From the IMG/VR virus record IMGVR_UViG_3300050343_000110: 64,000 nt of DNA. One strand, 5' to 3'. The notes beneath the pieces were generated by a model that did not search any database, was not told the origin of the DNA, and saw only the letters and a program-made list of their open reading frames with translations. The translations under genes and the position numbers were made by a program. Of the stretch, positions 1 through 64,000 are shown in pieces. The first letter of the stretch is position 1; the number at the start of each line of letters is the position of its first letter. Source of the DNA: a virus.

Positions 1-45
1 TGTATAAGTAAAGTGAGAAAACAAAGTCGTTAGGAGACAAATATT

Positions 46-1005
46 ATGGCACATGAACTTGAAATCGTAAACGGAAACGCACAAATGGCATACGTTGGTG
101 ACGTTCCTTGGCATGGACTTGGTACTAAGGTAGAGGCTGACCTCACACCTGGCCAGTTCCAAAAAGTTGCTGGACTTGATTGGGAAGTAACTAAAGAAAA
201 ACTTGTTACCCCACAAGGTGCAATCGTGAAGAACAAGGAAGCACTTGTTCGTACATCAGACAACTCAGTACTTGATGTTGTTGGTACTGGTTGGAATCCA
301 GTACAGAACTCAGAAGCATTTGAGTTTTTCCACGACTATGTAATGGCTGGTGACATGGAGATGCACACTGCTGGTTCATTGAAAAATGGACAACTTGTGT
401 GGGCTCTTGCAAAAACCAAAGAATCATTTGAATTGTTCAATGGTGATTTGACAGAGAACTACTTCCTGTTCACTAACCCTCACCAGTTTGGTAAGGCACT
501 AAACATTCGTATGACACCAATTCGTGTCGTATGTAACAACACTCTCACATTGTCTCTGTCACAAGACACTGACAAGATGGTTACTGTAAATCACCGTAAG
601 GCATTCGATGCCGCTGAGGTGAAAGAGCAGATGGGTATCGCTCGTGAGAAAATGGAGCAATATAAGTCAATGGCTCAGTTCCTTGGTAGTAAACCTGCTA
701 CTGGCGATAATGTCATTCAGTACTTCAATGAAGTATTTGGCGCTCCAGCAAAAGAGAAGGTAGATGGTGTTATGCCTTATACTTCTCGTAACGCCAAGAC
801 TGCAATGGAAAACTTGCAGACACAGCCAGGTGCAAACTTTGCCGAAGGTTCTTGGTGGCAGGCATTTAACTCTGTAACATACATGACTGACCACTTACAG
901 GGTCGTGAAGGTGACTCACGTTTGCAGTCTGCATGGTATGGACGTAACCGTAAGGTTAAACTAAATGCCCTAGATAAAGCTCTAGAGTACGCTGAGGCTG
1001 CATAA
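46..1005 (+). CDS. DUF932 / LGT_TIGR03299-family phage-plasmid protein
   Basis: PWHGLG, HTAGSL and TPIRVVCNNTL motifs; AGGAG RBS. Confidence 0.85.
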   Translation: MAHELEIVNGNAQMAYVGDVPWHGLGTKVEADLTPGQFQKVAGLDWEVTKEKLVTPQGAIVKNKEALVRTSDNSVLDVVGTGWNPVQNSEAFEFFHDYVMAGDMEMHTAGSLKNGQLVWALAKTKESFELFNGDLTENYFLFTNPHQFGKALNIRMTPIRVVCNNTLTLSLSQDTDKMVTVNHRKAFDAAEVKEQMGIAREKMEQYKSMAQFLGSKPATGDNVIQYFNEVFGAPAKEKVDGVMPYTSRNAKTAMENLQTQPGANFAEGSWWQAFNSVTYMTDHLQGREGDSRLQSAWYGRNRKVKLNALDKALEYAEAA

Positions 1006-1117
1006 GTCTTATATATAATACAGGGTGCTGTTCGTAAGTCGCCCTGTACGTCACATAATATGCTTACTCTGTGACGCAAATCACGGTTTTGGTAGTTTCC
1101 GCCCAAAAAACTACCAT

Positions 1118-1125
1118 TATAAATA
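1118..1125 (+). promoter_or_regulatory. T4-type late promoter TATAAATA upstream of hsp20
   Basis: Exact TATAAATA. Other intergenic copies at 15104, 35576, 49139, 52570, 53706, 62664 (+) and 62217 (-). Confidence 0.75.
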
Positions 1126-1129
1126 AATG

Positions 1130-1190
1130 TGATACGCCATATTATATGGGTATTACACTGTATCTTGCTTAATAAAGGAGATTAAATATG
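1130..1190 (+). promoter_or_regulatory. ROSE-like RNA thermometer in the hsp20 5' UTR
   Basis: TCTTGCTT-AATA-AAGGAGA (1163-1181): the UUGCU motif pairs with the SD around a bulged G; an upstream hairpin is also present. Confidence 0.65.
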
Positions 1191-1622
1191 GTAAATACAG
1201 CCTTTACACTAGATCCGTCAAGGATCAATACTTACTCTATCGGTTTCGATAGAATGTTTGACAGTCTGATGGGGAATCATCCTAATCAAACTAGTCCTTC
1301 AAGTTACCCCCCTTACAACATCGTAAAACACGATGATGATAAGTTCACCATTGAGATTGCCGTTGCTGGTTTCTCAAAGGATGAGATTGAGATTGAATTC
1401 AGAGAGAATGTTCTCAAGATTGAATCTAAGTCTCGACCAGAGGGTGATGATGAAAAGGAGTACCTATACAAAGGTATTTCAAACAAACGATTTAAAAAAG
1501 CATTTACACTGTCAGATGACGTAGTTGTAAATGGTGCTGATATGAAAGATGGTATTCTTAAAATCGACATGGAAAGAATTATTCCAGATGAAAAGAAGCC
1601 ACGTTCAATCAAAATCAAGTAA
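1188..1622 (+). CDS. hsp20: Small heat-shock protein Hsp20 (IbpA-like)
   Basis: YPPYNI, IAVAGF, YLYKGIS, DGILKI alpha-crystallin motifs. Confidence 0.95.
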   Translation: MVNTAFTLDPSRINTYSIGFDRMFDSLMGNHPNQTSPSSYPPYNIVKHDDDKFTIEIAVAGFSKDEIEIEFRENVLKIESKSRPEGDDEKEYLYKGISNKRFKKAFTLSDDVVVNGADMKDGILKIDMERIIPDEKKPRSIKIK

Positions 1623-1629
1623 GTAAAGT

Positions 1630-1669
1630 GAAGGTGCCTCTTGACAGGGGCACCTTTTTATGTTATAGT
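1630..1669 (+). terminator. Intrinsic terminator overlapping a sigma70-like promoter
   Basis: AAGGTGCCTC-ttgaca-GGGGCACCTT then a T-tract; loop TTGACA (1641) lies 17 nt before TATAGT (1664). Confidence 0.7.
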
Positions 1670-1696
1670 ATGATTAATTGAAATTGAGGATTCGTA

Positions 1697-2008
1697 ATGT
1701 TTAAGAAAAAAGATGAACCTGTAGTCGCTGAAAAGCGAATTGACTACAAATACTCAGAGGATAGAATCCTCAAAGAAATGACAGAGTATATAGATAAAAC
1801 CTATAACGCTCACTATTCCCACAACAAATTTCAAGCAACAGAATTCATCATGGACAGTGGCCATGGAGAAGGTTTCTGTATCGGTAATATTTTAAAGTAT
1901 TCACAACGGTATGGAAAAAAAGATGGCAAGAACAGAAATGACTTGCTAAAAGTAATCCATTATGGTATAATGGCTCTACATAATCACGATACTCAGGAGA
2001 AAAATTGA
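1697..2008 (+). CDS. DUF3310-like conserved T4-like phage protein
   Basis: HY...GFCIGNILKY..RYGKK..DLLK motif. Confidence 0.7.
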   Translation: MFKKKDEPVVAEKRIDYKYSEDRILKEMTEYIDKTYNAHYSHNKFQATEFIMDSGHGEGFCIGNILKYSQRYGKKDGKNRNDLLKVIHYGIMALHNHDTQEKN

Positions 2009-2010
2009 AA

Positions 2011-2670
2011 ATGAAACTTAGTAATGATACACGAGAGGTTCTAAAGAACTTTTCGACCATTAACCAGAATCTTATGGTAAAAAATGGTACTGCGATTGGA
2101 ACAATGTCTGCGATGAAAAACATCGTTGCAAAGGCAACTGTTCCAGATACTTTCAATAATGAATTTGCAATCTATGACTTGAACGAGTTCTTGTCTGCAT
2201 TGTCACTATTCAAAGACCCTACACTATCATTTGATGAGAAAAGTGTACGTCTTAATGAAGAAGGTGGTGGAAGCAATCTGACTTATATGTTCAGTGACCC
2301 ATCTATCGTAACTGCACCAAAGACTGAAATTAGTATGCCCTCTGTTGATGTAGAGTTTACCTTTACACAGGATACGTTTAATCAAATCCTCAAGGCCTCT
2401 GCTGTTCTTGGTGTTCCAGATGTGGTTCTTACTGGAACTGCTGGTGGTGATATTAAACTAACTGTTACTGACAGAAAGAATGATACATCAAACGATTTCA
2501 GCATTGCAGTTGGTGACAACTCACCTTCAGACTTTACTTACTTCTTTAAGGTTGAAAACTTAAAACTTCTTTCTGGTGACTACAAGGTACAAGTATCACA
2601 ACAAGGTATTTCGCATTTTGCAAATGTGACTAAGCCTATTGAATACTTTATCGCTCTCGAAGCTGCCTAA
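2011..2670 (+). CDS. gp45: Sliding clamp gp45
   Basis: MKLS..T..LKNFSTINQ, FAIYDLNEFL, YFIALE; synteny with 44/62. Confidence 0.95.
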   Translation: MKLSNDTREVLKNFSTINQNLMVKNGTAIGTMSAMKNIVAKATVPDTFNNEFAIYDLNEFLSALSLFKDPTLSFDEKSVRLNEEGGGSNLTYMFSDPSIVTAPKTEISMPSVDVEFTFTQDTFNQILKASAVLGVPDVVLTGTAGGDIKLTVTDRKNDTSNDFSIAVGDNSPSDFTYFFKVENLKLLSGDYKVQVSQQGISHFANVTKPIEYFIALEAA

Positions 2671-2687
2671 ACCAGAAGGACTATATT

Positions 2688-3626
2688 ATGAATGATGTGA
2701 TGCTATGGGTGGAGAAGTACCGCCCAGCGAAAATCAGCGAGTGTATTCTCACTGATGAGTTAAAGAATACCTTTCAGACTTTTGTGAATGATGGACACAT
2801 TCCTAATTTACTTTTGTCTGGTGGGCCAGGTGTCGGTAAGACTACTGTTGCGAAAGCAATGTTAGAAGAAATCGGTGCCACCTATATGATGATTAACGGT
2901 TCTGAAGAATCAGGTATTGATGTACTCAGAAACAAAATCAAGAACTTTGCAAGTACTGTCTCTATGGATGGTAATCGTAAGTTCGTGATTCTTGATGAGG
3001 CAGATTATCTAAATCCTCAATCTACACAGCCTGCGTTGCGTGGATTCATTGAGGAGTTTCACAAGAACTGTGGGTTTATTCTAACCTGTAATTTCAAGAA
3101 CCGTATCATTGAACCACTACACAGTCGGTGTTCTGTTGTGGAGTTTCGTATTCCACCAACAGAGAAACCAACACTTGCTGGACAATTTTTCAAACGAGTA
3201 CAGGACATTCTCAAATCTGAGGATGTCCAGTTTGAACCAAAGGCTGTTGCTGGTATTGTTGAGAAACACTTCCCAGATTGGAGAAGAGTTCTAAACGAAC
3301 TGCAAAGGTATTCTGCCTCTGGTATGATTGATAGTGGTATTCTTGTTAATCTATCAGAAACAAACATGAAAGATTTGGGTTCTTATCTAAAAGATAAAGA
3401 CTTCAAATCTATTCGTAAGTGGGTTGCAAATAATCTAGATAACGACCCCTCTCGTATGTATCGTAAAATCTATGATACATTGTATGAAGAAATCCAACCT
3501 CAAACCGTACCTCACCTAGTTCTTGCAACAGCAGACTACTCTTACAAATCAGCCTTTGTTGCAGATCAAGAAATCAATATGCTTGCATATATGGTTGAGA
3601 TTATGACACAGGTGAGTTGGAAATGA
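2688..3626 (+). CDS. gp44: Clamp loader large subunit gp44
   Basis: WVEKYRP, Walker A GPGVGKTT, DEAD, HSRC. Confidence 0.97.
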   Translation: MNDVMLWVEKYRPAKISECILTDELKNTFQTFVNDGHIPNLLLSGGPGVGKTTVAKAMLEEIGATYMMINGSEESGIDVLRNKIKNFASTVSMDGNRKFVILDEADYLNPQSTQPALRGFIEEFHKNCGFILTCNFKNRIIEPLHSRCSVVEFRIPPTEKPTLAGQFFKRVQDILKSEDVQFEPKAVAGIVEKHFPDWRRVLNELQRYSASGMIDSGILVNLSETNMKDLGSYLKDKDFKSIRKWVANNLDNDPSRMYRKIYDTLYEEIQPQTVPHLVLATADYSYKSAFVADQEINMLAYMVEIMTQVSWK

Positions 3627-4014
3627 GTTACCAACTAAAGGATTATCTTAACTCAATCAATCTCACAAAGGAAAATCTGATGGAAACAGATGATCCTATG
3701 TGGGAGAAGAAGTATTCGCCATTTATCATTAATAAGTGTGTTGCACCATTCAATGACACAATTATGCTTGTAAATGAGATGAATCAACGTCACCACCTTG
3801 ACTCAAAACTACAATATGACTTTTTACTAAATACTATTAGACGCCTAAGAAAAGATATGCTCCTTGGGTGAAAGCGGATAAGTTGAAAAACTTAGACTAT
3901 GTAAAAGAATATTATGGTTATAGTAATGAGAAGGCCAAACAAGCATTATCAATACTAAATGATGACCAGATAACCACTATTAAAAATAGTTTGAATAAAG
4001 GTGGAAGAAAATGA
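3623..4014 (+). CDS. gp62: Clamp loader small subunit gp62 (frameshift near 3841, probable read error)
   Basis: LKDYLNSIN...QYDFLLNTIR continues in another frame as KRYAPWVK...KEYYGYSNEKA...KGG. Confidence 0.9.
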
Positions 4015-4415
4015 ACGAAACTGAATGGCATCCAGAAGAGATGCTGGAAATTAAACTTAAAGAACCTGATGACTTTTTGAAGGTTCGTGAGACACTATCT
4101 CGTATTGGTGTCGCCTCTCGTAAAGAGAGAAAACTATATCAATCCTGTCACATTCTACATAAACAGGGTAAGTACTACATTGTGCATTTCAAAGAACTCT
4201 TTGCACTAGATGGTAAAGATACAAACTTAAATGAAAATGACATATCTCGTAGAAACTCTATTGCCTCTCTATTAGGTGATTGGGGGTTAGTAGAAATTGT
4301 TGGGAGTGCAGAACCTAAGGCTCCTCTTTCACAAATCAAAGTGATTGCCTTCAAAGAGAAGGATGAGTGGGTTCTAGAAACAAAATACAACATTGGTAAG
4401 AAAAGAGAAGTATAG
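4011..4415 (+). CDS. regA: Translational repressor RegA
   Basis: DDFLKVRETLSRIG, LYQSCHILHKQGKYYIVHFKELF. Confidence 0.97.
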   Translation: MNETEWHPEEMLEIKLKEPDDFLKVRETLSRIGVASRKERKLYQSCHILHKQGKYYIVHFKELFALDGKDTNLNENDISRRNSIASLLGDWGLVEIVGSAEPKAPLSQIKVIAFKEKDEWVLETKYNIGKKREV

Positions 4416-5768
4416 TTGACACGCTCGTTTACAGATTTTATCACAGAAGAAAAGCAACTAGAAAACTACAAAGTAGTTATTCTTACAGTTGAGGTGGGTG
4501 ATAAATCTAAGACTGCAATCAAGTTTGAAAAAGAGGCAAAGAAGATGGGTATGGAAGTTCTTTTATCAGACTTCAAAACAACATCCCTGACCTTTAATAA
4601 TGGTAAGTATACTCTAAACAACAAAGACAAAAGTATGGACATCAGTTCCAAAGATACTGTTGTGTTTGTTAGAGGAACACCAACCAGAGATAGTCATCTA
4701 GACTTGATTTCAGAACTAGAAAGAATTGGTATTACTTGTATTAACAACAGAACTACTATCAGTATTTGTGCTGATAAGTATCGTAGTTATGTGAGACTAA
4801 AAGATTTCAGATTAGACCAACCCAAAAGTGTTCTTGTTCCTACAGAAGATGATATTGATTCTGCATTAGAAGAGCTTGATACCAAGTTTCCTATCATCCT
4901 CAAAACTCTTAGGGGTGCAGGCGGTGTTGGTGTTCTATTTGTTGAATCGAAACGTGCATTAGATTCTCTCGTACAATTAATTTATAAACAAGACCCAGAA
5001 ACAGATATTCTCATTCAAGAATATATCAAAACAGATGGTGACATTCGTGTTATTATTGTTGGTGATAATATTGTTGGTACAATGAAACGAGAAGTTGTTG
5101 AAGGAGATTTTAGAAGTAACTATACACAGGGTGGTGGGGTAAAATCTTACGACTTATCAGAAGAAGAAATTCGTCAATGTCTAATTGCTGCAAAGGCGGT
5201 TGATGGTGATTTTGTTGCAGTGGACTTTATTCCATACAAAGGTAAACCATACTTTTTGGAAGTAAACAGTTCGCCTGGCACAGAAGGTATTGAAGAAGCA
5301 AACTCTGGTTTGAACATTGCAAAAGAAGTTCTAGAACACTACAGGGATGTAAACAATAGATTTACTTCTCCTATCAGATGTGGTTTTCACGAGATGGTAA
5401 ACATAAAGCCATTTGGTGAAATCGAAACAAAGTTTGATACAGGGAATAGTGCATACTCAGTATTGCACGCTACTGACTTAAAAACTAGTGGTAGCAACAT
5501 CACGTTTACTACAGTAGGTGGTAAAACACATACTGCTAAACTAGAAAAAGAATATAAAGCAAGAACAGGGGGTGGAGTTGATGAACGCCCTATTGTTAAG
5601 TTAGAAGTCGAATTCATGGGCCATACACACGAACTGATGTTTGGGCTTGATGATAGAAATAAAAGAGGAACAGAAGTTCTTCTAAATAGATTTGCCATGA
5701 AAGAAATGAACGTCATGGTAGACCCTCAGAAGAAGTTGATTATTACTACAAAGAAAGGCGAAAAATAA
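4416..5768 (+). CDS. RimK-like ATP-grasp ligase fused to a C-terminal retropepsin-like (RimB-type) protease
   Basis: ATP-grasp motifs ADK, ILKTLRGAGGVGV, QEYI..DGDIRV, FRSNYTQGG, LEVNSSPG; protease KFDTGNS...ERPIV...LLNR; TTG start. Confidence 0.85.
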   Translation: MTRSFTDFITEEKQLENYKVVILTVEVGDKSKTAIKFEKEAKKMGMEVLLSDFKTTSLTFNNGKYTLNNKDKSMDISSKDTVVFVRGTPTRDSHLDLISELERIGITCINNRTTISICADKYRSYVRLKDFRLDQPKSVLVPTEDDIDSALEELDTKFPIILKTLRGAGGVGVLFVESKRALDSLVQLIYKQDPETDILIQEYIKTDGDIRVIIVGDNIVGTMKREVVEGDFRSNYTQGGGVKSYDLSEEEIRQCLIAAKAVDGDFVAVDFIPYKGKPYFLEVNSSPGTEGIEEANSGLNIAKEVLEHYRDVNNRFTSPIRCGFHEMVNIKPFGEIETKFDTGNSAYSVLHATDLKTSGSNITFTTVGGKTHTAKLEKEYKARTGGGVDERPIVKLEVEFMGHTHELMFGLDDRNKRGTEVLLNRFAMKEMNVMVDPQKKLIITTKKGEK

Positions 5769-5989
5769 TGACACTACTTGACGCAATTAAAAAACACAAC
5801 GAAGGTATCATTGCACTGCATAAAGCAAACATTGCAGTGTATCTAAAGAATCCGGCTGGTATTGGAGAACACTCTGATATCGCAGAAGCAGTACAATGTG
5901 AACTTGATAAGATTGCTGCTGCCCAAGATAGGATTGATGCAATCCATCAACATTTCTCATCAGAAGAACAAATGCCACTTTTCTCTTGA
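5768..5989 (+). CDS. Conserved T4-like hypothetical protein
   Basis: YLKNPAGIGEHSDI motif; coupled to the previous stop. Confidence 0.7.
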   Translation: MTLLDAIKKHNEGIIALHKANIAVYLKNPAGIGEHSDIAEAVQCELDKIAAAQDRIDAIHQHFSSEEQMPLFS

Positions 5990-6020
5990 CAAATCCCCCT
6001 AACGGTGGTATTATTATATA

Positions 6021-8539
6021 ATGAAATTTTACACACACGTTGCCCAATGGGGCAATCAACTACTTGTTCGTGCAGTAGAGAATGGTGTTCGTTCTAACTT
6101 CAAGGTTAAGTACGAACCCACTCTCTATGTGCCTGTTCAGAAAGAGACTGGCTGGACTACCCTAGAGGGTAAGAATGTCAGTCCTATGAACTTCCTCTCT
6201 ATTAAAGAGGCGAAGGAGTTTGTTGAACAGTATCAAAGTCAGCCCCATCTTGTCTATGGTATGACTCAATTCCCCTACACCTACATCGCCGAAAAGTATT
6301 CTAAACAGATTCAGTTTGACAGTTCACAAATGCGTATTGTCACGATTGATATTGAGGTAGAGTGTGAGAATGGTTTCCCTAACGCCGACAAGGCTCTAGA
6401 ACCTATGTTGGCTATCACCATCAAGAACCATGATACAGGACGTATCAAGGTTTGGGGTTTGCACGACTATCACAATGACAGAGAAGATGTTCAATACATC
6501 AAGTGTCAGACTGAACGTGAACTTCTGGCTCAGTTCCTTGCATGGTGGGAAAGTGACTATCCAGACGTAATCACTGGTTGGAATACAGAGTTCTTTGATA
6601 TTCCCTACATCTGCAACCGTATCAAATCGGTGATGGGTGAAGAGGCTATGAAACGTCTGTCGCCTTGGGGTATTGTAAACTCTCGCATGGTGAATTCTGG
6701 TTATGGACGTAAAGACCAAGTGTATGATATTGTGGGTGTTGTTGAGGTTGACTATCTTCAACTATATCGTAAGTTTACTTATTCTGCACAGGAATCTTAT
6801 CGTCTTGACCATATCGCCTTTGTGGAACTTGGTGAACGCAAAGATGAGAATCCTTATGAGACTTTTCGTGATTGGTATACGAAAGACTATCAGTCTTTCC
6901 TAGACTACAACATCCAAGACGTTGAACTGGTTGATAGGCTTGACGATAAGATGAAACTTATCGACCCTTATTCTGACTATGACGTATGAGGCCAAAGTAA
7001 ATATCTCTGACTCGTTTACGTCTGTTAAGTATTGGGATGTTCTCATTTACAATCATCTTCTCAAGAGAAAGATTGTCATCCCTCAAAAGACTTCCCACAA
7101 GTCCAAGGGTGAAAAGTATGTGGGTGCATATGTGAAAGAACCACAGGTTGGACAACACAAATGGGTTATGTCTTTTGACTTGAACTCATTGTATCCACAC
7201 CTTATCATGCAGTACAATATTTCGCCAGAAACACTATTGCCCGAAAAACGGTTGCCAGTTGATGTTGACCATCTTCTCGACAACAAACCTCTTCCTAAAC
7301 TTGAAGGTGCAACATTCACACCTAATGGTGCAGTCTTTCATAAACGTCACCAAGGGTTTCTCCCTGAGATGATGCAGTCGATGTATAATGACACGTACTA
7401 TCTACAAGAAGAAGATGTTGCAGGCAAAACAACAATATGAAGATACGAAGGATGCTAAATATCTAAAAGATGTTTCAAGGTACAACAACATTCAGATGGC
7501 TCGCAAGATTTCTCTAAACTCTGCCTATGGTGCAATTGGTAACGAATGGTTTCGTTATTATGATTTGCGTATTGCAGAAGGTATTACTACCTCTGGCCAG
7601 TTCTCTATTCGGTGGATTGAAAAGTCTCTGAATATGTATCTCAACAAACTGTTGAAAACTGAAGGAGAAGATTATGTCATTGCGTCTGATACGGATTCAG
7701 TATACATTACTTTTGACAAATTGGTTAATACTGTGCTTAAAGAACGAGAAGGAGAGTCGGAAGATTCATATCGTGGGCGGGCTGTTGATTTCCTTGACAC
7801 AGTGGCTCAAGAGAAGATTGAACCTTTTATTGATAAGTCTTATCAAGCTCTTGCTTCGTATGTAAATGCATATGAACAAAAGATGCAGATGGCTCGTGAG
7901 GTGATTGCCGACAAGGGTATCTGGACTGCAAAGAAAAGATACATTCTCAACGCATGGGATGTGGAAGGTGTTCGTTATCAAGAACCTCAACTCAAGATTA
8001 TGGGTATCGAGGCTGTCAAGAGTTCGACTCCTGCTCCTTGTCGTGACAAGATTAAGGAGTGTTTGAAGATTATTATGTCTGGTACAGAGAAAGATGTAAA
8101 CAACTTCATTCAAGAGTTTCGTGAAGAGTTTTTGCAACTGTCACCAGAAGAGATTGGATTCCCTCGCTCTGTGAATGGTATTCAGAAGTGGAGTGATAGT
8201 GCAAGTATCTTCAAGAAGGGAACACCTATGCATATCAAGGGCGTTATCCTTTACAATCACTTTGTCCGTCAACAAAAGTTGACTAACAAGTATCCACTAA
8301 TCCAAGAGGGTGAGAAAATCAAGTTCCTCAATATGCGTACTCCTAATCGTATGCAGTCTAACGTCATATCTTTTATGACTAAATTACCAAAAGAACTTGA
8401 CATTCACTCACATTTGGACTATGATATACAATTCGAGAAGGCTTTTATTGAGCCTCTCACTTTTATTATGAATCAGATTGGATGGAACATTGACCGTTCC
8501 TATGGTACACAAATGACTTTGGAGGACTTTTTTACATGA
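6021..8539 (+). CDS. gp43: Family B DNA polymerase gp43 (two frameshifts near 6963 and 7390)
   Basis: Exo DIEV, SFDLNSLYPH, KISLNSAYGA and SDTDS fall across three contiguous frames. Confidence 0.95.
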
Positions 8540-9675
8540 GATATAAACCATACAACCTAGAAGATGTAGTAAATGCATCTAATGAAAACAAGTTCAATGT
8601 AATCTCTACCTTTGCTGGTGGGGGTGGTTCGTCCACTGGTTATCGTCTGGCTGGTGGTAAAATACTTTGTGTAAATGAATTTGTAGAAGAGGCCCAGAAC
8701 ACTTATAGAGAAAACTATCCAGACACACCGATTTTGCCTGGCGACATTAAAGAACTATCTGGTAAAGACTTCTTGGATGTTGTTGGATTGAAAGAAGGTG
8801 AACTTGATATTCTAGATGGTTCTCCACCATGCAGTGCCTTCTCAGTCGCTGGTAAACTATCACATTCTACTGATGGTAAACACTCAGACGGTTGGGGCCA
8901 GACTAAGAATTATTCAGATGGTAAGATGGTAGAAAATATTGAGGACTTGTTCTTTGAGTTTCTACGAGTTGCAGATGATATCAGACCTAAAGTTATTGTT
9001 GCAGAGAATGTGAAGGGGTTGACTATCGGTGAGGCCAAACAATACTTTAATAAAATTAATAATACATTTGAAGATATTGGATATGATGTTGTTGCAAAGG
9101 TATTAGATAGTCGTTACTTTGGTGTATCACAAACTAGAACTCGTGTTATCTTTATTGGTTTGAGAAACGATATTACAGAGAAGGCTGGACTAAACTTTAT
9201 GACTATCAATAGTGTGTTTCCAGAACAAAGTGTAGATGTCATTCCACTAAAGGATGCACTTGTCGGACTAGAATATGATGCAGAGGAAGTTGACTATCTA
9301 ACTAAGAAGTTTCTTAATACTGCATACTGGAAAGATACTGGTAGTAATATGGAGATTGACCCACCAAAAGTTTTGACAGGTATGGACTATCATCCTAAAG
9401 GACACCACTTCAATTTGAAACGTGTATCACAGTATGCACCAGCCCCAACACTAACTGCAATGGGTAGTAATGATACAACTGCTGGTGCGTTTCACTGGGC
9501 CGAACCCAGAAAACTAACTATTGGCGAACTGAAAAGAATACAATCGTTACCAGACGATTTCAAACTTACTGGTAAGTGGAATCAGAAATCAGAACGTATC
9601 GGTAGAATGGTGCCTCCTCTGATGATGAAGGCTATCGCAGATTCAATTTATAATAAAGTACTAAAGGAGATATAA
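8536..9675 (+). CDS. C5-cytosine DNA methyltransferase-family enzyme (possible carboxymethyltransferase)
   Basis: FAGGGG, GSPPC, ENV, R.R; motif X reads GRMVPP where GN.V is usual. Confidence 0.9.
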   Translation: MRYKPYNLEDVVNASNENKFNVISTFAGGGGSSTGYRLAGGKILCVNEFVEEAQNTYRENYPDTPILPGDIKELSGKDFLDVVGLKEGELDILDGSPPCSAFSVAGKLSHSTDGKHSDGWGQTKNYSDGKMVENIEDLFFEFLRVADDIRPKVIVAENVKGLTIGEAKQYFNKINNTFEDIGYDVVAKVLDSRYFGVSQTRTRVIFIGLRNDITEKAGLNFMTINSVFPEQSVDVIPLKDALVGLEYDAEEVDYLTKKFLNTAYWKDTGSNMEIDPPKVLTGMDYHPKGHHFNLKRVSQYAPAPTLTAMGSNDTTAGAFHWAEPRKLTIGELKRIQSLPDDFKLTGKWNQKSERIGRMVPPLMMKAIADSIYNKVLKEI

Positions 9676-10376
9676 TGGCTGACTTTACTTTTGCACATAG
9701 AGAGGAAGGTTTTGATGAACATATTGAACATTCTATTCGTGGTTACAGTAATTTACTTGATGATGTGGTTCAGTACTCACGTTACTTTGTAGAAGATGAT
9801 ACTAATGTTGTAGACATTGGTTGTTCTACAGGAAAGTTCACTCAAATGATGTTAGAGGCTAATCAAGATTTTTGTTGTGATGCACATTACATTGGTGTTG
9901 AGATTGCAGAGGGGTTTCATAATGACTTACTCAAAAGACAAGAAAACATTGACAAATTGCACCCTTGGGCCTCAACTGAATTCTTATTTGAAGATGTTCG
10001 TGACTACGAGTTTGAAAACTGTTCTTTGATTACATCTATCTTCACTTTACAATTCATGCCACCTAGACATAGACAAGAAGTAATAAGACGAATCTATGAA
10101 GGATTAAATACTGGCGGTGCATTTATATTTGGAGAGAAAACAGTATGTCAAGACCCTAGACTACAGAATATGATGACATTTAATTATTATGACTACAAGA
10201 GAAAGAACTTTGATACAGAAGATATCATGGATAAAGAAAAGACTTTACGTCATATGATGAAACCAAACACTTGGGATGAGATTGTAAACAATCTTATTGA
10301 GGCTGGGTTTTGGGGTGATAAGATACAGCCATTTTGGAGAAACCACACATTCGTAGGAGCGATTGCAATAAAATGA
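9675..10376 (+). CDS. cmoA: CmoA-like carboxy-S-adenosylmethionine synthase
   Basis: FTF..F..I..SIRGY, DIGCSTG, FTLQF, IYEGLNTGG..EK, DYKR match the CmoA pattern. Confidence 0.85.
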   Translation: MADFTFAHREEGFDEHIEHSIRGYSNLLDDVVQYSRYFVEDDTNVVDIGCSTGKFTQMMLEANQDFCCDAHYIGVEIAEGFHNDLLKRQENIDKLHPWASTEFLFEDVRDYEFENCSLITSIFTLQFMPPRHRQEVIRRIYEGLNTGGAFIFGEKTVCQDPRLQNMMTFNYYDYKRKNFDTEDIMDKEKTLRHMMKPNTWDEIVNNLIEAGFWGDKIQPFWRNHTFVGAIAIK

Positions 10377-10669
10377 AACCTAACACAATAGTCACACTAG
10401 TAATGACAACAGGAGCCGAAATTATTGGACGGCTCGTAAAAGATGAATTTTCAACAATAGTAATTTACAAGCCTCGCCTAGTACAGGCGACTCAGCAGGG
10501 CGTGGGGCTTGTGAATGGAATAAGCATGACAGGTAAAGAAATCAATGAAGATTTTGAGTTTCCTAAAACATCAGTCGCATACATGGTAGAAACTATGAAA
10601 GAACTTGCAGATGGCTGGACTACACAAACTTCTGGTATTGCAGTTCCAACTCAAGGAATTATAAAGTAA
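10373..10669 (+). CDS. Hypothetical protein (Sm-like small T4-type protein)
   Basis: TGAEIIG and C-terminal TSGIAVP motif. Confidence 0.55.
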   Translation: MKPNTIVTLVMTTGAEIIGRLVKDEFSTIVIYKPRLVQATQQGVGLVNGISMTGKEINEDFEFPKTSVAYMVETMKELADGWTTQTSGIAVPTQGIIK

Positions 10670-11736
10670 TGGTTATCGAAGAAGATTTCAAACTTGACTT
10701 TTCTAATGTATTGATTCGTCCAAAGCGTTCAACACTAAAATCTAGAAAAGAAGTGGATTTATTCAGAACTACAATCTTTAGAAACAGTAAAGAGGAATAC
10801 ATTGGTGTTCCTATTATGGCTGCGAATATGGATGGAGTTGGTACGTTTGAAATCGCAGATGCACTTGCAAAACATAATGTATTTACTTGTTTGGTAAAAA
10901 CATATTCAGTGAATGAACTTGTCAGTTTCTTTGATTGTGAAGATGAGGATTTGAAATATGACAGAAGAGAAAATGTTGCAATGTCTATCGGTGTATCTGA
11001 TGAAGATTTGCAAAAGTTTCGTAATGTTTATGAGTTGACTGATGGGGCTATTAAATACCTATGCGTAGATGTTGCAAATGGATATACTGAAATGTTCAGT
11101 AACTTTATTTATCAATTGCGTTTGAATCATTCAGAACTTGTTATCATAGCAGGTAATGTAGTTACTGGTGATATGACACAGGAGTTAATTCTAAATGGAG
11201 CAGATATTGTTAAGTGTGGGATTGGCCCTGGCAGTGTGTGTACTACTCGTATACAGACAGGAGTCGGATATCCACAACTCTCATCTGTTATTGAATGTGC
11301 TGATGCCGCTCATGGTCTTGGAGGCCATATTATTGCTGATGGTGGTTGTGTATCGTCTGGTGACGTAGCAAAAGCATTTGGTGGTGGAGCAGACTTTGTT
11401 ATGCTTGGTGGTATGTTGTCTGGCCACGATGAAGGTGGTGGGGAATATATATTAGAGGATGATAATCCAGAACCTATAGGAGTTCGATTCTATGGGATGA
11501 GTTCGGAGATAGCAAATGAAAAACACTTTGGTGGACTTAAAGACTACCGAGCTTCTGAAGGAAAAGAAGTCGTTGTTCCCTACAGAGGAAGCATTCATAA
11601 TACTATGCAAACTATTCTTGGAGGCATCAGATCGTCCTGTACTTATGTTGGAGCAAGACGAATAAAAGACTTGACAAAATGCACAACTTTTGTTAAAGTA
11701 TATAATACTCATAACACAATCTTTGGAGATAAATGA
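10669..11736 (+). CDS. guaC: GMP reductase
   Basis: KLDF.NVLIRPKRS, AANMD, DVANGY, GIGPGSVCTTR, FYGMSS. Confidence 0.95.
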   Translation: MVIEEDFKLDFSNVLIRPKRSTLKSRKEVDLFRTTIFRNSKEEYIGVPIMAANMDGVGTFEIADALAKHNVFTCLVKTYSVNELVSFFDCEDEDLKYDRRENVAMSIGVSDEDLQKFRNVYELTDGAIKYLCVDVANGYTEMFSNFIYQLRLNHSELVIIAGNVVTGDMTQELILNGADIVKCGIGPGSVCTTRIQTGVGYPQLSSVIECADAAHGLGGHIIADGGCVSSGDVAKAFGGGADFVMLGGMLSGHDEGGGEYILEDDNPEPIGVRFYGMSSEIANEKHFGGLKDYRASEGKEVVVPYRGSIHNTMQTILGGIRSSCTYVGARRIKDLTKCTTFVKVYNTHNTIFGDK

Positions 11737-12140
11737 TGGATAAAGACTTTCTACTTGACTACACTCGTTTTGTAGATGAGGTGACTAGTGACGCATCTTC
11801 TGATGCACAGTCGTTCTCAGATGCACTTGACGTAATTGATGGGTTTGGTGTTTCGCCAGAACGCATTCTTACTGCCGCAATTGGTATCAGTGCCGAGGGG
11901 GGTGAGTTTGCAGAGATTGTTAAGAAGAGTATTTTCCAAGGTAAACCGATGGATGATGATGCACAGTATCATATGAAACGAGAACTTGGTGATATCATGT
12001 GGTACATTACACAGGCTTGTATTGCATTGGGTATATCTTTGGAAGATGTACTAAGTACTAATATACAGAAACTTGAGGCACGATATCCTGATGGGTTTGA
12101 GGCGTTTCGTTCTGAAAACAGAAAAGAAGGAGATATTTAA
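11733..12140 (+). CDS. mazG: MazG-like nucleotide pyrophosphohydrolase
   Basis: EGGEFAEIVKK, ELGDIMWY, KLEARY. Confidence 0.9.
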   Translation: MMDKDFLLDYTRFVDEVTSDASSDAQSFSDALDVIDGFGVSPERILTAAIGISAEGGEFAEIVKKSIFQGKPMDDDAQYHMKRELGDIMWYITQACIALGISLEDVLSTNIQKLEARYPDGFEAFRSENRKEGDI

Positions 12141-12143
12141 AAT

Positions 12144-13199
12144 ATGGATTTTCTAAAAGATATTGCAAAGACAGCAGGCAACGAATATGCTGCTTTGGTG
12201 AGTGAAGGTGTAGAGGCTGGTGATGTTGATAACTTTATCGACACTGGTTCTTATATTTTCAATGCGTTGTTGAGTGGGTCAATCTATGGTGGATTGCCTG
12301 CGAACAAAATTACAGCAGTGGCGGGCGAGTCGGCCACTGGAAAAACATTCTTTGTGATGGGTATGGTTAAGTCATTCCTTGATGCAAACCCAGATGCTGG
12401 TGTGTTGTATTTTGAGTCTGAATCTGCAATCACAAAACAGATGGTAGTTGATAGAGGTATTGACCCAGAACGTATGGTTATCTTACCTGTAACAACTGTA
12501 CAAGAATTTCGTACACAAGCAATTAAGATTTTAGATAAATACATGGAGACACCAGAAGATAAACGTGTGCCTATGATGTTGTGTCTTGATTCACTTGGTA
12601 TGTTGTCTACTACAAAAGAAGTAGATGATACAAGTGAGGGTAAAGAGACACGAGATATGACACGGGCTCAAGTTCTAAAGGCTGCGTTTCGTGTATTGAC
12701 ACTAAAACTTGGTAAAGCAAAAGTTCCTATGGTTGTTACAAACCATACCTATGACGTTGTGGGTTCTATGTTCCCAACAAAAGAAATGGGTGGTGGTTCT
12801 GGATTGAAGTATGCGGCCTCATCTATTGTCTATCTTTCAAAGAAGAAAGAAAAGGACGGTACAGAAGTTGTTGGTAACATCATCCATTGTAAGAATGCAA
12901 AGTCACGTTTGACTATCGAAAACAAGATGGTGGACGTAAGACTTATGTATGAACGTGGACTTGATAGATACTATGGACTACTTGAACTTGCACTGAAGTA
13001 TGATATCTTCAAATCTGTTTCTACTCGTATTGAGTTACCTGATGGTACAAAGACATTTGGTAAGACTATCAACAATCAACCAGAAAAGTTCTTTACCCCA
13101 GAGATTATGGAACAGTTGGATGCAGTTGCTAGTAAAGAATTCAAGTATGGACAACGTGTAGAGGAAATTGAAGTTGAAGAAGAAACTGAACAAGATTGA
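12144..13199 (+). CDS. uvsX: RecA-like recombinase UvsX
   Basis: [23 protein letters not shown]. Confidence 0.95.
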
Positions 13200-13503
13200 T
13201 ATATCAAGAGCATATGTGTATTGTAACGATCAGTCTAAGGAGTGGACAGCCCTTAGACTTACTGCACTTACAGATTATGAAGATGTAATTTTTAAGTATG
13301 GAAAGATTTCAATAGACGAAAATGAAAAAGATGATAATGCTTCTTTACAATTCGACTATGATGTGTTAGTATCACCTAACGTACCAAAAGAAGAATTAGA
13401 GAAAGATATAGAATTTAAGAATGTCATGGGTGATATTCTTATTCATATCTTAGAAGAACAATTACAAAAGGACTCAATGAAGTATGTCAATACAGACGAT
13501 TGA
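13168..13503 (+). CDS. Probable gp40-like head vertex assembly chaperone
   Basis: Lies between uvsX and 41 as in T4; LQFDY motif. Confidence 0.55.
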
Positions 13504-14893
13504 AAGAACTACACTAAGTAACTTAGTATACAATGAACCATATGCGAGAAAGGTGCTACCTTTCATCAAACCAGAGTATTTTTCAGATCGTCACGAAAGA
13601 GTTGTATTTGAAGAAATCAATAAGTTCATGGATAGGTATGGTAATCAACCTACGAAAGAAGCCCTATCTATTGAACTTGATAATAGAAAAGATTTGAATG
13701 AAGATGAGTTCAAGTCAGTTCTAACAGTTGTAGAAACACTATCTGATGCACAGATTGATATGCAATGGCTAGTAGATACAACAGAAAAGTTTTGTAAGGA
13801 TAAAGCAGTCTACAATGCTATCCTAAACGGTATTCAGATTATTGAAGGGAAGGATAAAGAACATACTTCAGAGGCAATACCATCTATCTTATCTGAGGCA
13901 CTTGCAGTTGCATTTGACCAGAATGTAGGACACGACTATGTAGAACAAGGTGAAGAACGATTTGAGTTCTATCACAAAATAGAAGAAAAAGTAGAGTTCG
14001 ACTTGGATTACTTTAACAGGATTACCAAGGGTGGACTCCCACAGAAAACTTTGAACATTGCCCTTGCTGGTACTGGTGTTGGTAAATCGTTATTCATGTG
14101 TCACATGGCTGCGTCAACCCTCATGCAAGGAAAGAATGTTCTTTATATAACTTTGGAGATGGCAGAAGAAAGGATTGCAGAACGTATTGATGCAAACCTG
14201 ATGAATATCACAATGGATGACTTACATGAGTTACCCAAAAAGATGTTTACTGACCGTCTATCCAAAATACAAACAAAGACCAACGGAAAGTTAATTATCA
14301 AAGAATATCCTACTGCATCTGCACATACAGGACATTTCAGAAGTTTACTAAAAGAACTGGCACTGAAGAAATCATTTAGACCTGATATTATTTTTATCGA
14401 CTACTTGAACATCTGTGCCTCTTCACGATTCAAGGGGAATGCAAATGTCGGATCATATTTCTATATCAAGGCGATTGCCGAAGAACTTAGAGGGCTTGCA
14501 GTTGAGAATAATGTACCAATTATGTCGGCGACACAAACTACTAGAGGTGGATATGCGAACAGCGACATTGGATTGGAAGATACGTCAGAATCTTTTGGTT
14601 TGCCTGCTACGGCTGACCTCATGTTTGCGCTTATATCAACAGAAGATTTGGAAAGTCTAAATCAGTTGATGGTAAAACAATTGAAGAATAGATACAATGA
14701 TCCAGGCACTAATAAAAGGTTTGTGGTTGGTATCGACAGAGCTAGAATGAAACTATATGATTGCGAACAGGAAGCACAAGATGACATTATTGACAGTGGA
14801 CAAGATGAAGGAGCAGCATTTGATAAAACAACTTTCGGAGTGGGTCTTGGAAAGAGCAAGACTTATGAGAAATTTACGGACATCAAAGTATAA
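13484..14893 (+). CDS. gp41: Replicative helicase gp41
   Basis: AGTGVGKS, TLEM, IDYLNI, SATQTTR, ESFGLP, KNRY. Confidence 0.97.
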   Translation: MSIQTIERTTLSNLVYNEPYARKVLPFIKPEYFSDRHERVVFEEINKFMDRYGNQPTKEALSIELDNRKDLNEDEFKSVLTVVETLSDAQIDMQWLVDTTEKFCKDKAVYNAILNGIQIIEGKDKEHTSEAIPSILSEALAVAFDQNVGHDYVEQGEERFEFYHKIEEKVEFDLDYFNRITKGGLPQKTLNIALAGTGVGKSLFMCHMAASTLMQGKNVLYITLEMAEERIAERIDANLMNITMDDLHELPKKMFTDRLSKIQTKTNGKLIIKEYPTASAHTGHFRSLLKELALKKSFRPDIIFIDYLNICASSRFKGNANVGSYFYIKAIAEELRGLAVENNVPIMSATQTTRGGYANSDIGLEDTSESFGLPATADLMFALISTEDLESLNQLMVKQLKNRYNDPGTNKRFVVGIDRARMKLYDCEQEAQDDIIDSGQDEGAAFDKTTFGVGLGKSKTYEKFTDIKV

Positions 14894-15095
14894 GAAGCCA
14901 AAGTACTTTGTACACAAGAACGGTATATGGTGGGAAGTTGTTGAATTTCCTACTAACGATATTGTGCGTTCTTTTTCTAGAAAGATTGACGCTGAAATGT
15001 TTTCAGAACAACTTACTAAGAATCCACCTTTTGGTGAACGTGGAATACCGAAATTTTTGAAGGGAAATCCTTTACAGGTTGACATTTCTGAATAA
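14862..15095 (+). CDS. Hypothetical protein (start uncertain)
   Basis: Open frame filling the gap after 41; PFGERGIPKFL. Confidence 0.45.
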   Translation, partial: LMRNLRTSKYKKPKYFVHKNGIWWEVVEFPTNDIVRSFSRKIDAEMFSEQLTKNPPFGERGIPKFLKGNPLQVDISE

Positions 15096-15148
15096 TCTGT
15101 TATTATAAATAGTATTGAAATTATTTGTATGAATGGAAACGGTGTAAA

Positions 15149-16534
15149 ATGTCAATCAGAAAGTTTTATCGTCAACTGAATTCAGTTGATACATCTAAAG
15201 TATCGCACGTTGTAAGAGTTCAGAGTTTATACTCTGAATTGACTGAAGCGAATCTGAAGAAAGCTGATATTGCAAAACGTGACAACAAAGCCGTTCTTCA
15301 AGGTATTATTGATAGCAACACAAAAATATCTACAGATGAAGGACAAGTATCAATCAAGTGGATTGACAATGCATTAAAGGTTGCGTTTGATAACGATGAC
15401 TTTGATACTGCATTTCCATCAGGCAAAGCATCATTCACTGCATCTAACGGCAAAACTCTCAGAATTACACAAATAGAAAAGACTGCCGAGTTTGGTGGTG
15501 GTAAAGGTTCTGGTGGGGGTTCTTCTGGAACTCGTGCTGCTGAATCTGCACAGTGTGTATATTGTCAAGCAATCTGGAACAACCCCAAAACAGACTTCAA
15601 TATGTTAGAACTTCAGGCTGCATACGCACAAGTAAAGGTGGATGCAAGTTGGGAAGAGATTCAAAACCTATCAGATGATTGGGTTGTATCTTCTATTTCT
15701 GTTGCAAAAGGATTGTATAAAGCGCTTGGTAGAAACACATATAGTTTTCACAGAGGTTCAGAGTTTGTAGATATGATTGAAGGTTTGTTCAAGAATTCTG
15801 GACAGACTTACTTTACAAATGTAAACAAATGGACACCAGCAGATATTTGGATGGTACAGGATACCAAACTTAGTAACTATGATTTTGGTGGAAATAGTGG
15901 AAGCCCTGCACTTCCTTACATCAATCAAGAATTGTTGAAGGCATATGCCGCAAGAGATATCATGGGCGTATCTTTGAAGAAAACAACTAAAGTAAAATTC
16001 AAACAGATTAATTATAAGAAACCATTTAAGGCTCCAAGATACACTAATAAGTCTTTGGGTAAGAGAAACTTCTTTGCATCAAAGGACGGTTATCTTTTCG
16101 GTGCGAGTGGTTTGGAGATGCAGTTTAGAACCTTCCCAGCATTTCAGGCAGAGATTATTGGTGGTAAAGCGAAACACGGTAAACTTAGTGGAGACAGTGG
16201 AATTTCTAGTCCTATCGGTAAAGTTTTACAGGGCGCTGGTGTAAGAGAGTTTCCGGCCAGAAGCGATATTACTAACATGATTAGTAGAGAAAACGATAAG
16301 TTTTTTGAAATGTTTTATGCAGAGTATTTGAATGCTGGTGAAGATAGTAAAGTAACACTTGACGATTTCAAAAAACAACTATCAAAGAAAGATAGTGGTT
16401 GGTTAGAGTCAAAATATCTTGTCACATTTTTATTTAATAGAATAAAAGGTGCAGAACAGAAGTTCTTAGAACTTGCATATAGATATGCAAAATCCGAATC
16501 AGAAGATTCGTGTGTACACTTAAAGGCGATGTAA
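15149..16534 (+). CDS. PD-(D/E)XK nuclease-like late protein
   Basis: AAE...KWTPADIW...GVSLKK pattern; downstream of TATAAATA at 15104. Confidence 0.55.
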   Translation: MSIRKFYRQLNSVDTSKVSHVVRVQSLYSELTEANLKKADIAKRDNKAVLQGIIDSNTKISTDEGQVSIKWIDNALKVAFDNDDFDTAFPSGKASFTASNGKTLRITQIEKTAEFGGGKGSGGGSSGTRAAESAQCVYCQAIWNNPKTDFNMLELQAAYAQVKVDASWEEIQNLSDDWVVSSISVAKGLYKALGRNTYSFHRGSEFVDMIEGLFKNSGQTYFTNVNKWTPADIWMVQDTKLSNYDFGGNSGSPALPYINQELLKAYAARDIMGVSLKKTTKVKFKQINYKKPFKAPRYTNKSLGKRNFFASKDGYLFGASGLEMQFRTFPAFQAEIIGGKAKHGKLSGDSGISSPIGKVLQGAGVREFPARSDITNMISRENDKFFEMFYAEYLNAGEDSKVTLDDFKKQLSKKDSGWLESKYLVTFLFNRIKGAEQKFLELAYRYAKSESEDSCVHLKAM

Positions 16535-17780
16535 TGATAAATTTTAGTTCATTTCTTACAGAGGACAAGGGTGGAAAGAACCTACACCTAGAACATATTG
16601 AGGATGAAATCCTTAACTATGGTATTTCTGGTGGACGGGCTTCAATTAACTTTGTTCGCTCTCTACGAGATATGCTTGCTGGTGCATCACGTTCATCAAT
16701 AGACATGACTGTAAAGTGGGATGGAGCTCCTGCAATATTTGCTGGTATTGACCCTGCCGATGGTAAGTTTTTTGTTGCAAAGAAATCAGTATTCAATATA
16801 GAACCAAAACTCTATAAGTCAAATGCAGAGATTGATGCAGATGGATTATCTGGTGCATTGAATAGCAAATTCAAAGTTGCACTTGCAGAGTTTTCTAAGT
16901 TGGGTATTACAGATGTTCTTCAAGGTGACTTGATGTTTACTGATGATGTATCTACAGAAACTATTGATGGTAAGAGTTTTCTTACATTCCAACCCAACAC
17001 TATTGTATACGCAGTAGATGTAAATTCGGATTTGGGTAAGAAAATTGAAAATGCAAAGATTGGTGTCGTATGGCACACAACATACAAGGGTGCAGAACTA
17101 CAGGATATGAAAGCATCATTCGGTGCAAACATTAGTGGACTGCAATCTCCATCAACAGTATGGATGGATGATGCGACATACAAAGATGTATCTGGTAAAG
17201 CCACAATGACTGAAAAGGAAACATCTGCTGTGACAGCATCTTTATCATCTGCTGGTACAACATTCAGAAAGATTAATTCCACCCTGTTAACATCCTTTAT
17301 GAATATACAAAATACATTCACTGGAAACTTATCTGGAGCCTCTCTCAAGACTTACAATAATAGTAAGGTAAGAAAGGGGGAGACTATTAAGAATCCATCT
17401 GCTCATGCAAAGGGGTACTTAAAATGGGTAGAAGATGCATTTCAAAAGAATATAGACAAACTCAAGACCCCCTGCTCGTAAACAGGACTTGGAAAAAAAG
17501 AAAAAAGAAACTGTTCGTGAACTTGCAAAACACACGAAGAATTTGACTAGTATTATTGAGTTTCAGAACCACATTGTAGATGCAAAGATGGGGGGTCGTA
17601 AAGAAACTAAATACTGTTAAGAGCATTGGAACTTTCATCAAAACCGCCAATGGGTTCAAAGTTGTAAACCCAGAAGGATATGTTGCAATTGATAGAGTTA
17701 CAGGTGGTGCAGTTAAACTGGTGGATAGAATGGAATTTAGTTTCAATAACTTTACTGCAATAAAGGCATGGGATAAATGA
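16534..17780 (+). CDS. DUF6267-type protein with ATP-dependent ligase motifs (frameshifts near 17466 and 17590)
   Basis: NLHLEHIED, TVKWDG (motif I), QGDLMF (III), PEGYV (IV), VKLVDR (V). Confidence 0.7.
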
Positions 17781-19727
17781 TAAAGTTTTCAGAAATAAGA
17801 GAAGCTCGTGGTGACACTTGTGTATTTACCTTTGGTAGATTCAACCCACCAACGACAGGACACGAAAAACTATTAGATGCTGTTGCGGCACAGGTAAAGA
17901 AAAATCCTGGCGCACCCTATTATGTATTTGCGTCACACTCTGAAAACCCAAAGAAAGACCCTCTTCCATATGTAAAGAAGGTTGCATATATGAAGAAGAT
18001 GTTCCCAAAACACGCAAGGAACATTGTTGTAGATAAGGCAAGAAATGTATTTGAGATTGCAGTCTCATTACACAACAAAGGACACAAGGCAATCGTAATG
18101 GTTGTTGGTTCAGACAGAGTTGCAGAGTTTGATAAACTACTGAACACCTATAATGGTGTAGAAGCAAAACATGGTTTCTATGGTTTTGACAACATCGAAG
18201 TTGTATCTGCTGGAGAAAGAGACCCAGACGCAGAAGGTGTTGCTGGAATGTCTGCATCTAAGATGAGAGCCGCAGCATCTGCTGATGACTTTGACCAGTT
18301 CAAACTTGGTTTACCTAATGGTTTCAAACAGGGTATGTCTCTATTCAAAGATGTTCGTAAGTACATGGGTATTCGTGAATCATTTATTACGCACCAAGTA
18401 CAACAGACAGAAGAAGATGTGATTCGTGACTTGTATGTTGAAGGTAAAATCTTTACTATTGGTGAAGAAGTAACAGATACTTACAGTGGAGTAACAGGAA
18501 AGATTATTCGCAGAGGAACAAACTACGTTACTTTTGTAACAGAGGATGGCACATCATTCAAGAAGTGGTTGTATGAACTAGAACTAGCAGAAGATTGCTG
18601 GCCAGGATTTAAACAAGTTGGTATGAAAAAGAAGAACGGTAAAGACGTACCGAATTGCGTACCAGTTGGTGAAAAACAAGACAAGGACATTGATGATAAG
18701 AAGGGAACACAGCCTGCCAAGTATTTTGCAAAAGATGCTGAGGGTGATGAAATGGCAAAGTCTACAAAGGACAAGAGAGATGCTCATTTCAAAAAACAAG
18801 CGAAAAAGGATGACGATACTAAATCTGCATACAAACCAGCGCCAGGCGATGCATCTGCAAAAACTAAACCATCAAAGTATACAAACAAGATGAAGAAGAT
18901 GTTCCCAGACTTGTACAAAGAGATGGTAGATGAGAGTGCAACAAAGTCACTACAGAAGAAGGCAGATGCCTCTGGTATTTCTCTTGGTATTCTGAAGAAG
19001 GTATTCGATAGAGGTATGGCTGCATGGAAGGGTGGACATCGCCCAGGCACAACTGCTGTTCAGTGGGGCCATGCAAGAGTAAACTCTTTTATCTCAGGCG
19101 GCAAGACAAGAACTACTGGTGATGCAGATTTGTGGAAACAACACAAGGGTAAGAAAGAGACTTATGAGATTGGTAAAGACTATGCAGACCCATACTCGTA
19201 AGATTACACCGTTTCAAGAACACAGTTCATGTTGCGATGACTGTGCAGAAGAATCTAATCTAATTGAATCTAATGTATATCGTGTAGGTTCAGAAAAGTA
19301 TTATGAGTTCTTCCAAGAGAAAAGAGATGAATATAATATTGGAGTTTACACCCCAACAGGTTTTGATAAAGAACTGATGGAAGGTGATATTGGAAAGTAT
19401 GATATGTATCAAGGAAACCATGTTCCACTTGATTGTCCTATGATTGAAGAAAAAGATGTGGAACTAAACAAACCTAAAGTCGGTGGGCCTAAGAAGTACT
19501 ATGTGTATGTCAAAGACCCAAAGACAGGTAATGTTAAGAAGGTTACATTCGGAGATACGAGTGGACTGAAGGTTAAGTTGGATGATAAAGAGGCAAGAAA
19601 AAGTTTTGCCGCTCGTCATAACTGTGACCAACAAACAGACAGAACCAAGGCTGGATATTGGAGTTGTAATCTTCCAAAATATGCCAAACAACTTGGTTTG
19701 AGTGGGGGAGGCAATTTCTTTTGGTAA
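17777..19727 (+). CDS. HxGH-class nucleotidyltransferase (cytidyltransferase-like) multidomain protein (frameshift near 19187)
   Basis: FGRFNPPTTGH, VGSDR, GMSASKMR, followed by several small modules separated by acidic x-x-E linkers. Confidence 0.8.
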
Positions 19728-19996
19728 AACCTTATACTGAATCTTATGACAACGGTTTGATTATCAGAGAGTTTAAAGAGGATGTTGACAGTGAAGAACT
19801 GGTATGGCATAGAGACAAAAGAACAAGAGAGATAACAATTTTAGAGGGTAGGGGTTGGCAATTACAACTAGACAATCAATTACCTAAAGAATTACAACAA
19901 GGACTTTTATACACCATCCCAAAGATGGAGTATCACAGATTAATAAAAGGTACAGGGAAACTTGTCGTAAAAATATGGGAAGAAACACATGACTAG
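19721..19996 (+). CDS. Cupin-like hypothetical protein
   Basis: WHRD...E...YHRLIKG metal-binding pattern. Confidence 0.55.
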   Translation: MVKPYTESYDNGLIIREFKEDVDSEELVWHRDKRTREITILEGRGWQLQLDNQLPKELQQGLLYTIPKMEYHRLIKGTGKLVVKIWEETHD

Positions 19997-21467
19997 ATAT
20001 ACAAAAACTATGACAGAGGCCCTGCAAGAGATTCGTGAGGGGTTCTCATCAAAACAAATTAAAATGGCAATCGGTGTTGCATCAGATAAAAGATATGCTG
20101 GTGGAAACATGACAGGTGCAGTGGACGCTATTGAGAAAATCAAAAAAGGATTGTCTGACCATCCTCAAGTCGCCGCAGTTCTGAAAAGACAGAATGAAGA
20201 TCTGGAAGAAGAACTAGAACTTACTGAAGCAAAAATATCTAAAGAACTTGCAATTAAAATTTTGTCAATGAGGAAGGATAAAAAGTTTGTAAAGGTTTCT
20301 GGTGATTTTGTTCCAAAAATTTATTTGAGTGGCAACGATAAAGATGCATTAAAAAAAGAATTTGGAAAACTGCCTAGAGGACTACCTAGCGCAACATCTG
20401 GTATGTCAGTTGTATCAATGATTAACTATGCACTTGGTAGTAAAGATGGTCGTGACCCAATTGACACAGAGGACGGCGACAGTCAATCACCAAAATTAAT
20501 TAGTTGGAATAAAGGTGGTAAAGTTATTGGTAAACCAAGAACTGTAGGTGACGCAGTTAAAATTGCTGGTGTTAGAATGGAAAGTGTTGAAAGTGCTGAA
20601 CTTGATGAAGGTAAGATGAAAGACCGTCTAATGAAGGCACAAGACCTCATGGGCCCATCTAAAAATAGAGAACAGGGTATCGAATTTGTGATGAAAGGTT
20701 TAAAGGTTTCAGAGAAGGAAGCAACTAAACTTGTTGATGCAGTTCTAGATATGGTTATGAATAATGAAGTTGAAATTGATGAAATGAAAATGAATGACCC
20801 TAAGTTGAATAAAATATTCGACAAACTCAAAAAGGGTGATACTGTCAAACTCAAGACAAGTTCTACTATCAATCAAGGTAAAGACTTTGTAGAGTATATT
20901 GTGAAATCAAAGAACACAGTAAACAAAGGCAGAGTTGAAAAGATTACTCTTGTTACTAAAGGTAATGAGAAGGCAGTCAAGAAGTTTCTATACAAGAGAG
21001 ATGGCCAAGTAACATTTGCTATCGGTGATATGGGTGCATCTATTGATGATATCAAAGAAGAAAATCTTGATGAAGGTAAGGCTTATAAGTTTGCCGCTGT
21101 AGATAAAAAAGGATTGGTTATTGGATTTGCGTCTGACGAAAAAGATGCAAAGGATATGGCAAGAAGAAACAAGGGTAGAGTTGTTACTCTAACAAAACCT
21201 CTTCCAGATAACAAGAAGAGTGACATGATGGTTAATCGACCATTGCCAGACAAGATGGACAAGTTCCCAACCAATACGAGTGCAACTCAAGGTAAACGTA
21301 TGGGTGAAGAAGATGAAAAGAAAATGGACAAACCAGATTCTGCTAAAGAGGTAGAACAGGGGCGTGATGATAAGAAGAAAACTCGTATCGCTCAGTTGCA
21401 GTTGCAAATTGCAAAGGCAACAGAAACAATTAATAAACTAAACACACAGGAGAAACCAAATGCCTAA
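19989..21467 (+). CDS. Probable internal head (virion) protein, multi-module
   Basis: Lys/Glu-rich; repeated L/I-x-E linkers (LTEA, LDEG, IDEM, LDEG). Confidence 0.55.
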   Translation: MTRYTKTMTEALQEIREGFSSKQIKMAIGVASDKRYAGGNMTGAVDAIEKIKKGLSDHPQVAAVLKRQNEDLEEELELTEAKISKELAIKILSMRKDKKFVKVSGDFVPKIYLSGNDKDALKKEFGKLPRGLPSATSGMSVVSMINYALGSKDGRDPIDTEDGDSQSPKLISWNKGGKVIGKPRTVGDAVKIAGVRMESVESAELDEGKMKDRLMKAQDLMGPSKNREQGIEFVMKGLKVSEKEATKLVDAVLDMVMNNEVEIDEMKMNDPKLNKIFDKLKKGDTVKLKTSSTINQGKDFVEYIVKSKNTVNKGRVEKITLVTKGNEKAVKKFLYKRDGQVTFAIGDMGASIDDIKEENLDEGKAYKFAAVDKKGLVIGFASDEKDAKDMARRNKGRVVTLTKPLPDNKKSDMMVNRPLPDKMDKFPTNTSATQGKRMGEEDEKKMDKPDSAKEVEQGRDDKKKTRIAQLQLQIAKATETINKLNTQEKPNA

Positions 21468-21957
21468 GTATTTGAAAACCAAAGAAGGTAGTCTTGAAAG
21501 TGCAGTGGAAGCGGTTTCTACTGCACAACAGGCTGCAATCGCAATATCAAAAAAAGAAAAAGCAGGGAAACCTGGCTATGATAAAGAAGGCAAATCATTG
21601 AAAGATGATATGACTACAGAGGACAAAGAAGCATATGAGAAGTTCTTCAAGTCTGCACTGAAGAAGTTTGGTGTTGACAGTCCTGCTGACTTCAAATCTG
21701 ATGAAGAGAAAAAGAAGTTCTTTGATTACGTTGACAAGAACTACAAGGGTGAAAACGAAAAGGCTGAAGAAGTCAAAGAAGAAACTCTTGCAATGAAAAC
21801 AGCAAAACACATTTCTGATATGTGGGCTGAAGCTTCATCAAAGAAAGATGTTAAGTCTGAAGAAGATGAAGATGAAGATGAGAAAAAAGAAGATGGTAAA
21901 ACTATGACAGGTAAACCCATGTCAAAGGTTGATACTAAGGTTGTAGAGAAGGACTAA
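21460..21957 (+). CDS. Probable internal head/core protein
   Basis: AQQAAIAISKKE and YEKFFKSALKKFGV...KKFFDYVD modules; highly charged. Confidence 0.55.
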   Translation: MPKYLKTKEGSLESAVEAVSTAQQAAIAISKKEKAGKPGYDKEGKSLKDDMTTEDKEAYEKFFKSALKKFGVDSPADFKSDEEKKKFFDYVDKNYKGENEKAEEVKEETLAMKTAKHISDMWAEASSKKDVKSEEDEDEDEKKEDGKTMTGKPMSKVDTKVVEKD

Positions 21958-21959
21958 TC

Positions 21960-22474
21960 ATGCGTAATCTTGTGGAACTCACAAAGATAAATGAAGCAGA
22001 GCTTCCACAAATATATTGTGACATGGATATCAAGTTCTTTGTGACTTCATTGGTGGTTATGAACAACTTACTGGTTTACAGTTTGCGAAAACCGATAAAG
22101 ATGAGCGGTGGAATGCAATCACAGGGAAGAAAGATTTCTGGGCAACTCTTAATTGGATGCCTGGCGCTAAAGTAATGTGGAAGTTGATTAATAAATATAA
22201 TGCAAATATTTTGTCTGCATATTCTAATAGAGATGGAAACAGTAGAAGGGGTAAGACACAATGGTTGTCTAAGAATGCCAAACCTACTGGTAAAACACAT
22301 CTTGTTCTGAGAGCAGATAAACAAAAGTATGCCATGACTGACGGTAAACCTAATATCTTGATTGATGATTATATCAAAAATATCAAGGAGTGGGAAGCCG
22401 CTGGTGGTATTGGGATTCATCATCTGAGTCCAACACAAACTATATCTCAATTGAAGAGATATGGATTTAGATAA
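21960..22474 (+). CDS. HAD-family 5'(3')-deoxyribonucleotidase-like protein (frameshift near 22026)
   Basis: IYCDMD(Q)VLCDF, ILSA, K..W, ILIDD...W..AGGIGI. Confidence 0.8.
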
Positions 22475-22508
22475 ATAGAAGAGAAATCTTTAATTAAGGA
22501 GAAAGACT

Positions 22509-23541
22509 ATGGCCCTATGGGGAAATACAGATGCAGATGAAGCAAAACCAAAGTGGCTCACTGCTGACCCAAAAGACTAACGTGTTTGCAACCAATAAAG
22601 GTTGGACACAATTAAATGGCAAAGGACTTGAAGAAGTTATTTGTGCAATCGGTGGATTGTCAGGCGCATTAAATGCTTCTGATATTACATCAGTAAAATT
22701 TGTTCAGACATCTCTTGCTGCTGGTTCAAGAACAATCTCAGTTGATGTATCATTCAACGAGAAAGTTGCTGTAACTGGTACTCCACAGTTGGTTGTGGAT
22801 AATGCCAACAACTCAAGTGCTGGTAACGGAGACTACACACTAGACTACGCAAGTGGTACAGGAACTAACAAGTTGAGATTCACTAAAGCATCTCAAACTG
22901 TTGCTGCAACAGACGTACTTGCAATCGGTGGTGGTTCACCATCTGCTACAGCAGTAACACTTAACGGTGGTACTATTACTGGTGTTGATGGTGATAAACT
23001 TGGTACAATCACAATCGCTACTGCGACTGCTGGTTCTACTACATTCCCAACTGCTTCAGTTGATACGAATACCGATTCGATTTCTGCTGGTACAGTAAAC
23101 ACTCTAGTTGCTAAAGTACACTCTGCAACAGTTGCTGCTGGTGGCTCTAACTATGCAGTGGGTAACGAGATTACTATTGCAAATGGTTTCGGTACAGGAA
23201 CTAACGCAGTACTAGTAGTTGCAACAGTTAATTCTGGTGCAGTATTAACTGCAACAGTAAAACCTGCTGCTCCTGGCGTGTACTCTGCAATCGCTGGTGG
23301 TGTTACAGGAATTGCACAACAATCAGTAAATACTGGTAGTGGTTCTGGTGCAACATTTGACTTGACACTTGCTGTCGCTTCACTTGCAGTGAACTCTGCT
23401 GGTGCTGGTTATTCTGCCGCTCCAGATATTCTACTTGCTGGTACAGGACTTGAACAACAAGCAACTGTATCTCTAGTAGGTACTGCTGCTGCACTTGCAA
23501 CAACTGGTGCTGCTCAAGAGACACTAACTGTAGTCGCATAA
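22509..23541 (+). CDS. Virion structural/fibre protein (frameshift near 22566)
   Basis: MALWG..D..KPKWL N-terminus; Ig-like FNEKV.VTGTP.L and Y.SGTGTNKL.F; G/T/A-rich. Confidence 0.7.
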
Positions 23542-23568
23542 GTAGTAATATAATAAACGGAGTATATA

Positions 23569-23829
23569 ATGGCAAAGAATGATAAGGCACAACTTAGTGT
23601 CGATGATATTGAAAAACGTAAAACAAATTTGAATACTGAGCTTGAACAGGTTCATGCTCAGATTCAAAAAATAGATAATATGAGAGTTCAGTTGACAGCA
23701 CAAGGTAACGCCATCAATGGTGCAATCCAACAATGTGATGCTTTTCTGCAACAATTAGGTGAGTCGAGTCCCGACAGTAGCATTCCCTCTCAAGAGGCAA
23801 ATCCAGCAATAAATGCTGTGATGTCTTGA
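23569..23829 (+). CDS. Coiled-coil hypothetical protein
   Basis: Heptad pattern; GGAG RBS. Confidence 0.6.
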   Translation: MAKNDKAQLSVDDIEKRKTNLNTELEQVHAQIQKIDNMRVQLTAQGNAINGAIQQCDAFLQQLGESSPDSSIPSQEANPAINAVMS

Positions 23830-23859
23830 GGGTTCAAATTAAACTAAGGAGAAAGAAAA

Positions 23860-24336
23860 ATGGCAGATAAGAAAATTACTGCACTATCAGATCTTGGAGC
23901 AGGTATTGCTGGCGAAGATCTACTTCATGTGATTGATGACCCATCAGGCAACCCTGTTAATAAACGTGTGTCTGTAACTGATGTTTTTGGTAATATTCCA
24001 TCTATTGTTGCACTTGGTGGAACACCACAGGCAATTACTGCAGCTACCACTGCACCAAATATTACTACAACAATCACCACTATTGACTCAACATCTGGAG
24101 CGCATACAGGAACTATTTCTGAGACTTCAGTTAAACAGGGTCAAATTAAGCATATCGTAAAGATTGCTGGATCAAACTCAAATACTTCTACACTTACAGT
24201 AACAACTGGTGTAGGTATTGCAACAATTGTTCTAACAAGAATTGGTGACTCTGTAACACTTATGTGGACAGGCGCTCAAGGATGGGCAGTTGTAGGAACT
24301 GGTGGCATTAGTGCCGGCGGCCCAACAATTACTTAA
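23860..24336 (+). CDS. Virion structural protein
   Basis: [11 protein letters not shown]-terminus; beta-rich GDSVTLMW C-terminus. Confidence 0.65.
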
Positions 24337-24355
24337 TTAGAAAAAGGATAGAAAA

Positions 24356-24766
24356 ATGAAAACCTTTAAGAATCATTTAAACGAAAAGGCTGTAGATGGT
24401 GGTTATCCAGTAGATACAGATTCATTTTCTAACGACCTTGCAAAACCAGAAAATATCGAAAGAATTAATTCGTTTCTTGGTGCAATGAGTAAGATAGAAT
24501 ATCTTGTTCCAGAACACGCAATTAACAAAATTAAAGAAAGACTAGGTAGACTAGCAATTTCTTTCGGTGATGTTGACTTGAATGAGGCAGGGGGTAAAAT
24601 CTCCCTGCCACTTACTCAATTTGGTGGTCGTTCAGGAATGGATGATAATGCTGAAAAGATTGATGACGATGGTATCTCTCACAAAGTTGAGGGCGGTTTG
24701 TCAATTGAAATCATGCATGAAAAAACTGGAGCAGGAACACATTTTATTAAAGCCAGAATCGTTTAA
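24356..24766 (+). CDS. Hypothetical late protein with capsid-targeting-like N-terminus
   Basis: Starts MKTFKNHLNE. Confidence 0.6.
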   Translation: MKTFKNHLNEKAVDGGYPVDTDSFSNDLAKPENIERINSFLGAMSKIEYLVPEHAINKIKERLGRLAISFGDVDLNEAGGKISLPLTQFGGRSGMDDNAEKIDDDGISHKVEGGLSIEIMHEKTGAGTHFIKARIV

Positions 24767-24781
24767 TAGACGAAGGCAAAT

Positions 24782-25144
24782 ATGTTTGAAAAATTAACTA
24801 ATGATAACATCACAATGTTTGCAATTAAACATTATGATAATCCACAGTGTGAAGGTGAAGCCGAATTCCATGATGACATGAAACGCTTTAAGTATGTAAA
24901 GCGTTTGTTGAGAAAATATCAAGACTCGGGCGAATTAAAAGAACGACTGATATTAAATCACTTAATTGTTATCTTTAACGTGTTCGGTGCAGATGCTGGT
25001 TCTACATTGCTTCTGTTTAAGATTGAACCTGAGCATTGGAGTATTCTAAAAACATTTATGGTGTTTTTAAATATGCTACCAGATGGTGAAATTGCAGAAG
25101 TAGAATTAAACACTGAAGTCGAGAAAGTATTAGAGAAACTATAA
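24782..25144 (+). CDS. Conserved T4-like hypothetical protein
   Basis: FAIKHYDNP.C..EF.DD..RFKY.KRL..LILNH. Confidence 0.75.
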   Translation: MFEKLTNDNITMFAIKHYDNPQCEGEAEFHDDMKRFKYVKRLLRKYQDSGELKERLILNHLIVIFNVFGADAGSTLLLFKIEPEHWSILKTFMVFLNMLPDGEIAEVELNTEVEKVLEKL

Positions 25145-25756
25145 TGGGAAGAGCGATTGATTTATTTGTAACGTACCGTTTCATCAGACTGCTGACTACG
25201 CCGTTTGAAAAAACAGATGCGTTTAAGATGGGTATTATTGATAAGAACGGCAATAGGTTGCCGAAGAAACTGTATAAGATTGATGAACGCAATGCATATA
25301 CTGTATTGCATAAACTTGTATTCAATATCAAGAAACTATTTCAAAAAGTGCCTGGCCTTAGAACTAAGGTTGGTACATACGCTGCTGCCCTATTCTTACT
25401 GAAAGATACTTTCAAAGAACACGTTGAAGACCCCAAAGATGTTTGAGAAAGAGTTTCTTAAATATCTAGAGGAGAACAATATAGAACTTGATGATACTAT
25501 TGCAGAGGAAGTAACTCTGGACAACGGTAAACTATCAAAGGGTATCTATACTCTCACACAGGATGTTGTTGCAACAGAAGATGAGGAAGAAATTGAGGCA
25601 TTGGAAGGTGATGAGGTTGAGGTATTTGAAGATACACCAGCCGCAGATACTATTTTGGGCGTTGATGTTTTTCCAGTAATTCATATAAAAACAAAGCAGA
25701 AGATATTTGTTTCTGCTGAAGATATTAAGGAAGTAGATATAGGGGATCTATTATGA
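25144..25756 (+). CDS. Conserved T4-like hypothetical protein (frameshift near 25429)
   Basis: YRFIRLLTTPF..AFKMGIID..G; continues as MFEKEFLKYLEE. Confidence 0.65.
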
Positions 25757-26253
25757 GTCTAAAATTCGATGACATTATGAAAAAATTCTATGATGACCCA
25801 TCACTAGGTATCAAGACTGAAGATGCTCCTACCAACAATGCTGGTAGTGGTGCAGTCTCTATGCCACCTGATGCGGCAATGAAGAAGAAAAAGAAAAATC
25901 CATATGATGGTAGAACTAAAGAAGCAAGGCAGTTCTATAAGAGAATGGAAACGCTTCGTGCAAGAAGAGAATCTAGGCTTGCAAAGAAAGTTCAAGAGAA
26001 TACTATTGAACAGGCAAGTTATTTTGCAGAGAGTAATCTTGATGTGTTGAAAAAGATTGTAAAAGACAAACAACACCAAAATGTCAAATTTAAAGATGGG
26101 AATATGAAAGTGGACTTGTTCACTGCCTCAGCAGTAACACAAGTATATGACAAAGTTAATCGTTCCAACCAACAGAAGATGGATAAAATGTTGAATGGTA
26201 AGAAGGCAGAGTTTATGAAGATTGCCAACTTTGCACTTTCAAAGGTTAAATGA
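25753..26253 (+). CDS. Probable internal head protein
   Basis: EDAPTN, YDGRTKE and KFKDG..KVDLFTASA modules. Confidence 0.55.
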   Translation: MSLKFDDIMKKFYDDPSLGIKTEDAPTNNAGSGAVSMPPDAAMKKKKKNPYDGRTKEARQFYKRMETLRARRESRLAKKVQENTIEQASYFAESNLDVLKKIVKDKQHQNVKFKDGNMKVDLFTASAVTQVYDKVNRSNQQKMDKMLNGKKAEFMKIANFALSKVK

Positions 26254-27215
26254 AGAACTTTGCAAACTATATTACAGAACAAACTCTGTCTAAATCTGAC
26301 TTAGATGGAGTCGAAAAGTATGCAGATAGATTGTATGCGGCCGCTGGTATTGACGTTGAGTTTACCAGACATTTTCTTGACAGAGTAAATGACAGTCGTA
26401 ACAAGAAACAGATTACTGTGGCAGAACTTATTCGTATGTTTAAACAGTCTTATAAAAAGTTTGGTAAGAAGATTGCGAAACTTGGCCCTGATGCAGAGGC
26501 GGTATTAAATGATATGCAAACAGATATCAATATGCCCTTTGTTCTCAAATGGGATGGTAAAGAGTTAGACTTAATTGCAAAGACAGTAATGAGAAAGAGA
26601 AACTTTGGAACAACGAATCCAAAGTTAAGTTTTGAAGAATTTGAATTCTTTCCTGAAAACTTACATGAAAGAATTGTGCTTCCTGAACCCCCTACAGATT
26701 TACAAAAAGAAGCAGACAAAGTAAAACAGATTATTGCGAATAGGACTCCAGAAGATGAACAGTCTATTCGTATTCACGATGAGAATTCATTTTACGCTAT
26801 TGACAAATATTGTGAAGAACATGGGTTATTATTTCACGATAGTGAGATGAAAGATATCGTGATGCAAGCAAAACCCACAATCAAATATTTTAAAGAACAT
26901 TTCAATATTGATAGACCTCACGAAGTTGATCCGTCTATCAAACCAATGTCTAGTACTACAAACAAGACTAGAGCCTATCCAAGTGGACACGCAACTCAAT
27001 CAATGTTAGTTGGGTTGTACGTTTCTGCAAAGTTTCCAGAACATGAGGATGGTATAATCAGGGCCGCAAAAGAATGTGGACTTGGTAGAGTGAAAGCAGG
27101 ATTTCATTATCTTGCAGATTATGTCGCTGGCAATTTACTTGCAGAAAAAATGTTCCTAGTTATGAACAAAGATAACTATGGTAAATATATAAAGGAAGAA
27201 ATTGATGGCGCCTAG
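26250..27215 (+). CDS. Two-domain protein with C-terminal PAP2 / class A acid phosphatase
   Basis: K..F..RP, YPSGH, R..AGFHY..D; N-terminus MKNFANYITE. Confidence 0.8.
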   Translation: MKNFANYITEQTLSKSDLDGVEKYADRLYAAAGIDVEFTRHFLDRVNDSRNKKQITVAELIRMFKQSYKKFGKKIAKLGPDAEAVLNDMQTDINMPFVLKWDGKELDLIAKTVMRKRNFGTTNPKLSFEEFEFFPENLHERIVLPEPPTDLQKEADKVKQIIANRTPEDEQSIRIHDENSFYAIDKYCEEHGLLFHDSEMKDIVMQAKPTIKYFKEHFNIDRPHEVDPSIKPMSSTTNKTRAYPSGHATQSMLVGLYVSAKFPEHEDGIIRAAKECGLGRVKAGFHYLADYVAGNLLAEKMFLVMNKDNYGKYIKEEIDGA

Positions 27216-28272
27216 AAATCACAAACAGTGGAAATCAGTTCCAAACGTAGAATACATTTCAAGTGAATGTTATAATAACAACAGCATATTCCAACAAGAA
27301 CAAGAACTAATCTTCAGTAAAGTTTGGATTCCTATGTGTCACATCAGTGAGATGTATGAAAAGGGAAACTATAGAACAACGCAAATAGCAGGACAAAATG
27401 TTATTGCATATAATACAGGGGAACTTGGTGCAAGAGCATTTATCAATAATGGGCCTCAGATGCCTTCTGGTAAACTGTGGAATGATGATACCTTTGGTAG
27501 AGAACTGCATTGTGAAATAAAACATGGTGGTATGGTTTGGGTTACACTAGACCCTAATCCAACACAGAGTGTGGATGAATGGACTGCTGGTGCATTTGAT
27601 TGTATTGCAGAAGCAATTGACACAGAAGAGATGGAAGTATTCCACTACCACAAAGCCATTATAAATACAAACTACAAGTTATGGCACGATACTAACTCTG
27701 AGTTCTACCACGACTTTATGCACTACTTTAATCGTGTGTCTGGATTCAATGATGAGTATTTTGCTAGAAAAAATATCCCTTTCGACAATGGCCACGTTAA
27801 TGTTAGTTCATTTACAGTCAACTACGAAGAGTACGATGGGTTTGAGGATAGAGGCGAACTTAGTTTCCCTAACCTCCCCCCTAATCAATGGTACATGGTT
27901 GACTTATTTCCTGGCTTTAACTTTAATCTTAGAGGGAGTGCTTATAGAAGCGATAGTGTTACGCCTCTGGGCCCGAATGAAGTTCTTATAGAATTTCGTG
28001 GATATGGATTAAGAAAAGACACAAAAGAAGAAAGACAGACTAGAATTAAACATCATAATTCTATCTGGGGCCCGTTTGGTAGAAATCTCCATGAAGATTT
28101 GATTGGAGTTGCTGGACAGGGAACGACTATGCGTGAAGGAACAGAAGCACGAAATATCCTACACGGTAGACATGAGAATGGAACTATCCACGATGAAGTG
28201 GGTATGAGACATTACTATGGTGCATGGGGTGATATGCTGGGTGTAAATCCAGAACAACCTCTCGCCGCATAA
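27205..28272 (+). CDS. Ring-hydroxylating oxygenase alpha subunit, MsmA (methanesulfonate monooxygenase)-like, lacking the Rieske motif
   Basis: EQELIFSKVW..CH.SE, NYKLWHDTNSEFYHDFMH, WGPFGRNLHEDL, IHDE.GMRH; no CxH/CxxH. Confidence 0.8.
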   Translation: MAPRNHKQWKSVPNVEYISSECYNNNSIFQQEQELIFSKVWIPMCHISEMYEKGNYRTTQIAGQNVIAYNTGELGARAFINNGPQMPSGKLWNDDTFGRELHCEIKHGGMVWVTLDPNPTQSVDEWTAGAFDCIAEAIDTEEMEVFHYHKAIINTNYKLWHDTNSEFYHDFMHYFNRVSGFNDEYFARKNIPFDNGHVNVSSFTVNYEEYDGFEDRGELSFPNLPPNQWYMVDLFPGFNFNLRGSAYRSDSVTPLGPNEVLIEFRGYGLRKDTKEERQTRIKHHNSIWGPFGRNLHEDLIGVAGQGTTMREGTEARNILHGRHENGTIHDEVGMRHYYGAWGDMLGVNPEQPLAA

Positions 28273-28283
28273 AGGAGACTAAA

Positions 28284-28445
28284 ATGAAAAATTGGATTAA
28301 ATCACGAATCGCAGAAAGAACATCTTGGGATGGTGCAGTATGTATCGGACTAGGAGTTATGATTCTATTCATGGCACCTCTTGCCAAGATTGCAGCAGGA
28401 CTTGCAATTGCATGGGGAGTTTGGACAATTTGGAAATCAGAATGA
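28284..28445 (+). CDS. Small two-TM membrane protein, candidate holin
   Basis: MKNWIKSRIAERTSWDGAVCIGLGVMILFMAPLAKIAAGLAIAWGVWTIWKSE; AAGGAG RBS; upstream of spanins. Confidence 0.55.
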   Translation: MKNWIKSRIAERTSWDGAVCIGLGVMILFMAPLAKIAAGLAIAWGVWTIWKSE

Positions 28446-28564
28446 TTGGGCCAGAAAGATATTGTGAATCTTGTAAATGCAGATGTCACTGTTATTCACA
28501 AGAATGTCCTAATTGTACAAACGATATCTGCACAGAATGTAAATGTGAGGAATCAAAAAAGTGA
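28442..28564 (+). CDS. Cys-rich metallothionein-like peptide (40 aa, 10 Cys)
   Basis: MIGPERYCESCKCRCHCYSQECPNCTNDICTECKCEESKK; ATGA/GTGA-coupled at both ends. Confidence 0.55.
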   Translation: MIGPERYCESCKCRCHCYSQECPNCTNDICTECKCEESKK

Positions 28565-29064
28565 TTAAACTATATGGGGCAATCGCTCTCATAGCAATCT
28601 TGGGTGGTGTAGGTTATGGTGCAAAATACTATTACGACACCACCCAAAATACTATTGCACAATTGCGTGACAATAATGCAAAGCTAGAAGTTGCAGTTGA
28701 CACTGCACAGAATAGTGTAGAAACGCTACAGGGTGATATGGTAAAACTTGCAACCTTGAATAAAGGATTGCAACAAGACTTACAGAAGGCAGAAGCATAT
28801 GGGGATGAACTTAGATCGAAACTAAGTAAACTTGACCTTGTTGTGGAAGCATTAAAGAATTCAAAAAGTTTAGAAGGAAAGATGAATGGTGCTACAGCGA
28901 ATTTGTGGCGTGACTTCATGGGTGACACCGGCGGTAATTCTGAGCGTCCTCTTCCTAACTGGTTGCAGCAATCTCCGACAGGAGCCGGAGATCAAAGTAG
29001 TAACCAAGGTGGAGAAAGTTCAGATACCAGTGGTAGCACAACCGAAGCCACTCCAACTGAATGA
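28561..29064 (+). CDS. i-spanin (Rz-like)
   Basis: N-terminal TM followed by a long coiled coil; overlaps a lipoprotein ORF. Confidence 0.75.
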   Translation: MIKLYGAIALIAILGGVGYGAKYYYDTTQNTIAQLRDNNAKLEVAVDTAQNSVETLQGDMVKLATLNKGLQQDLQKAEAYGDELRSKLSKLDLVVEALKNSKSLEGKMNGATANLWRDFMGDTGGNSERPLPNWLQQSPTGAGDQSSNQGGESSDTSGSTTEATPTE

Positions 29065-29287
29065 TACTAGAGTATTTGTAGTAAACAAAGATAACTATGA
29101 AGAGTTTGTCAAAGAGTTCACAGAGACTTATGGCGAACTTGCGTTTGTTGCTTTGTCAATGAAGGACTATCAAAATCTTGCATTGAACATTGCAGATATC
29201 AAACGGTACTTAGAACAACAAAAAGAAATAATCATATATTATGAGAAAGCGGTGACAGAAGAACCAAAGGAGAAAGAAGATGATTGA
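28886..29287 (+). CDS. o-spanin (Rz1-like lipoprotein)
   Basis: Lipobox LTGC, Pro-rich segment, overlapping the i-spanin 3' end. Confidence 0.75.
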   Translation: MVLQRICGVTSWVTPAVILSVLFLTGCSNLRQEPEIKVVTKVEKVQIPVVAQPKPLQLNDTRVFVVNKDNYEEFVKEFTETYGELAFVALSMKDYQNLALNIADIKRYLEQQKEIIIYYEKAVTEEPKEKEDD

Positions 29288-29861
29288 TATGATTATCGAC
29301 TTGGCAATGACATGGTGGCAGTTTACTGTAGTAGGTATTCTCATCATTATAGGTTTTATCATCAATATGTTTGGTGTAGATAACAAAGACAAAAGACTTG
29401 GATTTGAATACAAGGAAATGCCACATATGCAACCAATAGCAATCCCAACAGCCGGAAAAGGTTTTTGGAGTGCAATCTGGATGTGGTTGATGGGTTCAAG
29501 ACATTGGGTAGTGTCAAAAGACTTTCACTACACAATTGATGAAGTTGACTATGTAATTCCAAAAGGATTTATGTTTGACGGAGCATCCATACCTAAGTTC
29601 CTACATACCTGGCTATCCCCCACAGGAGTACTGCTGATGGGTGGTCTTGTTCACGACTATGCATACAAGTATGCAACACTCAGAGGAAAAGATGGCGGCA
29701 CATGGGGTAAGATGAATCAGAAAGAGGCAGACCAAATCTTTCGTGACATAAATATAGAACAGAATGGTTTTCACTTTCTAAACTATCTTGCATATTGGGC
29801 GTTAAGAATTGGTGGCTTCGTTGCATGGAACGGCCATAGAAAAAACGACAAGAAAAAGTAG
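29280..29861 (+). CDS. DUF1353-family protein
   Basis: IPKGF.FDGASIP...VHDY.Y...AD.IF. Confidence 0.8.
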   Translation: MIDMIIDLAMTWWQFTVVGILIIIGFIINMFGVDNKDKRLGFEYKEMPHMQPIAIPTAGKGFWSAIWMWLMGSRHWVVSKDFHYTIDEVDYVIPKGFMFDGASIPKFLHTWLSPTGVLLMGGLVHDYAYKYATLRGKDGGTWGKMNQKEADQIFRDINIEQNGFHFLNYLAYWALRIGGFVAWNGHRKNDKKK

Positions 29862-29879
29862 AATGGAATAGATATTGCA

Positions 29880-30335
29880 ATGGCTACAGTAAAGACGATT
29901 GAAACGGAAGTTGAACTTCTAAAAAGAGAAGTTGCTGACATGAAGCAAATTCATGTGAGGTTGGATTCTGCTATCGAAAAGATTGCAGACGTTTCAACGT
30001 CTTTACATACTATCATGGCAGTGCATGAAGAGAAATTAATTAGACAGGAAGAAGCATTGGAAGGACAGGAAAAGGAGTTCAGAGATAGCGTTCAAGAACT
30101 GCATAGTAGAATTACGACCAATGCAAAAGAAACATCAACGCAGATGGGGGAAATGGAACGCCGTCTACATGATGCAATGAATGAACACAATCGTAAAGAA
30201 ACAGAACAGTTCATACGGTTGCGTGAAGAATTATCAACCAGAGTAGGCATACTGGAAAAATGGAGATACCTAATCATAGGCGGCTCTATCGTCATAGGAT
30301 TTGCACTTACAGAGATACTACCAATCTTTATGTAA
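29880..30335 (+). CDS. Coiled-coil protein with C-terminal TM (conserved upstream of primase)
   Basis: MAVHEEKL, RV..LEKWRY plus hydrophobic tail. Confidence 0.65.
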   Translation: MATVKTIETEVELLKREVADMKQIHVRLDSAIEKIADVSTSLHTIMAVHEEKLIRQEEALEGQEKEFRDSVQELHSRITTNAKETSTQMGEMERRLHDAMNEHNRKETEQFIRLREELSTRVGILEKWRYLIIGGSIVIGFALTEILPIFM

Positions 30336-30377
30336 AATCTATTGACAAGTGAGATGAAAACGTGTATATTATGACTT

Positions 30378-31396
30378 ATGAATTACATTGACACAAAATA
30401 TATTTCACTGATATCACACAGACTAAGAAACTTCACAAAGAAGGGTGACTTCTTGTGGAACTTTTCTTGTCCATTCTGTGGTGATTCTCAGAGGAATAAG
30501 AAGAAGGCCAGGGGTTTTGTTTATAGAACAAAGAGTGACTTGTTCTATAAATGTCACAACTGTGCTCATGGTACTAACCTATCTAAACTCATTGAGTATG
30601 TAGATCCAAATACACATAAAGAATATGTGATGGAGAGATACAAAGAGGGTAGTAACGGTACACCATACAAGGGTGCATATAAAACACCAGAACCAGATTT
30701 CATTTTTGAAAGTCCTGTGTTCAAAACCTTTGACGGACTAAGTAGTTTTGCAGAATTGGATGATACACATCCGGCTGTCAAATTTTTATTGGATAGAATG
30801 CTTCCTAGAGATTCTTGGAACGATATATATTTCTGTCCAAAGTTTTTTGAGTTTACTAATCGTTATGTTCCAAATAAGTTTCCTTCACTGAATGGCGATC
30901 ATCCTCGTATGATTATTCCTTTTAGAAAAGAAGATGGAACTATATTTGCTTATCAAGGAAGAGCGTTTGGTAAAGAAAAACAAAAGTATATTACTATCAT
31001 TTTGGACAAAGAATGTCCTAAAGATATTTGGGCTTGATAGGGTGGACACTTCTAGGAGATATTTTTGTCGTGGAAGGCCCTTTTGATAGTCTTTTTATTA
31101 CCAAACTGTATTGCGGTCGCTCAAAGTGATTTGCGTGTACCTCAATACAAAGATAAGGCAGTTCTTGTTCCAGATAACGAACCAAGAAACAAACAAGTAA
31201 TGTAAACAAATAGAACAGTGTAGTTGAAGATGGATATAGTGTTGTTGTCTGGCCACATGGGGTAAAAGAAAAAGATATAAACGATATGATTATTATCTGG
31301 AATGGACGCTCAGCAGAGATTCAAGAAATTATACATAATAACACCCATAAAGGATTACAAGCACAAACCGTTTTCAGTTCGTGGAAAAAAATATAG
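30378..31396 (+). CDS. gp61: DNA primase gp61 (several frameshifts after about 31015)
   Basis: CPFCGDS..CHNC zinc finger, YQGRA, VEGPFDSLF, DNEPRN, KDINDM in shifted frames. Confidence 0.9.
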
Positions 31397-31417
31397 GAAA
31401 CATTAGGAGATACAAAC

Positions 31418-33268
31418 ATGGCCCTTGAGAACGTAGTAACATTCCCAAGTGCTGAGGAAAGTGGTCTTTCACACCTTGGCATTACAATTGACAAAAGATA
31501 GAGACAAAGATTTATCAGAACAAGCATACAAACTACTCAAGGACTATTATTGTAACGAAAATGAAAATTCACCACAACAGGCATATGCACGAGCAGCAGT
31601 TGCATATTGTGATGGACGATTTAGAACTTGCACAAAGAATTTATGATGCAGTATCCAAAGGTTGGTTCATGTTTGCATCACCAGTATTATCGAATGCACC
31701 AATGCCTGGGCAGAAAGCAAGAGCATTACCTATTTCGTGTTTTTTAACTTATGTACCAGATTCACTTGGAAGGACTTATTGACCACTCAGCAGAGTTGCG
31801 TTGGTTGTCAGTCAAGGGTGGTGGTGTCGGTGGACACTGGAGTGATATTCGTGCAATCTCTGACAAAGCACCAGGCCCGATGCCATTTCTTGCATACCGT
31901 AGATGCAGACATGACTGCATACAGACAGGGTAAGACAAGGAAAGGTTCTTACGCCGCATACATGGATGTATCACATCCAGACATCATTGAATTCTTAAAC
32001 ATGAGAGTACCAACTGGTGATGTGAACCGTAAGAACCTTAACTTGCACCATGCGATTAACATTACTGATTCGTTTATGCGAGCAGTAGAACGAAATGAGA
32101 TGGTGGGATTTGAAAGACCCTAATGATGACACAGTTCGTGAATCAATGCCTGCAAGGACGTTATGGCAACAAATTCTAGAAGTAAGATATCGTACAGGTG
32201 AACCATATCTAAACTTTATCGACACTGCTAATCGTGCAGCTTGCCACATACAATGAAAGCGAAAGGATTAAAGATTCATGGTTCTAATCTATGTAACGAA
32301 ATTCATCTACCAACATCTGAAGACAGAACTGCTGTATGCTGTCTTTCTTCAGTCAATTTGGAAAATATGACGATTGGAAAGACACACAAATGATTCGTGA
32401 CCTTGTTCGTTTCTTGGACAATGTACTACAGTTCTTTATTGACAATGCACCAGATGATATTAGTCGTGCAAGATATTCTGCTGACCACAAGAGCGTAGTC
32501 TATTGGTCTTGGTGCGATGGGTTGGCATTCGTCTCTTAAACAAGAAGAGAATTCCATTTGATGGTGGTCAAGCAAGACGTATGGAATGCAGTCAAGTGTT
32601 TCAACATATTCAAAAACAAGCAGTTGCAGAAGAGTCTTAGATGATGGGTATGATAAAAGGGGTGAGGCACCAGACATGGAAGGTACTGGTAGACGTAATG
32701 CACATCTACTTGCAATCGCTCCGAATGCAAACAGTTCTATTATCTGTGGTACTTCACCATCAATTGAACCATTGAAAGCAAATGCATATACACATAGAAC
32801 CAGAGCAGGGTCACACTTAGTAAAGAACAAGTATCTTGCAGAAGAACTTGATAAGATTGATAAGAATACAGATAGAGGTATGGAACGACATTATTACTAA
32901 TGGTGGTTCTGTACAACACTTAAAGTTTTTATCTGATGAGGTCAAAGAAGTTTTCAAAACTGCTATTGAAGTTGACCAGAATAAACTAGTAGAACAGGGT
33001 GGTGACAGACAAAGAATTCTTATGTCAAGGTCAATCCCTAAATCTATTCTTCCCTGCTGGTGCAGAGAAAAAGTATCTACATCAAGTACACTACAACGCA
33101 TGGAAGTCTGGTTGTAAAGGTCTTTACTATTTAAGAACTGAAACTAGTCAACGTGCAGAGAATGTATCTGAAAAGGTAGAAAGGAATGCATTGAAAGACT
33201 ATGAGTCACAAGCTGTTTGCGACATCACTGCACAATCGCAAGATGAGTGTGTAGCGTGTCAAGGGTAG
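31418..33268 (+). CDS. nrdA: Ribonucleotide reductase class I alpha subunit (many frameshifts)
   Basis: FASPVLSN, PISCF, GGGVG, GSNLCNEI, AIAPNANSS, SPSIEP, KGLYYLR, C-terminal CVACQG. Confidence 0.9.
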
Positions 33269-33546
33269 TTCAGTTAACAGACAGTGCAAGAGAATATTTA
33301 AAACAAGTAGGTAAACCAAACGTATCACTATCTGTAAAGGGTGGTGGTTGTTCTGGATTCCAATATGAGTGGGGGGTGACAGACAAATCTCCCACAATAG
33401 AAAATTTATGGTTAGACCCCATGGCAGAGATGTTTGTGTTTGGTTGTACAGTAGACTATGTAGAAGAACTAGGTGGTTCTTATTTAAAAGTAATTAACCC
33501 AAACGCAACTGCATCGTGTGGTTGTGGTGAAAGTTTCGCAGTTTAG
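33247..33546 (+). CDS. HesB/IscA-family Fe-S carrier protein (start uncertain)
   Basis: GGGCSGFQY, NPNATASCGCGESF. Confidence 0.9.
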   Translation: MCSVSRVVQLTDSAREYLKQVGKPNVSLSVKGGGCSGFQYEWGVTDKSPTIENLWLDPMAEMFVFGCTVDYVEELGGSYLKVINPNATASCGCGESFAV

Positions 33547-33558
33547 GAGAAAGAAAAA

Positions 33559-34809
33559 ATGGAAATAAGAGTAGTAAGTAAGTCAGATTGTCCTTTTTGC
33601 AAAATGGCAAAAACATGGTTTGAAGATCATGGATTCCCATATGAAGAAAATTTGATGGATAATGAAGAAGAAAGACTTGCATTCTATCAATCATTGACAA
33701 ATGGAGTCAATGAAATTGTAGGAAAGTCAGATAGAGTTCGTAGAGTAAATTCAGTACCACAGATTTTTATTGATGGTAAACGTATCGGTGGATATGATGA
33801 GTTGATGAAAATGGCTCCTGAGCTCTTGAAGAAGAGAAGTTCTGGTGGACTGATGAAGTTCTCAGAAACCTACAAACCATTTCATTATCCTTGGGCTGTT
33901 GAGATTACAACAAGACACGAGAAGGTACATTGGATTGAAGATGAATTAGATTTATCAGAGGACGTTGCAGATTGGAAGTCTGGTAAGGTTAGTGAAGTTG
34001 AGAAAGAATATATCACCAACATTCTAAGACTGTTTACACAGTCAGATGTTGCAGTAGGACAGAACTATTATGACCAACTTATTCCTAAATTCAAGAACAA
34101 CGAAGTACGCAATATGCTTGGTTCGTTTGCGAATAGAGAAGCTATTCACCAACGTGCATATGCACTTCTTAATGAGACACTTGGGTTATCTGATGCCGAG
34201 TATCACGCCTTTCTAGAATACCAAGAGATGGCAGACAAGATTGAGTTTATGATGGATAGTGATCCTAACACTGTTCGTGGACTTGGACTTGCAATGGCAA
34301 AGTCAGTGATGAATGAGGGTGTCGCTCTCTTTGCATCATTCGTGATGTTGTTGAACTTCCAGCGTTACGGTAAGATGAAGGGTATGGGTAAGGTTGTTGA
34401 ATGGTCAATCAGAGATGAATCAATTCACGTTGAGGGTATTGCAAGATTGTTCAAAGCATATTGTGCAGAACATCCTCGTATTGTTGACGATGAATTCAAG
34501 GGTATGATTTATGAGATGGCCAGACAGGCAGTCAAATTAGAAGATGCCTTTGTTGACCTTGCATATAAACTTGGTGACATTGAAGGACTAGAACAGGCAG
34601 AAGTAAAAGAGTATTGTCGGTATATTACAGACAGACGTTTGCTTCAACTAGGATTGAAACCAAACTTCAAGGTAAAAGAGAATCCTTTGACTTGGTTAGA
34701 GTGGGTACTCAATGGTGCAGATCATACCAACTTCTTTGAGAACAGAGTGACAGAATACGAAGTCGCTGGACTTAATGGTAAGTGGGATGACGTTTATGAG
34801 GCCGCCTAA
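33559..34809 (+). CDS. nrdB: Glutaredoxin-NrdB fusion (RNR beta subunit)
   Basis: CPFC..VPQIFIDG..IGGY, then EAIH, DESIH, NFFE.RVTEY. Confidence 0.95.
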   Translation: MEIRVVSKSDCPFCKMAKTWFEDHGFPYEENLMDNEEERLAFYQSLTNGVNEIVGKSDRVRRVNSVPQIFIDGKRIGGYDELMKMAPELLKKRSSGGLMKFSETYKPFHYPWAVEITTRHEKVHWIEDELDLSEDVADWKSGKVSEVEKEYITNILRLFTQSDVAVGQNYYDQLIPKFKNNEVRNMLGSFANREAIHQRAYALLNETLGLSDAEYHAFLEYQEMADKIEFMMDSDPNTVRGLGLAMAKSVMNEGVALFASFVMLLNFQRYGKMKGMGKVVEWSIRDESIHVEGIARLFKAYCAEHPRIVDDEFKGMIYEMARQAVKLEDAFVDLAYKLGDIEGLEQAEVKEYCRYITDRRLLQLGLKPNFKVKENPLTWLEWVLNGADHTNFFENRVTEYEVAGLNGKWDDVYEAA

Positions 34810-34817
34810 ATAAAACT

Positions 34818-34985
34818 ATGAGAAAAAAAGAAATACTATGCGAATCCTGTGAGGCAGTTTTCCGAATCCAGCATGACATGGAAGAACATTACTATTCTAT
34901 TAGTCATTGCCCGTTCTGTGGTGATGAACTAAATAGTAGTGAAGATAATGAGGATGACTTATATGATGAAGAAGATTTTTCGTAA
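34818..34985 (+). CDS. Small zinc-ribbon protein
   Basis: CESC...CPFCG with an acidic tail (55 aa, below the ORF-track cut-off). Confidence 0.65.
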   Translation: MRKKEILCESCEAVFRIQHDMEEHYYSISHCPFCGDELNSSEDNEDDLYDEEDFS

Positions 34986-35172
34986 AATCCCAGCAGGATT
35001 ACAGGTAGTTGGACTAGGTATAATTGCAGCAATATTCCATTGGAAAACAATTGCATTCTATATTTTTGTAACGGCCTGTTTCTTTTTGATGTTGGCAGAA
35101 CAAGGTATACTCGCCGCCCTGGCAGTTATACCTATTGCTTATGTGTTAGATAAATTAGGTAAGTTGTTTTGA
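34963..35172 (+). CDS. Small membrane protein
   Basis: Hydrophobic segments; start uncertain. Confidence 0.5.
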   Translation: MMKKIFRKIPAGLQVVGLGIIAAIFHWKTIAFYIFVTACFFLMLAEQGILAALAVIPIAYVLDKLGKLF

Positions 35173-35504
35173 AAACACACTCTGCAAAAGCAAAGGGTAG
35201 ACGACTCCAACAGTGGGTTCGTGACCAACTCATAGAAAAACTAGAAGTACATCCAGAGGATATTGAATCTAGAAGCATGGGTGCTGGCGGTGAAGATTTA
35301 ATCATGGCTCGTGCCGCTCGTGCAAAGTTCCCCTATTCAATTGAATGTAAGAATGTAGAGAAACTAAATGTTTGGGATGCATACTCTCAGGCAATAGAAA
35401 ACAGTGGTGACTATGAACCACTTGTTGTTATGAAAAAGAATGGAAAGAAACCTCTGGTGGTTGTTGATGCTGAGTACTTTGTAAAATTACATGATACAGA
35501 ATAG
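35169..35504 (+). CDS. Holliday junction resolvase-like PD-(D/E)XK nuclease
   Basis: KAKGRRLQ...GEDL...IECKN. Confidence 0.75.
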   Translation: MKTHSAKAKGRRLQQWVRDQLIEKLEVHPEDIESRSMGAGGEDLIMARAARAKFPYSIECKNVEKLNVWDAYSQAIENSGDYEPLVVMKKNGKKPLVVVDAEYFVKLHDTE

Positions 35505-35613
35505 GTGTGCGATTTTGTCACATCACCTATTCCAAAATAACTTCAATAAAAATGTCAACAAGACTGTCCTAGTCTTATAAATATCTGCGAAACCCCCCAA
35601 AGGAGTTGTAACT

Positions 35614-35676
35614 ATGTGGCCTTACACAGATGAGGAAGCGGAATACCTGAGCGTGCCGCCGACTAAACCCAACTAA
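35614..35676 (+). CDS. 20-aa leader-like peptide MWPYTDEEAEYLSVPPTKPN
   Basis: Late promoter at 35576, AAGGAG RBS, terminator immediately downstream. Confidence 0.5.
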   Translation: MWPYTDEEAEYLSVPPTKPN

Positions 35677-35678
35677 CT

Positions 35679-35703
35679 AGGGATGCTTTTTGCATCCCTT
35701 TTG
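35679..35703 (+). terminator. Intrinsic terminator
   Basis: AGGGATGC-ttttt-GCATCCCT followed by TTT. Confidence 0.65.
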
Positions 35704-35726
35704 TACTTTTAAGAGGAAGAAATATT

Positions 35727-35885
35727 ATGTCAAAATGGATTGCAAAATTGTTTGAACCAAAACATAATTCTAATGATATTGTACGTTTTGTTCGTACTGA
35801 ATATCGAAAGGATACAGAACACCTACACGATGTAGATGTTATCGCCTACTACAATAACTTAATGACAAAGAAAAGGAGAGCCTAA
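35727..35885 (+). CDS. Small hypothetical protein (DIVRFVRTEY)
   Basis: GAGG RBS; TAATG coupling to the next ORF. Confidence 0.6.
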   Translation: MSKWIAKLFEPKHNSNDIVRFVRTEYRKDTEHLHDVDVIAYYNNLMTKKRRA

Positions 35886-36088
35886 TGTCCATTGGACTAG
35901 TAATAAGATATACATATGAAGAAACTTGTGAAATTTGTGAACAAGTTGCCAAGTTTACAAAAGTTGTTTTCAGAGAATTTGATAGATTCTTTACACGAGT
36001 TGGATATGCAAGAGCAGCATCTGAACTTGCAAGACAAGGATATGTTAATGAAGCAAAAGCACTGATGTTAGAAAAGGATAAGATGTAA
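35885..36088 (+). CDS. Small hypothetical protein (GYARAASELARQGY)
   Basis: AGGAG RBS; coupled at both ends. Confidence 0.6.
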   Translation: MSIGLVIRYTYEETCEICEQVAKFTKVVFREFDRFFTRVGYARAASELARQGYVNEAKALMLEKDKM

Positions 36089-36219
36089 TGTTGAACTCTT
36101 TTATAAAATGGTGGAGTACAAGAGATGTTCGCAGAATCGAAAGTTACCTTGCATCTTCAACCGACCTAGTTGAACTAGAACGCAGACAACAGATGTTGGC
36201 ACGAAAAGGCATATATTAA
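36088..36219 (+). CDS. DUF3563-like small protein
   Basis: ESYLASSTDLVELERR motif. Confidence 0.55.
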   Translation: MLNSFIKWWSTRDVRRIESYLASSTDLVELERRQQMLARKGIY

Positions 36220-36223
36220 AGTC

Positions 36224-36254
36224 CGATTCGGCCACGATTCGGCACGATTCGGCA
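36224..36254. repeat. Tandem CGATTCGGC(C)A x3
   Basis: cgattcggcca-cgattcggca-cgattcggca, intergenic. Confidence 0.85.
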
Positions 36255-36296
36255 AACTATGTAACTAAATTCTATAAATCCCAAAAAATATGTCTT

Positions 36297-36326
36297 AGAA
36301 GCCCTTGATTTACAAGGGCTTTTTTT
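36297..36326 (+). terminator. Intrinsic terminator
   Basis: AAGCCCTTG-attta-CAAGGGCTT followed by a T-tract. Confidence 0.8.
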
Positions 36327-36341
36327 ATGCCAAAAAAGGCC

Positions 36342-36370
36342 TTGACTTGTTATGAAAACATTGGTATAGT
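36342..36370 (+). promoter_or_regulatory. Conserved early promoter TTGACTTGTTATGAAAACAwTGGTA
   Basis: Near-identical copies at 36342, 37496 and 42454; -35 TTGACT, 17 nt spacer, -10 TATAGT/TATTAT/TATGAT. Confidence 0.8.
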
Positions 36371-36401
36371 ATATGTATAGTCAAGAGAAAGAGAGAAACA
36401 A

Positions 36402-36665
36402 ATGACAGAGACAATTTTTATCGGTGCGAACAACGGTGGCCTTGAGATTTACAAAGGTGCTGGAAACTTGATTGCTGGAAACGTCCAGACTGCAAAGACT
36501 TTCAAATATGTGATGGATACTCATGGTATTGATGTTGACGATGACACCTTCTGGTACACAAGCAGCATGGACTTTGCAGATGAAGAAGGGTTCGCCCACT
36601 ATGACGATGCAAAGATACTTGCAGAAGAAGGTTTTAAATTAATGGAAATGACAAAGGCGTATTAA
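36402..36665 (+). CDS. Early hypothetical protein
   Basis: Directly after an early promoter; SSMDFA.E.GF. Confidence 0.65.
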   Translation: MTETIFIGANNGGLEIYKGAGNLIAGNVQTAKTFKYVMDTHGIDVDDDTFWYTSSMDFADEEGFAHYDDAKILAEEGFKLMEMTKAY

Positions 36666-36666
36666 A

Positions 36667-36900
36667 ATGAATATTGAGAAAGTTACAAATATGATGTGTG
36701 AGTTCGTTACCTATGTTGACGATTTCTATAATGAGAAGTCTGGTATCTATCCTATCAAGGGTATGACAGACATGATGGTTATCAAGGCTGTCCAGAAACA
36801 CGTTGCAAATGTTGGAATGGATTTCTGTGCCGACAGTGTTGATAGAGAATGGGTAAGGGATATCATCCTTGCTGATAACGATTTGAAATGGGGAGTGTAA
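36667..36900 (+). CDS. Early hypothetical protein
   Basis: FY..GIYP...DSVDRE.VRD. Confidence 0.65.
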   Translation: MNIEKVTNMMCEFVTYVDDFYNEKSGIYPIKGMTDMMVIKAVQKHVANVGMDFCADSVDREWVRDIILADNDLKWGV

Positions 36901-36902
36901 TT

Positions 36903-37140
36903 ATGGGTTATTTTTACCAAGATTGGAAAGAGAAAAAGATGTTTGTTGAGAATACAGACGGGTCAGTTCGTGATGAACTTTGGTGAGGCAGAGAAGTCAA
37001 TGATTCAGAATCTTGAAGATGCTGTCATCAATCTCACAGAGGGTGCTTCTGATGAGAAGAGAATGGCGATTGGATACATGGAGTATCTTGCCGACTGCCT
37101 GAAAAAAGGTAAACTTGAAGTTAAGTGGAACATTAGTTAG
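36903..37140 (+). CDS. Early hypothetical protein, EGASDEK family (probable frameshift near 36960)
   Basis: MGYFYQDWKEKK with GGGAG RBS joins QFVMNFGEAE...EGASDEKRMA. Confidence 0.55.
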
Positions 37141-37149
37141 GAGAATATT

Positions 37150-37482
37150 ATGGGATTGTTAGTAAACGTATATAAGACTGAAGGTCGTGATTGTACAAAT
37201 GGTGGTGTTTCCTCTAAGTGGAACATCAAAGGACTTTGTTTGATAAATGTGCCTGGGCCCTTTAACCCAAGTGAGGATTATCCTGCCGCACAGTTGGTAA
37301 AACAGAGTTTTTATTTTGGTGATAGTGTGAAGATTATCCCAGAAGAGTGTGAAGGTAAACAGACAATGATGGGTGGTAACTATGCCGCAACATCTGATAG
37401 TCGGTTCAGTGACGCCATTGCGGCACGACTTGGACACAACTTCTACGGTGCTGTTCCTATTCACGATAGGGTTGAATTTTAA
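37150..37482 (+). CDS. Early hypothetical protein
   Basis: DCTNGGVSS, MMGGNYAATSDSRF, VPIHDRVE. Confidence 0.7.
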   Translation: MGLLVNVYKTEGRDCTNGGVSSKWNIKGLCLINVPGPFNPSEDYPAAQLVKQSFYFGDSVKIIPEECEGKQTMMGGNYAATSDSRFSDAIAARLGHNFYGAVPIHDRVEF

Positions 37483-37722
37483 TTCAAAAAGCTATTGACT
37501 TGTTATGAAAACAATGGTATTATGTAATAGAAAGATGAGGAGAGATTTGGATGTGACAATATTCTAAGGACAAAAACAGTGCAAGTAGGTTCGCCCATAT
37601 GAATTGAAAGCTATGTCCACACAGGGTGATATGGGGCGCACTAGCTAAAAGACCTGACTAGTGTGACTGACAGTGATGCGACCACATTAAAAGCCAGGCA
37701 TTCTTTTTTGAGGAGATTTGTT

Positions 37723-37902
37723 ATGAATGACGTTTTAAATGATATTGAGGTTCTTGAGAATCTTGTGATTGCAATGAATGAAGGTGCATCTGATGAGAAG
37801 TTCATGGCACTTCATGCAGTAGAAAAACTTCTTATTGAGAAGAAGGATTTGGTTCAGAAGTTTGAAGAGGAGTTTGCAGATGATACGCAACAAGCAGCCT
37901 AA
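37723..37902 (+). CDS. Early hypothetical protein, EGASDEK family
   Basis: GAGGAG RBS before ATG 37723. Confidence 0.6.
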   Translation: MNDVLNDIEVLENLVIAMNEGASDEKFMALHAVEKLLIEKKDLVQKFEEEFADDTQQAA

Positions 37903-38095
37903 GGATGAAATCGTAATTGATTTGACTGGCCCAGATGGGAATGCATTTTCTTTGATGGCCAATGCACAGAATCTTGCCAAACAGTTGGGGTTCAATGGTA
38001 AGGAAATCGTTGATGAAATGACTACTGGCGACTATGAAAACCTTATTTCAGTGTTCGATAAATATTTCGGAGACTACGTTATATTGGAGCGTTAA
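37880..38095 (+). CDS. Hypothetical protein
   Basis: IDLTGPDGNAF.L...GDYENL..FD..FG. Confidence 0.65.
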   Translation: MIRNKQPKDEIVIDLTGPDGNAFSLMANAQNLAKQLGFNGKEIVDEMTTGDYENLISVFDKYFGDYVILER

Positions 38096-38309
38096 ATGAC
38101 AGGACTTGAATTTTCATTGGTGGCAACACCTATACTTGCTGGTTTTTTCTACTTTGGAAAACATCAGGGCAAGAAAGAAAAGATTGAACATATCATCGAC
38201 CCATACTTTGAATCAGTTAGAAAAGAACAATATGATTAAAGTATCGGTTGATAAAAAAACTGGCGAAAAAGAGATTTTGCCACTTGACAAATACCAAAAA
38301 GTTTGGTAA
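38096..38309 (+). CDS. Small membrane-anchored protein (frameshift near 38198)
   Basis: MTGLEFSLVATPILAGFFYFG joins TLNQLEKNNMIK. Confidence 0.5.
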
Positions 38310-38350
38310 TATATAAAGTAATGTGAGTGATTCGGAGAAAGGTTAAAGAT

Positions 38351-38494
38351 GTGATTTATGAAACTCTAGATGAAGCGGTTGAGGCCGCTCTAGTAATGTG
38401 TGATGCCCTAGAAACTGTTGTAAAGATTACAGAGTGCAAGGGTGGATATGAATTGTTTGGAACTGGAAAGTTTGTAAAGGAAATAACAGGATAA
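38351..38494 (+). CDS. Small hypothetical protein
   Basis: GTG start after a promoter at 38284; TAATG coupling. Confidence 0.5.
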   Translation: MIYETLDEAVEAALVMCDALETVVKITECKGGYELFGTGKFVKEITG

Positions 38495-38898
38495 TGAAAA
38501 AGACTTTAATGACACTAGCACTTATTGGTGCATCTAGTACTGCATATGCAGAGACAGTACAGGATTATAACAAACAGGTTATTAATCGTGTACCTTACAA
38601 TGTAGAGGTTTGTACTAACCAATCAGTGGGTGGCGATAAATCTGGTGATATGCTAAGAGGTGCTATCATTGGTGGTATTATCGGTAACAACGTAACTAAG
38701 AATGTAGAGAACGGCGGTGCTGTTGGTGCATTACTTGGTGGTATGTTTGGACATAGTAATTCCACGGCCACTGGTGGTACACAACGAGTGTGTAATGTAC
38801 AAACTCGTTATAATGAGGAATCTGTAACAGTCTACTCTCATAGTGTAGTAACATTCTACCATGAAGGTAAACAGTATAAACTAAGATTTCAAAAGTAA
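38494..38898 (+). CDS. Glycine-zipper 2TM exported protein
   Basis: Signal peptide; GAIIGGIIGN...GAVGALLGG. Confidence 0.75.
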   Translation: MKKTLMTLALIGASSTAYAETVQDYNKQVINRVPYNVEVCTNQSVGGDKSGDMLRGAIIGGIIGNNVTKNVENGGAVGALLGGMFGHSNSTATGGTQRVCNVQTRYNEESVTVYSHSVVTFYHEGKQYKLRFQK

Positions 38899-38912
38899 CT
38901 AGTTGAGCGAAT

Positions 38913-38990
38913 CTGTCCGTAGCTCAGCTGGATCAGAGCAACAGCCTTCTAAGCTGTGGGTCGCAGGTTCGAGTCCTGCCGGACAGGCCA
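38913..38990 (+). tRNA. tRNA-Arg(UCU)
   Basis: Acceptor CTGTCCG/CGGACAG, anticodon arm ACAGC-CT TCT AA-GCTGT, GGTTCGAGTCC, encoded CCA. Confidence 0.95.
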
Positions 38991-39006
38991 ACTAACTGAG
39001 GAAAGT

Positions 39007-39258
39007 ATGTATAATAAAAGGAACAAAAGAAAACAAGAAAAACCACTTGGTGGCATGACAGTTATAGTTCGTAACGATGATGTCAATGGTGCATTGCGAG
39101 TCTTGAAAAAGAAACTTCTAAAGGAAGGTCTTTTCCAAGAAATGCGAGAGCGTTCATTCTATGAGAGTAGAGGAACAAAGAAAAGAAAAGCAAAAGCTGC
39201 TGCAACTAGACGATACAAACGTAAGATGCAGAAGCGTATGGAAGAACTTGGTTATTAA
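39007..39258 (+). CDS. rpsU: Ribosomal protein bS21
   Basis: V.VRNDDVNGALRVLKKKL..EG.F.EMR.R.FYE...K.KAAA.RR. Confidence 0.9.
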   Translation: MYNKRNKRKQEKPLGGMTVIVRNDDVNGALRVLKKKLLKEGLFQEMRERSFYESRGTKKRKAKAAATRRYKRKMQKRMEELGY

Positions 39259-39268
39259 GAGGTGAATC

Positions 39269-39778
39269 ATGGCACGGCGTGCTAAAGTGGAGACTGACTC
39301 AACACTACCTAAAACTCGTAAAAGACGTAAACCGATGACTGTCGAACAGAAGGCAGCCGCCGCAGAACGTCTTGCGATTGCACGAGAGAAACGTGCCAAA
39401 GCAAACCCACCAAAATATACAAACATCCATCATACTGTGGTTGCTCTTGATGAAGAACACATCATGTCTATGAAGAATGTTCAACGATGGATTAAGACAC
39501 AGAAAGAACTGTTGTCAATTGCAAAGAGTGATGTTAGACGTAAGGTAAAGGGTGCAGAGGCTCGTGTTGCTTCTCACGAAGGATACATTCGTAATCTTCA
39601 TAGGTATCTTAGGGATGGTGATTACTGTGATAGTTTCTACGGCGAACATCAACAACACAAATGCAAATTAGTTTGTAGAGTTATGGCGTACAATCCTGAT
39701 GGTACACCAAAGAGAAGTGTGGGTGTCTGGTATCCAGACATTGGCTGCACTTGGACAAGGGAAATGGAAAATGAGTGA
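39269..39778 (+). CDS. Conserved T4-like hypothetical protein
   Basis: RKPMT.EQ...ERLA.AREKR; YLRDGDY..FYGE. Confidence 0.7.
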   Translation: MARRAKVETDSTLPKTRKRRKPMTVEQKAAAAERLAIAREKRAKANPPKYTNIHHTVVALDEEHIMSMKNVQRWIKTQKELLSIAKSDVRRKVKGAEARVASHEGYIRNLHRYLRDGDYCDSFYGEHQQHKCKLVCRVMAYNPDGTPKRSVGVWYPDIGCTWTREMENE

Positions 39779-40163
39779 GAACGACAATGGAAAGATTATT
39801 CAGTTTCCAACGAAACTAAAATCTCATGGAGATGTAAAGATAAGTGATAAGGCAATCAGATTGCATACTGATTTGAAATTTGCAGAACATCTTTGTGAAG
39901 GCCTCGTTGTAAACATGATTGCAAATATGAACGAGAATGGAATGGATACAGAAAATCCAGAATTCATTAAAGATATAGGTTTTATGATCGAGGTTGTAAA
40001 GGCGACTATCTATAGAGACATGGGTGTAAAACATCCTATGCAAGAACTTGTTGACATTTTTGTACTTTCGGAGTATGATGAGACTCAAGGAATTTACACT
40101 GAGTTTGATTTGGATTTGGTGAAAGAAGTTATTAATGAAATAGCAGGAGATGAAAAAGATTAG
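39771..40163 (+). CDS. Hypothetical protein
   Basis: IIQFP N-terminal motif; HPMQ. Confidence 0.6.
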   Translation: MSENDNGKIIQFPTKLKSHGDVKISDKAIRLHTDLKFAEHLCEGLVVNMIANMNENGMDTENPEFIKDIGFMIEVVKATIYRDMGVKHPMQELVDIFVLSEYDETQGIYTEFDLDLVKEVINEIAGDEKD

Positions 40164-40165
40164 TT

Positions 40166-41028
40166 ATGATATTAATTGATATGAACCAAGTATGCATCAG
40201 TAATCTAATGATGCAGATAGGTTCTAAAAGACAAAATGATGTAGATGAAAGCCTGGTTCGTCATATGGTTCTCAACTCACTTAGAATGTATCGTTCTAGG
40301 TTTGGTGAAAAGTATGGCGAACTTGTTCTTTGTTATGATAGCAAAAAGTATTGGAGAAGAGAATACTTCCCTAACTATAAGTCTAATCGTAAGAAGGACA
40401 GAGAGGCATCTGGACTAGATTGGAATCTAATCTTTGAAACACTGAATAACATTCGTGATGAGATTCGTGACAACTTTCCATATAAAGTAATAGAGGTAGA
40501 AGGTGCAGAGGCTGATGATTGTATTGCTACAATAGTTGATTATGTTTCTAAAACACCTACTGCATATGAAAAGGTTCTTATCCTATCTGGTGATAAAGAT
40601 TTTATTCAGTTGCAAAAACACAACTTTGTAAAGCAATTTTCACCTGTTTTAAAGAAGTTTGTAGACGGACAAGACCCTCACCTATATATTAGAGAACATA
40701 TATTGAAGGGGGATAGGAGTGACGGTGTACCTAACTTCTTATCTGCTGACGATACATTTGTAAACGAGTTGCGACAGAAACCACTGGCCAAGAAGAAAAT
40801 CTCTACATGGGTTGAACTTGAACCAGAGGATTTTTGTACAGAAGAAATGATGAGGAATTATCAACGCAACAAAACATTAATTGATTTGGAATGTATTCCT
40901 AGTGTTTTGAAAGAGAAGATACTAATAGATTATCTGAAATCACCAATTGGTGATAGATCTCAAAACTACTGAGTTATTTCATATCAAAAAGATTGAAGAA
41001 TCTTATGAACGATATTGGAGACTTTTAA
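40166..41028 (+). CDS. rnh: T4-type RNase H / 5'-3' exonuclease (frameshift near 40956)
   Basis: ILIDMNQ, YWRR..FP.YK.NR, EADD, SGDKDFIQL, GDRSDG.PN. Confidence 0.95.
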
Positions 41029-41029
41029 T

Positions 41030-41483
41030 ATGAGTAGAACGCATACACCTCTACTTTCTGAGGTACTAAAGAAAGTGCATAACGCAAAAACTAAGGATAA
41101 GAAGATTTCTATCCTAAGAGAGAACGACAGTGACCCTCTTAGAATGGTTATTAAATCTTCTTTCGACCCCTAACATCGAATGGGTATTCCCAGAAGGTGA
41201 AGTTCCTTACAAAAAGAACGATGTTCCAGAGGGAACAGAACATACTGTTCTGAGAAAAGAATGCAGAAAACTGTTTAGATTCATCAAAGGGGGTGACAAT
41301 ACCATACCACAGTTTCGCAAAGAAAATCTTTTCATTCAAATGTTGGAAGGGTTACACGAATCTGAGGCTCAACTTATTATTGATGCCAAGGATAAAAAAC
41401 TGCATCAGGTTTACAAAGGACTATCTGATAATGTAGTTAAAGAAGCATTTGGTTGGAATGACCAATATATCAAGGAAACCTAA
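41030..41483 (+). CDS. Conserved T4-like hypothetical protein (frameshift near 41165)
   Basis: SEVLKKV..K..K..L...FDP.I.W..PEG.VPY...FIQMLEGLH. Confidence 0.7.
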
Positions 41484-41484
41484 T

Positions 41485-41995
41485 ATGAAAGAAAATTATC
41501 AAAATTGTTTGGAGATTATTCTCCATCACGAAGGCGGTTATGTAAATCATCCAAAAGACCCCTGGCGGCGAAACTAACCTTGGTGTAACCAAAAGGGTTT
41601 ATGAAGAATGGGGTGGAACTAAAGAGATGAAAGATTTAGAAGTCTCTGATGTTGCTCCTATCTATGAGAAAAACTATTGGGGGCGACTAAAATGTGACGA
41701 TATCCCATCTGGGCTTGACCTCTGCGTATTCGATTTCGGAGTAAACGCTGGTACAGGACGTAGTGCAAAGTATTTGCAGACAATGATTGGAACAGTTGCA
41801 GATGGTGGCATCGGCCCAAATACACTAAGAACACTTGGTGAGTATATTGATGAACATGGTCTTGAAACAACTATTAAGAACTTTCAAGAAGCCCGTCAGT
41901 CATACTATGAGAAACTATCTACCTTTGAGACATTCGGTAGAGGGTGGACTCGTAGGGTTCTAGAAACTACATCTTCTGCTCTAAAAATGTCTTGA
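41485..41995 (+). CDS. Glycoside hydrolase family 108 lysozyme / endolysin (frameshift near 41557)
   Basis: HEGGYVNHPKDPGGETNLG, FDFGVNAG, DG.IGP.T, FGRGW.RRV. Confidence 0.9.
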
Positions 41996-42024
41996 CAAAA
42001 CGCCCAGTTTTTAGTATTATATAA

Positions 42025-42111
42025 CAGTTGGGGGTTGTTGAACTCTTCTCTCTCAAACTCTCTCACTCCCCCCAACATAGAAATCCCCTGAGAAATCAGG
42101 GGATTTTTTTT
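42025..42111 (+). ncRNA. Candidate CU-rich small RNA
   Basis: Promoter TTGACA..TATTAT (41992-42020), stem GTTGGGGG/CCCCCAAC around a pyrimidine loop, terminator 42081-42111, no ORF. Confidence 0.55.
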
Positions 42112-42183
42112 GATTTTTCTCTTGACATTTGTTATTAAAGCAAGTATAATAGCTATATAAGATAAAGAAAGGAATTTATTATT

Positions 42184-42447
42184 ATGATTAAAAATTTGAA
42201 TATACCAGAAACTTGTGGATGGCTGGGAATGATTCTCATCCACGGAGCAACTGCTCCAACATCAATCTCTGTTCTAATGGGATGGTCAACTAACTTGCCA
42301 CCATTGAACTTCATACTATTAGTATGGTTAGGATTGTTCTTGTTTCTGGTTAGAGCGATATACGCTAAAGATACTTTGTACATTGTATCTAATGCGATTG
42401 GATTTGCCTTGAATACCTTGTTGTTAAGTTTGATTGCATTTAATTAA
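42184..42447 (+). CDS. Three-TM PQ-loop/SemiSWEET-like membrane protein
   Basis: GWLG..L....P and YIVSNAIGF pattern. Confidence 0.5.
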   Translation: MIKNLNIPETCGWLGMILIHGATAPTSISVLMGWSTNLPPLNFILLVWLGLFLFLVRAIYAKDTLYIVSNAIGFALNTLLLSLIAFN

Positions 42448-42509
42448 AAAGACTTGACTTGTTATGAAAACAATGGTATGATCTATATAGAAAGTGAGAA
42501 GTGATTCGT

Positions 42510-42923
42510 ATGAATTATATTGAAGTTATCGGTGGAAACAAGTTTCAGAAACATACTGCTGAAGTAGTTGTTGGACAGATGATTCAAGCTCTTATGCCTA
42601 GAATGAGAACATTAGAGATTACAGTCAACATCAAAAAACTGACAGGTGATGCTGTTGGTTGGTGTATGATGGAAGATACTAATCGTGAATTTACGATTGA
42701 CGTTCATAACAAACTGACACTGAAAGATTTTGTGACTACTATCTGTCACGAGATGGTTCATGTTAAACAGTACGCCCGTAAAGAGACTTGTGGTTATGGT
42801 AAGAAGTGGAAGGGTAAGAAGATTGCCCCTAAGACTGCTTACTATGATTTACCTTGGGAAAAGGAAGCGTACAAACTGCAAGACAATCTTGCACAACTAG
42901 TATGGGATGCAGATGTACTCTAA
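42510..42923 (+). CDS. Zinc metallopeptidase-like protein (HExxH)
   Basis: TICHEMVHVKQ...Y..PWEKEA. Confidence 0.75.
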   Translation: MNYIEVIGGNKFQKHTAEVVVGQMIQALMPRMRTLEITVNIKKLTGDAVGWCMMEDTNREFTIDVHNKLTLKDFVTTICHEMVHVKQYARKETCGYGKKWKGKKIAPKTAYYDLPWEKEAYKLQDNLAQLVWDADVL

Positions 42924-43173
42924 AGAAATAAGAAATAGGATTAAGTTATCAATAGCCGCATATGCATATGAGTTTGAAGATGATGCCATCATGTCAGACC
43001 ATCAGTTTGATGAATTGAGTTTGAAGATAAACCCAGAAGAAAAAACTGGAAATGATTTGATGGATAGGTTCTTTAAGAATCATTTTGAAGCACATACAGG
43101 AATGTGGATTAGAAAACATCCAGAGATAGGTAAATTAGCAACAATCTACAAAAAATACTATAAAACTACTTGA
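42907..43173 (+). CDS. Stand-alone NAD-dependent ligase domain Ia-like protein
   Basis: AYAYE..D.IMSD..FDEL resembles the LigA YY..D.P.I.D.EYD.L motif. Confidence 0.5.
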   Translation: MQMYSKEIRNRIKLSIAAYAYEFEDDAIMSDHQFDELSLKINPEEKTGNDLMDRFFKNHFEAHTGMWIRKHPEIGKLATIYKKYYKTT

Positions 43174-43230
43174 CAGTGTGTTGACTGTCTGTTATAGTAG
43201 CTATGTAAGATGAAAAGAGAGGAATAAATT

Positions 43231-43440
43231 ATGGGTAAATTAAAAGGTTACATTATGGACATTGAAGAGGATGTCTATGCAATTGAAGGTTTGGAAGAGA
43301 AGATTTCTGAATCAGAAGATATTTCAGAGGTGCAGACTTTTGTAGTTGATGCACTTCAATTGAAAACCTCATTTGACATTGAGATTGCCAAGGATGCAGT
43401 CTCTAGTATGTGGAATGAAGGTTGGGCATATTATCAGTAA
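43231..43440 (+). CDS. Early acidic hypothetical protein
   Basis: After promoter at 43170; MGKLKGYIMDIEE. Confidence 0.6.
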   Translation: MGKLKGYIMDIEEDVYAIEGLEEKISESEDISEVQTFVVDALQLKTSFDIEIAKDAVSSMWNEGWAYYQ

Positions 43441-43456
43441 GAGAGAGGATTATATT

Positions 43457-43747
43457 ATGACACAAGTTGCAGTTATTCATACAGCATTTGAAGATACCCC
43501 ACGAACAGTTGCGTTTGTTGAAGTGGGTGAACGAGTTGGTACAGAGGCTCTTGAGTATGCGTACCGTTGGACACAGAATATCTTTGACAGTTGGTCATTG
43601 AAGATGCCAGAAGATGGTAATAAGGATGTCACTGTTATGGGTGAGATTGTCGATGGAATGGGAATTCGTTCTACATCAGTCGGCGATCAGATATTGTTTG
43701 GAACTACAAAGTATAAAGTTGCTCCCTGTGGTTTTGAAAAGGTTTAG
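43457..43747 (+). CDS. Hypothetical protein
   Basis: ALEYAYR.TQNI..SW, RSTSVGD. Confidence 0.65.
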   Translation: MTQVAVIHTAFEDTPRTVAFVEVGERVGTEALEYAYRWTQNIFDSWSLKMPEDGNKDVTVMGEIVDGMGIRSTSVGDQILFGTTKYKVAPCGFEKV

Positions 43748-43869
43748 TTCATTATTGATTATATTTGCACTATCTGGTTGTGTATCTACGCCCGAGTTGG
43801 TGATTGAAATTTACCAGAAGTGTAAATATAGGAATGATTGTATTGGTGATAGAATAGGAGAAATGTTTA

Positions 43870-44514
43870 ATGTTGGGTAAAACTACAACAGCTCTTCTTA
43901 TCGCATCTCTTAGTGGTTGCCATCCAGCGTTTGCAGAAGCACCTTGTGAGTACGATAAGACAGTAGAGACTAATTGGACACAACAAATCGAAAAGACTTC
44001 TAATATAGACAAGAAGGTTTTTCCATATGTTGACGATACCAGAAAATGCGTTATGACTATGGATGTAACGATTGAAGGTACTACATATCCCACTGGAGGT
44101 AACTATGTTTTCGGGCCTGACATGACAGAAAATGACGCCTGTGAACAAGCGACTATCAAGGCAAAGAAAAAGGTAATCGGTGAGGTTTCACCAGAAGTTT
44201 TGACAGCAAGAACAGAGATGAACTGTTCTACTAAAGAAGAGTTGCCTGTCCATGCTGCAGCCCCACAACCAGAGGTGACTATTACTGAGAGTTCGCCTGT
44301 AGTTACAGAACGTATCATTACTGAACCAGTGGTTACTGAAAGAATTATTTCTAGAAAAGTTATTGACGTAACGCCATCTAATGTGGTACAGTATATACCA
44401 AATAGTAATCAAGGCTTTACTATTGGAGGCATAACACTCTCTTTCGACCCACACAGAAATAAGCGTGGTAAGTGTTATGCGAACTGGCAAACAGGTGGAA
44501 CGGACTGTTACTAA
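43870..44514 (+). CDS. Exported Cys-containing hypothetical protein
   Basis: Signal peptide ending AFA; short duplicated PVVTERII. Confidence 0.6.
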   Translation: MLGKTTTALLIASLSGCHPAFAEAPCEYDKTVETNWTQQIEKTSNIDKKVFPYVDDTRKCVMTMDVTIEGTTYPTGGNYVFGPDMTENDACEQATIKAKKKVIGEVSPEVLTARTEMNCSTKEELPVHAAAPQPEVTITESSPVVTERIITEPVVTERIISRKVIDVTPSNVVQYIPNSNQGFTIGGITLSFDPHRNKRGKCYANWQTGGTDCY

Positions 44515-44651
44515 TGTTAAAGTTGATTGTAGGAATTATATTGGGTATTGTTCTAATAACATACTACCCACAAATCGGTTCAGTATTAGGTGACTTGTTC
44601 ACTGAATCTGGAATGCGTGATGATCTAGTGAAACTTTTAGAAGGGATATAA
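44514..44651 (+). CDS. Small single-TM protein
   Basis: MLKLIVGIILGIVLITYYP; TAATG coupling. Confidence 0.55.
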   Translation: MLKLIVGIILGIVLITYYPQIGSVLGDLFTESGMRDDLVKLLEGI

Positions 44652-44652
44652 C

Positions 44653-45315
44653 ATGAATAAGATCATATTAGTTGGATGCACAGCACTACTTGGGGCTTGT
44701 AGTTCAACAAAAACTGTGGAGACATTGACAAATGTACCACCACAAAGTATCGTTGCCAAAGAGGTATACGAATACAAGGCACAGGCCGTAGTCGATCAGA
44801 TTGAGGTTATGCCTAAGTGGTTCTTGAAACCACCAACTAGTGAGACTGCAATCTATTCTGTAGGAACTGCTGTCACACCAGACTTGCAATTGACTGTAGA
44901 TATTGCAGTGTTGAATGCAAAGACAACTCTTGCAGACAGGATTAATGGTAGGGTTCGTTCTCAAACCAAAAGTTTTGTTGCAAAGATTGGTTCAGAAGAA
45001 ACAGATACTTCTATTCTATCAGAAGTAGAGAAGGCAACTAAAAACATCATTGCAGATGTAGATGTTGCTGGTTACAAAGTTTCTGAGAGTTCAGTGGTTG
45101 CTAATGGTACACAGTATCGTGCATATGTTTTATTGGAGTATTCAGACAAAGAGGCGAATAAGATTATTATGAACCGTCTGCGTAAGGATAGGATACTCTT
45201 ATCAAAGATACGTTCAACCAAGGCTTGGAAAGAACTTGATGAGTCTGTGAACAATCAACATGAAATGGATTCGGAAGAATCGCTAACTAATATGGAGATA
45301 CTTACAAGTGATTAA
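44653..45315 (+). CDS. LPP20-like lipoprotein
   Basis: Lipobox LGAC; P.WF, A..NAK..LA. Confidence 0.75.
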   Translation: MNKIILVGCTALLGACSSTKTVETLTNVPPQSIVAKEVYEYKAQAVVDQIEVMPKWFLKPPTSETAIYSVGTAVTPDLQLTVDIAVLNAKTTLADRINGRVRSQTKSFVAKIGSEETDTSILSEVEKATKNIIADVDVAGYKVSESSVVANGTQYRAYVLLEYSDKEANKIIMNRLRKDRILLSKIRSTKAWKELDESVNNQHEMDSEESLTNMEILTSD

Positions 45316-45841
45316 AGAATTGATGCTGTCTTTCCTATCTATCGCCGCAGAACCATCCTTTGCAGATGATGTGACGATACCACAAATGGAAAATTTCGCT
45401 GTCGAAGAGGCGATTTGTCTCGCCGACAACGTGTACCATGAAGCACGAAACCAACCAACTGCTGGACAGATGGCGGTTATATCAGTAACGATAAATCGTG
45501 TAAATGACCCTCGTTTTCCAAACACTATTTGTGGTGTAGTAAAGGAAGGGCCGCATCGTCCAACTTGGAAGGGTACTGGCGAAATGATACCTGTAAGGCA
45601 TCGTTGTCAGTTCTCTTGGTATTGTGATGGTAAATCTGATAAGATATATGATACAGAAACTTGGAATCACATATATCTGTTGACAAAGGGTATTGTTTCT
45701 GATACACTACAAATACTGGATATTACAGAGGGTGCAACACACTATCATGCAGACTATGTATCACCAGCGTGGGCAAAGACAAAGACTAAAACAATAGAGA
45801 TTGAAGACCATATCTTTTATCGGTGGGAGCGAGTGGAATGA
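45308..45841 (+). CDS. SleB-like cell wall hydrolase (Hydrolase_2)
   Basis: CLA.NVYHEAR, NRV..FP.TIC.VV, CQFSWYCDG, GATHYHA, HIFY. Confidence 0.92.
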   Translation: MIKELMLSFLSIAAEPSFADDVTIPQMENFAVEEAICLADNVYHEARNQPTAGQMAVISVTINRVNDPRFPNTICGVVKEGPHRPTWKGTGEMIPVRHRCQFSWYCDGKSDKIYDTETWNHIYLLTKGIVSDTLQILDITEGATHYHADYVSPAWAKTKTKTIEIEDHIFYRWERVE

Positions 45842-46408
45842 ATTTATTTTGGTTAGATGAAGACCCCTTTCAAGTCTATTGAATACCATTGTGACAAACA
45901 TATTGTAAAGATGCCAACAGAGTACAAACAAATGCTCTGTACGGCACATCGTGTTTTGGACGGCACAGAGTATATTGATAGAACTAAAAATGGTGCAAGA
46001 ATCAAACGATGGAAACACCCAGACAGAAAGATGGAGAAAATCTTATTCAAGGCTTCTCATGTCAATCATCCTACTAACAAGTGGGTTCGTCTGTGTCGTG
46101 AGAACTATTCTATGATGTTTACTTACTACATATTATGTTGTAATGAGTACGAACATCGCTACAATAAAATACATGGTGCAAAAGATTATTGGGATATGTT
46201 GCGTGAGCCACCAAAGAATATGCCATCTAGTATTATGGGGCATACACCTGTACCACAGGCAATGAAACAGTTTCCTGAGTGTATGGTAAAGGATGATAGT
46301 GTTCAAGCATATCGTAACTTTTACAATGTTGCCAAGAAGCGTTTTGCTACTTGGAAAGAAAGAGAAAGGCCTTATTGGTATGACAGTACAAAATTACGAG
46401 TTGCCTGA
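45838..46408 (+). CDS. Pyrimidine-dimer DNA glycosylase (DenV-like family; frameshift near 45862)
   Basis: MNLFWLDEDP..HCDKHIVKM.E..QML.TAH, H.NHP..W, PQAM, AYR.FY. Confidence 0.75.
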
Positions 46409-46550
46409 TTTGAGGGCAAAGATTGGTGCATTACAAACTGAAAACAATCTTCTAAGAGAAGATTTAAAGGATATGACAGCCTCTTACTATGGACTCCTAA
46501 ATAGGATCAAAGAACTAAGTGAAGAGAAAATAGATAATGCCGACATATAG
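46380..46550 (+). CDS. Small coiled-coil protein
   Basis: Heptad pattern; fills the gap between neighbours. Confidence 0.45.
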   Translation: MTVQNYELPDLRAKIGALQTENNLLREDLKDMTASYYGLLNRIKELSEEKIDNADI

Positions 46551-46845
46551 ATTTAAAAATGATGAGACAGGTGAGGAGTTTGATGATTTTATCAGCAACT
46601 CTCGTAGAGAAGAACTCTTAAAAAAGAATCCTCATATATCTCAACTACCAACACCATTTGGAATTGTTTCAACAACAGGTTCAATTGATAGTAAAACTGA
46701 CGGTGGTTGGAAAGAGGTTCTTAATAAAGTTACAGATGCCCACCCAGATAGTCCACTTGCAGATAGGTATGCAAAAAAGTCTATTAAGGATGTTAAGACT
46801 AAACAGGTGGTAGACAAACATCGACATAAGTGGAGAAGCAATTAA
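46537..46845 (+). CDS. Conserved T4-like protein (FmdB-like N-terminus without Cys)
   Basis: MPTY.F...TGE, GWKEVL.KV..HP. Confidence 0.65.
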   Translation: MPTYRFKNDETGEEFDDFISNSRREELLKKNPHISQLPTPFGIVSTTGSIDSKTDGGWKEVLNKVTDAHPDSPLADRYAKKSIKDVKTKQVVDKHRHKWRSN

Positions 46846-47546
46846 TGGCAAAAGCAAAAGACATTCGTATTGATGATATGGTAACAGTTAGTTCTGTTAC
46901 TGATAATCAAAAACGTGCCTTTCAAGAATATAAGAACGATAAGAATCTTTTCTTGTACGGTGCGGCTGGTACAGGTAAAACATTTATTACGTTATATCTT
47001 GCATTGCAAGAAGTGTTGAGAAACGAAACAAAGTTTGATTGTGTTTATATTGTTCGTAGTGCAGTTCCAACTCGTGAGATTGGGTTCTTGCCAGGCGATG
47101 AAGAAGATAAGACAGCGTTGTTCCAAGTTCCTTACCAGAATATGGTAAAGTTCATGTTTGAACAACCGAATGAACAGGCCTTCAGTATGTTGTATGACAG
47201 ACTAAAGAATCAAGGTTCGTTAATGTTCTTGACAACTTCCTTCTTGCGTGGTATAACATTAGATAATGCAATCATCATTGTGGATGAGGCACAGAACTTG
47301 ACGTTCCATGAACTGGATACAATCATTACTCGTGTGGGTATGGATTCAAAAATTATGTTCTGTGGTGATTTCTTTCAAAGTGATTTGCAGAAGAATATTG
47401 ATAAGGCCGGAATGCAACACTTTATGAAAATTCTAAGAGGTATGGACTCTTTTGCAAATATCGAATTTACACTTGGTGATATTGTTCGTTCTGGTATGGT
47501 TAAAGAATACCTTATCAGTAAGATTAAAACAGAAGGTGATGAATAA
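46845..47546 (+). CDS. phoH: PhoH-family ATPase
   Basis: GAAGTGKT, IGFLPG, FLRG.T, DEAQN, GD..QSDL, DIVRS. Confidence 0.95.
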   Translation: MAKAKDIRIDDMVTVSSVTDNQKRAFQEYKNDKNLFLYGAAGTGKTFITLYLALQEVLRNETKFDCVYIVRSAVPTREIGFLPGDEEDKTALFQVPYQNMVKFMFEQPNEQAFSMLYDRLKNQGSLMFLTTSFLRGITLDNAIIIVDEAQNLTFHELDTIITRVGMDSKIMFCGDFFQSDLQKNIDKAGMQHFMKILRGMDSFANIEFTLGDIVRSGMVKEYLISKIKTEGDE

Positions 47547-47794
47547 TGGGTAAGAAGAAGTCAAGAAGCACACAAACTTCTAAAGGTGAACGTAGATGTG
47601 TTGCACGAGATATTGTCAAAGCAACTCGCAGAGACTATATGCAGAGCAGTGAGAGGATTACAAATCAACTCTCTGCATTTCTAAGGGGCAAGAATGTCAT
47701 GTTGACTATTCCTAATCCAAACAAGAACGAAACGAACAAGAGAATGATTCGTGTTCCAGCCACTGACCAGTGGCGCCGTGGTGGTAAAAAGTAA
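47546..47794 (+). CDS. Basic hypothetical protein
   Basis: SKGERR, TIPNPNKNETNK..IRV. Confidence 0.65.
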   Translation: MGKKKSRSTQTSKGERRCVARDIVKATRRDYMQSSERITNQLSAFLRGKNVMLTIPNPNKNETNKRMIRVPATDQWRRGGKK

Positions 47795-47814
47795 ATACTA
47801 AAGGAGTATAGATT

Positions 47815-48039
47815 ATGGAAATACTAGCAATTATTGCTGCATTGGGTGTAGGCGCACATTATCTTAATAAAGAAGATGTGCCAGATAATGTAGTTCACAG
47901 TTCGCAGAATACACAGGAAATTGCAAATTTTGGAACTAACGATGTCAGTCTTGCACAGATTGATTGGAGCAAAGCAGGCAACTTTCGTGTAGGTGATTCG
48001 AGTGAGAATGGCGTACAGTGGGTTTTTATTACTAACTAA
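47815..48039 (+). CDS. Small membrane-anchored protein
   Basis: AAGGAG RBS; N-terminal TM. Confidence 0.6.
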   Translation: MEILAIIAALGVGAHYLNKEDVPDNVVHSSQNTQEIANFGTNDVSLAQIDWSKAGNFRVGDSSENGVQWVFITN

Positions 48040-48054
48040 TACAAGGACTATATT

Positions 48055-48768
48055 ATGTTTAATCATGTACCAGTAGATATCCCAGAGGTATCAACTAAAA
48101 CTATCAAGCGTAAGCGTTTCTATGATACGCCTACAGGGTTCTATCCCTCTATTACAACCGTATTAGGTGTTCGTAAAGAGAAACAACAAGGACTTGCAAA
48201 GTGGCGTGAACGTGTAGGTAACGATGTTGCCAATCACATCATGCGAACTGCCGCAGGCCGTGGAACTGCTGTTCACCATATGTGTGAAGATTTCCTTAAC
48301 AACAAAGAGGTTATTCAAGAAGAACAGAAGTTCTTGCCTTGGTGTTTGTTCTCTCAACTAAAACCCACTCTGACAAAAAGTATAAATAATATTTTCGCAC
48401 AAGAATGTGGACTATGGAGTGAGAAGTATAGACTCGCTGGTAGAGTCGATTGCATTGCTGAATGGAACGGTGTTCCTTCTATTATTGACTTTAAGACTTC
48501 ACGTTCTGAAAGAAAAGATGACTATAATTTTGAATATTATATGCAGGCATCAGCCTATGCAGAAATGTTTGAAGAACGAACAGGAATTGAAATCAATCAG
48601 ATTGTAATTCTTGTTGTAACAGAAGATGGACTAGTTCAAGAGTTTGTTAAAGAGAAGCACGAATATCTGCAACCTCTTATTGAAACCATTGATATGTTCA
48701 CTGAACAATGGGAAAAAGAAAATGAAGAGTTGGAAGAAGGCCCTGACGTTATCGGCGCTCCTGTTTAG
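48055..48768 (+). CDS. PD-(D/E)XK exonuclease
   Basis: YPSITTVL, RGT.VH, AGRVDCI, IIDFKTS, Q..AYA. Confidence 0.88.
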   Translation: MFNHVPVDIPEVSTKTIKRKRFYDTPTGFYPSITTVLGVRKEKQQGLAKWRERVGNDVANHIMRTAAGRGTAVHHMCEDFLNNKEVIQEEQKFLPWCLFSQLKPTLTKSINNIFAQECGLWSEKYRLAGRVDCIAEWNGVPSIIDFKTSRSERKDDYNFEYYMQASAYAEMFEERTGIEINQIVILVVTEDGLVQEFVKEKHEYLQPLIETIDMFTEQWEKENEELEEGPDVIGAPV

Positions 48769-49126
48769 TGGGAGTGCTTTGGCTGCGCCAGAGGACTATA
48801 ATACACCAGAACCAGAAACACCACCTCAAGTGTTTCGTTCAGACAAACCAGTAACTTGTACTACTGATTCATATGATGAAGTAAAGCAAAACTTTCTAGA
48901 ATCACATGGTGAAGTTGGTTTTATGAGATACATAAGTGATAGTAAAACTGCTATTGAAATAATTGGTAATGTAGACACAGGAACTATTACTATCTTAGAA
49001 TTTATACCATCAAATAAATATACTTGTTTTATTTCTGTTGGTAGAGGATTAGAGGTAAACAGTAATATTTTTGATAAGGCAAAACAAGGTATTGAAACTA
49101 ACTTACTTAAATCTATTGACTTGTAA
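48722..49126 (+). CDS. Exported hypothetical protein
   Basis: Signal peptide ending ALA; KPVTC...TC...G. Confidence 0.6.
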   Translation: MKSWKKALTLSALLFSGSALAAPEDYNTPEPETPPQVFRSDKPVTCTTDSYDEVKQNFLESHGEVGFMRYISDSKTAIEIIGNVDTGTITILEFIPSNKYTCFISVGRGLEVNSNIFDKAKQGIETNLLKSIDL

Positions 49127-49149
49127 ACACCACTATGGTATAAATATAG

Positions 49150-49508
49150 TACAGTTTGTTGATACAATCTGAAAGCTAGACAGGACTTGGGGGCAGTACC
49201 CAACGCCTCCACCATAATTACTTGAGGACAATATGTTTGATAGACTAACAGAGTTTTTTATAAAACTGTTTAAGATACAAGAAAAGACACCAGTAAGATA
49301 TCTATCTGGTGTTGGTAAATCAAGTAATTATGATGGGGGCGAACTAGGATCGACTGATGGTAATAGGAAAGAGTAGAGCTGTGGGATGGATGCCTAATAA
49401 TCCAAAAAAACTAAACGCAAACGATAACTTTGCACCTCAAGATTTTGCTCTAGCAGCATAATCGGATAGGGTTTCGGTAGGTTTCCTAGTAACAGAATAA
49501 CCTACCAC
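49150..49508 (+). ncRNA. ssrA: Two-piece (circularly permuted) tmRNA, alphaproteobacterial type
   Basis: Acceptor piece ends GGGGCAGTACCC..GCCTCCACCA (49214); the 5' end GGGGGCGAA..GGATCGAC lies downstream (49335); tag ANDNFAPQDFALAA* at 49417-49461; 3' hairpin. Confidence 0.92.
49233..49376 (+). CDS. 47-aa ORF starting in the tmRNA intervening segment
   Basis: GAGGA RBS then MFDRLTEFFIKLFKIQEKTPVRYLSG... Confidence 0.4.
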   Translation: MFDRLTEFFIKLFKIQEKTPVRYLSGVGKSSNYDGGELGSTDGNRKE

Positions 49509-49525
49509 TTAATTATGAAAGCAGG

Positions 49526-49750
49526 ATGATGAAAGAATTTATATTTGTAATTACAATGTGGGGAATCGATGGTTCTGGTACAGAGAATTATATAGGACAG
49601 ATTGCAATGCAACAGCCGTTCTCAGAAACACAGTGCGAAAGACTTATGGATGATGGTATGTGGAAATCTGATTACGAGAACGAACATTACTTTATGAAGG
49701 GCCATTGCTTCCCGGCAGAATGTTCTGGTAAAGAGCAATGTACAGAGTAA
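49526..49750 (+). CDS. Hypothetical protein
   Basis: ORF with AGGA RBS. Confidence 0.55.
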   Translation: MMKEFIFVITMWGIDGSGTENYIGQIAMQQPFSETQCERLMDDGMWKSDYENEHYFMKGHCFPAECSGKEQCTE

Positions 49751-50169
49751 CAGGATATTTTAAGGAACAGAAGGTAGTTCAGTATTTTACTGATGTATAT
49801 GACGCTATTGATTTCAAAGATGTTGTTGATGCACACTACCCTTTAAAGGTAACATTTGAAAAAGGAGTTTATCCAGTGAGAAGTTTTATTGTAGATAGTT
49901 GGAATGGTGTAATGAATATGGATAGAAATCCATTGAGACATATTCCAGATTTGAATGTGAGACACATGGTACTACAAGTGCTTGCATGGATGTGGTGTAT
50001 TGTGTTTAGTATGTGGATTGGTAGTTTTTGGATTATGGGTATCAGTATGATTGCTCATGCACTATTACTCGCCGCAATAGTTATTACAGTCGCAACCTTT
50101 GAAACTGCAAAACGAGCCCCACAGTATTTTGGTGGTTACGGCAGAGGCGCTGGTGGTGAGCATGAATAA
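49738..50169 (+). CDS. Membrane protein (possible internal GTG start at 49876)
   Basis: NPLRHIPD..RH..LQVLAWMWC plus TM helices; internal AAAGGAG. Confidence 0.6.
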   Translation: MYRVTGYFKEQKVVQYFTDVYDAIDFKDVVDAHYPLKVTFEKGVYPVRSFIVDSWNGVMNMDRNPLRHIPDLNVRHMVLQVLAWMWCIVFSMWIGSFWIMGISMIAHALLLAAIVITVATFETAKRAPQYFGGYGRGAGGEHE

Positions 50170-50293
50170 GATTAAACAGTTTTGGTATGAGACTGATAGC
50201 ATTGAAATGGTTCTCTTTGCAACTATATGGAGTCTGTTTGGTTACGGTGCATATGTAGTAATACTTGAACTAGTAGATAGGGTGATGCCTTAA
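50162..50293 (+). CDS. Small membrane protein
   Basis: MNKIKQFW.. followed by a TM helix. Confidence 0.5.
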   Translation: MNKIKQFWYETDSIEMVLFATIWSLFGYGAYVVILELVDRVMP

Positions 50294-50416
50294 TACATCC
50301 GTTCAGACCAACGGTAAGTCTGTTTTGCACCCAGCATTTATACACTGGCTCTGCTTTATTAGATGGGGGGAAGAATATTCCTTTCGCTTCCCCCCATCGC
50401 TTAACAGGAGTAGATT

Positions 50417-50656
50417 ATGAATCTAGAAGAATTAGCAGTGATGACACCCAAGAAGTTTGCAATCAAGATTGAAGAGATTGTAAAAGAAGGACTTGGACAA
50501 ACTACATATATGGATGCTATTTTGGACTATTGTGAAAGACATTCAATGGAGCCAGATACAGTTGCTCCACTTATCTCAAAACCCCTCAAGGAAAAAATAG
50601 AGGCAGATGCAAGAGAACTAAACTTCCTTCCAAGAGTCGCAACACTACCAATCTAA
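50417..50656 (+). CDS. gp33: Late transcription co-activator gp33
   Basis: F...IE..V, Y.DAI..YC, LISKPLKEKI..A..LNFL. Confidence 0.9.
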   Translation: MNLEELAVMTPKKFAIKIEEIVKEGLGQTTYMDAILDYCERHSMEPDTVAPLISKPLKEKIEADARELNFLPRVATLPI

Positions 50657-50665
50657 GGAGTTGTT

Positions 50666-51247
50666 ATGGAAGCATGGGAAGCCTATCAGATGTATCTTGG
50701 TCTAAAATTGCATTTCACAACAGATTATGATTACACTAGGTATGGGGGTAAAACCTCAGCCACTAAGGCATCTTTCCTCAAAAGAAAGGATAGATACTTT
50801 TTCGCCAGAGTTGCAAAAAAGTATGATGATAAAACCTTAGAGTATTATGTCTCAAATTTTATTAAATCACCAAAGGGGTGGTTAGGAGATTTCAAAGAAG
50901 AAAACTATCTGGATTGGTCTAAGAACAAACAATCATTGACATATAACTTTCTTACAGATATGTCACTTTTATTTTCGATTGTAGACGATTTTAATTCAAT
51001 TTTCTCTTGCCAAAACGGCCAACATCCAGTATTATTAAAGAACTTCCTCGCCAAGAGGATATCAGTTGAAACGATGGTAATCCTACAGGGGTTACTGAAT
51101 TATGTCAGAAAATGGGATAAGGAATTAGAAGATGATTTAGTATGGCCTGATAGTAGACGTTTAATCGTCAAGTATGGTGCATTTCTTGATTACGATAAAG
51201 AGAAATGTAAAACGAAACTTCTTAAACTGACTAAGGAGACTTTCTGA
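50666..51247 (+). CDS. gp59: Helicase loader gp59
   Basis: Y..YL.LK.HF..YDY..Y.GK, F.KRKD.YFF, IS.ET; synteny. Confidence 0.88.
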   Translation: MEAWEAYQMYLGLKLHFTTDYDYTRYGGKTSATKASFLKRKDRYFFARVAKKYDDKTLEYYVSNFIKSPKGWLGDFKEENYLDWSKNKQSLTYNFLTDMSLLFSIVDDFNSIFSCQNGQHPVLLKNFLAKRISVETMVILQGLLNYVRKWDKELEDDLVWPDSRRLIVKYGAFLDYDKEKCKTKLLKLTKETF

Positions 51248-51435
51248 TGACACAGGAAGAACTAGTAAGGGAAAGAGATTTTTACAGAGCAAAACTCAAA
51301 GAAGAGAAGTCTCTTGTAAAAGCACTAAGGTTTGAGTGTGCAGAACTGCAAAAGCGTGATGCCGAAGTAACCAAAAGATTGTCGGAAACGGCAAATCGCC
51401 CAGTGATGAGGCCCCGTAACAAGCGTCCTCACTAA
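51247..51435 (+). CDS. Small coiled-coil protein
   Basis: AAGGAG RBS; TGATG coupling. Confidence 0.55.
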   Translation: MTQEELVRERDFYRAKLKEEKSLVKALRFECAELQKRDAEVTKRLSETANRPVMRPRNKRPH

Positions 51436-51519
51436 ATAACATTTCCTGAGTATGAATCAAAACTGCTCATTGACATTTAACAGGAAGGTGAAGATTGGTA
51501 TGAAGAATAAGGAAAACTA

Positions 51520-52219
51520 TATGCTTACAACTGCTAAACTGGTATCGTATTCGATGCCAACTGAAGCCTTTGAACAGGAAGGGTTAAAGAACGTACAGGA
51601 CTTAATCTCTTACTGTGCTCGTGTATCAAATCCGGCAAACCAATTTAATAATAAAACCTCGACTAAACTTATACAATACTTGATAAAACACAAACACTGG
51701 TCGCCGTTGGAAATGGCGAGTGCTTGTTTGGAAATTGAAACAACTCGTGATATTGCACATCAACTAGTGCGTCATAGAAGTTTCAGTTTTCAAGAATTTA
51801 GTCAGCGATATGCTGACCCACAAACAATGGGGGATGCATTTACCTTGCGTGAATGCAGACTCCAAGACCCTGAGAATAGACAGAACTCTATTGAGATAGA
51901 GAATGATCCATCTTTACAATTAGACTTGCACAGACAAGAGTTGATTACAGAATGGCAACGTAGACAGCATGGTATTATTAATCAGTCTAAAGAATTGTAC
52001 AACTGGGCAATAGAACACGGTATTGCAAAAGAACAGGCTCGTGCAGTCTTACCAGAAGGGTTGACTAAAACTCGTGTGATGATGAATGGCACGTTGCGTT
52101 CATGGGTTCACTATATAGAATTAAGGGGTGCGAATGGAACTCAAAAGGAGCATATGGAAATCGCACAGGCAGCCGCAAAAGAGATTGCCCAAATTTTCCC
52201 ACTCATGGAGAAACTATAA
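51520..52219 (+). CDS. thyX: Flavin-dependent thymidylate synthase
   Basis: ARVS, HWSPLE, RHRSFSFQEFSQRY, EQARAVLP. Confidence 0.96.
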
Positions 52220-52515
52220 TGGAAAAATATATCAGAACCAGAATAGAGCAACTCAGTGACGATAGAGATAAAGCACACGATGAACACGACAAACAATGGT
52301 ACACTCGTTGTATCCAAGAATTAGATTGGGTACTGATGATGGGTGAAAAGAAACCAAAACGAAATTGCAGTCAGGAGTATTTGAAAGAGAAACAAGCAAA
52401 TATTCAATCTGATGCAACATCCTGGCCATTTAACATGAGTACACAATGGACTCAAGATATGACTGGCACAGGAAGTTATCTTACACTAGGTGATTATAAG
52501 GTAACTTACAAATAA
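52219..52515 (+). CDS. Hypothetical protein
   Basis: D.QWY.R.IQEL.W; GGAG RBS. Confidence 0.6.
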   Translation: MEKYIRTRIEQLSDDRDKAHDEHDKQWYTRCIQELDWVLMMGEKKPKRNCSQEYLKEKQANIQSDATSWPFNMSTQWTQDMTGTGSYLTLGDYKVTYK

Positions 52516-52599
52516 TTTATTTGCCCTAATATCCAAAAATGTATTGACAAATACAGGGTATTAGGGTATTATAAATACTATCATATAATGAATAATGTG

Positions 52600-52646
52600 A
52601 AATACTTAAACATACGCTAACATACATTAACATAAGGAGAAAATAT
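52600..52646 (+). promoter_or_regulatory. Putative gp32 translational autoregulation leader
   Basis: Unstructured A/C-rich AACATA x3 abutting the RBS. Confidence 0.45.
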
Positions 52647-53540
52647 ATGTCTATTTCAGCGCTAAGAAACCAGAACTCTCTGGACAAACTTCTACAACAA
52701 GTCCAAAAGGACGAATCCCCATCAACTGAGAAAAAGTCATACGTTGACGAAAGACTTTGGAAGCCTCAGGTTGACAAGGCAGGTAACGGTTACGCAGTAA
52801 TTAGGTTCTTGCCTGCACCAAAAGGTGAAGAGTTGCCATGGGTTCGTGTTTGGAATCATGCATTCCAAGGCCCAACTGGACAGTGGTTCATTGAGAACTC
52901 ACTAACTACGTTGAACCAGAAAGACCCAGTGTCAGAGTACAACTCTGCATTGTGGAACTCTGGTGTTGAGAGTGATAAAGAAATCGCTCGTAAACAGAAG
53001 AGAAAGTTGCAGTATTACTCTAACGTCTATATTGTACAAGATTCTACTAACCCAGAAAACGAAGGCAAAGTAATGCTTTATCGTTATGGTAAGAAGATTT
53101 TTGACAAGTTGATGGAGACTATGCAGCCTGCATTTGAGGATGAAAAAGCAATCAACCCATTTGATTTATGGGAAGGTGCAAACTTCAAACTCAAGATTCG
53201 TAAGGTTGATGGTTACTGGAACTACGATAAGTCTGAGTTCGACTCTGTGACGCCTTTGAAGTCAACTGATGAGGAACTAGAATCAATCTGGAATGCAGAA
53301 CATTCCCTTGCAGATTTTGTTGCTCCTTCTAACTTCAAATCATATGATGAGCTGAAAACTCGTTTGGATGCTGTTCTATCTGGTACGGTTGTTGCAGCTA
53401 AAACTGCAGCTGCAATGATTGAAGAGGATGAAACGCCCTTCACTCCTACGTTCAAGTCAGAACCAGCTCCAACACCAACTTCAGTTGATAATGAAGATGA
53501 TGACGCAATGTCATATTTTGAAAAGTTGGCAAACGAATAG
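52647..53540 (+). CDS. gp32: Single-stranded DNA-binding protein gp32
   Basis: DERLWKP..DK.GNGYAVIRFLP, YGKKIFDK, NYDKSEF, acidic tail. Confidence 0.97.
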   Translation: MSISALRNQNSLDKLLQQVQKDESPSTEKKSYVDERLWKPQVDKAGNGYAVIRFLPAPKGEELPWVRVWNHAFQGPTGQWFIENSLTTLNQKDPVSEYNSALWNSGVESDKEIARKQKRKLQYYSNVYIVQDSTNPENEGKVMLYRYGKKIFDKLMETMQPAFEDEKAINPFDLWEGANFKLKIRKVDGYWNYDKSEFDSVTPLKSTDEELESIWNAEHSLADFVAPSNFKSYDELKTRLDAVLSGTVVAAKTAAAMIEEDETPFTPTFKSEPAPTPTSVDNEDDDAMSYFEKLANE

Positions 53541-53624
53541 GTATAGTGGTAAAGTCCTTTGTGCAGTAAGTCTCTCTGAGTCGTAACACCACATAAAAAG
53601 ACTACTAAATAGTAAAACGAGATG

Positions 53625-53656
53625 GAGGGCAGAGTGTCAAAACTCTGTCCTCTTTT
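53625..53656 (+). terminator. Intrinsic terminator
   Basis: GAGGGCAGAG-loop-CTCTGTCCTC followed by TTTT. Confidence 0.7.
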
Positions 53657-53742
53657 CGTGTCATATTATGTTACTGTTCAAATTATTGACAAAGACTAAA
53701 TGTCTTATAAATATTGTCGTAAGTATATTAGGGAGTGATACT

Positions 53743-54288
53743 TTGAAAAAATTCATAATGGCGCTGGGTATTTTACTATTATCTACTACTGGCGCCTTTG
53801 CACAAACCGTTGTCGAAACAACAACTGATAGTAAATCAGATGTTACGACATCTGGAAAAACTATAGTCATATCACCGCCACCTTCTGCAATCTCGCCGAG
53901 TGTAGGTTCATCGACTTCTGATCTTTGTATGTCAGGAGTATCAGGTGCAGTACAAACACAAATTCTTGGTGTGTCAACTGGTGAGATGGTAAGAGATGAG
54001 AATTGTGAACGTCTAAAGATTTCAAAGACGCTATATGATATGGGTATGAAAGTAGCAGCCGTATCAGTGCTTTGTCAAGACGAAGAGTATATGATGCCAT
54101 GGAGATGGCAGGAACACCTTGTCCATTCCTTGGTAAAATTGGGGAACAAGCAACAGATGAGTGGAAGAACAATCCTGGCCGTATTCCACCATCAGAAGTA
54201 GTGAGGACACAAGGAAGATGTTCAAGAACGTAATGCAAAAATTGGCGCTGGCATTGGCGGCCTTGCTTTGCTTTTGCTCCTACTCTAA
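53743..54288 (+). CDS. Exported/membrane Cys-containing protein (compensating frameshifts near 54079 and 54206)
   Basis: Signal peptide; SPPPSAISP..C..GVSGAVQTQ..DENCERLK..MAGTPCP; C-terminal GAGIGGLALLLLLL. Confidence 0.65.
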
Positions 54289-55989
54289 CGCACAGGTATC
54301 TACAGGGCCCGCCTCTGGACAAACTGGTAACATTCTAATAATAGGGAATGGGTGGACAGGCAACTTTAGTACTTGTACTCATAATGTAAACTGTTGGGCA
54401 GGAAGTACTGATACTGGTGATATTCACAATGCTCCAGCCGGAACTACTGGTAATGGTTCTACTTTCTACTGGAGCGGCACACAAGAAACCCTTACAAATA
54501 CAATCGCAATAAACTCTGCACTTGCTGCCGCTGGTATACAAGTTGATGGTTTTGATTATGAGTGGGTATATAAGAATGGTAATGCAAACCATTTTTCTGG
54601 ACAGCCAGGCGGTGGTGGAATAGACCCCCTTTGAGATTGTTGTCAATGTCTATGATGCCAACGGTAACTTGTTTAAGACTTACAGGTATGACTACGGCAC
54701 TAATTTTGCAAACTGGACATATGATACAGGTACAGAAGTATTCGGTACAAATTTCCTTGACCCCTCATTCTTTGGAAATGTAGAAGTACTTGTTACTGGA
54801 CAGGACATCGCTGCACAGGCTGGTTATTGGGGGCCAGAGTTTAGAGCAGATGAATCTGGATTATATGTAAACTATTCTGCAAACCTTTGTTACAACAATC
54901 CTCTACATGACCCTTCATGTCCTGGCTATGCGAATGCTTTGTTTCAACAACAATGTACTGCAAATCCATTATTTGATTCCGCCTGTCCAGGCTATGCCGC
55001 CGCATATCTTATACAACAATGCACTGCAAATCCCTTGCATGACCCTGCCTGTCCTGGCTATGCAACTGCATATTACAATCAACAGTGTTCACTAGACCCT
55101 CTATATGATAAAGGTTGTACTGGACATTTGACTGCACAGTGTAATAAAAACCCTCTTTATGACCCTCAATGTCCTGGCTATGCGGCTGCTTATCTTGCAG
55201 ACAGGTGTTTCTATGACCCTCTATATGATGTACAGTGTACAGGATACCAACAGGCATACTTTGATCAGCAGTGTGAGTTGGATAGTCAATACGACCAACT
55301 CTGCCCTGCATATCTCGACCCCTGACCTTGTAGATTTAGGTGATGTTGACCCAGTTGAAGAAGTTCTATCTGAACCAGATATTCCAGTAGTTGCAGAACT
55401 AGACTTTACAAGTACAGTTAATGATTTTGATGGTGAGATAGTTGTAGAAGATCAACAGATAGTAGAAACTGTAGAAGTTGAAGATGGAGATGGTTTTCAA
55501 CAAGTCGATGATAATATCGAAGGTGAAAAATTGCAGATGGAAGATGATATCGAAAAAGAGATTGCCGCACTAGAGAATGAGGCCGTTGAAGATGATACTG
55601 CACCTGATTTTGTAAAGGGTGATGCTAATCAAGAGGACGATATTGAGAAGGAACTTGCAGAATTAAAGAATAGTGAAAATTCAGATAACAAGAAAGATGC
55701 ACCAAAACCAAAGACAAAGAACGAAAAGATAAAACTACTACTTGCTATGAAAGCAATAGAACTAACAAAAAAACTTGAGAAAGAAGTAAGTCTGGAACAG
55801 AATATGATAATGCAAAGACAACTACTTGCGTTGATTTCATATGTGCCAGGCTTTGATTATAATGAGAAGAAATTACCACAGACTAATTTCTATCCACCAA
55901 AACCAACAGTTGACCATGCCTATGCAAGGTGGTTCTTAAATGACCCTAATTTTGGTTTGATGGAAGATTCACAATATAATTTTAAATAG
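54218..55989 (+). CDS. Large secreted protein with seven Cys-rich repeats and an acidic domain (frameshifts near 54623 and 55317)
   Basis: Signal peptide; C..NPL.DP.CPGY repeats; the three ORF pieces join at GACCCC sites. Confidence 0.65.
54875..55315 (+). repeat. Tandem approx. 66-nt (22-aa) coding repeats, 7 copies
   Basis: QQCTANPLxDPxCPGYAxAY consensus. Confidence 0.85.
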
Positions 55990-55998
55990 GAGAGAGAA

Positions 55999-56544
55999 AT
56001 GGCAGAAATAGAATACGGTGGAATTAAAGTAGGGGGTTCTAAACTTCTACTTGTTTTGCCACTAGTGGGAACAATTGGTGGTGGACTATGGGCTGGATTT
56101 GAGTTCTACAAAGACTACATGGATATGAAAGAACAAATCCAAAACTATGTTGCACCAGACTTGTCAGAGTTTGACAAACAACTTGCAGTTATCACAGAAG
56201 AGATGACACTTACCAGAGAAGAGGTAAAAATCATCAGAGATTCTATCGGTGAACAAGTAGACTTTATGCGTGATACCAAACACGACTTGCGTGGTGACTT
56301 GGTTCGTATGGAGAAGATACTGGACAAGGTTGAGAACGACATTGATGCAGTAGAAGATGAGGCACAGGCACTTATGGACAGAACCAAGACTGATGCTCGT
56401 AATATGATTAATGATGCAAACAATCGTTTCAATGATAAGGTATCTGGTTTGGAAGGTTATGTCAAACGAGAACTGACTTCACTTGAAGATGACCTTGATA
56501 GAAAATTGCAGAAGAGTTTGGATAACCCACTAGCGAATAGATAA
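55999..56544 (+). CDS. Single-TM coiled-coil protein
   Basis: TIGGGLWAGFEFYKDY, long heptads, C-terminal LDNPL. Confidence 0.7.
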   Translation: MAEIEYGGIKVGGSKLLLVLPLVGTIGGGLWAGFEFYKDYMDMKEQIQNYVAPDLSEFDKQLAVITEEMTLTREEVKIIRDSIGEQVDFMRDTKHDLRGDLVRMEKILDKVENDIDAVEDEAQALMDRTKTDARNMINDANNRFNDKVSGLEGYVKRELTSLEDDLDRKLQKSLDNPLANR

Positions 56545-56613
56545 ATACTAGTGTGAGTTGAGAAGTCAAAAACATTATTCTTCATCATTTGTAACTAACT
56601 AAGGAAAATACAA

Positions 56614-57096
56614 ATGATAGACCCAGTTACCGCTCTTGCTACAGCCTCGAGCGCATTTAATCTTATCAAAAAAGGTTTTTCTGTCGGCAGAGATGTTGAA
56701 TCTATGGGAAAAGACCTTGGACGCTGGATGGGAGCAATGTCTGACCTGAAGAAGGCAGATGAATATGCTAAGAAACCGCCTTTGTTTAAAAAGATATTTG
56801 CAGCGGGTTCAGTAGAAGAAGAGGCCATGGCTGCCTTCATGGCGAAGAAGAAGGCAGAAGATATGCGTGACGAATTGCGACAAATGATTTCGATGACAAG
56901 AGGGCCGTCTGCATGGCAGGAGCTCATCAATATGGAAGCACAAATTCGTAAAGACAGACAGAGGGCAATCTATGATCAGAAAGAACGACAGAGAAAGTTC
57001 TTTGAATACAGTATTGCGGCACTATTAGTAATTATAACTTCTTGTTTTGTTGTATGGTTCGCTTGGTTCATTATGCAACATAAAGGTATGATTTAA
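56614..57096 (+). CDS. Conserved phage membrane-anchored protein
   Basis: MIDPVTALA.A..AF..IKKG; C-terminal TM. Confidence 0.65.
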   Translation: MIDPVTALATASSAFNLIKKGFSVGRDVESMGKDLGRWMGAMSDLKKADEYAKKPPLFKKIFAAGSVEEEAMAAFMAKKKAEDMRDELRQMISMTRGPSAWQELINMEAQIRKDRQRAIYDQKERQRKFFEYSIAALLVIITSCFVVWFAWFIMQHKGMI

Positions 57097-57287
57097 TGTT
57101 GTTGGTGTTTGTCTCTATATTTGTAATGATATTGATTGGCCTGTTGGGGTATCTGGTATGGATGGATGACCAGATATATAATCCACCATATATGCCTGAG
57201 ACAGAAGCAGAAAGACACGTTAAAGAAATGAAATTAAGAATTCATAATGCAGAGTGGAAGTTTAAGAGAGAAATCGGTGAGGTATGA
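57096..57287 (+). CDS. Small membrane protein
   Basis: N-terminal TM; coupled to neighbours. Confidence 0.5.
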   Translation: MLLVFVSIFVMILIGLLGYLVWMDDQIYNPPYMPETEAERHVKEMKLRIHNAEWKFKREIGEV

Positions 57288-57514
57288 TTCACGCATTCAT
57301 GTTAATAGTTGTTATGGGAACAAATGAATTTAGAAAAGTAGAACCAAACTCTATGTACTTTAGAAGTATAACAACTTGTCTATGGTATGCAGAAAAAATT
57401 CCTAAGAGATATGGAAACTATGCTTGGGATTCATATGTTGACCCTAGAGATAGGGTTACTGCATATTGTAAACCTGTCAAGATAAAAGATGGTGAACACA
57501 TCTACGATCACTAA
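57284..57514 (+). CDS. Hypothetical protein
   Basis: YFRS..C..YA...TAYC.P. Confidence 0.6.
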   Translation: MIHAFMLIVVMGTNEFRKVEPNSMYFRSITTCLWYAEKIPKRYGNYAWDSYVDPRDRVTAYCKPVKIKDGEHIYDH

Positions 57515-59667
57515 CCAGCAACTGCAGCTAATTGTGATGCAGAACTGTTATCTCTTGTCGCAACAGGTATAGGTGCAGATGCTCCTCCACTACTTCCACC
57601 ACCAACATTATTCTGGTTGACAACAACTGTTGTAGCTGCATCGGCAGTAGCATCTTGCGCTCCAGCAGTTCCTTGTGCAACTGCCTGTCCAGTAGAACTG
57701 CCAACTGGTGCAAGATTAGGATTGCCATACATTTGTTTGTATTTGGCATCAGCAAACTTCAATTGTTTGCGTGGTTTTAAATTACTATATCCGGCATATA
57801 TATCTTCATATTCTTCAGTTCCACGATATGCATATTGTCCTTGTCTATCTCCGTCTGATACCAGATATTCTTTCTGTCCAGAACCAGAGAATTCACCAGC
57901 ACCATTTCTTTTGCTAATCTCTGCTCTAAGGACTCCTGCTGTATCTTCATCAATATCTTTATCATCTAAGATTGCTTGTAACTGTTTAGTAGTAGCCTTA
58001 CCAATGAGATTAGCATTTACTTCAGAGTTGCCAATTAAGTCTTTGTCGTAAAGTCCTGTTGCCTTTGCTTGGTCTAAACCACTCATTCCTTTGAATTCAT
58101 CAGAACTTTGATCTACCTCTTTACCAAACAGGAAGTCAACTACTGTCTCTGGTAGTATTCCACTTGCAAGTCCTCGTACATCAATATTTAATAAACTTTT
58201 GAAGAACTCACCAATCTTACCAAATGTTTCGATAACAAAATCAGAAAGACGGAATGGTTCGTTTGGATCACCAAATCCAAATATATCTTTGATTGCATTG
58301 ACTGCCAAATTGATTGGTGCATATATTAAATCTGCAATACTACCAAATAAGTTAAGGAAGGCCTCGGCGCTAAAGTCACCAGAGAAAATTGCTTTAACAG
58401 AAGAAATTACATCACCCACAGTTTGTTTAATAAATTGGAACATTGCAAAATCACCAAATAAATCTTCTCCTAGTGCAAATATTTCTTTGATTTTGGTAAT
58501 TACAGTGTCAACCATTCCAGTGATAAATGTTCTAAGACTGAAATCAGTTCCATCCTCAGTTGACCAACCAAAGATACCCATAATCCAATTTACTGCTGAA
58601 TCAATGGGTGCAAAGATAATATCAAGAAGTCCACCTTCACCCACAATTCCATTCCACATAGATGTAAGTGTTCCTACAGGGTCAGTGAATAATCCAACAA
58701 CACCATCGTATATTCCAACAAAGAAATCTTTAATACTGGCCAATGTATCAGTAACAAACTTACCTATAGAACCAAAGACTGAATCTGTTTCTTCTAAACC
58801 AAACAGTTTTGCAAACAAATTATAAACACCAGTGATTAGATTATCTATTGTATCAATAAAGAATGTTCCTAGACTTCCAATTAGAGTTGTAATACCACCA
58901 AGGATATCACCCTCTTGAAACTTTGTGATTGCGTCACCAACACCAGAAAACAGTTCTTTGATATTTTCAAACTGTCTGATAAACACATCTTTAACAATCT
59001 CAAATATAGGTTTCAGAACATTTTCATACAAACTTTGAATTGCTGGTACTATGTCATCCATGATGACTTTCTTAGTCTTTTCCCAATACTCACTATTCAT
59101 AAATGCAATAAAGGCTGCAAGAGCGCCACCGATAAGAAGTTTACCTAATATACTTTTCAGTCCACCACCAAATGCAGATGCCTTATCTTTTATCGCTTTA
59201 CCAAAAGAAGATGCAACACCCACAACTCCCCTTTCTACAGACTGAATACCATCTAATAGTGCAGTTTGTAATCTGAAATTTTTACGTTTATCTTCAACTG
59301 CTGCGGCTGCATTTTTTACACCAGCTTTTGCACCATCTGCCAATAGTTTTAAGGGAGCAAGAATTGTTAGAGCAGGATTATTTTTAAGAATTGTTTCTTT
59401 TTGTTCTTGAAGTAATCTTTTAGTTTCCTCACGACCTTGATAGTTTGCCGCAGACGCCTCTGTTCCTTGTGAAATCAGTTCTCGTGTGAGCTCTCTTCCA
59501 TCTGCAAATGCCTTTTTAGTGACTTCAGTATTTTTTGCCATTGAGAGAGCATCTTCTGCCGCCCTCTTTTTGGATGCGGCAACAAGGGCAGAAAACCCTT
59601 CTGTCATGGTTTTAGTCAAACCTTTAAATTCTTTTTCGGTGTTACCCTTGTTGTCATCTTTTGCCAT
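57511..59667 (-). CDS. Tail length tape measure / gp29-like baseplate hub protein
   Basis: Long amphipathic helical protein with F/W periodicity; C-terminal VVVNQNN; located in the baseplate hub cluster. Confidence 0.7.
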   Translation of the reverse strand: MAKDDNKGNTEKEFKGLTKTMTEGFSALVAASKKRAAEDALSMAKNTEVTKKAFADGRELTRELISQGTEASAANYQGREETKRLLQEQKETILKNNPALTILAPLKLLADGAKAGVKNAAAAVEDKRKNFRLQTALLDGIQSVERGVVGVASSFGKAIKDKASAFGGGLKSILGKLLIGGALAAFIAFMNSEYWEKTKKVIMDDIVPAIQSLYENVLKPIFEIVKDVFIRQFENIKELFSGVGDAITKFQEGDILGGITTLIGSLGTFFIDTIDNLITGVYNLFAKLFGLEETDSVFGSIGKFVTDTLASIKDFFVGIYDGVVGLFTDPVGTLTSMWNGIVGEGGLLDIIFAPIDSAVNWIMGIFGWSTEDGTDFSLRTFITGMVDTVITKIKEIFALGEDLFGDFAMFQFIKQTVGDVISSVKAIFSGDFSAEAFLNLFGSIADLIYAPINLAVNAIKDIFGFGDPNEPFRLSDFVIETFGKIGEFFKSLLNIDVRGLASGILPETVVDFLFGKEVDQSSDEFKGMSGLDQAKATGLYDKDLIGNSEVNANLIGKATTKQLQAILDDKDIDEDTAGVLRAEISKRNGAGEFSGSGQKEYLVSDGDRQGQYAYRGTEEYEDIYAGYSNLKPRKQLKFADAKYKQMYGNPNLAPVGSSTGQAVAQGTAGAQDATADAATTVVVNQNNVGGGSSGGASAPIPVATRDNSSASQLAAVAG

Positions 59668-59673
59668 TTTATT

Positions 59674-60018
59674 TTACTTCTTTTTATCTACATATGCGTT
59701 TGCACCAAAATATGCGGCCACAAGAGCTGAGATGGCAACAAAATATGTTGGAGCAATATCACCTATAATTTTTGCAGTGTTTTCGTATCCTAACACTGAT
59801 GTAATTAAGATGCCTGCTGGATATAACAACATACCCATCAATGCGAACCATGTCATCTTTCTCATAGCATCCCTACGAGCGTCTGCATCTTCTAGTTCTT
59901 TACGTTTAAATTCCAAATTCATCTCCATTTCTTCATGCGAAATGTGTCCATCACCATTACTATCAATTTTTTCTACGACCTCTGGATCGACTGTTACTGT
60001 TTTCTTCTCTGCCAACAT
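59674..60018 (-). CDS. EF-hand plus two-TM membrane protein
   Basis: DSNGDGHISHEE loop; two TMs ending VAAYFG. Confidence 0.7.
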   Translation of the reverse strand: MLAEKKTVTVDPEVVEKIDSNGDGHISHEEMEMNLEFKRKELEDADARRDAMRKMTWFALMGMLLYPAGILITSVLGYENTAKIIGDIAPTYFVAISALVAAYFGANAYVDKKK

Positions 60019-60036
60019 CTCTCTCCTTTATAGTAT

Positions 60037-60240
60037 TTATCTTTTATTCTGGTTATTCATCGCCCGTTGACGTTGTTTTGTTCTTTCATCGTCTAGATGT
60101 TGTAACAGCAGAGAAACGTATATCTCCCTCTCCCAAGGCAACATCATTTCAAGTTCGGTTAATGAATATTGATGATGTTGCATTAACTGGAAATTTAACC
60201 GATAGTAATTTTCCAGAGAATTATGAGAGAGGGCTACTAA
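60037..60240 (-). CDS. gp51: Baseplate hub assembly protein gp51-like (-1 frame relative to gp26; first ATG at 60183)
   Basis: SHNSLENYYRLNFQLMQHHQYSLTELEMMLPWEREIY; missed by the ORF track. Confidence 0.8.
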   Translation of the reverse strand, partial: LVALSHNSLENYYRLNFQLMQHHQYSLTELEMMLPWEREIYVSLLLQHLDDERTKQRQRAMNNQNKR

Positions 60241-60938
60241 AAAAAATCAGCCATTCCCTGTAGTACAACTTCACCGTCCACCCCTGTCTTGGGGTTCTTA
60301 ACTTTAATCATGTGTTTGACTTTAGGCATAGTATTAAAGAATTCTTGAACCTTATCAAACTGGTCATGTGACATAGATTCAATAAAATCATTCAAATCCT
60401 CTTTGTCCATGTCTACCTTTTCATACACATTATTGCTATCATAAACCTGTCTAACACAAGACTTAATAACCTCAAAAGTTGATTCCATTTCATTTTCCAA
60501 ATCTAATTCTTGTACAGAATTAACTTTTGGATAATCCATAATCAAACCAATTTCGTCAGTCAATCTAATATTGGTATCATGTCCAACTTCTTTATGACAC
60601 TCAATCTTTGTCAAATCAACCTCTACTTGTACTTGTGTAGTATTGTCATCTGGACAAGTTACCATTAGTTTTACTATCTCTCCAACAGACTTTGCTCTTA
60701 GATTAATAAAGATATATTCTAAGTCAAAGATTGGTAATTTACTTGCATCGACTTTTTCAAACGTGCAAGATGTAATTACATCTTTAACTGCCCTCATAAT
60801 ATCATCTTGTTTTCCTGTTGATTGTGCTATCATCAGGGCCTTTTCTTCTTTTACAAGAAAAGGACGATATTCAACTTTTTCACCAGTTGAAGGAAGTGTC
60901 AATTCAAATTTCGCCGAGGCGAGTTTTGGTAATGCCAT
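60237..60938 (-). CDS. gp26: Baseplate hub subunit gp26
   Basis: MALPKL, YRPFLVKEEK.L, FDLEYIF..LRAKSVGE, FF.TMP. Confidence 0.9.
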   Translation of the reverse strand: MALPKLASAKFELTLPSTGEKVEYRPFLVKEEKALMIAQSTGKQDDIMRAVKDVITSCTFEKVDASKLPIFDLEYIFINLRAKSVGEIVKLMVTCPDDNTTQVQVEVDLTKIECHKEVGHDTNIRLTDEIGLIMDYPKVNSVQELDLENEMESTFEVIKSCVRQVYDSNNVYEKVDMDKEDLNDFIESMSHDQFDKVQEFFNTMPKVKHMIKVKNPKTGVDGEVVLQGMADFF

Positions 60939-60964
60939 TATATTTCTCCTATTGCATTATTAAA

Positions 60965-61618
60965 TTAAAAGGGGCCGGCAGTTGGATCAACTTCTAAACC
61001 ACCATTTGCCGAAACATTTCTCCCTCTCTGCCTTAGTCTTGCACCAAGGTCTATTGATGGAGCGTATTTTTGATTTAGTACTTTACCACTCCCATCAATA
61101 TGAGTATGCTCTTTGAAAACAAAATCAACACTGATTTGTCCTACTTCACCACTTTCTTGTGAATACTCTACTGCACCTATTGTTTTGGGATAACAGTCTT
61201 GTAATCGTATCCCAGCAGTTCTATCATTGTTTTTGTCTAACTGATAAACATCTATGGTTCTTTTATATTCATCATAATATTCCAAGTTATATGAATCTGG
61301 CTTGACAATCATATCCATCCAATTCATAAAGAAGGTTCTTTCAAAGTGTGTTGCCCCTAGATAGAAATTCATTGAGACACTTTCTGCATATGTTAATCCT
61401 TGAGCCATTTCGTAAGTCGGCCCATAGACATTTTCATTAGTTACAGTTCTTAGGTTCTTGCCGGGCATAGTCAAATTAACAACTTTGAATGATACAAATC
61501 TATCGTCTGCAATATTTGGATTTGCCTCATACGGTGAGATAATCATTACCTCAAACCTGTTTAAGAATGCAGGGCCGCCCTTATCATAGAACTTTGAAAT
61601 AAATTCTTGTAGTGCCAT
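60965..61618 (-). CDS. Tail-tube-like baseplate protein (gp54-like)
   Basis: NRFEV, PG, YP..IG.V tube-fold motifs; position in the cluster. Confidence 0.65.
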   Translation of the reverse strand: MALQEFISKFYDKGGPAFLNRFEVMIISPYEANPNIADDRFVSFKVVNLTMPGKNLRTVTNENVYGPTYEMAQGLTYAESVSMNFYLGATHFERTFFMNWMDMIVKPDSYNLEYYDEYKRTIDVYQLDKNNDRTAGIRLQDCYPKTIGAVEYSQESGEVGQISVDFVFKEHTHIDGSGKVLNQKYAPSIDLGARLRQRGRNVSANGGLEVDPTAGPF

Positions 61619-62211
61619 TATGGTCTCCTAGGCTGATTAACTATTCTTCTAGAATCAGCATATACTTTTGTTTCGCTTGCTCTAACAAATCTTTGTACTG
61701 GTAACAAAACTGCCACCATCATTTCTTCTGCATCAATTCTACGAAATGTTCCTCTGACATGATTTGCAAGATATCTCTTCACTGTTGGTTTTACAATTGG
61801 ATTTCTTTTAATACGATTCCATGTCAAACGAATTCTTGTAGTTTCGTCCATTTTATCATTTGTTGCATATTCTTGTATTATGTTTAGTAACTTTAATCTC
61901 ATAGGAATTGATAGGTAGTGAAAATTTAACCCAACAAATCCTTCATTTATGTTACCCCCACCAACAGGCTGTATAGGTAACACAAGAGGAAACCTATCAT
62001 AATATGGTAATACGTTCACATCATTCTTGTACTTTGGATCATACATAAAAAAGTTCATAGTACCCAAAGTTGGGCGCCCAGTTACAAAACCTTCACGCAC
62101 CAATTGTGCAGAAGGAACGTCACCAAGTTCCTTTACCTTCTGTCGAAACCAACGAACACTACGTTCCTTGCCTCCTGTTTTTTCTAGTACGCTTTCAATT
62201 ATCTCTGCCAT
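61618..62211 (-). CDS. gp2: DNA end protector gp2
   Basis: F.YDPK.K..LPYYDRFPLV, GLNFHYL, KRYL. Confidence 0.9.
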   Translation of the reverse strand: MAEIIESVLEKTGGKERSVRWFRQKVKELGDVPSAQLVREGFVTGRPTLGTMNFFMYDPKYKNDVNVLPYYDRFPLVLPIQPVGGGNINEGFVGLNFHYLSIPMRLKLLNIIQEYATNDKMDETTRIRLTWNRIKRNPIVKPTVKRYLANHVRGTFRRIDAEEMMVAVLLPVQRFVRASETKVYADSRRIVNQPRRP

Positions 62212-62226
62212 ACTAGTATTTATACG

Positions 62227-62658
62227 TTATCCCAGATGATCTTCTGTAAGAATTTTGAATTCCATATTTCTATCATTGCAAAATTCTATTGCTGCTTCCC
62301 ACTTTGCTTTGTTCACACCCCATGTACGGACTTCTTGAACAAATCGTGGTGTCTTGCGTTGAGGTTGTTTTGGAGGGCCACATTGTGCTTTTGGTTTTAC
62401 CTCAATTAGTAGTTTTTTAATCAATCCATCCTTCTGCTTAACTTTAACGTAGAAATCAGGGAAGTAGCGATGGCGTCTACCATCAAGGGGAGATACATAG
62501 GGTATAATAATCTCTTCACTACCCCATTCTAGGATAGCATCATTTCTGTCACAATAAACCATGAATTTACGTTCCCAGAGACTCCTATAAATAATATTAG
62601 AAGGGTCTCCTTTGTATTTTCGTGGTTTTGATGGAATATATCTTCCTCTGTATGCCAT
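62227..62658 (-). CDS. gp4: Head completion nuclease gp4
   Basis: KYKGDP..I.YRSLWE, WGSEE, YFPDF, EVKP, NKAKWEAA. Confidence 0.93.
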   Translation of the reverse strand: MAYRGRYIPSKPRKYKGDPSNIIYRSLWERKFMVYCDRNDAILEWGSEEIIIPYVSPLDGRRHRYFPDFYVKVKQKDGLIKKLLIEVKPKAQCGPPKQPQRKTPRFVQEVRTWGVNKAKWEAAIEFCNDRNMEFKILTEDHLG

Positions 62659-62700
62659 GGCGATATAAATACTTTCACACAATGTATAGGACTATTTAGA

Positions 62701-63603
62701 ATGGCAGTTATACCTACAATCAAAAGAACAAATAGCGGTGCTTCTGGTTCGCCTATGTTGACGTACCCAGAAACACTAGGAACTATGGATAGGCATAAAC
62801 ACTATGTCATGTTTTATATAAATCAAGCGGCCAAATCCAAAATTAATTTTGGGGAAGGTTCATATAATACTAGTCCAAACCCCCCTGGCTCTGTCCGTCC
62901 ACAGGCAACAACGCTATCTATAAAAAGAGCTCCTACCAAAAGATTATCACAGGCGATTGCATTGTATATGCCTGCAAAACTAGCAGTCGCACATACAGCA
63001 AACTACGGCGAACAGGAAATGGGTGCAGTTGTTGCTGGAATTGCATCTACGATTGAAACTCTAAACAGTGGTATGAGTAACGCTGCCATAGCAAAAGAAC
63101 TTGGTGCCAAGGTAGTAGAAAAGGGTGGAGCCCAACTTGAAAACATGGCACTTGTGGCATTAGACTCTACTATTGCTCCTGGCGCAAAGGCGGCACTTGA
63201 AATTAGTAGAGGTACAGTTATGAATAATAGAACAGAGATGGCATTTGAGGGTATTGGTAGAAGAGAGTTTTCTTTTGAATTTAGACTGTTACCAAACAAT
63301 GCAAAAGAAGCAGAAACAATAGAAAACATTGTAACTGCATTTAGATATCATGCCATGCCAGAAGTAGAAGGTAGTGATTTAAGTGGTAGAACAATGATTA
63401 CACCTTCAACCTTTGATATCGAATATTTTCCAAACACACACCTTCACAAGATATCCACTTCTGTACTACAAACTGTATCAGTCAGTTATGGTGGAGATCG
63501 CCCACAGTTCTTTGACGATGATCACCCTGTAGAAACTCAACTTACACTAGGGTTTAAGGAATTAGAGATTATTACAAAAGAACGCATCGAGGCAGGATTT
63601 TAA
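62701..63603 (+). CDS. gp48: Baseplate tail tube cap gp48
   Basis: IALYMP, FEG..RR.FSF.F..P.N..E, L.FKELE.IT. Confidence 0.85.
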   Translation: MAVIPTIKRTNSGASGSPMLTYPETLGTMDRHKHYVMFYINQAAKSKINFGEGSYNTSPNPPGSVRPQATTLSIKRAPTKRLSQAIALYMPAKLAVAHTANYGEQEMGAVVAGIASTIETLNSGMSNAAIAKELGAKVVEKGGAQLENMALVALDSTIAPGAKAALEISRGTVMNNRTEMAFEGIGRREFSFEFRLLPNNAKEAETIENIVTAFRYHAMPEVEGSDLSGRTMITPSTFDIEYFPNTHLHKISTSVLQTVSVSYGGDRPQFFDDDHPVETQLTLGFKELEIITKERIEAGF

Positions 63604-63605
63604 TT

Positions 63606-64000
63606 ATGGCTTATTTTTCTTATTTTCCTAAAGTAGAATATGATGTTCGTGGCACTGGTAATATTACAGTGATGACTAACCTTACTAAAAGGGTTAGACT
63701 TAGAGATTATGTCAGATTGAACTCTGTGAACTATGATTTTTACGATGTAAAGGCTGGTGAAACCCCAGAATATATTGCAAACGAATTTTATGGTGATCCA
63801 GAATTACATTGGGTTATTATTATTACAAATAATATTGTAGACTACTATTCACAGTGGCCAATGACAGTTCCAGCATTTGAAGCATTCGTGAAAGAAAAGT
63901 ATGATGATCCTAATGGTATACATCACTATGAATACACACAAACATCAGGAGATACTACAGAAGTTATAGAACTTCCAAACGAATCTGCAACTACAATTCC
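63606..64000 (+). CDS. gp53: Baseplate wedge gp53 (runs off the window end)
   Basis: YF.YFP.V.Y, GETPE.IA..FYG...HWVI..N, WP, IHHYE. Confidence 0.9.
   Translation, partial: MAYFSYFPKVEYDVRGTGNITVMTNLTKRVRLRDYVRLNSVNYDFYDVKAGETPEYIANEFYGDPELHWVIIITNNIVDYYSQWPMTVPAFEAFVKEKYDDPNGIHHYEYTQTSGDTTEVIELPNESATTI

What the first reader, a model, noticed from the sequence alone, without database searches (positions are those of the whole stretch)
49213..49376. Long tmRNA intervening segment closed by a 13-bp inverted repeat and containing its own ORF
Seen: the 120-nt spacer is bracketed by CATAATTACTTGA (49213-49225) and TCAAGTAATTATG (49320-49332), which extends the acceptor stem. Inside are a GAGGA RBS and a 47-codon ORF with an amphipathic start (MFDRLTEFFIKLFKI) whose stop lies within the mature coding piece. 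Inference: the ORF terminates only on the unprocessed precursor. After RNase P cleavage the excised spacer is a non-stop mRNA and thus a tmRNA substrate, which suggests a feedback sensor or a switch between translation and maturation.
Basis: partly seen in the sequence, partly recalled or inferred. Interest (0 to 1): 0.72.

Follow-up and report, generated by a model that had tools for sequence, protein, structure and literature searches.

The report
Small protein gene inside phage tmRNA spacer
The 120-base piece that is cut out when this marine phage's two-piece ribosome-rescue RNA (tmRNA) matures carries a real, conserved 47-codon gene. Related phages use the same stem-closed spacer as an exchangeable slot for other small genes, so a "throw-away" part of a stable RNA also serves as a messenger.

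Summary
The window holds a permuted two-piece ssrA at 49152-49506. Its 120-nt spacer (49215-49334) is closed by an exact 13-bp inverted repeat that prolongs the acceptor stem. A GAGGA Shine-Dalgarno site precedes an ATG at 49233, and the 47-codon ORF stops at 49374-49376, 42 nt inside the mature coding piece.

The closing helix is not special to this phage. 133 unique viral spacers share a 15-position helix with covarying pairs.

The ORF is very probably a real gene. It has 38 unique relatives, including an unannotated one in the cultured OM43 phage Melnitz. Start and SD are kept, no stop ever arises, and synonymous changes are in excess in this frame only (P = 3e-4, 2e-3 and 0.02 in three subfamilies).

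26 of 54 long viral spacers carry SD-led ORFs from unrelated families, against 1.4 expected. Spacers are swapped independently of the tmRNA body.

The "feedback sensor" idea is not supported. Short relatives stop inside the spacer, and the +42 TAG also exists in ORF-less relatives. Selection on read-through forms does imply translation before RNase P cleavage.

This scan has reported the same layout on other DNA (at least 63 genomes). I found no paper describing it.

The parts
49116..49146 (+). Promoter: TTGACT (49116-49121), 17-nt gap, TATAAA, which is part of TATAAATA (49139-49146, the T4-type late-promoter motif)
   Evidence: Positions. The same arrangement lies upstream of Melnitz ssrA. 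The tool's stricter consensus scan did not list it, so this is read from the sequence.
49152..49214 (+). Acceptor piece of the two-piece tmRNA: T-arm, acceptor-stem 3' strand 49204-49210, discriminator A 49211, CCA 49212-49214
   Evidence: Rfam RF04321 and RF01849 alignments
49215..49334 (+). Intervening segment (spacer), 120 nt, absent from mature tmRNA
   Evidence: Lies between CCA and the first G of the coding piece
49211..49225 (+). 5' arm of the 15-position closing helix (ACCA plus 11 spacer bases)
49320..49334 (+). 3' arm of the closing helix; read by the ORF as Ser-Ser-Asn-Tyr-Asp
49224..49228 (+). Shine-Dalgarno GAGGA at the distal edge of the closing helix, 4 nt before the ATG
   Evidence: An SD is kept at this place in all 38 family members (GAGGA, GGAGA, AGGAG, AGAG or GGGGA).
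49233..49376 (+). 47-codon ORF (family A, subfamily A1). Codons 1-34 are spacer-encoded; codons 35-47 and the stop are read from the mature coding piece.
   Evidence: Conservation and coding signature. Called by gene finders in 30 metagenome protein clusters, none with a functional name (two are 'hypothetical protein', one has a garbled entry).
49335..49506 (+). Coding piece of the tmRNA: acceptor-stem 5' strand 49335-49341 with G3.U (49337 opposite 49208), then the tag frame and the 3' hairpin 49476-49506
   Evidence: alignments; positions
49417..49461 (+). Tag reading frame: resume codon GCA, 14 codons ending ...ALAA, stop TAA 49459-49461
49526..49750 (+). 74-codon gene just downstream of ssrA. 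Its homologue sits inside the ssrA spacer of locus L026.
   Evidence: BLASTP 35% identity, E 1e-15; spacer layout of L026

Best explanation
The window comes from an uncultured marine T4-like myophage related to OM43 phage Melnitz. It carries a working-looking permuted ssrA gene.

The spacer between the acceptor piece and the coding piece is held shut by a family-typical 15-position helix. That helix prolongs the acceptor stem, so the tmRNA body folds the same way whatever the loop contains. The loop has therefore become a slot for small protein genes. Here it holds a member of family A, a peptide of about 26 core residues: a predicted N-terminal helix followed by a basic stretch and a K/R-Y-L-S/G-G motif.

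In this subfamily the internal stop is absent, so the frame runs on through the 3' arm and the first 42 nt of the mature coding piece to the first TAG there.

Inferred steps:
1. The peptide is translated from the primary transcript, most likely while that transcript is still being made. At that moment the 3' arm does not yet exist and the SD is free.
2. After termination the helix closes and partly covers the SD.
3. RNase P and the 3'-end enzymes then release the two tmRNA pieces and discard the spacer.

The peptide's function is unknown.

Shown here: the anatomy, the conservation, the coding signature, the many unrelated ORF families and the cassette-like exchange. Inferred: the timing of translation relative to processing.
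For: 1. tmRNA identity. Rfam scores are twice the gathering thresholds. G3.U, an encoded CCA and a tag ending ALAA are all present.

2. Phage identity. The gp59 homologue is 76% identical to Melnitz and the gene order matches.

3. The ORF is real.
- There are 38 unique family-A spacers, including Melnitz, where it is unannotated.
- The start is ATG, TTG in one member (L141) and apparently GTG in the database protein P0025, inferred from its sequence.
- Indels that are not multiples of 3 lie only between the SD and the ATG. The ATG-to-coding-piece distance is 102, 123 or 147 nt.
- Substitutions were placed on trees and compared with the same changes moved to other sites. Synonymous counts were 25 against 13.4 expected (P = 3e-4) in A1, 15 against 7.6 (P = 2e-3) in A2 and 14 against 8.4 (P = 0.02) in A0.
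- The two shifted frames show no significant excess (P = 0.09 to 0.97).
- Over the whole family, 8.7 stop-creating changes were expected and none was seen.

4. Slot model.
- 26 of 54 unique viral spacers of 90 nt or more have an SD, a start and an ORF covering at least 70% of the spacer. Shuffled cores give 1.4 +/- 1.1.
- These ORFs fall into 15 clusters by a crude shared-word criterion. That criterion splits family A over several clusters, so there are about a dozen unrelated families.
- Viral spacers have a median length of 95.5 nt, against 33 nt in 112 alphaproteobacterial genes.
- Window versus L070: spacer 99% identical, coding piece 73%, upstream DNA 62%.
- L106 has a tmRNA body 90-91% identical to the window but an ORF-less 54-nt spacer.
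- The same gene family lies inside the spacer in L026 and downstream of ssrA here.
- A family-A gene lies in a spacer in L337 and apparently stands free in L336.

5. Translation before cleavage. A1 and A2 are under purifying selection although their stop lies beyond the RNase P site.
Against: - There is no expression data.
- Selection is moderate (pN/pS about 0.35) and the sequences are short.
- Part of the SD is paired in the folded precursor, so translation could be weak.
- The free-standing copy (L336) is a 521-nt contig of about 1x coverage and could be chimeric.
- Family A is otherwise found only in ssrA spacers in a search of 1.84 billion representative proteins. This could instead mean a dedicated link with tmRNA rather than a neutral slot.
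- The structure model has low confidence (pLDDT 61).
- No family, fold or function was found.
Confidence: 0.72

Rival explanations
1. First reader's model, with ArfA-like logic. RNase P cleavage turns the spacer message into a non-stop mRNA. Its product is then tagged and destroyed by the tmRNA made from the same transcript, so the peptide accumulates only when processing or trans-translation lags. It would act as a sensor or switch.
For: The stop lies 42 nt beyond the RNase P site in the two largest subfamilies, and roughly half of the ORF clusters end beyond that site. [quoted passage not shown]
Against: Members of the same family with 26-29 and 52 codons stop inside the spacer. The +42 TAG pre-exists in ORF-less relatives and drifts between +33 and +42. 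Stop position follows the frame in which each ORF enters the fixed tmRNA sequence: -1, +13, or +15 and beyond. There is no similarity to ArfA or to any Pfam family.
Confidence: 0.1
2. The ORF is not translated. The spacer is conserved as RNA (processing signals, hairpins), and recent recombination makes it look constrained.
For: The spacer is strongly structured. Some pairs are almost identical in the spacer but not in the flanks. About half of the long spacers have no ORF and look like structured RNA.
Against: The synonymous excess occurs in one frame only, in three separate subfamilies. No stop ever appears, against 8.7 expected. SD and start are kept across 51-99% spacer identity. In the Y-L-S-G motif the Tyr, Leu, Ser and Gly codons differ between subfamilies only at third positions. 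SD-led ORFs are enriched 26 to 1.4 over shuffles.
Confidence: 0.08
3. The peptide is a dedicated partner of the phage tmRNA, for example a modulator of SmpB, ribosome rescue or tmRNA maturation. On this view it is not an arbitrary passenger.
For: Apart from one doubtful contig, family A was found only in ssrA spacers among 1.84 billion representative proteins. It is kept in phages whose tmRNA bodies have diverged.
Against: The same slot holds about a dozen unrelated families, including membrane peptides, cysteine-rich proteins and an ordinary neighbouring gene. The closest tmRNA body, L106, has no ORF.
Confidence: 0.1

Closest known systems
Two-piece (permuted) ssrA of OM43 phage Melnitz and related pelagimyophages (PMC9004378)
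   Same: Same gene order (PhoH, PD-(D/E)XK nuclease, ssrA, gp33, gp59, ThyX). Same promoter type, an alphaproteobacterial-type tmRNA, and a homologous ORF in the spacer.
   Different: The paper and the GenBank record describe the tmRNA and a glutamine riboswitch but annotate no gene in the spacer. The window has a 120-nt rather than 142-nt spacer and a 47- rather than 54-codon ORF. It has no riboswitch hit at Rfam's gathering threshold.
Bacterial permuted tmRNA genes of Alphaproteobacteria (Rfam RF01849 and RF04321; Keiler et al. 2000; database paper PMC11915505)
   Same: Order of acceptor piece, intervening sequence and coding piece. Maturation by tRNA-processing enzymes (PMC11915505). Many have a closing hairpin.
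   Different: Bacterial spacers are short (median 33 nt, maximum 95 in 112 genes). The database paper mentions only a tRNA gene and a repetitive element inside intervening sequences, and no ORF.
E. coli arfA, a gene expressed from a non-stop mRNA and repressed by trans-translation (PMC10107115)
   Same: RNA processing inside the ORF would remove the stop codon, which would make the product a tmRNA substrate.
   Different: No sequence similarity. The stop-less state is not conserved in the family. Here the processing is tmRNA maturation itself.
Homing-endonuclease genes in group I introns of tmRNA genes (PMC11915505)
   Same: A protein gene sits in a part of the tmRNA gene that is removed from the mature RNA.
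   Different: That is a self-splicing intron in the T-loop carrying a mobility enzyme. Here the host is the permutation spacer, removed by tRNA-processing enzymes, and the passengers are small proteins of unknown function.
Dual-function RNAs such as SgrS/SgrT and RNAIII/hld (own knowledge, not checked here)
   Same: One transcript is both a functional RNA and a messenger for a small protein.
   Different: There the same mature molecule does both jobs. Here the coding part is excised, and in this subfamily the ORF overlaps the tRNA-like domain.

Membership tests
Permuted two-piece tmRNA (RF04321 / RF01849) | Covariance-model score above the curated threshold over the full model | tested here: met
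   101.8 bits (threshold 47) and 103.5 bits (threshold 50), full length
Permuted two-piece tmRNA (RF04321 / RF01849) | 7-bp acceptor stem with G3.U70, discriminator A and an encoded CCA at the end of the upstream piece | tested here: met
   49335-49341 pairs with 49204-49210; G49337 lies opposite U49208; ACCA is 49211-49214
Permuted two-piece tmRNA (RF04321 / RF01849) | Tag reading frame with an alanine resume codon and a hydrophobic ...ALAA end | tested here: met
   49417-49461, 14 codons ending ALAA, then TAA
Permuted two-piece tmRNA (RF04321 / RF01849) | Mature RNA exists as two base-paired pieces, and the spacer is removed | not testable with these tools
Protein-coding gene (spacer ORF, family A) | Start codon and ribosome-binding site conserved in relatives | tested here: met
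   All 38 unique spacers; TTG start in one member (L141)
Protein-coding gene (spacer ORF, family A) | Purifying selection in this frame only; frame and openness kept | tested here: met
Protein-coding gene (spacer ORF, family A) | Direct evidence of translation | not testable with these tools
   No RNA or ribosome data could be reached
ArfA-type gene controlled through a non-stop mRNA | Stop-less message after processing, conserved across the family | tested here: not met
   The short subfamily and the 52-codon form stop inside the spacer
ArfA-type gene controlled through a non-stop mRNA | Sequence membership in ArfA (Pfam) | tested here: not met
   No Pfam hit at E up to 10 for six family members

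The most novel reading that the evidence does not exclude
In the read-through subfamilies a finished peptide can only arise if a ribosome clears the first 42 nt of the coding piece before RNase P cuts. The phage would then have built a race between translation and tRNA-type processing into its own tmRNA gene. Every late ribosome would yield a non-stop complex that the newly made tmRNA must resolve. The peptide level would report host processing and rescue capacity during infection, which is ArfA-like logic inside ssrA itself.
Probability: 0.08. Interest if true: 0.85.

Novelty: new variant of a known kind. Interest (0 to 1): 0.62.

Why it matters
Stable-RNA precursors are treated as non-coding, and their excised parts as waste. 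Here, in abundant ocean phages, the excised part of a tmRNA precursor repeatedly carries selected small genes.

Three consequences follow:
- One transcript must serve first as a messenger and then as a substrate for tRNA-type processing.
- Annotation pipelines that mask RNA genes will miss these proteins.
- A stem-closed loop in a highly expressed RNA gene can act as a recombination-friendly cassette site.

Family A is also present in Melnitz, which is cultured with its OM43 host, so the idea can be tested at the bench.

Tried and rejected
- ARAGORN did not call the tmRNA; Rfam did.
- No whole genome is held for the window.
- Pfam, PHROGs and the ESM Atlas gave nothing for the peptide or for the neighbouring small genes.
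- AlphaFold2 on the family alignment gave one helix at low confidence. I made no fold search on such a model.
- A profile search of 1.84 billion representatives found only the family itself plus low-complexity hits in long proteins.
- An ArfA relationship was considered and rejected.
- I asked whether ORF-less long spacers hold a known RNA family. Rfam found only the tmRNA itself.
- The classic papers on two-piece tmRNA (PMC16621, PMC516066) are not held. Five literature searches and two full-text reads turned up no description of a coding spacer.
- The simple promoter scan did not list the TTGACT / TATAAA pair because it requires a T at the last position of the second hexamer.

Full report
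**What is there.**
Rfam places a full-length permuted tmRNA at 49152-49506 on the + strand (RF04321 101.8 bits, RF01849 103.5 bits). ARAGORN reports only a tRNA-Arg elsewhere in the window.

Reading the sequence gives this layout:
- acceptor-stem 3' strand 49204-49210, discriminator A 49211, CCA 49212-49214
- spacer 49215-49334 (120 nt)
- coding piece from G49335, with G3.U (49337 opposite 49208)
- tag frame 49417-49461 ending ALAA

Upstream lies TTGACT, a 17-nt gap, then TATAAATA (49116-49146). This could serve both as a sigma-70 promoter and as a T4-type late promoter. Melnitz has the same arrangement.

The gp59 homologue is 76% identical to that of OM43 phage Melnitz and the gene order matches. 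The window is therefore an uncultured Melnitz-like T4-type myophage. No whole genome is held for it.

**The observation.**
The 13-bp inverted repeat, the GAGGA, the ATG at 49233 and the TAG at 49374-49376 are exactly as reported. The repeat stacks on the acceptor stem through an A-U pair and a C.A mismatch. Together they give a helix of about 22 positions, and it dominates the fold of both the spacer and the whole precursor (z = -7.5 and -5.3).

**The helix is generic.**
A scan of IMG/VR for the T-arm plus CCA motif, and a second scan for the helix start, gave 188 loci with 140 unique spacers.
- In the 133 unique spacers of at least 28 nt, positions 1-15 beyond the acceptor stem are paired in 71-99% of sequences.
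- Position 2 is the exception: a C.A mismatch opposite the first C of CCA occurs in 120 of 133.
- Positions 6-15 show two to six pair types each, and pairing collapses at position 16.

The window's 13-bp repeat is thus the standard closing helix at its standard length. About half of 112 alphaproteobacterial genes have such an extension too, but their spacers are short: median 33 nt against 95.5 nt in the viral set.

**The ORF is conserved and behaves as coding.**
Melnitz has a 142-nt spacer holding a homologous 54-codon ORF with the same SD, ATG and stop position. The record does not annotate it.

In all I found 38 unique family-A spacers, in these subfamilies:
- a short form of 26-29 codons that stops at a TAA inside the 3' arm
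- the window's form (47 codons)
- a 46-codon variant
- the Melnitz form (54 or 62 codons)
- a 52-codon form that stops inside the spacer

All share an N-terminal helix-like segment and a K/R-Y-L-S/G-G motif. In that motif the Tyr, Leu, Ser and Gly codons differ between subfamilies only at third positions.

Length changes that are not multiples of three lie only between the SD and the ATG. One member starts with TTG (L141). One database protein appears to start with GTG, inferred from its protein sequence (P0025).

I placed substitutions on trees and compared them with the same changes moved to other sites of the same base:

| Subfamily | Synonymous observed | Expected | P |
|---|---|---|---|
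| A1 (window) | 25 | 13.4 | 3e-4 |
| A2 (Melnitz) | 15 | 7.6 | 2e-3 |
| A0 (short) | 14 | 8.4 | 0.02 |

The two shifted frames give P = 0.09 to 0.97. Over the family, 8.7 stop-creating changes were expected and none occurred. Pairwise pN/pS is about 0.35 in frame. Gene finders have called the ORF in 30 metagenome protein clusters, none with a functional name.

**The wider pattern.**
Of 54 unique viral spacers of 90 nt or more from the unbiased scan, 26 carry an SD, a start and an ORF filling at least 70% of the spacer. Spacers with shuffled cores give 1.4 +/- 1.1. In the pooled set, 64 ORF-bearing spacers fall into 15 clusters by a crude shared-word criterion. That criterion splits family A over several clusters, so there are about a dozen unrelated families. 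They include several predicted membrane peptides and cysteine-rich proteins. The SD usually sits at the distal edge of the 5' arm, and the ATG about 18-20 nt after CCA.

Three results argue that the spacer is an exchangeable slot:
- Mosaicism. Window versus L070 is 99% identical in the spacer but 73% in the coding piece and 62% upstream. L106 has a tmRNA body 90-91% identical to the window but an ORF-less 54-nt spacer.
- The 75-codon gene inside the L026 spacer is homologous to the window gene 49526-49750, which here lies just downstream of ssrA (35% identity, E 1e-15).
- A family-A gene sits in a spacer in L337. An almost identical copy seems to stand free in L336, but that is a 521-nt low-coverage contig.

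**The stop codon.**
Where an ORF ends depends on the frame in which it meets the fixed tmRNA sequence.
- One frame hits the TGA of the conserved TGAT just before the first G.
- One frame hits the TAG 13 nt inside the coding piece.
- The third frame runs to +15 or beyond.

ORFs with their own stop end 7-15 nt before the first G. Within family A, the short form and the window form differ by 5 nt just before the 3' arm. This puts the arm's TAA out of frame in the window form. The +42 TAG also exists in ORF-less relatives such as L030, and it shifts to +33 or +36 in some members.

The stop inside the mature piece therefore looks found, not made. Even so, the read-through forms are under purifying selection. 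This implies that their product is made from RNA that still includes the coding piece, that is, before RNase P cuts. The simplest way is translation of the nascent transcript, before the 3' arm exists. This step is inference.

**The peptide.**
No Pfam, PHROG or Atlas relative was found. A profile search of 1.84 billion representatives found only the family itself plus low-complexity hits in long proteins. AlphaFold2 gives a single helix over residues 3-27 at pLDDT 61. Function is unknown.

**Literature and earlier notes.**
The Melnitz paper describes the tmRNA and a riboswitch but no spacer gene. The 2025 tmRNA database paper mentions a tRNA gene and a repeat in intervening sequences, and no ORF. 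I found no paper on coding spacers.

This scan's own notes report the same layout in at least 63 other genomes. I reached my reading before seeing them, and I tested the shared claims on my own loci. They are AI notes, not independent evidence.

**Verdict.**
The ORF is very probably a real gene, a new member of a recurring and apparently unpublished layout. The sensor interpretation is unsupported but not excluded.

Noticed in passing
window 49526-49750; L026 4698-4925 (- strand): The small gene just downstream of ssrA in the window has a homologue (35% identity, E 1e-15) inside the 266-nt ssrA spacer of another phage. Neither matches any Pfam or PHROG family above threshold.
   Followed up: partly
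133 unique viral spacers (L002-L215); window 49212 / 49333: A C.A mismatch opposite the first C of CCA is kept in 120 of 133 spacers, and the closing helix ends sharply after position 15. With the acceptor stem this gives about 22 stacked positions. That may be a ruler for a processing enzyme, with RNase III as one candidate.
   Followed up: no
L039 and L045 spacers (97 and 98 nt); other spacers with 41-60% G+C: About half of the long spacers have no ORF, are richer in G+C and look structured. L039 and L045 share conserved blocks (AGGGTGGCAAGTA, GAGGGCTGGAATTCC). Rfam finds no known family inside 16 such loci, which included L045 but not L039.
   Followed up: partly
L053, L078, L099, L046, L059, L068 spacers (159-183 nt): These spacers seem to hold two mini-ORFs. 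A short one lies right after the SD in the 5' arm, and an overlapping 38-44-codon membrane peptide ends at the TGA just before the coding piece.
   Followed up: no
MZ577097 (Melnitz) 46096-46260 = L001 3100-3264: The cultured phage Melnitz has an unannotated 54-codon family-A ORF inside its annotated SsrA feature. Locus tags 87 and 88 are skipped in the record.
   Followed up: partly
window 49116-49146: The ssrA promoter combines TTGACT, a 17-nt gap and TATAAA with the T4 late motif TATAAATA. This suggests transcription both early and late. The same arrangement occurs in Melnitz.
   Followed up: no
window 49462-49525: Melnitz has a glutamine riboswitch after its ssrA. The window has no Rfam hit there at the gathering threshold, so that element is not shared.
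   Followed up: partly
P0025, P0026, P0028, P0041 (metagenome proteins): Gene finders sometimes extend the spacer ORF upstream through the acceptor piece. This gives 51-72-residue artefacts whose N-termini are translated T-arm and CCA.
   Followed up: yes
L080 3125-3431: In one related phage, a tRNA gene and a manA RNA motif lie directly next to the permuted ssrA.
   Followed up: no
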